This document shows, piece after piece, positions 1-15,450 of a stretch of DNA of 15,450 nt (within the stretch, counting starts at the first letter, position 1; every line of letters begins with the position of its first letter). The translations under genes and the position numbers were made by a program. The notes under the pieces are model-generated. The model had not been told where the DNA came from and did no database searches. It saw only the letters and a program-made list of their open reading frames with translations. The DNA is taken from positions 1 to 15,450 of the IMG/VR virus record IMGVR_UViG_2713897054_000018; one strand, given 5' to 3'. The DNA comes from a virus. Lineage: Duplodnaviria > Heunggongvirae > Uroviricota > Caudoviricetes.

Positions 1-324
1 TAAACTCACAGCAAAGAAAGAAGCAATCCTAATATCCATAAATGCATCTGGACCACTGATTAAGGGAAATAAATAGGTTAAGAAATAATTTGTTATCTCC
101 TTATCTGCTGGAGAGGCGGTAGTTAATTTTTTACTGGTTACAGAATTATATTTAATTGCGTATTTAACAATCAAAACACACAGTAAAAGTATAATTGCAC
201 ACAATGATAAGTAAGCAATCATAAATTTATAGTGTTTTGATATACATGAAAGAAAAGCTAAGGTAAAAAATACCGGAGCAACTGAGCTGGCAGTAAGAAG
301 ATATTTGGCAAGCTTATTTAACAT
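1..324 (-). CDS. Hypothetical integral membrane protein, N-terminal 108 codons only; gene continues beyond the left edge of the window
   Basis: Hand translation of the minus strand from ATG at 324-322 gives MLNKLAKYLLTASSVAPVFFTLAFLSCISKHYKFMIAYLSLCAIILLLCVLIVKYAIKYNSVTSKKLTTASPADKEITNYFLTYLFPLISGPDAFMDIRIASFFAVSL with no stop before position 1. GGAGG lies 7 nt upstream of the ATG (+ strand 331-335 CCTCC). Two or three strongly hydrophobic segments suggest transmembrane helices. AT-rich. No family recognised. Confidence 0.5.
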   Translation of the reverse strand, partial: MLNKLAKYLLTASSVAPVFFTLAFLSCISKHYKFMIAYLSLCAIILLLCVLIVKYAIKYNSVTSKKLTTASPADKEITNYFLTYLFPLISGPDAFMDIRIASFFAVSL

Positions 325-495
325 ATTATCCTCCTTATCTGCCCTGGTGTCTGTATATAAAAACAGTATAACATCAATTTAAGCATCAAAGAAGATAATA
401 AAAATCAATTAAATCATAATGATGCCTGCGTTTTTAAAGTGTGGGCTTTTGGAGGCGGGTAATGTACGCGCGTATTCCCTGGAGATTCCATTTAA

Positions 496-513
496 AAGGC
501 TACGTATGTAGCC
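496..513 (-). terminator. Possible hairpin terminator or RNA structure just downstream of the 103-aa gene
   Basis: Perfect inverted repeat AGGCTAC-GTAT-GTAGCCT (7-bp stem, 4-nt loop) starting 9 nt after the stop of the 522..833 ORF. The trailing sequence on the minus strand (TTTAAAT) is only weakly U-rich. Confidence 0.25.
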
Positions 514-521
514 TCATGTAT

Positions 522-833
522 TTAAGAGTACTGGCCCCAATCTCTGGCAATAAACCAGTTTGGCGTCCAGCTAACAAACTCTTGCGGATGAAAGTTTTGA
601 GGGATTACAACTAGAGATACAATCGCTTCAGGTTGCAAACTGAGAACATGACTTTTTTTATCGCTTTCGTAATCCCAAAAATGGAATCTGTCACTTTTAT
701 CATGAGCTCTACGACTAGGACCGAAGTCCATAGGCGCAGTTAATCTTGTGATTGTCGCGTTATCTTCTTTTGAATAAAAAGTTAGCTGAATTTTTAAACA
801 ACTATGAATGGCATCAATGAATTTATCGCGCAT
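522..833 (-). CDS. Hypothetical 103-aa protein in the satellite variable (hotspot) region; function unknown
   Basis: ORF track 522..833 minus. Strong RBS: minus-strand sequence AAGGAG then 6 nt then ATG (+ strand 840-845 CTCCTT). AT-rich codon usage unlike the P4 core. No recognisable catalytic motif by eye. Confidence 0.55.
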   Translation of the reverse strand: MRDKFIDAIHSCLKIQLTFYSKEDNATITRLTAPMDFGPSRRAHDKSDRFHFWDYESDKKSHVLSLQPEAIVSLVVIPQNFHPQEFVSWTPNWFIARDWGQYS

Positions 834-959
834 ACGTTCTCCTTTGTAGTTACTAAATTAATATCCTCTATTGATAGATTATTGTGTGTGATCATTGCGG
901 CATTTAATAAAACGTAATGAGTTCATTGTATTTTATTTATGTTATCAGCCTTGCGCGCA

Positions 960-978
960 GTGCTTTCCCCGCCTCGCC
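960..978. other. cos: cos site: 19-nt cohesive-end sequence of the P2/P4 family
   Basis: Sequence GTGCTTTCCCCGCCTCGCC is the exact reverse complement of the P2/P4 cohesive end as I recall it (GGCGAGGCGGGGAAAGCAC). Position is as expected, about 165 bp beyond the end of psu. Confidence 0.6.
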
Positions 979-1080
979 CGCCCGCTTTGCGGGGCGGTTT
1001 TAATGCAGTTGCACTGACACGCTCAGACCGCGCCGGGAATGGCGCGGTTTGCAGAAAATGAGGCAGGGAAACGCATGCAA

Positions 1081-1112
1081 AGCCATGCACCTTATCGATG
1101 CATGGCTTTTTT
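1081..1112. terminator. Palindromic hairpin plus T-run between cos and psu; likely terminator of the late operon, possibly bidirectional
   Basis: AGCCATGCA-(8 nt)-TGCATGGCT followed by TTTTTT on the + strand. It lies 30 nt downstream of the psu stop on the minus strand. The stem is self-complementary so it can form on either transcript. Confidence 0.4.
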
Positions 1113-1142
1113 CAGTAAAAACGGGCGGATTTTCGGGGAGTT

Positions 1143-1715
1143 TTACACAGACTGATGTGATGCCAGTTGCGCACTTTTACGCGAAAAAATCATGTTCTGC
1201 GCAGGAGTGAATTTTTCACGGCTGTCATCCACCGAAGCAGCGTCAGGCCTGAATCCGATGGTCGTTAAAATGTCGCTATCCTGTGCGGAATAATTAATTT
1301 TTTCTCCCTTCGCAAGCCAGGACAGAAGGGCTTCACGCAGGGCATCTGTGGCCCGCTGTATGGCACAGTTTCGGGCAATGGCCGTCAGCTCACTGTAGCC
1401 CATCAGCTCCGGTGCCAGTGCCGCCGCCAGTGCTGTGCCGTGCTGCTGCATAAAATCATTCAGCCGGTCGCGGATGCTGATGTGCTGAACGGCTTCATGC
1501 GAACGAATATAACGACCGGCGGCCTGATTCACCTGCCATTTTCTGACTTCGATAATATTGCGTAATTCGTCCAGGCGACTGACGTTTCTGCCTTCTCCTG
1601 ACAGAAGCCGCAGGTATTCCTGTTCGGCCGCTGCCAGCTCATTTTTGCGTTGCAGCCATGCTGCTTTGTTATTCTGACAGGTGTCAAAGGCCTGCTGTAA
1701 GGCTGTGCTTTCCAT
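1143..1715 (-). CDS. psu: Psu, polarity suppression protein (Rho antagonist and capsid decoration protein) of P4-type satellites
   Basis: 190-aa ORF, the same length as P4 Psu. The sequence matches my recollection of P4 Psu (MESTALQQAFDTCQNNKAAWLQRKNEL...). It is last in the sid-delta-psu order and next to cos. Confidence 0.9.
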   Translation of the reverse strand: MESTALQQAFDTCQNNKAAWLQRKNELAAAEQEYLRLLSGEGRNVSRLDELRNIIEVRKWQVNQAAGRYIRSHEAVQHISIRDRLNDFMQQHGTALAAALAPELMGYSELTAIARNCAIQRATDALREALLSWLAKGEKINYSAQDSDILTTIGFRPDAASVDDSREKFTPAQNMIFSRKSAQLASHQSV

Positions 1716-1788
1716 CGTTATCTCTTTCTCATCATGCTGAAGAATAAAAATACGGTGTGCGGCGACGGCCGGTGTTAACCGGCAGCCC

Positions 1789-2289
1789 TCATTCCAGACG
1801 CAGCGAATATGATTGTGTTTTTAACCGTACTGGCGGCAGTTCCTGTTTTTCATGCAGGCGTTCTGCCAGTTCGTCCGGCGTGACCGGGCGGACAATGAAG
1901 CGGTTGATGGTCTGAAGCGTTTTAAACACCAGACCACAGCCCGGATCCGTGCACACATAAAAACGCTCGGTGACTTCCTGAGACAGACGCCGCGATGTTC
2001 TTGACAGTGCAAGGCCTTTACATCTCCGACAACAATATCCGGTAACAAGCATTCTTTTCGGGCGTTTCATACTGCCGGAGGCTGACGTCAGTGAATCGCG
2101 GTATCTCTGTTTGCCTGAAATGTATTCCATTCCTGAATCTTTACAGTCAGAGAAAAAGCTTTCACTCGCTTCAAATGTCGCAGAGCAATAAATATTCCGG
2201 CACTGTGCAATCATTATCTTGGTGCCATCGTCCATGAAATGTGCGCGGCGGGTGTGAGCAACATGTCCACACGACGGGCAGTAAATCAT
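1789..2289 (-). CDS. delta: Delta, late-gene transcriptional activator (tandem Ogr-like zinc-finger domains)
   Basis: 166-aa ORF, the same length as P4 Delta. Two Cys4 zinc-finger units are present (CPSCGH...C..C and CRRCKG...C..C). Its start overlaps the sid stop (ATGA at 2286-2289). Confidence 0.9.
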   Translation of the reverse strand: MIYCPSCGHVAHTRRAHFMDDGTKIMIAQCRNIYCSATFEASESFFSDCKDSGMEYISGKQRYRDSLTSASGSMKRPKRMLVTGYCCRRCKGLALSRTSRRLSQEVTERFYVCTDPGCGLVFKTLQTINRFIVRPVTPDELAERLHEKQELPPVRLKTQSYSLRLE

Positions 2290-3020
2290 GACAGCAGTCC
2301 TCTGGCCTTAAGCTCTGCACCCTGCTGGTCTATTTTGTCCTGCCACACCTTGCGCTGTGCCGGTGTGCCTGCCACCTCATAATCCATGTGCGGGAGTGTT
2401 GCCGCTGACAGTCCGGTCAGCCGGAGAACCGGCTCGCCGGTGAGGCTGATTTGCATCTGTTTTATTTTCTGTTCCAGCGATGATTTCACCTGCTGCATGA
2501 CAGCCTTTTCCGCCGCGACGTAGCCCTGATGGCCGGTGGTGTTGGCGAGCGGATTTTCCTGTACCAGGATGCTCAGATGCATTGCCCGGACAAGCGCCTC
2601 ACAGGTTTCATTCAGGGCGTGTTCCAGCTCATGCTCTGCATACAGACTCAGCAGGTGATGATGTGCCTTCCGGTAGGCGGTGGCCGTGCTGTCACACGCC
2701 CCTTTCAGGCGTTCACATTCAAAATTCAGCACCACGGCCAGATTGTCATATTCCTGTACCAGCTCCCGGCGTGCCACGCGCTCAATGTGGCGCTGTTTCA
2801 GCTCGTCGCTCAGGACACCACCGGCTGCACGAAAGGCCGTGCGCCAGTCGTCAGCGTCGTTTCCGTCGGCCTGCGCCAGCGCATTTTTTTCCTGCTCTGC
2901 CCGTTCAATGGCCGTGATGGTCTCATCCATCAGGCGGGCGTTCTCAAGATGAGCGGCTCTGGCCTTTTCCAGTTGTGCCAGCGCGGGTTGCAGATATTCA
3001 GGGATGGTGTTGTCAGACAT
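2286..3020 (-). CDS. sid: Sid, capsid size-determination (external scaffold) protein
   Basis: The ORF track gives 250 aa from a GTG at 3038. The ATG at 3020 has GAGGAG 7 nt upstream and gives 244 aa, the P4 Sid length. It is the first gene of the late operon and is translationally coupled to delta. Confidence 0.85.
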   Translation of the reverse strand: MSDNTIPEYLQPALAQLEKARAAHLENARLMDETITAIERAEQEKNALAQADGNDADDWRTAFRAAGGVLSDELKQRHIERVARRELVQEYDNLAVVLNFECERLKGACDSTATAYRKAHHHLLSLYAEHELEHALNETCEALVRAMHLSILVQENPLANTTGHQGYVAAEKAVMQQVKSSLEQKIKQMQISLTGEPVLRLTGLSAATLPHMDYEVAGTPAQRKVWQDKIDQQGAELKARGLLS

Positions 3021-3092
3021 TTTCCGGCTCCTCGTCACTTCAGGTTAAGAAAATTGTGACGTACACCGGACAACAACACGACGCATTGCAGA

Positions 3093-3110
3093 TGTGCCAG
3101 CCCTGACACA
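3093..3110 (-). promoter_or_regulatory. Candidate Delta/Ogr binding site (TGT-N12-ACA) of the sid late promoter
   Basis: TGT GCCAGCCCTGAC ACA dyad centred about 80 bp upstream of the sid ATG, which is the right distance for a site centred near -55 with a short 5' UTR. A second TGT-N12-ACA at 3055-3072 is too close to sid to serve the same promoter. Confidence 0.45.
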
Positions 3111-3189
3111 GGAGACTCATCCTCAGACCGGCAAGCCAGGAAAAGGTCGCAGGAAAAACCGGCTTACTGTTTGTTTTTTTATATTTTAC

Positions 3190-3293
3190 TGTTCACCTCT
3201 GTTCACCATAAGAAAAAAGATAAGTAATACAGTAAGTTAAATGGTGAACAATCGCAGTAATGACTGTTCACCGTCTGTTCACCACTGTTCACC
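3190..3293. repeat. ori-like cluster of type I iterons (TGTTCACC), the expected binding sites for the alpha protein
   Basis: Exact TGTTCACC at 3190-3197, 3200-3207, 3265-3272, 3276-3283 and 3286-3293, plus an inverted copy GGTGAACA at 3243-3250. Lies between the divergent sid promoter and the leftward-operon promoters. Confidence 0.7.
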
Positions 3294-3452
3294 CGCTCAT
3301 GGACTTTTTGTGCTGTTTACTACTGTTTGTTTTTATTAATTCGCCGGGAATGAATAAGAAGAAACGATTTGTATTTCACTATAAAAATTACGAATTGCTT
3401 TAAGTGGCTTTAAATGACTTTAAGTGGGAATGAACAAAAAACACACAGTCAT

Positions 3453-3470
3453 TGTAAGGCGGCCGGAACA
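3453..3470 (+). promoter_or_regulatory. Candidate Delta/Ogr binding site (TGT-N12-ACA) of the late promoter for the leftward operon (P4 PLL equivalent)
   Basis: TGT AAGGCGGCCGGA ACA. A site centred near -55 predicts a start near 3516, about 400 bp upstream of the candidate early promoter, which matches the P4 PLL-PLE spacing. The vis ATG follows at 3573. Confidence 0.4.
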
Positions 3471-3572
3471 AATCCCCCCTGTTGCGTCTGCCAAAAAGAT
3501 TCACAAAATAAAGCGCTACCCGAAGCCGGACGGACTTATCCGGTGCTGTATGGACATTAACGAGGTAGCCCG

Positions 3573-3839
3573 ATGCAAGCTGTTTTTTCTTCCCCGTCTC
3601 CCTCCCCTGTGACGCCACTGATGCCGCTGCCGGACATCACGCAGGAGCGTTTTTTACGTCTGCCGGAAGTGATGCACCTGTGCGGCCTGTCACGCTCGAC
3701 CATCTATGAACTCATCCGTAAGGGGGAATTTCCGCCGCAGGTGAGTCTTGGCGGTAAAAATGTGGCCTGGCTGCACTCTGAAGTCACCGCATGGATGGCC
3801 GGGCGCATTGCCGGACGCAAACGGGGGTACGACGCATGA
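3573..3839 (+). CDS. vis: Vis-like small DNA-binding protein (AlpA family excision/regulatory protein)
   Basis: 88-aa ORF with GAGG 7 nt upstream of the ATG. The core [22 protein letters not shown]....LG...V.W...EV..W is an AlpA-type helix-turn-helix signature. Position matches P4 vis, between the late and early leftward promoters. Confidence 0.65.
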
Positions 3840-3883
3840 TGATGCCTGTTCTGCAAAAACTCCCTTTTTCTGGCTTGCCTTTT

Positions 3884-3913
3884 TCCGGCATTTGCGGATA
3901 TAGTTTTTCCGCT
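3884..3913 (+). promoter_or_regulatory. Candidate sigma-70 early promoter of the leftward operon (P4 PLE equivalent)
   Basis: TTGCCT (3884-3889), 18-nt spacer, TATAGT (3908-3913). The seqA-like element begins about 15 bp downstream. Confidence 0.35.
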
Positions 3914-4104
3914 GTCGCAAAATCGGCAGCCGGGCGTGAGAACCCGAGTATGTTATCGGCGACATATGACGCGCCATGCGTCTTTTTTTGTGTCGCAATC
4001 AACGCCACAGAGCACCAGATTATGGTGTGGCGTGTGGTTTGCCGTGCAGGTATGATCCTGTTCGCAATCGCATGTTATGCCTCTGAGTCAATGGTAGCTC
4101 AGGC

Positions 4105-4155
4105 GGGGCAGCCTCCGGGCTGGCCGGTTTCCGATAACGCCGGTATTCTCACCCC
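4105..4155 (+). ncRNA. cI: Candidate CI-like immunity RNA core (seqB), flanked by complementary seqA-like (about 3929-3963) and seqC-like (about 4176-4223) targets; boundaries approximate
   Basis: CCGATAACGCCGGTATTCTCAC (about 4128-4150) is complementary to the direct repeats GCGTGAGAAC...GTTATCGG found at 3929-3963 and 4176-4220. The seqC copy overlaps the RBS of the next ORF (GTTATCGGAGG). This is the arrangement of P4 transcription-termination immunity. Confidence 0.35.
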
Positions 4156-4228
4156 CGTCTGGGCTATCGCCATCGAGCGTGAGAACTCCGGCGATAGCGT
4201 CATTTACGCTGTTATCGGAGGTTGCCTT

Positions 4229-4426
4229 ATGGCTACGACCCTTACCCCTTCACACCCTGAATTTGTCTTTGTGTTTGCGGCTGTCCGTCGCGCAGACCGT
4301 CATCCCCGTATCTGCATGCTTCGCACCGTCGCCGGTGATGAACGCAGTGCCCGCCGTTCCCTTGTCCGTGACTATGTGCTCTCCCTTGCTGCCCGTCTGC
4401 CAGTGGTGGAGGTGTCCCGTGCGTAA
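4229..4426 (+). CDS. Small early protein (65 aa), first translated ORF after the immunity leader; kil/eta-like by position
   Basis: ATG at 4229 with GGAGG 7 nt upstream. It is in frame with the longer 3791..4426 ORF, whose upstream part covers the promoter and immunity RNA region and is probably not coding. Its stop overlaps the next start (GTGCGTAA). Confidence 0.45.
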
Positions 4427-4706
4427 TAAAAAAGCCCCTCAGACCGTCTCAGCGCGTCATGACGCCCGTGAACACCTCAGCATTGAGGCTTATCATAAGC
4501 TCAACCGTGCCAGCGCCGTATCCCAGTTTGTTGGGGGTGATTTGATTCACCGTGAACTCTCCGGCCTGCATCAGCTCTACATTCCGCATATTTTCAGCTA
4601 CCTGAATGAAGATATTGATTTTGTGCTGAATGAGCTGAAAGCCAAAGGCCTGTGCCGCGATTTTCTCGCCCAGCAGAAAGACCGGGGAGACAGGACGCAT
4701 GTTTGA
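4419..4706 (+). CDS. Small early protein (95 aa); epsilon-like by position (possible helper-prophage derepressor)
   Basis: GTG start at 4419 with GGAGG 6 nt upstream. It is the gene immediately upstream of the 151-codon ORF, the same relative position as P4 epsilon. The ORF track lists a longer in-frame version from 4179 that lacks an RBS. Confidence 0.45.
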
Positions 4707-5154
4707 TTTTCCCCAGCCCGGTGAGATTTACCGTTCTGCCGGTTTTCCCGATGTGGCCGTGGTCGGCATTCTGGAAGACGGTATTCCGTGGGAAATGCCG
4801 TACCGCTGCCCGGAAATTGTCTGGAACCCGTACCGCCGTAAATTCAGTATCCTTGTGCGTATCCTCGATGACGGGCGCACCACAGACATCCCGCTGGGGC
4901 GTTTTCTGCGGGAATTTACCTGTGACCGTCCTGACCTGTTCAGACGCAGCCCCGTAAACCGGCATGCGGTACTGAAAGAAATGGCCGGAGACCCGGAATT
5001 ACAGAAATGGCGGGAGAAATATCTGGATATTTACCCGCAGGAGCCTGTTCCGGTCAGCCGGGCGGCACCGGTGGCGCGGGAATGGCGGGAAATTCCCCGC
5101 ACGGAGCCTGACCCGGAAATCACCCCGGATAACAGTTACCGCAATTATCTGTAA
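4699..5154 (+). CDS. P4 orf151-like early protein, function unknown
   Basis: Exactly 151 codons, matching the P4 orf151 length and position in the leftward operon. Its start overlaps the stop of the preceding gene. Confidence 0.6.
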   Translation: MFDFPQPGEIYRSAGFPDVAVVGILEDGIPWEMPYRCPEIVWNPYRRKFSILVRILDDGRTTDIPLGRFLREFTCDRPDLFRRSPVNRHAVLKEMAGDPELQKWREKYLDIYPQEPVPVSRAAPVAREWREIPRTEPDPEITPDNSYRNYL

Positions 5155-5289
5155 TTAAAAAACGACACCCGAAAAATTAAATGTGCGTATTCGCGCAGGG
5201 ATACGCACGTCTTCAGGAGGCGCAGATATGCCTTATCAGTTAATGCAACCGGCACGGAATGCAGTCATCTGTCACAGGGAGGAAAGCAA

Positions 5290-5610
5290 ATGAAAACACC
5301 CTTACCGCCCGTCTTACGCGCTGCCCTTTACCGTCGCGCTGTCGCCTGTGCCTGGCTGACCGTGTGCGAACGTCAGCACCGCTACCCGCATCTCACCCTT
5401 GAGTCACTGGAGGCGGCCATCGCCGCTGAGCTGGAAGGCTTTTATCTGCGCCAGCACGGTGAGGAAAAAGGGCGTCAGATAGCCTGTGCCCTGCTGGAAG
5501 ATTTAATGGAATCCGGCCCCCTGAAGGCCGCGCCGTCGCTGTCCTTTCTCGGGCTGGTTGTGATGGATGAACTCTGTGCCCGTCACATAAAAGCGCCGGT
5601 ACTGCACTGA
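5290..5610 (+). CDS. Hypothetical 106-aa early protein directly upstream of alpha
   Basis: ORF track 5290..5610 with GGAGG 7 nt upstream. Its stop lies 15 nt before the alpha start. Codon usage matches the P4 core. Confidence 0.55.
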
Positions 5611-5624
5611 AGGAGAACAACACC

Positions 5625-6062
5625 ATGAAAATGAACGTAACCGCCACCGTCAGCCATGCGCTCGGCCACTGGCCGCGTATTCTCCCGGCGCTGGGGATTC
5701 AGGTGCTGAAAAACCGTCATCAGCCCTGTCCGGTCTGTGGCGGGAGTGACCGCTTCCGTTTTGATGACAGGGAGGGGCGCGGCACCTGGTACTGCAATCA
5801 GTGTGGTGCCGGTGACGGCCTGAAACTGGTTGAAAAGGTGTTTGGTGTCTCCCCGTCCGACGCGGCCACAAAGGTGGCTGCCGTGACCGGCAGCCTGCCC
5901 CCGGCTGACCCGGCAGTGACGGCCGCCGCCGGTGCTGAAACAGAAGCCGCCCGGAAGAACGCCGCCGCACTGGCACAAACCCTGATGGCGAAAACCCGTC
6001 CCGGAACCGGTAACGCCTACCTGACCCGCAAGGCTTTCCCGGCCGGGAATGCCGGATGCTGA
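5625..6062 (+). CDS. alpha: Alpha primase-helicase, N-terminal fragment (zinc-binding primase domain), ended by an apparent frameshift
   Basis: 145-aa ORF with AGGAG 9 nt upstream. Contains a CxxC...CxxC zinc motif (CPVCGGSDRFRFDDREGRGTWYCNQCG). It continues in another frame as the 633-aa ORF, and 145 + 633 is about the 777 aa of P4 alpha. Confidence 0.75.
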   Translation: MKMNVTATVSHALGHWPRILPALGIQVLKNRHQPCPVCGGSDRFRFDDREGRGTWYCNQCGAGDGLKLVEKVFGVSPSDAATKVAAVTGSLPPADPAVTAAAGAETEAARKNAAALAQTLMAKTRPGTGNAYLTRKAFPAGNAGC

Positions 6063-7957
6063 CCGGCACACACAGAGCCGGTGGCGTGAGCTGGCGTGCC
6101 GGTGACCTTGTGGTGCCACTGTATGACGACAGCGGCGAACTGGTTAACCTTCAGTTAATCAGTGCTGACGGCCGTAAGCGCACCCTGAAAGGCGGGCAGG
6201 TCAGGGGCACCTGTCACATCCTTGAAGGACAGAATCAGGCCGGAAAACGTCTGTGGATAGCGGAGGGATACGCGACCGCACTTACCGTGCATCACCTGAC
6301 CGGTGAAACGGTGATGGTGGCGCTTTCTTCCGTGAACCTCCTTTCTCTGGCCAGCCTTGCCCGGCAGAAGCATCCGGCCTGTCAGATTGTCCTTGCCGCA
6401 GACCGTGACCTCAGCGGTGACGGCCAGAAAAAAGCCGCCGCAGCCGCAGATGCGTGTGAAGGTGTTGTTGCCCTGCCGCCGGTCTTCGGTGACTGGAATG
6501 ATGCCTTCACGCAGTACGGCGGGGAAGCCACCCGTAAGGCCATTTATGATGCCATCCGGCCACCGGCTGAAAGCCCGTTCGACACCATGAGCGAAGCGGA
6601 GTTTTCCGCCATGAGTACCAGCGAAAAGGCCATGCGTATCTATGAGCATTACGGCGAGGCGCTCGCGGTTGATGCCAACGGCCAGCTTCTGTCCCGTTAT
6701 GAAAATGGTGTCTGGAAGGTGCTGCCACCACAGGACTTTGCCCGGGATGTGGCCGGGCTGTTTCAGCGGCTGCGCGCGCCGTTCTCCTCCGGGAAGGTGG
6801 CCTCCGTGGTGGACACCCTGAAGCTGATTATTCCGCAGCAGGAAGCCCCCTCCCGCCGCCTGATTGGCTTTCGTAACGGCGTGCTCGACACGCAGAACGG
6901 CACGTTCCACCCGCACAGTCCGTCACACTGGATGCGCACCCTGTGCGATGTGGATTTCACCCCGCCGGTGGAAGGGGAAACGCTGGAAACCCACGCCCCC
7001 GCGTTCTGGCGCTGGCTTGACCGTGCCGCCGGTGGCCGTGCGGAAAAACGCGACGTGATTCTGGCCGCACTGTTTATGGTGCTGGCAAACCGCTACGACT
7101 GGCAGCTCTTTCTGGAGGTGACCGGTCCCGGCGGCAGCGGCAAAAGTATCATGGCCGAAATAGCCACCCTGCTGGCCGGGGAGGATAACGCCACGTCGGC
7201 CACCATTGAGACGCTGGAATCCCCGCGTGAACGTGCCGCGTTAACTGGCTTCTCACTGATACGCCTGCCGGACCAGGAAAAATGGAGCGGCGACGGAGCC
7301 GGACTCAAGGCCATCACCGGCGGCGATGCAGTGTCCGTTGACCCGAAATACCGGGATGCGTACTCCACGCACATCCCGGCGGTGATTCTGGCCGTGAACA
7401 ATAACCCGATGCGCTTCACCGACCGCAGCGGCGGCGTGTCACGCCGGCGGGTGATTATTCACTTCCCGGAACAGATAGCCCCGCAGGAGCGCGACCCGCA
7501 GCTTAAGGACAAAATCACCCGCGAGCTGGCGGTCATCGTGCGTCACCTGATGCAGAAGTTCAGCGACCCGATGCTCGCCCGGTCACTGCTTCAGTCCCAG
7601 CAGAACTCAGACGAGGCGCTGAACATCAAACGGGATGCCGACCCGACGTTTGATTTTATCGGCTATCTGGAAACCCTGCCGCAGACCAGCGGCATGTATA
7701 TGGGGAACGCCAGTATCATCCCGCGTAATTACCGTAAATACCTCTATCACGCCTATCTGGCCTACATGGAGGCAAACGGCTACCGGAATGTACTCAGTCT
7801 GAAAATGTTCGGGCTGGGGCTGCCGGTGATGCTGAAGGAATACGGACTGAATTACGAGAAGCGCCATACCAAACAGGGGATACAGACCAACCTGACGCTG
7901 AAAGAGGAAAGCTACGGCGACTGGCTGCCAAAATGTGACGACCCTGCAACAGCCTGA
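6056..7957 (+). CDS. alpha: Alpha primase-helicase, C-terminal part (TOPRIM-like primase core plus helicase with Walker A GPGGSGKS)
   Basis: 633-aa ORF. Its frame is open back to 6014 and overlaps the N-terminal fragment. Walker A motif VTGPGGSGKS is present. It is followed directly by the crr iteron repeats. Confidence 0.8.
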   Translation: MLTGTHRAGGVSWRAGDLVVPLYDDSGELVNLQLISADGRKRTLKGGQVRGTCHILEGQNQAGKRLWIAEGYATALTVHHLTGETVMVALSSVNLLSLASLARQKHPACQIVLAADRDLSGDGQKKAAAAADACEGVVALPPVFGDWNDAFTQYGGEATRKAIYDAIRPPAESPFDTMSEAEFSAMSTSEKAMRIYEHYGEALAVDANGQLLSRYENGVWKVLPPQDFARDVAGLFQRLRAPFSSGKVASVVDTLKLIIPQQEAPSRRLIGFRNGVLDTQNGTFHPHSPSHWMRTLCDVDFTPPVEGETLETHAPAFWRWLDRAAGGRAEKRDVILAALFMVLANRYDWQLFLEVTGPGGSGKSIMAEIATLLAGEDNATSATIETLESPRERAALTGFSLIRLPDQEKWSGDGAGLKAITGGDAVSVDPKYRDAYSTHIPAVILAVNNNPMRFTDRSGGVSRRRVIIHFPEQIAPQERDPQLKDKITRELAVIVRHLMQKFSDPMLARSLLQSQQNSDEALNIKRDADPTFDFIGYLETLPQTSGMYMGNASIIPRNYRKYLYHAYLAYMEANGYRNVLSLKMFGLGLPVMLKEYGLNYEKRHTKQGIQTNLTLKEESYGDWLPKCDDPATA

Positions 7958-8008
7958 CCCACCTGACCGGCATCTGCCGGTCTTTTTTTTATCCCGACAT
8001 CCCCCGAA

Positions 8009-8275
8009 GGTGAACAATCCACTGTTCACCCTTCACCGTATATTCACCCGTTATCACACTGAAATTAAAAGAGAAAAACGAAAGGTGAACAGTGTAATCA
8101 AATCAAAAAAACTTTTTTTCTCCCTGTGTGATTTCAGTACGGGGGATTAATCACCGGTATGAGTCACACCGGCAGAATGCCGGAGGTGAAGAATCGAATG
8201 TTCACCCTTCACCCATTATTCACCACCTATCACTCTGAAATAAAAGGAGAAAAAAGAAAGGTGAACAGTGTGAAC
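8009..8275. repeat. crr-like cis replication region: two direct repeats of about 85-120 bp, each carrying TGTTCACC iterons
   Basis: Repeat unit 1 at about 8020-8105 and unit 2 at about 8194-8280 (CCACTGTTCACCCTTCACCG...GAAAGGTGAACAGTG in both). Exact octamers at 8009-8016 and 8083-8090 (both inverted), 8023-8030, 8199-8206 and 8259-8266 (inverted), plus degenerate copies. About 4.8 kb from the ori-like cluster. Confidence 0.7.
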
Positions 8276-8319
8276 AGTTCTTTCGAAAAAAAATTTTTTA
8301 TGTGGATAAAAGATGCACT

Positions 8320-8346
8320 GGTTTGGATCCGAGCTACGGATCCAAA
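8320..8346. repeat. Perfect 11-bp inverted repeat with 5-nt loop (GTTTGGATCCG agcta CGGATCCAAAC)
   Basis: Read directly from the sequence. It sits in the AT-rich stretch between crr and the att-like core. It could be a protein binding site or an RNA hairpin. Confidence 0.4.
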
Positions 8347-8492
8347 CTTACTGATTAAAAATGATTTAACTTTCCGATTTATTGATGGGCTGAAAATAGA
8401 TTGGTCAGAAAAACAGTGGGGGCACAAAAGGGGGCATATTTCATTGTTGTATTTTATTATTTGTTTTTTATCATTAACTTATTTTGATGTTT

Positions 8493-8513
8493 GAGTCCGG
8501 CCTTCGCACCACA
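8493..8513 (+). other. att-like core: fragment resembling the 3' end of a tRNA-Leu (leuX-like) gene; probable right boundary of the satellite
   Basis: GAGTCCGGCCTTCGCACCA resembles the T-arm and acceptor 3' end of E. coli leuX as I recall it (GAGTCCGGCCTTCGGCACCA), differing by one base. There is no intact T-stem or anticodon arm upstream, so it is a fragment. A strong terminator follows, and composition changes on both sides. Confidence 0.45.
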
Positions 8514-8526
8514 CCGTATGCAAATC

Positions 8527-8551
8527 GAGCCGCTCAAGAGCGGCTTTTTTT
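8527..8551 (+). terminator. Rho-independent terminator (probably the original tRNA terminator)
   Basis: AGCCGCTC-AA-GAGCGGCT perfect hairpin followed by a run of 7 T. Confidence 0.6.
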
Positions 8552-8735
8552 GTGTCTGAAATCCGTTAGTTACCTATCTTTCTCGCTATTTTAACTCTCT
8601 CAGGGCTAACCAATTCCAACCCATCGCAAACGAAAAATGTTGGTACAGGCGTTGGTATTATCGGTTCGATATTAATTTGTATTAGCTCAGTCCTGATCTG
8701 ACAGCTATCTGCCAGATCAGGTTCGGATTAATACA

Positions 8736-11700
8736 TTATATCTGCCCGCCTACACCTTTAAACTTCTCAATAAACGCGACGATCTTCTGGAAAACCGTCT
8801 GTTTTTTCGTCTTATATTGCGGATTTAACGGACTGAGTTTTGGCAATGTCTCGTTTAATTCCGTGCCATTTTCGGTGGCGTATTCGCGTTTTAAAGACGT
8901 GCGAATATAGCGTTTCGCCGCCTCTTCATTGAGATTTTCTTCTTTGATCAAGGCTTCTGCTTCACGTTGCTGTTCGCGTTGAGCAAAGGTAAAAAACGCG
9001 TCAATGATGCTGGCTTTATCCGGCAAATCATCCAGGTTCGTTTGCTGAATAAAATCGACCACCAGACCTTCTTTGGCACGGTTCCCAAGGCTTGAACGAA
9101 TTAAGCGTTTGACCTCTTCGGTCATTTCGCCCTTACCTTTGTTTTGTCTGTTGTGTTCGAAAATCAGTCCAAGGATATAATCCAGGTTTATTTCCTGAGA
9201 CTTCAGCAAATCGATTTCAAAAACCACGTCATCCCAGTCAGTAGTTAACTTTTCTTTTTTGCCAGCCTCTTTCTCGCGGCGCTGCCAGTCACGAATATCG
9301 TTATAGGCAGAACGATAATCCTGAATCTTGCGTTCAGCAGGGAGACGAATCGTTTGTAATTCAGCGAACTTTTCATCATCCACATAATGTTCTTCTTTGA
9401 ATTTTTCTACCGCAACAGGATCGCTAAGATCGATTTGTTGCAGGGCTTTCAGCGTGGCAAATTCATCATAGTTTTGCAGGATGTTCTCGGCACGCAGGTA
9501 TTCACCAAACAGTTTAACGAAGTCTTTCTTCTCTTTTTCACTTTCAATACTGGCAGGGTCAGGGAACCGTTGTTCCAGTTCTGAAACTACTGCCATAAAG
9601 CCGCGTTTAGCTTCACCAGTGGCAGCATCAGTAAAGCCTTCCATATACTCTGCATAACTCTTTTCTAACACTACATTTTTGGTATTTTTATCACCAAACA
9701 GCGTTATGGCATCAATGGTTGAGCGTTCCAGATCCCGGAAAGTGACGATGTTACCGAAGGTTTTAGTGGCGTTATAAATGCGGTTGGTGCGGGAGAATGC
9801 CTGCATCAGGCCGTGAAAACGCAAGTTTTTATCGACGAATAGCGTGTTCAATGTTGGAGCGTCGAAGCCGGTTAAAAACATCCCAACGACAATTAACAGA
9901 TCGATATCCTGATTTTTAACCCGTTGGGCTAAATCACGATAGTAGTTCTGAAAACCGTTACTGTCGGTGCTGAAGTTAGTTTTAAAATAGCTGTTATACT
10001 CACGAATTGCAGCGTCAAGAAACTCTTTAGCACTGCTGTCCATTGCGCTGGTATCAAAAGTTTCATCGGAAATTTCACCAATGGCATTTTGTTCTTCATT
10101 GGCGGCAAAGGAGAAGATTGTCGCAACACGCAGCGGTTTATAGGTAGCCGATTTATTAGCTGCTTCCTCTTGTAACCGTTTAAACGTCGCGTAATAGGCT
10201 TTCGCGGCATCCACGCTACTCACTGCCAGCATGGCATTAAAGCCTTTGGAACCTGGGAAAGTACGGTGGGTCTTCTGGCGGAAGTTATTCAGAATATATT
10301 GCGTAATTTCCTGTATACGCATGGGATGAAGAAACGCCTGCTGATTTTCAGCCGCACTCAGTTTTTTCTCGTCGGTTTCTGTCTCTAAAGACTTAAACTG
10401 TGGCCGCACATCGTTGTAGTCCACCTTGAATTTAAGCACTTTTTCATCTCGAATCGCATCGGTAATAACATATGAATGCAATTCACGACCAAATACACTG
10501 GCGGTCGTTTCTGAACCTAAAGCGTTTTCCGGGAAAATAGGGGTACCGGTAAAACCAAACTGATAATAGCGTTTGAATTTCTTCTTCAGGTTTTTCTGCG
10601 CTTCTCCAAACTGGCTGCGGTGGCATTCATCAAATATAAACACCACTTGCTGATTGTATACAGGCAGGTCGCTTTCTGCTTTCATCAGGTTATTAAGTTT
10701 CTGAATAGTGGTGACGATAATTTTGTTATCGTCCTTATCCAGATTTCGTTTAAGACCTGCTGTATTTTCCGAGCCGTTAACACTATCTGGCGAAAAACGC
10801 TGATATTCCTTCATGGTCTGGTAATCGAGATCTTTCCTGTCGACCACAAAGAAAACTTTATCAATAAAGTCCAGTTCTGTTGCCAGACGTGCGGCTTTAA
10901 AGCTGGTCAGTGTTTTACCAGAACCGGTTGTGTGCCAGATAAAGCCACCGCTTTCGGGGGTAGACCAGTTTTTCGCTTTATAGGAGCTGTTGATTTTCCA
11001 TAAGATACGCTCAGTGGCGGCAATCTGGTACGGTCGCATCACTAGTAGCGTTTGGCTAATATCGAACACGCTGTAGTTCACTAAGACATTAAGCAGAGTA
11101 TGTTTCTGGAAAAAGGTAGCGGTAAAGTCTTTGAGGTCTTTAATCAGCGTGTTGTCTGATTTCGCCCAGTTCATGGTGAAGTCAAAACTGTTTTTATCGC
11201 GCTTTGTGGTGTTGGCAAAGTAACGGGTATCGGTGCCGTTAGAAATGACAAACAGTTGCAGATACTTAAACAGGGAATTTTCGCTGTTAAAACTCTCTTT
11301 ACTGTAACGATGTATCTGGTTGAAAGCCTCACGAATCGCCACGCCGCGCTTTTTCAGTTCGATTTGTACCAGTGGTAAGCCATTAACCAGGATCGTGACG
11401 TCATAACGGTTAGCATGAGAACCCGCCTGTTCAAACTGCTGGATAATCTGCACCTTATTGCGCATGAGATTCTTTTTATCTATCAAATAGATGTTCTCAA
11501 GACGCTCGTCATCAAAAATAAAGTCGCAAATATAGTCGATATGGATTTTACGGGTCTTATCCAGAATGCCATCACTCGGGTTGTCCAGATATTGCTCCGT
11601 GAAACGCCGCCACTCGCTGTCATTAAATACCACACCATTGAGGCTCTGAAGCTGTTCCCGAACATTGGACAGCATCGCCAACTGTGATTTTACCGAAATA

Positions 11701-11852
11701 AATTCATAGCCCTGATTCCGCAGGTCCTGAATCAGTTCCCGTTCCAGGTCCGATTCGCTCTGGTAGCTGTCGCCTGTTTGCTCAGCTTTGATGTACTTAT
11801 CAAGGACGATAAAGTTATTGGATTCAGCAATGGTGTGTGTCTGATGAGTCAT
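8736..11852 (-). CDS. hsdR: Type I restriction enzyme R subunit (HsdR), type IC-like
   Basis: 1038-aa ORF, the same length as EcoR124I HsdR. N-terminal PD-(D/E)xK-like nuclease motif (D...IELKK), SF2 helicase motif I (HTTGSGKT) and motif II (DECHRSQ). Order hsdM-hsdS-hsdR with a 121-bp gap before hsdR is typical of the IC family. Confidence 0.9.
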
Positions 11853-11973
11853 AGCGCATCCTTTGTGCCGCCTGGCAAGGGCCGGAAGGGCGTTAAGAGT
11901 GACTTCCGGCGCGTAAAAAATAGTCTATATACAGACCGGGTGTTAAGGTGGCCCGGTCGGTAGCAATGGTCAA

Positions 11974-13205
11974 TTAATTACTGACAGTTTCAGGTTTCGG
12001 GAAACTGAACAGTAAATCACGATAGTACTCGTATTGTTTCTGGCGCAACTCGATTTCACGCGGAAGGCCTTCGGTGATGGAGTTTGTCAGGGTGTCGAAT
12101 TTATCGAGAATAGATACTATACGTTCCTGTATCTCCATAGAAGGGACTGGAATTAATATCTTAGATAAATTATCAGCATTTACACGTCGAACTTTTGCGC
12201 CAGTAATATACTGTCTTTTTTGATTTTGGAATTGTTCTGTTTGAAAAAAATATGAGACATACTTAGGGTTTAAATTATGTTTGTAAATACAGGCATCACT
12301 GCTTACTGCTATATCTTCACTGCCTAACCATGCAACAGCTTTACATACATCCTCATCATTCTCACTAGTAGTTGCGATAATCAAATCTCCCTTTTGAGCT
12401 TCTTGCATTTTTTTGCAAGTGCGGTTGAAATATATGTTTTTGTTTTTTCTGTATATGTTCCGTAATACGTATAGATTTGACCATAGTGTATGCACCCTAC
12501 ACCTGCATCTATAAAGTCTTTTTTCTGAAAAGTACCACCCCGGATAAACTCGCCAATATCTTTTTGCCCCATAGGTAAATGTGGAACATCTTCGGTATTA
12601 AAACTAAACAACTGGTCGCGATAGTAGTTGTACTGTTTTTTACGCATGTTAAGCTCAGCGGTAAGCTCAGCGGTAAGTGCAGTAAACTTATCCAGAATCC
12701 GAACAATTTCAGACTGGATGGCAAGGGATTTCTCCGGATTATCCGGGCAGGGGATGGGGACTAACCTTTTTTCAATTGTAGTTTTGCTGATGTGCATCAT
12801 AGTAGAACCAGTGCTATGTGCATCTTTAAGTGCTTTAGTATCCCATTGTAACAAGTAATATAGAAACTGTTTACAAATAAGATTCGAATCTGGAACCACT
12901 TTCCATATGTGATAATGGTAAATAGATTTACCCCCATGCCAAATTCTTGGACCAAATGATGCGGACCAAGCATATAAAAGGTCACCGTTATCACAATACT
13001 TGTCTTGATCTAATTCTAAATCTGAGTAATACCAATTTTGGTTAGTAAAAAAATTACCGACTCTTAATACTGGATATTTGCCTTTGGAAAGCAGTTCTTC
13101 TTGCTTATATGCTCTCCCGTTTATTAAACGACAAACTTTAGCCAATGGCAACCACTCAACTTCAACCCCATCCAGCAATTTTTCCAGATAACTTAACTCG
13201 CTCAT
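11974..13205 (-). pseudogene. hsdS: Type I specificity subunit (HsdS), type IC family with two TAEL repeats; reading frame broken into 274- and 173-codon ORFs
   Basis: The N-terminal ORF (12381..13205) begins [21 protein letters not shown] and carries the central conserved region with LTAELTAEL. The C-terminal ORF (11974..12495) ends in the conserved ...LPREIELRQKQYEYYRDLLFSFPKPETVSN. The two overlap in different frames at a homopolymer tract (+ strand T7 at 12409-12415). The start overlaps the hsdM stop. Confidence 0.75.
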
Positions 13206-14758
13206 TTCTGCACCTCGTAGCCTTCAATTTCAGCCACAATCGCATCAATATCTTTGCGCAATTGGTCGATTTTGCTGACCGTGGTTTTCAGCTCTGCATT
13301 CAACTCAGCGATATCGATAATTTCGCGAGTATCTTTCGCTTCCACATAGCTGCTCACCGACAGGTTATAGTCATTCGCGACAACGGTCTCAAACGCGACA
13401 GATTTCGCCAGATGAGCAACATCTTCCTTGCTGGCAAATACCTGCATAATCTGTTCGATATGGGCATCGGTCAGAATGTTGTTGTTAGTCTCTTTTTTGA
13501 ACAGCTCGCTGGCATCAATAAACTGAACGTTGGTATCCGTTTTATGTTTAGACAACACCAGAATATTGACGGCAATGGTGGTGCCAAAGAACAGGTTCGG
13601 TGCGAGTGAAATCACGGTTTCGACATAGTTATTGTCAACCAGATACTGACGGATTTTCTGCTCCGCGCCGCCACGGTAAAAAATGCCCGGGAAGCAGACA
13701 ATCGCAGCACGACCTTTGGCAGAAAGATAGTTCAGCGCATGTAATACAAACGCAAAGTCAGCTTTGGATTTGGGGGCCAGAACGCCAGCCGGGGCAAAAC
13801 GTTCATCGTTAATCAGCGTCGGGTCATCGCTGCCAATCCATTTCACCGAATACGGCGGGTTAGAAACGATGGCATCAAACGGTTTTTCATCTCTGAAGTG
13901 CGGCTCAGTCAGCGTATTGCCCAGCTTGATATCAAACTTGTCGTAGTTGATGTTGTGCAAAAACATGTTCATACGCGCCAGGTTATAGGTCGTATGGTTG
14001 ATTTCCTGACCAAAAAAACCTTCTTCGATGATATGGTCATCAAACTGTTTTTTAGCCTGCAACAACAGCGAACCGGAACCTGCTGCCGGGTCGTAGATTT
14101 TGTTAACGTGGGTCTGGCCGTGCATTGCCAGTTGTGCAATCAGCTTAGAGACGTGCTGCGGTGTAAAGAACTCGCCGCCTGACTTACCAGCATTCGCCGC
14201 ATAGTTAGAAATCAGGAACTCATAGGCATCGCCGAACAGGTCAATCTGATGTTCGTTAAAGTCGCCAAGCTTTAACCCTTCAACCCCTTTCAGAACCGCA
14301 GCCAGGCGGGCATTTTTATCCTTAACGGTGTTACCCAGGCGGTTACTGGTGGTATCGAAATCAGCAAACAAACCTTTGATGTCAGCTTCTGAAGGGTAAC
14401 CGTAAGCAGAACTTTCGATAGCAACGAAGATACTGTTTAAATCTGCATTCAGTCTGTCATTGGTATTTGCTTTCGCAGCTACGTTGCAGAAAAGCTGACT
14501 TGGGTAGATGAAGTAGCCTTTAGTTTTGATGGCATCGTCTTTAATGTCATCAGTAATTACGCTGTCATCCAGTTTCGCATAACAGATACTGTCATCACCG
14601 GCTTCAATATAGCTGGAAAAATTTTCGCTGATAAAACGGTAGAAAAGCGCGCCCAGAACGTATTGCTTAAAGTCCCATCCATCGACCGAACCTCTGACAT
14701 CGTTAGCAATTTGCCAGATTTGGCGATGAAGCTCCGCGCGCTGCTGAAGGCTGGTCAT
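13202..14758 (-). CDS. hsdM: Type I N6-adenine DNA methyltransferase subunit (HsdM)
   Basis: 518-aa ORF with an AAGGA RBS. AdoMet-binding motif [10 protein letters not shown] and catalytic motif NPPY (SNPPYSVKW). It is translationally coupled to hsdS. Confidence 0.9.
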
Positions 14759-15063
14759 TTTTTATCCTTTGAATGTGTTTTTAACGTCGACTTTTGCCGG
14801 GATTTTACCGGAAGTTTTTTGGTTTTTCAGATTTGTATGACGGTGAGGAGGGGATTCAGTACCAGATTGTTAGTGCATCTTATTCAGCATTCACCGTTTG
14901 AGTCAGGAGCTACTTTATATGCCCATCGCCCATCCGTAGGTGATCAGATAATTTATTGCGAGTCACCTTCCCGATTTTCAATCTCATTATTTACCCAATC
15001 TTTCACCAGTGGATAATCCGTTTGCTACTAACGGCGAGTGTATTTTTTTACGGATGAAAGATT

Positions 15064-15233
15064 ATGCAAACAGAAGCTGAAGTCTTAACCGATCATAACG
15101 AACTAATTTGCTCGACCAGTATCGAGCGTATCGTCACAGGACGTGATAGTGCACTGAACCAGATAGCGACGTTAATCCAAAAACTTCATGATATCTCCAG
15201 TCTGACATCCAGTATTGGCGGTGATGTGGCTGC
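15064..15233 (+). CDS. Hypothetical protein, N-terminal about 56 codons only; truncated by the IS3 insertion
   Basis: The ORF track's 62-aa ORF (15064..15252) runs into the IS3 terminal repeat starting at 15234, so its last 6 codons and stop are IS-derived. The RBS is weak. Identity unknown. Confidence 0.3.
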
Positions 15234-15450
15234 TGATCTTACCCAGCAATAGTGGACACGCGGCTAAGTGAGTAAACTCTCAGTCAGAGGTGACTCACAT
15301 GACAAAAACAGTATCAACCAGTAAAAAACCCCGTAAACAGCATTCGCCTGAATTTCGCAGTGAAGCCCTGAAGCTTGCTGAACGCATCGGTGTTACTGCC
15401 GCAGCCCGTGAACTCAGCCTGTATGAATCACAGCTCTACAACTGGCGCAG
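15234..15450 (+). mobile_element. IS3 (IS3 family), left end with terminal inverted repeat; continues beyond the window
   Basis: Terminal sequence TGATCTTACCCAGCAATAGTGGACACGCGGCTAAGTGAG... matches my recollection of the IS3 left inverted repeat. It is followed by the orfA start. Confidence 0.75.
15299..15450 (+). CDS. IS3 transposase OrfA, N-terminal part (helix-turn-helix); runs off the window
   Basis: Translation MTKTVSTSKKPRKQHSPEFRSEALKLAERIGVTAAARELSLYESQLYNWR matches the IS3 OrfA N-terminus as I recall it. Confidence 0.8.
   Translation, partial: MTKTVSTSKKPRKQHSPEFRSEALKLAERIGVTAAARELSLYESQLYNWR

Follow-up and report, generated by a model that had tools for sequence, protein, structure and literature searches.

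The first 950 positions of the window (our name for the entire 15,450-nucleotide stretch of viral DNA analysed here) very probably form the cos-proximal part of the hotspot for defence genes in a tRNA-Leu-integrated P4-like satellite, carrying a WYL-Kiwa cassette. This cargo is already known, as a published defence module in a known hotspot, and its identification here is a rediscovery without novelty. A modest lead is provided by the first gene of the cassette, which encodes a stand-alone WYL domain, and by the partnership of its family with OLD proteins.

Windowed GC content is 0.30–0.43 across positions 1–900 versus 0.49–0.58 across 900–3000, and the low-GC variable segment, 1–950, lies immediately to the left of the P4 cos site. 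The P4 cos-proximal conserved stretch occupies 951–978 and includes the cos core GTGCTTTCCCCGCCTCGCC at 960–978, as seen from the comparison with P4 and with the B185 cloned sequences (…GGCGAGGCGGGGAAAGCAC…). We take GTGCTTTCCCCGCCTCGCC at 960–978 to be the 19-nt cohesive end of P4. Similarity to other P4 elements and hotspots stops at about 950 when published cloned sequences are compared, which makes 834–950 (minus strand) the cos-proximal end of the cargo. These positions lie upstream of the WYL gene and contain its ribosome-binding site, AAGGAG, at 839–844. To the right of cos follows psu (1143–1715, minus strand; 'phage polarity suppression protein' in the RefSeq annotation of NZ_CP075663), a conserved gene that marks the right border of the hotspot, and then delta, sid and alpha.

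The left border is outside the window and was read in near-identical genomes. The chromosome of E. coli STEC2017-197 (NZ_CP075663) matches the window at 99.98% over 10,150 bp, the differences being one mismatch and one single-base gap, and the gene order there is tRNA-Leu, int, KwaB, KwaA, the gene for the 103-aa protein, psu, delta, sid and alpha. The same leftward arrangement of kwaA, kwaB, P4-type integrase and tRNA-Leu is found in about 30 further complete genomes, and in the near-identical genome int and tRNA-Leu are 1.2–2.7 kb to the left of window position 1. Since the leftward extension leads to int and tRNA-Leu, the cargo segment is placed between cos and int, with psu/cos on one side and integrase plus tRNA on the other, which is the layout of the P4-like psu-int defence hotspot. 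An earlier sequence-only reading of this DNA had proposed such a hypervariable psu-cos-int hotspot and the leftward extension that now confirms it. The features it had listed (the drop in composition, two minus-strand ORFs, their ribosome-binding sites and a hairpin between the genes) are all present in the sequence, the possibility it raised of more genes leftward is borne out by kwaB, which follows kwaA and makes the cargo three genes instead of two, and the view of the cargo as a defence module agrees with the identification of Kiwa genes.

The same cassette was described by Rousset et al. (2022), who catalogued the P4 psu-int hotspot and listed as system 14 (their Table S1B) a "WYL/DUF4868" module with 93 occurrences. 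The proteins of system 14 are identical to those that the window encodes, namely the 103-aa protein and the N-terminal part of KwaA, and the accessions in NZ_CP075663 are those of system 14 (WP_001205027, WP_000932801 and WP_000418440). System 14 occupies the same position between psu/cos and int and shows no detectable difference within the part covered by the window, which merely cuts kwaA at codon 108. The suggestion that the cargo is new thus gives way to an identical, published three-protein cassette; a Kiwa hotspot with three CDSs is also described in the Domainator paper. Rousset et al. cloned system 14 with its native promoter from E. coli TA280 as pFR79, "WYL-Kiwa", and challenged it with phages, which amounts to part of the experiment suggested in the sequence-only reading. 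pFR79 is given in their Table S2B under 'additional tested systems', outside the seven validated P4 systems, and WYL-Kiwa was not validated against the panel of eight phages. Because pFR79 stands only among these additional systems, defence by this Kiwa subtype remains putative. By-eye comparison with the sequences in Tables S1B and S2A of the same study revealed no homology of the cargo to Gop, Beta or CII; the cargo proteins match KwaA and the WYL fold rather than those of the gop/beta/cII type.

Both ORFs in the variable segment are genuine genes. The one truncated by the left edge of the window (1–324, minus strand) represents the first 108 of the 171 codons of kwaA, encoding the membrane subunit of Kiwa, and is preceded by the ribosome-binding site AAGGAGG at 330–336. 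Its product is strongly hydrophobic with hydrophobic segments clearly visible as hydropathy peaks, in line with the membrane character proposed for it earlier, and the complete protein is described as having four transmembrane helices (4 TM; Rousset et al., 2022). The fragment matches the PADLOC model PDLC00216 with E=1.8e-41 and the full 171-aa protein from NZ_CP075663 does so with E=1.6e-76, while the score against the NCBIfam KwaA equivalog is 32.9 bits, under the cut-off of 100, and sequence comparison with the KwaA chains in the PDB gives E=1.3 only. In the near-identical genomes a 297-aa gene, named "Kiwa anti-phage protein KwaB-like" in RefSeq, starts 8 bp after kwaA, outside the window. 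Its product matches the PADLOC KwaB model with E=6.5e-117 and Pfam PF16162 (DUF4868) with 28.2 bits, above the cut-off of 26.3. A sequence search of the PDB with KwaB gave no match, and a fold search with the AF2 model of a 94%-identical KwaB (pLDDT 80.5) returned only four significant PDB matches, all of them solved structures of KwaB, with alignments spanning its full length (9mrx_D with E=6.3e-07; also 9nyu and 9mtn) at a sequence identity of 11–14%. Profile, fold and gene order therefore all support the assignment of the membrane ORF and the downstream gene as KwaA and KwaB of Kiwa.

Kiwa was described by Doron et al. (2018) and its mechanism by Zhang, Todeschini et al. (PMC11785009), according to whom a membrane supercomplex assembles from tetramers of KwaA and dimers of KwaB and detects, through KwaA, perturbation of the membrane when a phage enters or conjugation takes place. 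KwaB (DUF4868) then attaches to the DNA coming in, so that replication stalls and late transcription is blocked; the phage protein Gam antagonises the system. Other Kiwa subtypes are active; the operons assayed in that study came from ECOR8, 12, 49 and D9, and defence was obtained from kwaA-kwaB operons, a WYL gene never being mentioned. The cassette described here has in common with these systems an operon in which a DUF4868 KwaB comes after a multi-TM KwaA, as judged from model and fold matches. It differs in the length of KwaA (171 aa versus about 195 aa in the studied Kiwa), in the additional WYL gene upstream and in being a divergent subtype that scores under the NCBIfam equivalog cut-offs. 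By homology to the other subtypes, Kiwa here would act in the same way, through membrane sensing and DNA binding by KwaB.

The WYL gene and kwaA are separated by a spacer of 197 bp (325–521, minus strand), which contains the kwaA ribosome-binding site. About 100 bp of its AT-rich part are conserved in a 92%-identical variant of the cassette from strain S1. Directly after the WYL stop codon a palindrome at 497–514 can fold into a hairpin with a 7-bp stem (AGGCTAC-gtat-GTAGCCT), the stem being kept in the S1 variant and the loop changed. The hairpin is a possible terminator; we do not call it one since the coding-strand T-tract is weak, the tail being TTTAAAT only. Of the earlier suggestion that a hairpin may separate two transcription units, the hairpin itself is confirmed and its role as a terminator is a possible one. 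A promoter scan of 1–1200 gave four sites versus 3.5±2.0 in shuffled sequence, and at this chance level no promoters were assigned in that region.

The other gene (522–833, minus strand; WP_001205027) encodes the 103-aa protein, and its ribosome-binding site is five nucleotides ahead of the ATG. The protein has homologues in 91 clusters, with 18 invariant residues. Neither Pfam (at E<=1), PADLOC, NCBIfam, PHROGs nor a PDB profile search produced any match for it, so that of the profile and structure searches that had been proposed as a check, profiles identified KwaA (through PADLOC) and failed for the 103-aa protein, whose identity was resolved through structure prediction only. The two proteins that the sequence-only reading could not recognise are thus KwaA and a WYL domain. 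The AlphaFold model of the 103-aa protein, built from an alignment of 38 homologues, has a pLDDT of 94.2 and consists of an N-terminal helix (residues 2–11), a five-stranded barrel and a Trp-rich tail. A helix followed by an Sm-like five-stranded barrel is the fold of the WYL domain, and the model matches solved WYL domains with structural comparison figures of 11.0 for PafBC, 9.9 for BrxR, 9.5 for DriD, 9.3 for CapW and 7.0 for WYL1. Rousset et al. (2022) assign PF13280.8 to this protein; in our search Pfam PF13280 did not match it at E<=1.

Strand beta3 of the family carries the sequence R-F-H-F-W-D-Y, in which R49, H51 and D54 are invariant and W53 and Y55 are conserved in at least 90%, so the motif is aromatic but not literally WYL. 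In more than 90% of WYL proteins the domain is preceded by an HTH, and in the 103-aa protein there is none, only a single helix before the barrel; the WCX domain is absent as well. A conserved Arg pair in the beta4/beta5 loop is used for ligand binding by WYL domains (PMC6789036). Here this loop (Sm-2), joining strands 62–66 and 71–80, reads L-(L/Q)-P-x-Q/A-I with no conserved arginine, and since the Arg pair is absent, ligand binding by the 103-aa protein can only be assumed. The conserved basic residues of the family are found elsewhere, namely R30, R41, R42, R49, H51 and H62. The protein therefore differs from BrxR, CapW, PafBC and DriD, which have the wHTH/WCX or the Arg pair, while it possesses neither wHTH, nor WCX, nor the beta4/beta5 Arg pair. 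It also differs from WYL1, the accessory protein of type VI-D CRISPR-Cas13d, which has 385 residues and additional domains and bears no sequence relationship to the 103-aa family; WYL1 offers a comparison for effector-stimulating activity, which for the 103-aa family is putative only. Without an HTH the 103-aa protein is not a classical WYL transcription factor, and we infer from its genomic distribution, described below, that it is not a core Kiwa subunit either.

The family comprises 404 clusters among 1.84 billion representatives. The best 150 of these 404 clusters are all 63–190 aa long with no extra domain, and accordingly no fusions to HTH or OLD domains are found among them. Hosts include Proteobacteria, Bacteroidota, Cyanobacteria, Firmicutes, Saccharibacteria and archaeal MAGs, and homologues across these phyla are 44–65% identical to the window protein, which implies horizontal transfer under strong constraint. 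In phages the family is missing from all 50,697 records searched, and the viral structural matches of the WYL protein, to small phage WYL proteins, are weak, none reaching E<=0.001.

The neighbourhoods of 36 WYL loci (32 in species-representative genomes and four from homologue look-ups) reveal what the family associates with. The commonest neighbour is an OLD-family protein, roughly 600 aa long, that combines AAA_15 with an OLD-like TOPRIM domain and matches PADLOC 'Old' (best E=3.9e-75); at eight of the 36 loci it is adjacent on the same strand with gaps of 3–54 bp, in either gene order. These pairs, which include Shewanella fodinae (6144–8300 of the locus) and Pyrinomonadaceae (1093–3313 of the locus), involve WYL members scattered across the family tree. 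AAA_13 ATPases are neighbours at two further loci and an SMC_N/AAA_21 ATPase at one, so that a tightly operonic ABC-ATPase partner is present at 11 of the 36 loci; at two loci an OLD-like ATPase is found a few genes off. The other neighbours, too, belong to nuclease or defence functions. The WYL gene sits between a nuclease and a nuclease inhibitor in Acinetobacter (NucA, WYL, NuiA), inside an SbcCD-like operon on an Arcobacter plasmid, beside DUF2971 in a P4-like hotspot of Yersinia, with AbiE and type I restriction-modification genes in a Pantoea island, and next to Mrr_cat and a Schlafen-like protein at other loci. In Pantoea and Photobacterium it is also found alone, with long gaps on both sides, and a minority of homologues have housekeeping surroundings, as in Acinetobacter portensis and in a marine genome where the gene lies between dcd and nrdJ. 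The 302-aa gene downstream of a Pantoea homologue was considered as a hidden KwaB and ruled out by tblastn. E. coli plasmids of 2.8–4.3 kb carry the family gene too, followed by a 237-aa gene. The overall pattern suggests that horizontal transfer has spread the family, whose members sit beside DNA-targeting effectors, most often OLD ATPase-nucleases.

The WYL gene and this Kiwa subtype are separable modules. Within E. coli the WYL gene is present in 32 of 5,426 complete genomes and beside this Kiwa in all 32, one copy being about 8% diverged (the 92% variant). Elsewhere the cassette occurs in decayed form, and of the WYL gene these copies retain only 113 bp from the 3' end. The linkage in E. 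coli could reflect no more than the inheritance of a 1.9-kb cassette as one piece. The nearest relatives of this Kiwa, in Aeromonas (KwaB 60% identical), in a Photorhabdus prophage (59%), in an E. coli mobilisable element (44%) and in a prophage of another host (38%), are all plain kwaA-kwaB pairs, and within 4 kb of them there is no WYL gene. Conversely, none of the examined loci of WYL homologues outside E. coli has this Kiwa nearby.

What is the role of the WYL protein then? The reading we prefer, at what we judge to be slightly less than an even chance, is that of a portable accessory, which would bind a putative nucleic-acid ligand (ssDNA or RNA, by analogy with DriD, CapW, PafBC and WYL1) and modulate the neighbouring effector. 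The ligand would be contacted by the conserved Arg/His/Trp patch formed by R30, R41, R42, R49, H51, W53 and H62. The cassette is transcribed leftward, away from cos, in the order WYL gene, kwaA and, 8 bp further, kwaB, towards int, and the effector modulated would here be Kiwa. As a conventional transcription factor is not possible, such modulation would take place at the protein or RNA level. A broader version, in which the stand-alone WYL family is a portable nucleic-acid-sensing subunit of DNA-targeting effectors and WYL-OLD is an undescribed two-gene system that recombined with Kiwa in P4, is conceivable, and we regard it as doubtful.

The likeliest alternative to this accessory role is a single-gene module that has nothing to do with Kiwa, the cargo then consisting of two unrelated units. 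The strong ribosome-binding site of the WYL gene, the 197-bp spacer and the hairpin before kwaA would all fit such autonomy, as would the solitary copies in Pantoea and Photobacterium, the housekeeping contexts in some taxa and the carriage by small E. coli plasmids. However, the ABC-ATPase operons at 11 of 36 loci suggest that the WYL protein as a rule has a partner to work with, the 237-aa gene follows it on the very small plasmids as well, and P4 elements with more than one system amount to 1% (2026 preprint), so we consider full autonomy rather unlikely. Lower still we place a dedicated regulator of Kiwa expression, acting as BrxR does for BREX and CapW for CBASS, which was the suggestion of Rousset et al. 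(2022), in whose words the protein 'perhaps regulates the system'. The gene is positioned like brxR and capW, directly upstream and co-oriented, both proteins are among the top structural matches, no E. coli copy of the WYL gene, the diverged variant among them, is without this Kiwa beside it, and a lack of defence by the native-promoter clone would be compatible with a repressor. This regulator is nevertheless improbable in our view: the protein lacks an HTH or other DNA-binding domain, the nearest Kiwa relatives do without the WYL gene, the family is Kiwa-free at every locus examined outside E. coli, and in the Kiwa study kwaA-kwaB defends with no WYL mentioned.

The recurrent position beside OLD nucleases, in either gene order, also lends itself to a role in counter-defence or immunity, in which the WYL protein would hold OLD-type nucleases in check and P4 would use it to blunt the Old nucleases of the P2 helper or of rivals. 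P2 Old belongs to the class 1 OLD nucleases, the NucA, WYL, NuiA arrangement of Acinetobacter has the gene flanked by a nuclease and a nuclease inhibitor, and small WYL-only proteins do occur in phages as a structural class. This family itself, however, is absent from the phage records, the viral structural matches are weak, and the toxicity/antidote role is a putative, contextual idea, which makes counter-defence of this kind very unlikely. Finally, the soluble 103-aa protein had been read together with the membrane protein as a candidate two-gene abortive-infection system of a novel kind, as the genes are adjacent, co-oriented, low in GC and located in a defence hotspot. The functional pair is KwaA and KwaB, and not the small protein with the membrane protein: KwaA has its established partner 8 bp downstream, 197 bp and a hairpin lie between it and the WYL gene, the latter is separable and Kiwa-free in other taxa, and it is solely in the enterobacterial P4 cassette that the two families are seen together. 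With the cassette already published, this system is refuted as novel and its chances are negligible.

In the broader version, that of a portable sensing subunit, the WYL protein would gate or tune KwaB, and this might be the reason that no protection by the native cassette was seen in the published screen. The lack of validation leaves three options, namely that the WYL protein gates Kiwa negatively, that the phage panel was mismatched or that this Kiwa subtype is inactive. The comparative result, that the WYL gene is separable and has OLD as its most frequent operonic partner, turns the role of an HTH-less WYL protein into a testable question.

Class 1 OLD genes are described in the literature as single isolated genes, and a literature search found no paper on stand-alone WYL proteins or on WYL-OLD pairs, which is not proof of absence. 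The window itself contains no OLD gene. The OLD neighbours of the 103-aa family resemble class 1 OLD proteins such as P2 Old and Thermus scotoductus OLD in the combination of AAA_15 and TOPRIM, but while the latter are solitary as described, a subset here has a tightly linked WYL partner. If a WYL-OLD system is real, it would extend from Proteobacteria to Firmicutes, Acidobacteria and Armatimonadetes, and the operons suggest that some class 1 OLD nucleases are accompanied by a partner acting as sensor or regulator.

The most recurrent neighbour of the relatives of the window's 103-aa stand-alone WYL-domain protein is an OLD-family ATPase-nuclease of about 600 aa, with AAA_15 and OLD-like TOPRIM domains. 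At eight of the loci compared (positions here and below are those of each locus) the two genes form a tight two-gene operon: L030 (6144-8300), L031 (1239-3458), L035 (3776-6001), L037 (1093-3313), L040 (22-2169), L047 (7884-10151), L049 (7938-10062) and L050 (6029-8297). The hosts span Shewanella, Aminicenantes, Armatimonadetes, Acidobacteria, Actinobacteria and Desulfosporosinus, and either gene can come first. We found no description of this WYL-OLD operon in the literature searched.

Other nucleases and SbcCD-like genes also accompany the family. In Acinetobacter nosocomialis and A. seifertii (L045 and L048, both 7055-8890) the WYL homologue has the gene for a DNA/RNA non-specific endonuclease (Endonuclease_NS) on one side and that for the nuclease inhibitor NuiA on the other, all three on one strand. 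On a 133-kb Arcobacter plasmid (L064, 217-9152) it lies within a run of co-oriented, overlapping genes, in the order SbcD-like, SbcC/MukB-like (1193 aa), WYL, unknown proteins of 707 aa and 73 aa, and DUF2779. In contrast to the defence islands around other homologues, the setting in a marine (TARA) genome is one of nucleotide metabolism, as the WYL gene shares one strand with the two genes that flank it, for dCTP deaminase on one side and a class II ribonucleotide reductase on the other (L013, 5268-9961).

In E. coli, 106-aa homologues (46-50% identical) are carried by three tiny plasmids of 2779 bp (L055), 4263 bp (L056) and 2885 bp (L057). These hold hardly any cargo besides the WYL gene and that for a conserved 237-aa protein, which comes next after it in two of the three and has no Pfam match. 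Decayed copies of the whole int-kwaB-kwaA-WYL cassette, which carries the Kiwa genes kwaA and kwaB, are found on another island (L016, 5001-5113; L017, 4001-5677; L018, 3997-5597), near subAB in strain 48 and with ArdC and methylase genes nearby in other strains. There int is frameshifted, KwaB is truncated, and nothing but the final 25 codons of the WYL gene is left.

The satellite's own alpha primase-helicase gene (window 5625-7957) is interrupted. Compared with the otherwise near-identical copy in the E. coli STEC2017-197 chromosome, the window lacks 1 bp around 6031, which breaks the 777-aa reading frame of alpha into one ORF of 145 aa and another of 633 aa; either replication of the satellite is truly inactivated or the missing base is an assembly indel. 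The window has a second deletion of a single base in the adjacent type I R-M system, where hsdS (11974-13205) is divided into two ORFs that overlap, one of 274 aa and the other of 173 aa. Close relatives all have 1 bp more across this stretch and an intact S subunit.

Just past alpha, a 97-nt direct repeat (8004-8100 and 8180-8276; 84% identity, 176 bp separation) overlaps a 111-aa ORF (8159-8494) annotated in RefSeq as an integrase fragment, and beyond them lies a complete hsdR-hsdS-hsdM set. Together, these features suggest that the tRNA-Leu site holds tandem element ends plus a defence island.

Follow-up and report, generated by a model that had tools for sequence, protein, structure and literature searches.

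Does the window—the whole 15,450-nucleotide stretch of DNA analysed here—contain a P4-like phage satellite in its left part, and if so is the element intact, or decayed as its apparently broken alpha gene would suggest? An earlier note, made from the sequence alone, had described this part as a near-complete P4-like satellite prophage with an intact late operon and a broken alpha, and had proposed alignment to the P4 reference as a check. That alignment was run, and positions 951-8511 are collinear with nt 28 to 1 followed by 11624 to 4078 of Enterobacteria phage P4 (NC_001609 / X51522), with 97.6% DNA identity over 7.56 kb and the cos junction included. Identity is high across psu, delta, sid and alpha, gene order is consistent, and the two elements are alike in cos, ori, crr and the att arm. 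The proteins of this segment (Psu, Delta, Sid, Vis, Epsilon, ORF151, ORF106 and Alpha) share 96-100% identity with their P4 counterparts, the sole exception being the immunity-region ORF (85%). The segment carries psu, delta, sid, ori, vis, the CI-RNA immunity region, epsilon, orf151, orf106, alpha, crr, the attR core and an exact 19-nt cos; coordinates are given in Table 1. We conclude with high confidence that positions 1-8511 are the larger part of an integrated P4-like Escherichia coli phage satellite, that the element is complete in the source genome, and that its alpha frameshift is most probably a sequence error.

Table 1. Features of the satellite in the window.
Feature	Position	Strand	Details
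kwaA, 5' part (108 codons; Kiwa membrane component)	1-324	-	Cut by window edge; strong SD GGAGG before ATG at 324
ORF103, conserved 103-aa protein	522-833	-	SD AAGGAG; predicted stand-alone WYL-like (Sm-fold) structure
cos region	951-1035	-	P4 homology starts at 951; 951-978 = P4 nt 28-1
psu (polarity suppression / capsid decoration)	1143-1715	-	190 aa; 98.9% to P4 Psu; PF07455 on identical protein in locus L009
delta (late-gene transactivator, two Ogr-like zinc-finger halves)	1789-2289	-	166 aa; 98.2% to P4 Delta; PF04606
sid (external scaffold forcing small capsids)	2286-3020	-	244 aa; 98.4% to P4 Sid
Two TGT-N12-ACA dyads (Psid activator sites by homology)	3055-3110		At 3055 and 3093; homologous to P4 9531 and 9493
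ori	3190-3427		Six type-1 iterons TGTTCACC (3190-3293) and three 10-bp type-2 repeats (3398-3427); P4 annotation
TGT-N12-ACA dyad of late leftward promoter PLL	3453-3470		Homologous to P4 dyad at 9133
vis (ORF88, AlpA-type excisionase/regulator)	3573-3839	+	88 aa; 97.7% to P4 ORF88; PF05930
ORF over immunity region (PGAP 'Icd-like'; P4 'cI ORF137' / Phage_ASH)	3836-4426	+	84.8% to P4 ORF; phrog_6928
PLE promoter-like site and immunity leader	3875-3988	+	Promoter-like 3875-3904; terminator 3968-3988 (promoter/terminator scan)
seqA GTTATCGG	3952-3959	+	Within immunity leader
CI RNA (immunity factor)	4087-4174	+	Rfam C4 RF01695, full-length model, 76.2 bits, E 1e-13
seqB loop CCGATAAC	4131-4138	+	Within CI RNA; complementary to seqA and seqC
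seqC GTTATCGG, second CI RNA target	4211-4218	+	Complement of seqB
epsilon (helper derepression)	4419-4706	+	95 aa; 98.9% to P4; PF25738
orf151	4699-5154	+	96% to P4; phrog_10748
orf106 (cnr, DUF5375)	5290-5610	+	100% to P4
alpha primase-helicase	5625-7957	+	Frame broken in the window at codon 136, where one G is missing (6032-6033)
crr (cis replication region)	8004-8299		Two ~120-bp repeats with type-1 iterons
attR core	8493-8511	+	GAGTCCGGCCTTCG-CACCA, one G less than attL; right end of element

The description as 'near-complete' does not fit the window, where 8,511 bp of an element of roughly 11,100 bp are found (about 77%); the element itself is complete in the source genome. The left window edge runs through kwaA, and int, kwaB and attL/leuX lie outside it. 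Over ~11.1 kb the source genome carries, in order, tRNA-Leu(leuX)/attL, int, kwaB, kwaA, ORF103, cos, psu, delta, sid, ori, vis, the CI-RNA immunity region, epsilon, orf151, orf106, alpha, crr and attR. The integrase beside the hotspot (locus L002 12584-13849) is 93% identical to P4 Int and has Arm-DNA-bind_3, Phage_int_M and Phage_integrase domains. All seven components of the P4-like definition, as set out by Moura de Sousa & Rocha 2022 (PMC8628076)—psu, delta, sid, alpA/vis, epsilon, alpha and integrase—are thus found in the source genome ('Type A'), the integrase outside the window.

The ends of the element are bounded by comparison with empty sites. In four genomes leuX is followed directly by the right flank seen in the window, and the element appears as an 11.1-kb insertion between leuX and the leuX terminator. 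The insertion is bounded by att repeats at the tRNA gene, attL lying inside tRNA-Leu (L002 12401-12420) as the leuX 3' end; leuX is the integration site of both P4 and this element. The attL and attR cores differ by one G, and the attR core is likewise one G shorter than that of P4; the missing base could affect excision, but the variant is shared by 210 genomes and has at least two different right flanks. An ORF at 8159-8494, labelled 'integrase' by PGAP, has no family match and overlies crr and the att arm repeats, and was not treated as an integrase.

Within the late operon, psu, delta and sid are intact at the codon counts that the earlier note gave, and its match to cos holds: positions 960-978(-) match the 19-nt cohesive end GGCGAGGCGGGGAAAGCAC without a mismatch, and P4 homology is uninterrupted through cos to position 951. 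The overlapping stops and starts noted there are present at the sid/delta junction (ATGA, 2286-2289), which is the sole overlap in the operon; delta and psu are 73 nt apart. The Delta-type TGT-N12-ACA dyads do occur at P4-homologous positions, but their number in the whole window (6 found versus 3.65 expected) is not above chance. Enrichment was therefore rejected as statistical evidence, and the dyads are supported by positional homology. The two iteron clusters proposed as ori and crr are confirmed: TGTTCACC occurs in six copies at 3190-3293 (ori) and in five at 8009-8267 (crr), 11 found versus 0.45 expected, with 4.8 kb between the clusters. The vis-like AlpA gene was also recognised correctly.

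In the immunity region, too, the CI-RNA-type leader suggested earlier is recovered. The leader matches Rfam isrK (3911-3988, 68 bits), and the CI RNA downstream fits the covariance model of the P1/P7 c4 antisense RNA (Rfam RF01695) over its full length at 76 bits. In P4-type elements this RNA makes the satellite's own early transcript terminate prematurely and is not known to control ant. The 8-mer CCGATAAC lies at 4131, and its complement is found at 3952 and 4211 of the same transcript. Where P4 has CCTGTGAA as seqB this element has CCGATAAC, seqA and seqC matching accordingly in each, and in related loci the seqA, seqB and seqC changes are matched in each of three alleles, which argues for selection acting on the RNA immunity. 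RNA-based immunity of the same design, with other seqA, seqB and seqC specificity, is reported for hetero-immune relatives of P4 such as retronphage phiR73 (Sabbattini et al. 1996, Virology). A P4-like element with a reverse transcriptase at the same site is present in locus L021.

Positions 1-950 are a known variable hotspot, here occupied by ORF103 (103 aa) and the 5' portion of kwaA; in P4 the hotspot holds gop-beta-cII, whereas this element has kwaB-kwaA-ORF103. The complete kwaA (L002 14809-15324) and the adjoining kwaB (DUF4868), which lies outside the window, are both matched by PADLOC (KwaA, E 1.6e-76; KwaB, E 6.5e-117) and together form a Kiwa system, of which only the first 108 kwaA codons are in the window. 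Kiwa is listed explicitly among P4-hotspot systems in Rousset et al. 2022 (PMC9122126).

ORF103, at the cos-proximal edge of the hotspot, has no Pfam, PHROG or PADLOC match. It has 91 homologues, and index entries for the protein occur in 4,410 blocks of the sequence collection. Its AF2 model (pLDDT 93.5) gives as top Foldseek matches the WYL domains of PafBC, BrxR, DriD and CapW (TM 0.55-0.6, E 1.6e-3 to 5e-2); Pfam WYL matches the family weakly, in only 3 of 37 members (E ~0.04), and ORF103 has no HTH domain. In E. coli it neighbours Kiwa; in a P4-like element of Yersinia its neighbour is a DUF2971 gene. The available portions of PMC9122126 and PMC8628076 contain no discussion of ORF103 that we could find. 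It is conceivable, though doubtful, that satellite hotspots have in this conserved stand-alone WYL-like protein an accessory module not yet described, perhaps one that senses a ligand or nucleic acid and regulates the defence genes beside it, or a counter-defence 'sponge'; it may equally be a passenger gene.

A further question is whether alpha is truly broken. In the window it is read as two pieces, 5625-6062 (145 aa) and 6056-7957 (633 aa), with 95% identity to P4 Alpha over aa 1-139 and 99.4% over aa 136-777, with the zinc ribbon (aa 30-66) left on one side of the frameshift and the Toprim and helicase domains on the other. The alpha primase-helicase and its broken appearance were correctly described in the earlier note. 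True inactivation in the isolate, with helper interference through Sid, Psu and Delta kept and autonomous replication lost, would explain the frameshift in the window as given and the separation of these domains, and alpha-less P4-like variants exist in nature and are reported as frequent (PMC8628076). We nevertheless consider it very unlikely. The whole window differs from GenBank CP042950.1 by no substitutions and three 1-nt deletions in 15 kb: GGG>GG in alpha, CC>C in hsdS and GG>G in an intergenic position. Alpha is intact, with 777 aa, in CP042950.1, in the near-identical FWSEC0008 and in eight of ten related loci, and many assemblies show the identical arrangement, with alpha at 777 aa. 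Among 5,426 complete E. coli genomes, none has a 43-mer spanning the alpha deletion, whereas 927 have the intact 44-mer. Neither of the two truncated alpha products was found in a public catalogue of 153 billion gene positions drawn from the gene calls of public assemblies, and the truncated hsdS product is also absent from the public gene catalogue. Private 1-nt G/C deletions with no substitutions in 15 kb are a pattern typical of sequence error, which is most probably also how the alpha frameshift came into this copy; the element is therefore to be regarded as intact. The suggestion that it replicates poorly is not supported, since CP042950.1, base-identical at alpha save for the missing G, has the intact gene.

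Two further readings concern the nature of the element as a whole. It might be a domesticated island, immobile in effect and retained because of its Kiwa cargo, vertically inherited with its att mismatch and not acting as a satellite. The attR core one base off attL fits this, as does the presence of the same variant, without the G, in 210 genomes. An attR constructed from the canonical core and this right flank has no exact full-length match in complete genomes, where only partial matches of the leuX/attB type are seen, and a free attP form (P arm, core with or without the G, and P' arm) has no match in IMG/VR or JGI metagenome contigs, a result that is in itself uninformative. Against immobility, the satellite genes and cis sites are all intact and 96-100% identical to those of mobilisable P4, and empty sites are common in close relatives. 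The variant attR, moreover, lies beside at least two different right flanks and co-occurs with differing cargo and immunity alleles, which fits repeated integration better than one frozen copy; we regard domestication as unlikely. The cos shared with P2-like phages (90-93% identity to their cos regions over 953-1025) could instead point to part of a P2-like helper prophage, or to an island of another type such as a PICI. However, similarity to P2 is absent beyond ~70 bp at cos, structural genes are absent, and the genes agree with P4 in both content and order, leaving this reading with a negligible probability.

If the integrated satellite behaves as P4 does—and it is by analogy with P4 that dependence on a helper, shrinking of the capsid, immunity and excision are ascribed to it—its life cycle can be outlined as follows. 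In quiescence, the seqB loop of a small processed CI RNA would base-pair with the seqA and seqC sites of the early transcript, which would then terminate. When a P2-like helper is present, Epsilon would derepress it, and Delta, or the helper's Ogr, would activate Psid and PLL. Alpha would replicate the element from ori and crr. With Sid as external scaffold, the helper capsid would assemble at a smaller size suited to an 11-kb genome, Psu would decorate the small capsid, and the helper terminase would package the satellite through the shared cos. Int and Vis would integrate and excise the element at the leuX 3' end. The hotspot beside cos carries the Kiwa (KwaA/KwaB) anti-phage system.

The element is of a common and well-known type, a P4 relative with Kiwa at leuX, and everything about it is already known. 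In Rousset et al. 2022 (PMC9122126) and Moura de Sousa & Rocha 2022 (PMC8628076), P4-like E. coli satellites have their variable locus between psu/cos and int, as here, and no material difference is seen. P4-like satellites occur in roughly one quarter to one half of E. coli genomes and Kiwa cargo is published, so the locus has little discovery value. Its use lies in what it corrects. Alpha, and hsdS next to it, look like pseudogenes because of private single-base deletions, which are not to be taken as biology; the complete element is bounded exactly by means of empty sites; and the immunity allele is not that of P4, which predicts that the element would not be immune to P4 itself.

In a megablast search of phage records, window 979-8511 matches the minus strand of phage P4 (X51522 / NC_001609) over nucleotides 11624-4078 with 97.6% identity, which bears out the earlier identification of a P4-like satellite prophage; the element is of a well-known kind. 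In local blastn the homology crosses the cohesive-end junction and reaches window 951 (P4 nucleotide 28), so that the P4 segment is 951-8511, and the segment reads as a genome that was circularised and then integrated. Among complete E. coli genomes, full-length matches to the window are present in the O91:H21 strain FWSEC0008 (NZ_CP031906.1) and in STEC2017-197. Coordinates of the features are listed in the table.

Features of the satellite and its right flank (window coordinates unless prefixed L002, one of the loci compared)
Feature	Coordinates	Strand	Remarks
ORF103	522-833	minus	103 aa, conserved; strong ribosome-binding site
cos, 19-nt cohesive end	960-978		exact match
psu	1143-1715	minus	190 aa; 98.9% identity to P4 protein
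delta	1789-2289	minus	166 aa; 98.2% identity to P4 protein
sid	2286-3020	minus	244 aa; 98.4% identity to P4 protein
TGT-N12-ACA dyads	3055, 3093		before sid; homologous to P4 9531, 9493
ori iterons	3190-3293		6 copies of TGTTCACC
ori type-2 repeats	3398-3427		
TGT-N12-ACA dyad	3453		before vis; homologous to P4 9133
vis	3573-3839		97.7% identity to P4 ORF88
Leader hairpins, terminator	3911-3988		Rfam isrK, 68 bits
CI RNA	4087-4174		Rfam C4 family, 76 bits
alpha	5625-7957		P4 Alpha 95% (aa 1-139), 99.4% (aa 136-777), in two frames
Deletion 1	6032-6033		GGG>GG, alpha codon 136
crr iterons	8009-8267		5 copies of TGTTCACC
attR	8493-8511		CTTCG-CACCA vs CTTCGGCACCA in attL: one G fewer
hsdR	8736-11852		directly after attR
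hsdS	11974-13205	minus	split into ORFs of 173 and 274 aa
Deletion 2	12399		CC>C in hsdS
hsdM	13202-14758		with hsdR, hsdS a type I restriction-modification system
Deletion 3	14909		GG>G, intergenic
attL	L002 12401-12420		3' end of tRNA-Leu, GAGTCCGGCCTTCGGCACCA

Gene calls and comparison with P4 agree with the codon counts claimed earlier for psu, delta and sid, and the claimed cos match is confirmed. Overlapping stop and start codons, proposed for the late operon as a whole, are found between sid and delta only (ATGA); delta and psu lie 73 nt apart. The vis-like AlpA gene is present as described, and epsilon, orf151 and orf106 share 98.9%, 96% and 100% identity with P4. The ori and crr iteron clusters do lie about 4.8 kb apart, and the 11 iterons compare with 0.45 expected by chance. 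Delta-type dyads are found where P4 has its own; the TGT-N12-ACA motif is not enriched across the whole window (6 found, 3.65 expected), so the weight is carried by the dyad positions only. A 111-aa ORF at 8159-8494 (+) bears the label 'integrase' from PGAP, and GeneMark predicted the same ORF in P4. It overlies crr and the att arm repeats in a low-GC stretch; with no match in Pfam or PHROG it was rejected as a recognisable integrase, and probably no real gene is present there.

The right end had been placed at 8513, correct to within two bases. In four genomes with the same hsdR gene, leuX directly adjoins the window's right flank, with CACCGTATGC and the leuX terminator, and the element is thus an insertion of about 11.1 kb. 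No further copies of the att core occur in 45 kb, and no free attP was found in IMG/VR or JGI metagenome contigs. The attR core is one G shorter than P4 attP as well as attL. Because this variant, carried by 210 complete E. coli genomes, adjoins at least two different right flanks, with differing cargo and immunity alleles, and because the core is canonical in the related locus L017, it looks like a property of a satellite lineage's att site, not decay of the copy in the window.

The region right of attR is chromosomal context, outside the satellite. Beyond hsdRSM (8736-14758) there are a DUF4942 fragment and an IS3, and further along the genome McrBC and then a phosphorothioate-dependent endonuclease (L002 30067-36073); from the hsd genes through this endonuclease the leuX locus has a defence island. 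This island abuts leuX with no satellite between in some genomes. A different P4-like element is present at the same leuX/hsdR site in GCA_045583715.1 (L021 13598-22709), with a reverse transcriptase (RVT_1) and an STM3845-family gene in its hotspot, a retron-like cargo, and an 890-aa primase.

At the other end, window 1-950 is AT-rich and has no homology to P4 in local blastn. To the left of the window the source genome has tRNA-Leu, integrase, kwaB and kwaA, in that order; the integrase, outside the window, is 93% identical to P4 Int, and the window edge cuts through kwaA, leaving its first 108 codons inside. PADLOC profiles recognise both Kiwa proteins (KwaA, E 1.6e-76; KwaB, E 6.5e-117). 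By the description in Rousset et al., which lists Kiwa among the cargoes (PMC9122126), this region is the psu-int hotspot. Moura de Sousa & Rocha (PMC8628076) class an element with all seven family components as 'Type A', and this element, with all seven, is of that type.

ORF103, within the hotspot, matches no family profile and has 91 homologues of equal length. In E. coli P4-like hotspots it lies at the cos-proximal edge, with Kiwa; a Yersinia P4-like element with a different cargo (DUF2971) has a counterpart at the same position, and homologues occur elsewhere in Photobacterium and Acinetobacter. Its confident AF2 model (pLDDT 93.5) has the look of a stand-alone WYL (Sm-like) domain, similar to the WYL domains that defence regulators and DNA-damage regulators contain, and the protein may be WYL-like by predicted structure, with weak support from sequence.

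The earlier note took alpha to be apparently broken and proposed an element that may replicate poorly yet still interfere with helper phages. This proposal is not borne out, since the break in alpha on which it depends is almost certainly an error in the sequence. Against GenBank CP042950.1, the best public match, the window has exactly three single-base deletions and no substitutions; FWSEC0008 gives the identical three gaps and one substitution, at 6745. The deletions at 12399 and 14909 are private to the window, being absent from CP042950.1 and from every related locus, and HsdS has 410 aa in other genomes, in contrast to the split gene here. A stretch of 15 kb that has three deletions in G/C runs and not one substitution bears the mark of sequence error, not of evolution. 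The alpha frameshift is very probably not biological. Were it real, the zinc ribbon (aa 30-66) would be cut off from the Toprim and helicase domains.

The spread of the alpha deletion was tested with a 43-mer centred on it, such that a megablast seed is impossible without the deletion. None of 5,426 complete genomes matched, and a 44-mer with GGG intact was found in 927 genomes, at 1,114 places; a control 42-mer of like design across attR found its 210 genomes, so the method works. In a public catalogue that covers 153 billion gene positions, no called gene corresponds to either alpha fragment or to the 173-aa hsdS fragment. Alpha has 777 aa in eight of ten related loci. Among the exceptions is L015 (GCA_046507445.1), an assembly in which the satellite genes are broken up, as are the housekeeping genes beside them (lptF/G, pepA, yjgR); it illustrates how sequence rich in errors can pass for pseudogenes. 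Decayed copies do exist: in locus L014 (CP070296.2; L014 9225-10312) a real deletion has removed everything from psu into orf106, and this derivative of the same Kiwa-bearing element retains alpha, ORF103, kwaAB and int.

The Rfam C4 and isrK matches substantiate the proposed CI-RNA-type immunity leader. Window and P4 differ at 183 alignment columns (163 mismatches and 20 gap positions), with a concentration of 44 within 4000-4250. The CI RNA loop (seqB, 4131-4138), which would pair with the early-transcript targets seqA and seqC, is CCGATAAC in the window and CCTGTGAA in P4; its complement GTTATCGG stands at 3952-3959 and 4211-4218, and P4 has TTCACAGG at both places. A third allele, CCGTTAGA paired with two copies of TCTAACGG, is present in locus L011, and matched changes in seqA, seqB and seqC give at least three alleles among the related loci; L010 and L013 carry yet another loop, TTCTTCGAGG, for which a simple 8-mer search found no partners. 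P4 relatives with hetero-immunity are known from the older literature. The window-type allele is common, with 215 genomes to 277 of the P4 type, and the three-way covariation of seqA, seqB and seqC supports a working RNA immunity in this element, with a specificity that would be other than that of P4.

Follow-up and report, generated by a model that had tools for sequence, protein, structure and literature searches.

In satellite phage P4, a single polypeptide of 777 aa, alpha (NP_042036.1), serves as primase, helicase, and origin-binding protein (Ziegelin et al. 1993, as cited in PMC8628076). P4-like variants without alpha are reported to be frequent, and the study that described them was unable to tell whether alpha pseudogenes are present (PMC8628076). 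Among P4-like satellites, a different core gene, alpA, has been found repeatedly as a frameshift pseudogene (PMC8628076). Given these alpha-less variants and recurrent alpA pseudogenes, a real lesion in an alpha gene is biologically plausible. We analyzed a window (i.e., the whole stretch of DNA presented here; 15,450 bases) that is a piece of an E. coli chromosome and in which an alpha gene is read as two ORFs. The following features were located at this gene.

5625..6062, plus strand: upstream alpha ORF, 145 aa with an ATG start (from the translation)
6056..7957, plus strand: downstream alpha ORF, 633 aa with an ATG start (from the translation)
6014..6062, plus strand: stretch of 49 bases in which both frames are open (from the translations and the alignment)
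6032..6033, plus strand: lesion site, GG in the window, at codons K136/G137 (from nucleotide alignments)
5625..7957, plus strand: whole alpha gene, interrupted as written, 777 aa once one G is restored

The initial annotation had reported ORFs of 145 codons (5625..6062) and 633 codons (6056..7957) in different frames, and the translations bore this out; every coordinate and the sequence quoted there were correct. The upstream ORF consists of alpha residues 1 to 136 followed by a 9-residue out-of-frame tail (AFPAGNAGC). The downstream frame, which is at -1 relative to the upstream frame in the alignment to P4 alpha, contains a stop codon at 6011-6013 and opens at 6014, the position stated in the initial annotation, whose interval of 6014-6062 is thus the overlap of the two frames. 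The start codon of the 633-aa ORF and the stop codon of the 145-aa ORF overlap at 6056..6062 (ATGCTGA).

Nucleotide alignment of 5625..7957 with P4 alpha (NC_001609) yielded 39 mismatches and exactly one gap (98.3% DNA identity). At the gap, P4 reads CGCAAGGGCTTT and the window reads CGCAAGGCTTT, in which the GG occupies 6032-6033; the single-base indel had been placed at about 6030-6033. Phage P4 and the relatives have GGG at this site (GGA in one), versus GG in the window. The identical single gap was obtained in alignments with E. coli FWSEC0008, STEC2017-197, MB07081, and ATCC 8739, and apart from the missing G, the window alpha is the STEC2017-197 allele. Restoring one G produced the junction peptide ...LTRKGFPGRECRMLTG..., exactly as predicted beforehand, and a protein of 777 aa, the length of ~777 aa that had been anticipated for the alpha-like gene. 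The repaired protein differs from P4 alpha at 9 residues (99% identity) and is identical to WP_000783688.1 (FWSEC0008 and STEC2017-197). In a tblastn search of phage records, the top match was phage P4 alpha (99% identity, residues 1 to 773). Given the 99% identity of the repaired protein to P4 alpha, the observation of a single gap is far beyond chance.

The domain content of the two ORFs was that of alpha. Pfam searches detected Zn_Ribbon_Prim at aa 30 to 66 of the upstream ORF (E value, 2.4e-19), with CPVCG...CNQCG visible in the translation. In the downstream ORF, they detected Toprim_3 (aa 66 to 155, or 210 to 299 in the repaired numbering; E value, 3.7e-13), D5_N (aa 192 to 323; 4.2e-12), the P-loop helicase module DUF5906 (aa 356 to 464; 1.9e-9), and a C-terminal Pox_D5 (aa 526 to 624; 2.5e-16). 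The translation of this ORF also displays the Walker A motif (GPGGSGKS) and the EGYATA primase motif, the latter as "LWIAEGYATALTV"; EGYATA was reportedly described by Strack et al. in 1992 as diagnostic of the P4 alpha primase core. The sequence features that define P4 alpha were all found in the window, except for one uninterrupted chain of ~777 aa (i.e., 145 + 633 codons instead), and alpha is such a chain in P4 and in all relatives examined. Judged from its sequence, the gene is the P4 alpha gene of a P4-type satellite, and there is nothing new in it.

The position of the break in the protein bears on how the arrangement should be described. The junction K136|G137 falls between the zinc ribbon (aa 30 to 66) and the Toprim domain (aa 210 to 299), so the cut lies within the primase part and not at the primase/helicase boundary, and the helicase remains joined to the TOPRIM domain in the 633-aa ORF. 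The wording "primase-helicase split" in the initial annotation is therefore misleading. A natural split at the primase/helicase boundary was rejected because the cut lies between zinc ribbon and TOPRIM and no relative is split.

We then considered the state of the element around the gene, in which the following features were recognized.

3190..3293, unstranded: P4 ori, with six TGTTCACC type-1 repeats that are predicted alpha binding sites (layout as in the annotated P4 ori)
7965..7990, plus strand: alpha terminator, GACCGGCA-TC-TGCCGGTC followed by T8 (read from the sequence; equivalent to the annotated "talpha" of P4)
8009..8267, unstranded: crr (cis-required replication region), marked by five TGTTCACC repeats (from comparison to the annotated P4 record)
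8493..8511, plus strand: attR core at the right end of the satellite, GAGTCCGGCCTTCGCACCA (read from the sequence)

The TGTTCACC repeats had 11 matches in the window versus 0.45 expected by chance. The order of the element in FWSEC0008 is tRNA-Leu, full integrase, KwaB-like and partner genes, psu/delta/sid, ori, immunity/early genes, ORF106/DUF5375, and alpha; the KwaB-like and partner genes take the place of the P4 accessory genes. An exact copy of the core lies within the left-end tRNA-Leu of FWSEC0008. Compared with the attP core of P4, GAGTCCGGCCTTCGGCACCA, the attR core GAGTCCGGCCTTCGCACCA is shorter by one base, and no exact or near-exact copy of the P4 attP core (up to 3 mismatches, ungapped) was found in the window. 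The shorter core is common to FWSEC0008 and STEC2017-197 and is thus not private to the window. With ori, crr, and terminator intact, the element bears no sign of decay, and the remaining satellite genes match those of intact relatives; the satellite looks complete and undecayed. An inherited pseudogene in a domesticated satellite is not supported, the lesion being unique to the window and the element showing no other decay.

Several other observations were made along the element and beyond it. The slot between int and psu, at 1..833 (minus strand) of the window and at 1907..3833 of locus L004, is occupied by a KwaB-like (Kiwa) gene and two small hypothetical genes, and the window starts within the 171-aa partner gene. 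In P4, this slot holds gop, beta, and cII instead; it is a known defense hotspot of P4-like satellites. At 3791..4426 (plus strand), in the immunity region, the gene models of different records disagree: P4 is annotated with a "cI gene product" of 137 aa where relatives have a longer gene of 196 aa, an "Icd-like cell division inhibitor" (window coordinates 3836..4426). A 111-aa ORF at 8159..8494 (plus strand), named "integrase" by RefSeq in relatives, corresponds to P4p05, an ORF of P4 predicted by GeneMark only. Its position over the crr and attP arm repeats makes it improbable that this is a genuine integrase gene. Beyond the satellite are the type I restriction genes hsdR, hsdS, and hsdM, together with a gene remnant and an IS3 element. 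The remnant is of a DUF4942 gene (a pseudogene in relatives) and is followed, within 15064..15450 (plus strand), by the start of an IS3 transposase with an annotated programmed frameshift. In FWSEC0008, McrB is found beyond the IS3 element; with McrB and the type I system nearby, the satellite adjoins a block of restriction systems.

To place the missing G in the context of the whole window, we aligned the 15,450 bases with the nearest complete genomes, FWSEC0008 (O91:H21) and STEC2017-197, both clinical isolates of the Shiga-toxin type. There were six variable columns only. Three of these were substitutions private to one reference, at each of which the window carries the majority base, and the other three were one-base deletions private to the window, which had no private substitution. 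Carrying the majority base at all three substitution sites, the window is itself neither of these two genomes. The 15.4-kb neighborhood in the two genomes is thus the same as the window but for one or two substitutions and the three missing bases. All three deletions are in G/C runs of 2 to 3 bases, namely, GGG to GG in alpha, CC to C in hsdS, and GG to G in an intergenic region; the two outside alpha were located as follows.

11974..13205, minus strand: hsdS (specificity subunit of the type I restriction system), interrupted to give ORFs of 173 and 274 aa
14909, plus strand: third private deletion, intergenic, a single G versus GG in relatives

The hsdS lesion is a single C at 12399, versus CC in relatives with an intact 410-aa gene (WP_001293043.1), and it is 6.4 kb from the break in alpha. 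The deletion at 14909 sits between hsdM and the DUF4942 gene remnant. The window has 122 runs of at least five bases, and each is the same in the references.

The two nearest genomes and three more provided a baseline of five complete genomes for the divergence of the locus. The private substitutions in these genomes numbered 1, 2, 49, 54, and 74, versus 0, 0, 1, 1, and 3 private indel events (i.e., ~36 substitutions per indel), and the pairwise ratios of substitutions to indels ranged from 148:3 to 208:9. Every gene, including alpha and hsdS, was intact in all five. If indels are ~3% of natural changes, the probability that all three of three private changes are indels is ~2e-5.

We searched for the three deletion alleles in E. 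coli complete genomes, using as queries the 91 bases centered on each deletion and counting a match of at least 99% as the deletion allele. None of the 999 genomes that carry the alpha stretch (in 1,193 places) had the alpha deletion, none of the 119 that carry the hsdS stretch had the deletion at 12399, and none of the 300 that carry the intergenic stretch had the deletion at 14909. Given that no genome matched a deletion query at 99% or more, the extra base is present in every genome. A single pattern admitting either alpha allele (GG plus 0 or 1 base) was also scanned over IMG/VR and GTDB. The alpha deletion was found at none of the 73 loci detected (69 in IMG/VR and 4 in GTDB), where the extra base was G in 72 and A in one. 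The deletion-only alpha pattern had no exact match in metagenome contigs, and the 145-aa and 633-aa products had no exact record among ~15 billion proteins or 153 billion gene positions. In a large protein collection, the repaired 777-aa protein was present on 96 contigs. The missing base is thus located, it is unique to this sequence, and the private changes of the window are indels only.

These data bear on whether a genuine frameshift mutation arose very recently in this strain alone, which would leave the satellite replication-defective and still integrated. Such a mutation would separate the zinc ribbon from the rest of alpha, and because zinc-ribbon primases generally need the zinc ribbon domain, the satellite should no longer be able to prime its own replication; the 633-aa fragment might still arise by reinitiation at ATGCTGA, and the Kiwa-like defense genes would remain usable. 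The frameshift is present in the sequence as given, a short G run is a possible slippage site, and the intact remainder of the element fits a very recent event. The published precedents (i.e., alpha-less P4-like variants and recurrent alpA frameshift pseudogenes; PMC8628076) point the same way. However, this explanation needs three independent one-base deletions within 15 kb without any substitution, at a locus where relatives have accumulated ~36 substitutions per indel, and it needs hsdS to have been hit likewise at the same time. Moreover, the allele was absent from the 999 E. coli genomes, IMG/VR, GTDB, the metagenome contigs, and the ~15 billion proteins, and runs of 2 to 3 bases are poor substrates for slippage, whereas the 122 longer runs are untouched. 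We consider a genuine mutation of this kind unlikely.

A particular mutational history would make all three deletions real, through either a deficiency in mismatch repair or a mutagen that causes frameshifts in G:C runs (ICR-191/acridine type). It would agree with the finding that every lost base is a G or C in a G/C run and with the complete lack of substitutions. Loss of mismatch repair, however, strongly raises transitions and targets long runs, and neither effect was seen, the 122 runs being unchanged; nothing points to a mutagenized laboratory strain, and the nearest relatives are clinical. Such a history seems extremely improbable.

The overlap of the two frames raised the possibility of a designed arrangement, that is, a programmed -1 frameshift or separate zinc-ribbon and TOPRIM-helicase polypeptides. 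One candidate slippage site was present in the overlap.

6035..6041, plus strand: heptamer T_TTC_CCG, of the form X_XXY_YYZ in the phasing of the upstream frame

By codon phasing, a -1 slip at this heptamer would restore alpha with a single change, G137A. The RNA just downstream is predicted to fold at -40.2 kcal/mol, somewhat better than shuffled sequence (z = -2.37). Nevertheless, the heptamer is in phase solely through the deletion, and its second triplet (CCC) is noncanonical, AAA or UUU being the usual second triplet of -1 frameshift sites. At 6042, the hairpin begins directly after the heptamer, with zero spacer; the distance expected for a stimulatory RNA structure is 5 to 9 nt. Intact alleles have the same local sequence save for the missing G, so the hairpin is probably not selected for frameshifting. 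As a frameshift site, T_TTC_CCG is conserved in no relative among the 999 E. coli genomes and the 73 IMG/VR and GTDB loci. A two-polypeptide design in related elements, which the initial annotation had named as an observation that would tell against its own proposal, was likewise looked for and seen in none of the 1,193 places in the 999 genomes and none of the 73 other loci, all of which have one uninterrupted ORF. The cut is, in addition, within the primase part rather than at the boundary where split primase/helicase genes occur. A designed arrangement is on these grounds vanishingly improbable. Programmed frameshifting, which had already been ranked last among the possible causes, was rejected, because the arrangement is conserved in no relative and the site is noncanonical.

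If the missing G were nonetheless real, the window would represent a freshly disabled satellite in which alpha is made as two pieces or, at a low level, as the near-normal G137A protein by slippage (i.e., a natural "leaky" replication mutant in a satellite that carries defense genes). We regard this outcome as highly improbable.

We conclude that the missing G is very probably a consensus indel error of sequencing or assembly, a cause that we infer from the pattern of changes. This explanation is favored over mutation because the private changes of the window are three one-base deletions with no substitution, each unique among hundreds of genomes, and because hsdS, likewise a conserved gene, carries the same kind of break 6.4 kb away. 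The deletions are in runs of 2 to 3 bases and the 122 longer runs are unchanged, unlike what is expected of replication slippage, which would favor long runs. Classic homopolymer errors (454, Ion Torrent, and nanopore) also strike long runs first, and the correctness of the long A/T runs in the window is a point against the error explanation. Given that the long runs are correct, the errors would have to be deletions scattered at random through a long-read consensus of low coverage or without polishing. The three losses in 15.45 kb correspond to ~2 per 10 kb, a rate that fits such a consensus.

According to this explanation, the window would contain an unremarkable P4-type satellite prophage of E. 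coli that is intact in all other respects and lies between the leuX tRNA-Leu and the attR core. The consensus of the source assembly would have lost one G of the GGG at 6032-6033, together with two more bases elsewhere in the window, and the real DNA would encode an intact 777-aa alpha with zinc-ribbon, TOPRIM primase, SF3 helicase, and origin-binding parts. Of the three causes offered by the initial annotation, sequencing or assembly error is therefore the one that we favor; genuine inactivation, listed first there and suggested by its title, is disfavored by three unique private deletions with zero substitutions. The apparent split of alpha is best attributed to error and not to a real feature of the satellite.

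The finding serves mainly as a quality control flag on the source assembly. Automated annotation would mistake alpha and hsdS for pseudogenes, and read support is needed before genes are scored in this way. Through such calls, the satellite would be misjudged as replication-defective and the adjoining type I restriction system as inactive. Were the deletion real, it would be a further, modestly interesting case of recent core gene inactivation in a P4-like satellite.

The locus can be compared with four kinds of known systems. It resembles -1 frameshift systems (e.g., dnaX, with A_AAA_AAG, and IS3 transposases such as the one annotated beside the window) in having overlapping frames, the second at -1, and an X_XXY_YYZ heptamer in the overlap; it differs from them in that its arrangement is conserved in no relative, its heptamer is noncanonical, and its hairpin has no spacer. 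It shares with the pseudogenes of P4-like satellites (alpA and the alpha-less "Type B#02"; de Sousa and Rocha, PMC8628076) a frameshift and an early stop in a core gene. The published pseudogenes, however, recur and are conserved within clades (PMC8628076), whereas the lesion in the window occurs in one sequence, accompanied by two other unique deletions. The likeness to P4 alpha itself extends through the same domain order (zinc ribbon, TOPRIM with EGYATA, D5_N, P-loop, and Pox_D5) to the same neighbors (ORF106/DUF5375 upstream; talpha, crr, and att downstream) and an ori with TGTTCACC repeats; the difference is that the window is without one G of the GGG at codons 136-137, which interrupts the ORF. 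Finally, the repaired window protein is identical to WP_000783688.1 ("primase-helicase zinc-binding domain-containing protein"), and FWSEC0008 and STEC2017-197 differ from the window in carrying the alpha G and both of the other bases that the window has lost.

Follow-up and report, generated by a model that had tools for sequence, protein, structure and literature searches.

The attR of a P4-like satellite prophage at leuX in Escherichia coli and a recurrent one-base deletion in the displaced tRNA gene end

Positions 8416-8551 of the window, by which we mean the whole 15,450-nt stretch of viral DNA analysed here, almost certainly represent the attR of an 11,093-bp P4-like satellite prophage inserted in leuX, the tRNA-Leu(CAA) gene of E. 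coli. Under the established scheme of P4/lambda-type site-specific recombination, the tyrosine integrase of the satellite would have carried out an exchange between attP and attB, which is the 3' end of leuX. The copy of the tRNA 3' end that came with the satellite would now complete leuX at attL, beside int and 2.6 kb left of the window, and the original leuX 3' end, together with its downstream DNA and terminator, would have been pushed 11.1 kb away and fused to the attP arm on the alpha/crr side. All of the defining features of a P4-type attR that can be examined in sequence are present, namely the core, the left arm with its repeats, the right flank, the attL and the gene set. The displaced fragment lacks one G of the acceptor stem, and this absence (deltaG) is a real and systematic 1-nt deletion that recurs among genomes and not a sequencing error. 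The features of the window that concern the junction are as follows.

979-8511, minus strand: P4-like satellite body in the window, comprising psu, delta, sid, immunity RNAs, vis, epsilon, alpha and crr (megablast to P4, RefSeq annotation of the reference locus L001, P4 annotation, Rfam)
3573-3839, plus strand: vis (P4 orf88), predicted AlpA-family excisionase and regulator (Pfam Phage_AlpA, E = 7e-21; P4 ORF88 is annotated "excisionase and transcriptional regulator")
8004-8276, plus strand: crr direct repeats, the P4 cis-required replication region, just inside the right end of the satellite (repeat family D1; P4 crr is annotated at 4291-4590)
8416-8439, plus strand: a tandem pair of 12-bp attP arm-type repeats, in which GGGGGCA stands at 8418 and 8430 (the P4 "attP arm sequence repeat" at 4151-4162 and 4163-4174 maps here)
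8493-8511, plus strand: att core of attR, the displaced original leuX 3' end (3' part of the T-loop, T-stem, acceptor 3' strand, discriminator and CCA; 19/20 nt, four-way att alignment, core annotated in X05947 and NC_001609)
8512-8526, plus strand: 15-nt spacer, native DNA directly 3' of leuX (contiguous with intact leuX in unoccupied genomes)
8527-8551, plus strand: predicted intrinsic terminator of leuX (8-bp stem, 4-nt loop, T7), parted from its gene by the insertion (terminator scan, fold, native context in the satellite-free locus L024)
8552-8735, plus strand: remaining resident flank beside leuX, as far as the end of the convergent hsdR gene at its stop codon, chromosomal or older-island DNA (identical in the empty-site locus L024)

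Positions 8493-8511 read GAGTCCGGCCTTCGCACCA, a 19-mer that occurs once in the window and that found no match in 200 dinucleotide-preserving shuffles even when two mismatches were permitted. The last 20 nt of leuX read GAGTCCGGCCTTCGGCACCA (9301-9320 in the locus L001 of E. coli STEC2017-197, NZ_CP075663.1), and the 20-bp P4 attP core annotated at X05947 156-175 and NC_001609 4078-4097 is identical to this end. Aligned with either, the 19-mer is colinear over 19/20 nt and has exactly one G gone, which is one of the GG in the 3' strand of the acceptor stem. This strand is CTTCGGC in leuX and is followed by the discriminator A, with the deleted G lying 2-3 nt ahead of the discriminator. A sequence-only reading of the window had noticed the likeness to the leuX 3' end at 8493 and had suspected that one acceptor-stem base was missing; both observations proved sound, and the missing base is a genuine deletion shared by 420 genomes. 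The same reading had seen no tRNA body upstream of the fragment, in agreement with ARAGORN, which calls no tRNA gene anywhere in the window.

To the right of the core, positions 8527-8546 form a hairpin, GAGCCGCT-CAAG-AGCGGCTT, that ends in a run of seven T residues (8545-8551). The predicted fold has an energy of -18.4 kcal/mol (z = -4.1 against shuffles), and 8527-8551 is the sole plus-strand terminator-like site returned by a terminator scan within 8000-8900. The hairpin and T7 had been recognized from the letters with a spacer of 14 bp, which is in fact 15 nt. In the satellite-free locus L024 the same hairpin stands 16 nt past the CCA end of an intact leuX, a native context that marks it as leuX's own terminator, orphaned at attR. 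On this comparison the hairpin and T-run are best described as the native intrinsic terminator of leuX, moved 11.1 kb by the insertion, and not as a feature of the satellite. The proposal that the tRNA fragment and terminator together mark the satellite boundary was correct as to the boundary, which falls at 8511, and is amended here as to the terminator.

The DNA on the other side of the core is that of the satellite. Among phage records, positions 979-8511 align by megablast to P4 (X51522/NC_001609) in one piece at 97.6% identity, corresponding to the P4 minus strand from the cos end at coordinate 11624 to coordinate 4078, where the attP core finishes. The homology does not extend past 8511, with which the core of the window ends, and therefore no satellite sequence lies beyond that position; a continuation beyond 8513, which would have spoken against the proposed boundary, was looked for and P4 homology had already ended. 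The junction resembles the P4 attP (X05947 / NC_001609 4078-4097) in the position of the core, in its target gene and in the gene order from cos to alpha/crr. The left arm is 98.9% identical to that of P4 (X05947 1-175) over 174 nt, both arm-type repeats included, and the Int proteins are 93% identical. It differs in that the core of the window is without one G and in that the cos-adjacent cargo is not gop/beta/cII. Between the att sites are found psu, delta, sid, the CI/C4 RNA, vis, epsilon, alpha, crr and cos. By analogy with P4, the arm-type repeats at 8416-8439 are presumed to bind Int, through its N-terminal arm-binding domain, in the left arm of attP and attR, and Vis is expected to act as the directionality factor for this att site. 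The arm motif GGGGGCACAAAAGGGGGCA is retained approximately 55-75 bp left of the core in most of the divergent left-arm families (L016, L019, L021, L022 and L023), with one substitution in L020 and a single copy in L018.

Several other parts of the satellite body were characterized in passing. Rfam places a C4/CI immunity RNA at 4087-4174 (76 bits), an a1b1 target and isrK (3911-3988) within 3898-4174 on the plus strand, and these matches indicate that the RNA-based immunity region of the satellite is intact. The crr repeats of family D1 lie at 19905-20001 and 20081-20177 in L001 and are 84% identical. The cos-adjacent cargo (window 1-978 and leftward; L001 10807-12733) lies past the cos end at 979, where P4 homology ceases; the P4 gop/beta/cII genes are replaced there by two hypothetical genes and, immediately left of the window, a KwaB-like (Kiwa) gene. 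The hypothetical gene at 522-833 on the minus strand has no Pfam match. This cos-side position is known as a hotspot of variable cargo in P4-like satellites. An ORF of 111 aa at 8159-8494 on the plus strand overlaps crr and the arm repeats, and its stop codon runs two bases into the att core. In several genomes it is labelled "integrase" by RefSeq (WP_077628762.1), a label that was rejected: the ORF has no Pfam domain and corresponds to P4p05, a "hypothetical protein" predicted by GeneMark, and the annotation looks like an error.

The left end of the satellite was recovered from L001, which is identical to the window save for two substitutions and three 1-bp indels. In L001 the tRNA-Leu(CAA) gene leuX lies at 9236-9320, carries the full 20-bp core and ends 2,581 nt left of base 1 of the window; it is followed by the int-side P4 attP arm and then by a P4-type integrase that is 93% identical to P4 Int. 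The expectation that an intact tRNA and int would lie left of the window is borne out by this arrangement, as is that of a direct repeat, since the two copies of the core are 11,093 bp apart. In a four-way alignment of the empty attB, the attL, the attR of the window and the P4 attP, the arms are swapped reciprocally around the core. The earlier suggestion of an att site formed by integration into a tRNA 3' end accordingly agrees with the core, the arms, the attL and the empty site alike.

The individual differences between the window and L001 are single-base losses at 6034 (GGG>GG), 12400 (CC>C) and 14910 (GG>G) and substitutions at 5408 and 15435. Owing to the loss at 6034 the alpha primase-helicase gene is broken into two ORFs (5625-6062 and 6056-7957), and the loss at 12400 does the same to hsdS (ORFs 11974-12495 and 12381-13205). 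The 1-bp losses reflect either faulty assembly of the source genome or genuine frameshifts that inactivate genes.

For the unoccupied site, leuX was joined in silico to window 8512-8700 and the construct was searched in 5,426 complete E. coli genomes. At least 15 of these genomes carry it unbroken at 100% identity, and 2,351/5,426 cover at least 80% of it. One satellite-free locus is L024 (E. coli 2013C-3033), from a near-isogenic strain in which the order is ahr-leuX-flank-hsdR-hsdS-hsdM-IS3-mcrB, otherwise as in L001. L024 matches the right flank at 5,999/6,000 positions over 6 kb, and in L001 as in L024 hsdR lies 225 nt from the end of the core. The comparison with empty sites in related genomes that had been proposed from the letters is thereby answered in favour of an insertion. 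These loci also bear on the possibility that the 19-mer is not the end of a satellite, and is instead a scar of the attL type left by the hsdRMS/mcrBC island, a tRNA-like fragment that arose by chance or the product of a sequencing error. The DNA to the right is indeed a variable, leuX-associated defence region, and the window has three other 1-bp deletions relative to L001. Against the first of these origins, satellite-free strains have hsdRMS abutting an intact leuX without a second copy of the core, and the extra core therefore arrives with the satellite. Chance is countered by the 0/200 shuffles that match the 19-mer, and error by the occurrence of deltaG in 420 independently assembled complete genomes, L001 included. 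We consider all three origins exceedingly improbable. Neither host DNA left of 8493 without the satellite nor an absence of leuX and int at the other end was found.

From these comparisons all DNA right of 8511, including the EcoR124-type HsdR, is assigned to the resident locus and excluded from the satellite. The stretch at 8552-8671 that follows the terminator (containing CTGAAATCC and TTCTCGCTATTTTAACTCTCTCAGGGCTAACC) is recognisably conserved beside the deltaG core in an Erwinia sp. (L018), and it shares homology with the DNA ahead of intB-type integrase genes in tandem arrays at leuX (flank 2 of L003/L005). Rather than plain intergenic DNA, it may represent the int-proximal arm of a former leuX island that has lost its integrase. 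Farther right, positions 8736-14758 on the minus strand hold an EcoR124-type (type IC) hsdR-hsdS-hsdM operon that abuts the leuX flank and is 94-95% identical to copies on Escherichia phage records of 89-95 kb (vB_EcoM-673R5, phi456). The region continues in L001 to approximately 33,000 with IS3, mcrBC and a phosphorothioate-dependent restriction enzyme after hsdRMS, and this defence island occupies the place held in K-12 by KpLE2, between leuX and nanS/nanC/fimB.

The distribution of deltaG was surveyed in the 5,426 complete E. coli genomes by megablast, with every 28-nt seed forced to span the critical position. The deltaG core is present in 420 E. coli genomes, of which 358 cover at least 80% of a query made of the satellite arm, the deltaG core and this flank; the corresponding query with the intact core returned 0 E. 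coli genomes. DUST masking was considered as the reason for the empty result and is unlikely from the composition of the query, and a similar 30-nt query gave matches. The intact 20-bp core next to a P4 arm was found in just 4 E. coli genomes, all of them tandem arrays, as a second island with its own integrase gene directly follows the satellite. In the three such loci that were fetched (L003, L004 and L005, with the junction at about 15,006 in each) the satellite lies directly upstream of this second island, the integrase gene of which is intact in 2/3 and a pseudogene in L005. A second copy of the leuX 3' end is present at 22,320 in L004.

Pattern scans that permitted either form of the core returned deltaG in 12/12 viral contigs (IMG/VR), 3/3 species-representative genomes, which belong to Erwinia and Pantoea, and 3/3 metagenome contigs. 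Altogether deltaG spans at least six left-arm families, which are mutually 45-74% identical, and more than ten right flanks, some of them non-homologous. Both GG and deltaG are seen with a KpLE2-type flank (L003/L005 versus L007/L008/L013), and a comparison of GG and deltaG elements over 1.5 kb left of the core did not separate them, the P4-type arms being 98-99% identical. The deletion is also seen in another setting. A tRNA-type T-arm is joined to the deltaG core in 12 E. coli genomes; in one of these, L026, the displaced fragment of a different island has a genuine tRNA T-arm left of deltaG, and in another, L025 (NZ_CP074701.1, strain 702/18), a full-length leuX at 5946-6030 is without the acceptor-stem G, is 84 nt long and is still called tRNA-Leu by ARAGORN. 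The G-less gene of L025 looks like a scar from the loss of a satellite.

A constant deletion could in principle be a single old mutation in the dead att site of an immobilised prophage that was then inherited vertically. The displaced fragment has no function to keep, and the locus is common to E. coli lineages through descent and recombination, as such neutral decay would suppose. The same 1-nt deletion nevertheless occurs with non-homologous right flanks, in Erwinia and Pantoea, and next to left arms just 45-57% identical; no other variant of the core was found in the same context (358 to 0), and the satellite ORFs are intact in L001. Decay of this kind is in our estimation very improbable.

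The deletion instead matches the recurrent "damage" of displaced tRNA fragments that K. P. Williams and colleagues describe for satellite-type islands. The lesion has reportedly been noted since 2003, in a paper by Williams (J Bacteriol 185:1059) on the displaced tRNA or tmRNA fragment in attR. It was treated further by Hudson et al. 2014 (PMC4048246), by Hudson et al. 2015 (PMC4383910) and in 2023 (PMC10111431). Damage is defined as a small deletion, situated about 3 bp ahead of the discriminator, that is present in the attR fragment and absent from the regenerated gene (PMC4383910, PMC4048246). The attR of the window falls within this definition both in the position of its deletion and in the state of the other end, as it lacks one G of CTTCGGC-A while the attL of L001 is intact. 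The two share a small deletion in the 3' strand of the acceptor stem, 2-3 nt upstream of the discriminator, and an island of the satellite type, and a P4-like island at tRNA-Leu of K. pneumoniae, Kpn11L, is explicitly listed with damage in the papers of the Williams group (PMC4048246, PMC4383910, PMC10111431). In a mobilome paper on the Klebsiella strain, the P4-like island yielded almost no junction reads. They differ in that the deletion is always exactly 1 nt here, whereas variable lengths are reported for PICIs. It was also proposed that damage may be restricted to PICIs (PMC10111431), in contrast to our counts, in which it is near-universal for the P4-like satellites of E. coli too.

Two self-consistent models could account for deltaG, and they differ in the side of the gap on which the crossover would occur. 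The reading we prefer, which we infer to have a slightly better than even chance of being correct, is that deltaG belongs to the chromosome-derived part of attR and that the crossover lies left of the gap. The exchange would then take place at the junction of T-stem and acceptor stem, the satellite would supply the GG end that completes leuX, and excision would leave leuX without an acceptor-stem base. The GG of the P4 attP and the existence of a G-less full-length leuX in L025 are consistent with this order of events, as is the displaced fragment in L026 with its tRNA T-arm and deltaG. Published accounts likewise interpret the damage as sitting in the displaced fragment (PMC10111431, PMC4383910). 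Tyrosine recombination is conservative, and a deletion on the chromosome side must therefore arise after integration; since the same deletion is found in more than ten independent flanks, a directed process or strong selection would be needed. The weakness of a chromosome-side origin is accordingly that an identical deletion must recur after every integration. The attR of laboratory P4 lysogens is said to have an intact 20-bp core in the work of Pierson and Kahn, and if so damage is not an immediate product of integration. That deltaG is the scar of an abortive Int cleavage at this position is offered as speculation only.

Alternatively, the deletion would be carried by the satellite itself. 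The natural attP core would be 19 bp, the exchange would occur right of the gap within GCACCA, attL would keep the GG of the host and attR would take the deltaG of the element, such that excision would restore an intact leuX. The rare GG elements (P4 and the 4 genomes above) and the G-less leuX would then represent occasional crossovers left of the gap. Inheritance with the element is the most parsimonious account of a deletion that travels with the satellite left arm over more than ten unrelated flanks and at least six arm families, and it explains the many flank contexts without recurrent mutation. GG and deltaG share the KpLE2-type flank, and both the GG attR (4 genomes) and the tRNA-type arm with deltaG (12 genomes) are rare. 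L001 retains intact satellite genes, which suggests that these elements are still mobile.

Such an exchange region would, on the other side, be only 6 bp (GCACCA), unusually short and asymmetric, with the right core-binding site landing in non-conserved flanks and the 14-bp identity on the left one base out of register with the host site. P4, the sole sequenced free form, has GG and would have to be a rare allele, and the deltaG of L026 is right of the genuine tRNA T-arm of a different island. The published placement of damage in the displaced fragment also runs counter to an element-borne deletion (PMC10111431, PMC4383910). A free attP of a natural deltaG element was sought in IMG/VR, species-representative genomes, metagenome contigs and plasmids, and none was found. 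Junctions of arm, core and "CACCATT" that were candidates for a free attP were rejected as tandem arrays or remnants in which the arm-repeat motif differs between the two sides or no int follows. We regard an element-borne deltaG as rather unlikely, though still to be taken seriously, and the remaining probability beyond these two accounts falls to mixtures of them or to neither.

Returning to the preferred chromosome-side origin, deltaG would on a bolder view be a programmed or selected lesion at the position of Int cleavage, serving as an addiction device or a partial excision lock. The addiction reading arises because a cell losing the satellite would inherit a leuX without an acceptor-stem base. 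We put this forward tentatively, as a possibility that is more doubtful than probable. The idea that damage may debilitate the tRNA gene on excision, in the manner of an addiction module, was proposed in 2023 (PMC10111431).

The junction itself belongs to a class that was defined experimentally for P4 in the 1980s, and this one is of a kind already known and ordinary. Integration of P4 into E. coli leuX was reportedly described by Pierson and Kahn in 1987. Other islands at leuX, KpLE2/intB in K-12 and PAI II in strain 536, carry integrases of the P4 family and direct repeats that stem from the 3' end of leuX, and the deletion of PAI II reportedly truncates leuX. The satellite shares its tRNA target with them and forms tandem arrays with such islands in L003-L005. 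They differ in being large islands without the P4 genes for replication and helper exploitation, and the neighbouring hsdRMS/mcrBC region in the present locus differs from them in having no integrase beside leuX.

The analysis fixes the right boundary of the satellite to base 8511 and places the terminator and all rightward DNA, including the type I R-M system, in the resident locus, which matters for the annotation of the window. For delimiting the element the result is correct and useful, and it is otherwise ordinary. In wider terms, the same 1-nt deletion is nearly always present in the displaced end of leuX beside P4-like satellites across the 5,426 complete E. coli genomes, and this near-constancy supports the idea that "damage" is systematic rather than a matter of decay. 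The phenomenon has been published before, as has the addiction hypothesis, and the wider point made here is only quantitative. If the suggestion of a programmed or selected lesion were true, P4-like satellites would provide a tractable system for a phenomenon so far noted only bioinformatically.

Follow-up and report, generated by a model that had tools for sequence, protein, structure and literature searches.

A single missing G, and not the A7 run, splits the hsdS reading frame of a type IC system in an Escherichia coli leuX island and is probably a consensus error

Introduction

Is a type I specificity gene that falls into two reading frames beside a run of seven A's phase-variable, truncated but still functional, or intact in the organism and broken only in the assembly? 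This question is raised by an hsd locus in the window, as we call the whole 15,450-nt stretch of DNA that was analyzed. On the minus strand of the window, hsdM is followed by a split hsdS and then by hsdR (Table 1). The two hsdS ORFs overlap by 115 nt and are in different frames; the coordinates and lengths given for them in the initial annotation were exact. That annotation placed the break at the homopolymer run in the overlap and proposed that slippage could switch the specificity or the activity of the system.

Table 1. Features of the window that are discussed in the text
Feature	Position	Strand	Remarks
psu	1143-1715		
delta/ogr-like gene	1789-2289		
sid-like gene	2286-3020		
Icd-like gene	3836-4426		
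isrK	3911-3988		Rfam
C4 antisense (CI) RNA	4087-4174		Rfam
One-base deletion, GGG to GG	6032-6033	+	Context CAA-GGG-CTT; splits the P4 alpha primase-helicase gene
hsdR	8736-11852	-	Intact; 1038 aa; Pfam EcoR124_C (E = 1.1e-71), HSDR_N, SWI2_SNF2
hsdS, C-terminal ORF	11974-12495	-	173 codons by mechanical ORF calling; Pfam Methylase_S match
hsdS, N-terminal ORF	12381-13205	-	274 aa; Pfam Methylase_S match
One-base deletion, CC to C (+ strand)	12399	-	In hsdS
6-bp inverted repeat CTTGCA/TGCAAG (CTTGCA-N6-TGCAAG)	12402-12419	-	Around the A7 run
A7 run, codons GCA AAA AAA	12408-12414	-	T7 on + strand; wild-type length, not the frameshift site
hsdM	13202-14758	-	Intact; 518 aa; type IC methyltransferase subunit; Pfam N6_Mtase, HsdM_N; WP_000202818.1 in relatives
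One-base deletion, GG to G	14909	+	Context GGA-GG-CTA; in non-coding DNA, ~150 nt upstream of the start of hsdM

Results

The operon and its family

The type IC family was originally defined by genetic complementation or antibody cross-reaction with EcoR124I subunits. In its typical gene order, hsdM and hsdS form a unit, and hsdR comes after them under a promoter of its own. In the window, the hsdM stop overlaps the hsdS start by 4 nt, and a gap of 121 nt separates hsdS from hsdR. HsdR aligned with the HsdR of EcoR124I (2w00_A) over residues 1-1038 with 2252 bits. HsdM aligned with the HsdM of EcoR124II (7bst_D) over residues 1-518 with 1151 bits, versus 67 bits with the HsdM of EcoKI (type IA). 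The repaired HsdS matched EcoR124 HsdS (7bst_A) with E = 3.5e-76. The assignment to type IC in the initial annotation is thus upheld by HsdR and HsdM, which are nearly identical to those of EcoR124I/II, and by the conserved regions of HsdS, which match and include TAELTAEL. As judged from sequence, an E. coli O91:H21-like strain carries here, on its chromosome, an ordinary hsdM-hsdS-hsdR operon of the EcoR124I family (type IC).

The gap between hsdS and hsdR contains a weak promoter-like site (11946-11917, 9/12 matches), of a kind found at the level of chance (10 matches vs. 7.4 expected). A scan of 11800-15100 for promoters and terminators gave only chance-level matches. The full hsdS allele was present in 24 complete genomes and its second recognition domain in 123, four of them on plasmids, a distribution that reflects the domain shuffling common among type I specificity genes.

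The genomic surroundings

Positions 1-8100 of the window are a P4-like satellite prophage, to which psu, the delta/ogr-like, sid-like and Icd-like genes, and the alpha primase gene belong (Table 1). In strain FWSEC0008 this prophage adjoins tRNA-Leu and its integrase, and a Kiwa KwaB-like anti-phage gene and a hypothetical neighbour lie between the integrase and psu (locus L002, 1907-3324); window positions 1-324 contain the end of the second of these two genes. The satellite therefore appears to carry defence cargo of its own, apart from the type I system. The satellite and hsdR are separated by an integrase remnant of 111 aa (8159-8494). Strain 2013C-3033 (locus L001, 2528-5953) has the same hsd operon directly beside tRNA-Leu without the satellite, so that the type I system seems to be part of a leuX island that is older than the insertion of the P4-like element. 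At its right end (15064-15450), the window has a truncated fragment of a DUF4942 / 'subunit M' gene and the beginning of an IS3 element. In relatives, mcrBC comes next, which means that several defence genes are clustered in the island.

What the two halves of hsdS encode

The N-terminal ORF has 269 native residues, followed by the out-of-frame tail LKREI and a stop, and it lacks the 141 C-terminal residues of the intact 410-aa HsdS. Its native part extends from the N-terminal recognition domain through all of the central conserved region, which contains TAELTAEL, to ~60 residues into recognition domain 2; the Methylase_S match covers residues 17-185. With 269 of the 410 residues native, this ORF does keep the first recognition domain and the central region, as was initially proposed. 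The C-terminal ORF is in the native hsdS frame only in 11974-12399. This part corresponds to residues 270-410 of the intact protein, that is, the remainder of recognition domain 2 and the conserved C-terminus. Independent expression of the downstream ORF as a C-terminal half-S was also considered and rejected, because the native part of this ORF begins in the middle of recognition domain 2 (residue 270) and includes no complete recognition domain.

The base that is missing

The nearest complete genomes were O91:H21 FWSEC0008 and STEC2017-197, in which all 15,450 bases of the window were matched at ~100% over a span of 15,453. In both, hsdS is a single gene of 1233 nt that encodes a protein of 410 aa (WP_001293043.1); a literature search for the accession WP_001293043 gave no match. 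The hsdS region of the window differs from that of the two strains by one C at 12399 alone. Three-way and five-way alignments showed a single C at this position of the plus strand in the window and CC in every relative compared. On the coding strand, AAGGCT has become AAGCT, with the loss of one G of a GG pair located 8 bases past the A7 run. The intact coding strand reads GCA AAA AAA TGC AAG AAG GCT CAA AAG GGA (A K K C K K A Q K G), and that of the window continues as AAG AAG CTC AAA AGG GAG ATT TGA (K K L K R E I stop).

The A7 run is also present in the intact alleles of the near-identical genomes, which encode the peptide ...LAKKCKKAQKGDLIIATT... By these alignments the ancestral peptide is LAKKCKKAQKGD, and not the LAKKMQEAQKGD of the initial annotation. 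The claim that the frame is broken at the homopolymer consequently fails: the run is equal in intact alleles, and the base is missing at 12399. Compared with these alleles, the hsdS split is one missing G of the coding-strand GG pair, with no change in the length of A7. The deletion was present in none of the 119 complete E. coli genomes that matched a 100-nt query across the site, and in none of 11 metagenome contigs, all of which carry GG.

The A7 run

The T7 tract described within a palindrome in the ORF overlap does exist, one base away from the position assigned to it (12408-12414, not 12409-12415). It is also arithmetically right that one extra A would give a continuous ...LAKKMQEAQKGDLIIATT... 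frame, with a product of 410 aa. The run encodes K264-K265 of the 410 residues. The central conserved region ends near residue 205, ~60 residues before the run, which is within recognition domain 2 and not between the two recognition domains.

Of 5,426 complete E. coli genomes, 123 contained a 162-nt segment with the A7 run at its centre, and at least 94 were identical to FWSEC0008 throughout these 162 nt, A7 included. Among the diverged alleles (95-97.5% identity), the 14 listed of 28 were all ungapped 162-nt spans. The five loci that were fetched, two of them diverged alleles, all had A7. A pattern search in which the A-run could be replaced by any 6-10 bases and the GG pair by 1-2 bases matched 11 metagenome contigs, all with the wild-type A7 and GG; it had no match among the GTDB species representatives. 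No A6 or A8 variant was found by the pattern permitting 6-10 bases.

An hsd gene is taken as phase-variable when it has a mononucleotide run of at least nine bases (PMC7383803), and the A7 run, with seven, is under this criterion. The window contains 46 homopolymer runs of at least 6 bases, 8 of them in hsdS (37.6% GC). Perfect 6-bp inverted repeats with loops of 3-10 nt number 56 in the window, versus ~30 in shuffled sequences, and four are in hsdS. The A7 run with its inverted repeat shows no excess over chance. The repeat CTTGCA/TGCAAG was considered as a slippage-promoting hairpin and rejected as ordinary, because there are 56 such repeats in the window.

Read in the hsdS frame, the run is also a heptamer, A_AAA_AAA, that fits the X_XXY_YYZ register. 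By computation, slipping by -1 at this heptamer would give a product of 410 aa in the window and a truncated product of 280 aa in the intact allele.

A related hsdS allele with an equal second recognition domain is annotated as two CDSs in E. coli Z1323PEC0010 (locus L004, 855-2116). There the gene is split elsewhere, in the first recognition domain, so broken hsdS annotations are not tied to A7.

Private changes in the window

Over the whole 15.45 kb, the changes private to the window were three one-base deletions and no substitutions. One of the deletions is that at 12399. Another affects the P4 alpha primase-helicase gene (5625-7957), which is one intact gene of 2334 nt in all relatives examined and is divided in the window into ORFs 5625-6062 (145 aa) and 6056-7957 (633 aa). 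The third, at 14909, precedes a weak promoter-like match on the minus strand (14830-14802). The window differs by one substitution from FWSEC0008 and by two from STEC2017-197, always agreeing with one of the two strains, which differ from each other by three substitutions and no indels. In farther relatives, the ratio of substitutions to indels was 149:3 (RM7190) and 182:6 (P15-385). Natural change at the locus is thus ~97% substitution and ~2-3% indels, or 30-50 substitutions per indel. By our own arithmetic, under this natural spectrum the chance that all three private changes would be indels is ~3e-5.

All three deletions remove a G from an A-G(2-3)-CT context. Among 20,000 simulated triplets, such sharing of context occurred in 0.09% at random positions and in 0.4% when positions were restricted to G/C runs. 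We count the common context as supporting evidence only, because the motif was noticed after the fact.

The versions of the window were absent from the complete E. coli genomes that matched 100-nt queries at the three sites (0 of 999 for 6032-6033, 0 of 300 for 14909, and the 0 of 119 already given for 12399). The best match at each site was of 99.0% over a 101-nt span, with one extra base relative to the window. No genome sharing the frameshift was found among the 5,426 complete E. coli genomes. Six protein queries were used in an exact look-up against a collection of ~15 billion proteins. The 274-aa and 173-aa products and both primase fragments were absent from it, and the intact HsdS was present on at least 1000 contigs. 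The query from 11974-12411 began one codon before an ATG and made no meaningful test.

Discussion

The most probable explanation of the split hsdS, to which we give a probability of roughly 0.8, is that the base missing at 12399 is a consensus or base-calling error in the source assembly, as inferred from comparison with relatives. It is preferred because the window has three private deletions and no private substitution, because these deletions have a common context and are absent elsewhere, and because a second gene, the primase, is broken in the same way. An assembly error was the scenario that the initial annotation had set against its own proposal; it is here the best-supported explanation, at another base than was expected. 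Some observations stand against an error. Longer A/T runs are usually the most error-prone, yet none of the 14 A/T runs of 7-8 bases in the window departs in length from that of the relatives, so the error process would have to be context-specific and not plain under-calling of homopolymers. Moreover, real private frameshifts in hsdS do occur, as in the related allele of Z1323PEC0010. Long-read assemblies are known to retain k-mer-specific consensus errors, with deletion errors associated with homopolymers of 2-8 nt, and single-base deletions in short homopolymers that yield 'frameshifted' pseudogenes, intact in relatives, are a described signature of residual long-read error (PMC12007338). 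The window resembles these gene-fragmenting errors in its context-dependent single-base deletions in short homopolymers within genes that are intact in close relatives (PMC12007338), and differs in that its longer A/T runs are all correct. In the case of an error, HsdS in the organism would be the intact 410-aa protein (WP_001293043.1) of its near-identical relatives, and this subunit would form a normal M2S1/R2M2S1 enzyme with an asymmetric bipartite target.

It is unlikely, although the best of the remaining possibilities, that the deletion is a genuine, private and unprogrammed frameshift. The N-terminal ORF would then give either an unstable product (r-m-) or a half-S, with the chances of an active and an inactive outcome divided about evenly. 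The sequence as it stands does encode an ORF in which the N-terminal recognition domain is whole and the central coiled-coil helix is kept, and split hsdS genes are found in other complete genomes (Z1323PEC0010). As a half-S, two truncated subunits might pair through the central conserved helix and might methylate and restrict a palindromic duplicate of the half-site of the N-terminal domain. Such behaviour has precedent, since type IC is the only family with documented half-S homodimers (PMC3874165, section 26). EcoR124I HsdS(delta50), which lacks ~160 C-terminal residues, near the 141 missing here, is active and recognises GAA N7 TTC; EcoDXXI(deltaC), with Tn5 in the C-terminal domain, recognises TCA N8 TGA; and in NgoAV a truncated type IC HsdS occurs naturally (PMC3874165, section 26). 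The initial annotation was therefore right that a truncated HsdS can dimerise and recognise a symmetric target, as this is known for type IC truncations of such a size (PMC3874165, section 26). In the window, however, ~60 residues of an incomplete second domain would stay attached and might affect folding. A real frameshift would also have to coexist with two more private one-base deletions in an equal context and no private substitution, and the 12399 deletion is absent from all other genomes, metagenome contigs and protein sets searched.

Readings that give the A7 run an active part are still less probable. Slipped-strand mispairing, by which a change between A7 and A8 would exchange a truncated for a full-length subunit in the manner of the poly-G tract of NgoAV, has almost no probability in our estimate. 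The run does fall in the ORF overlap, and one more A restores the 410-aa frame; hsdS switching driven by simple sequence repeats is documented in N. gonorrhoeae, and even G7 tracts can phase-vary in Neisseria (PMC7383803). Nevertheless, A7 is the in-frame, wild-type length and is constant in every copy whose tract was readable, the frameshift maps to another base 8 bases away (12399), and the run is shorter than the nine-base criterion (PMC7383803) and located ~60 residues inside recognition domain 2. The 'repair' by A8 would moreover change CKK to MQE, a version absent from 16 of 16 directly read copies of the stretch. The slippage and phase variation initially proposed are thus not supported. 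A-rich heptamers are known -1 slippery sites in E. coli, for example A_AAA_AAG in dnaX. It might thus be argued that the deletion is real but leaky, and that a -1 ribosomal slip, or an A added by RNA polymerase, 8 bases upstream would yield some full-length HsdS with CKK changed to MQE. The register and the 410-aa product were confirmed by computation. Yet a stimulatory element is not evident, the level of divergence permits no argument from conservation, and a real deletion, itself judged unlikely, is required; we regard this reading as highly improbable. Very unlikely too, if less so than either of these, is a combination in which a natural 274-aa half-S homodimer with a palindromic target would be accompanied by an occasional -1 slip that gives a little full-length subunit, so that one gene would have two specificities.

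A frameshift near a homopolymer invites a story of phase variation, and the intact alleles put the lesion elsewhere. The pattern of private changes marks the hsdS frameshift as a probable assembly error. Should the deletion be real, the locus would provide one more natural truncated type IC specificity subunit, of a kind already known, and would be of modest interest for studies of E. coli methylomes and host range.

Among known systems, EcoR124I and EcoR124II of plasmid R124 are the closest to the locus. HsdR and HsdM are nearly identical over their full length, the gene order hsdM-hsdS-hsdR is the same, and the three conserved regions of HsdS (N-terminal, central and C-terminal) match those of EcoR124I exactly or almost exactly, with two TAEL repeats in both. 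In contrast, both recognition domains of the window HsdS diverge from those of EcoR124I, so the target sequence differs, and the locus is chromosomal, in a leuX tRNA island, whereas EcoR124I is on a plasmid. Taken at face value, the N-terminal ORF is like EcoR124I HsdS(delta50), EcoDXXI(deltaC) and NgoAV in that it lacks the C-terminal ~35% but retains the central conserved helix and all of the N-terminal recognition domain. Those truncations were verified by experiment and are functional, whereas that of the window is probably absent in the organism; and the break in NgoAV is tied to a poly-G tract, whereas that in the hsdS of the window is at a GG pair.
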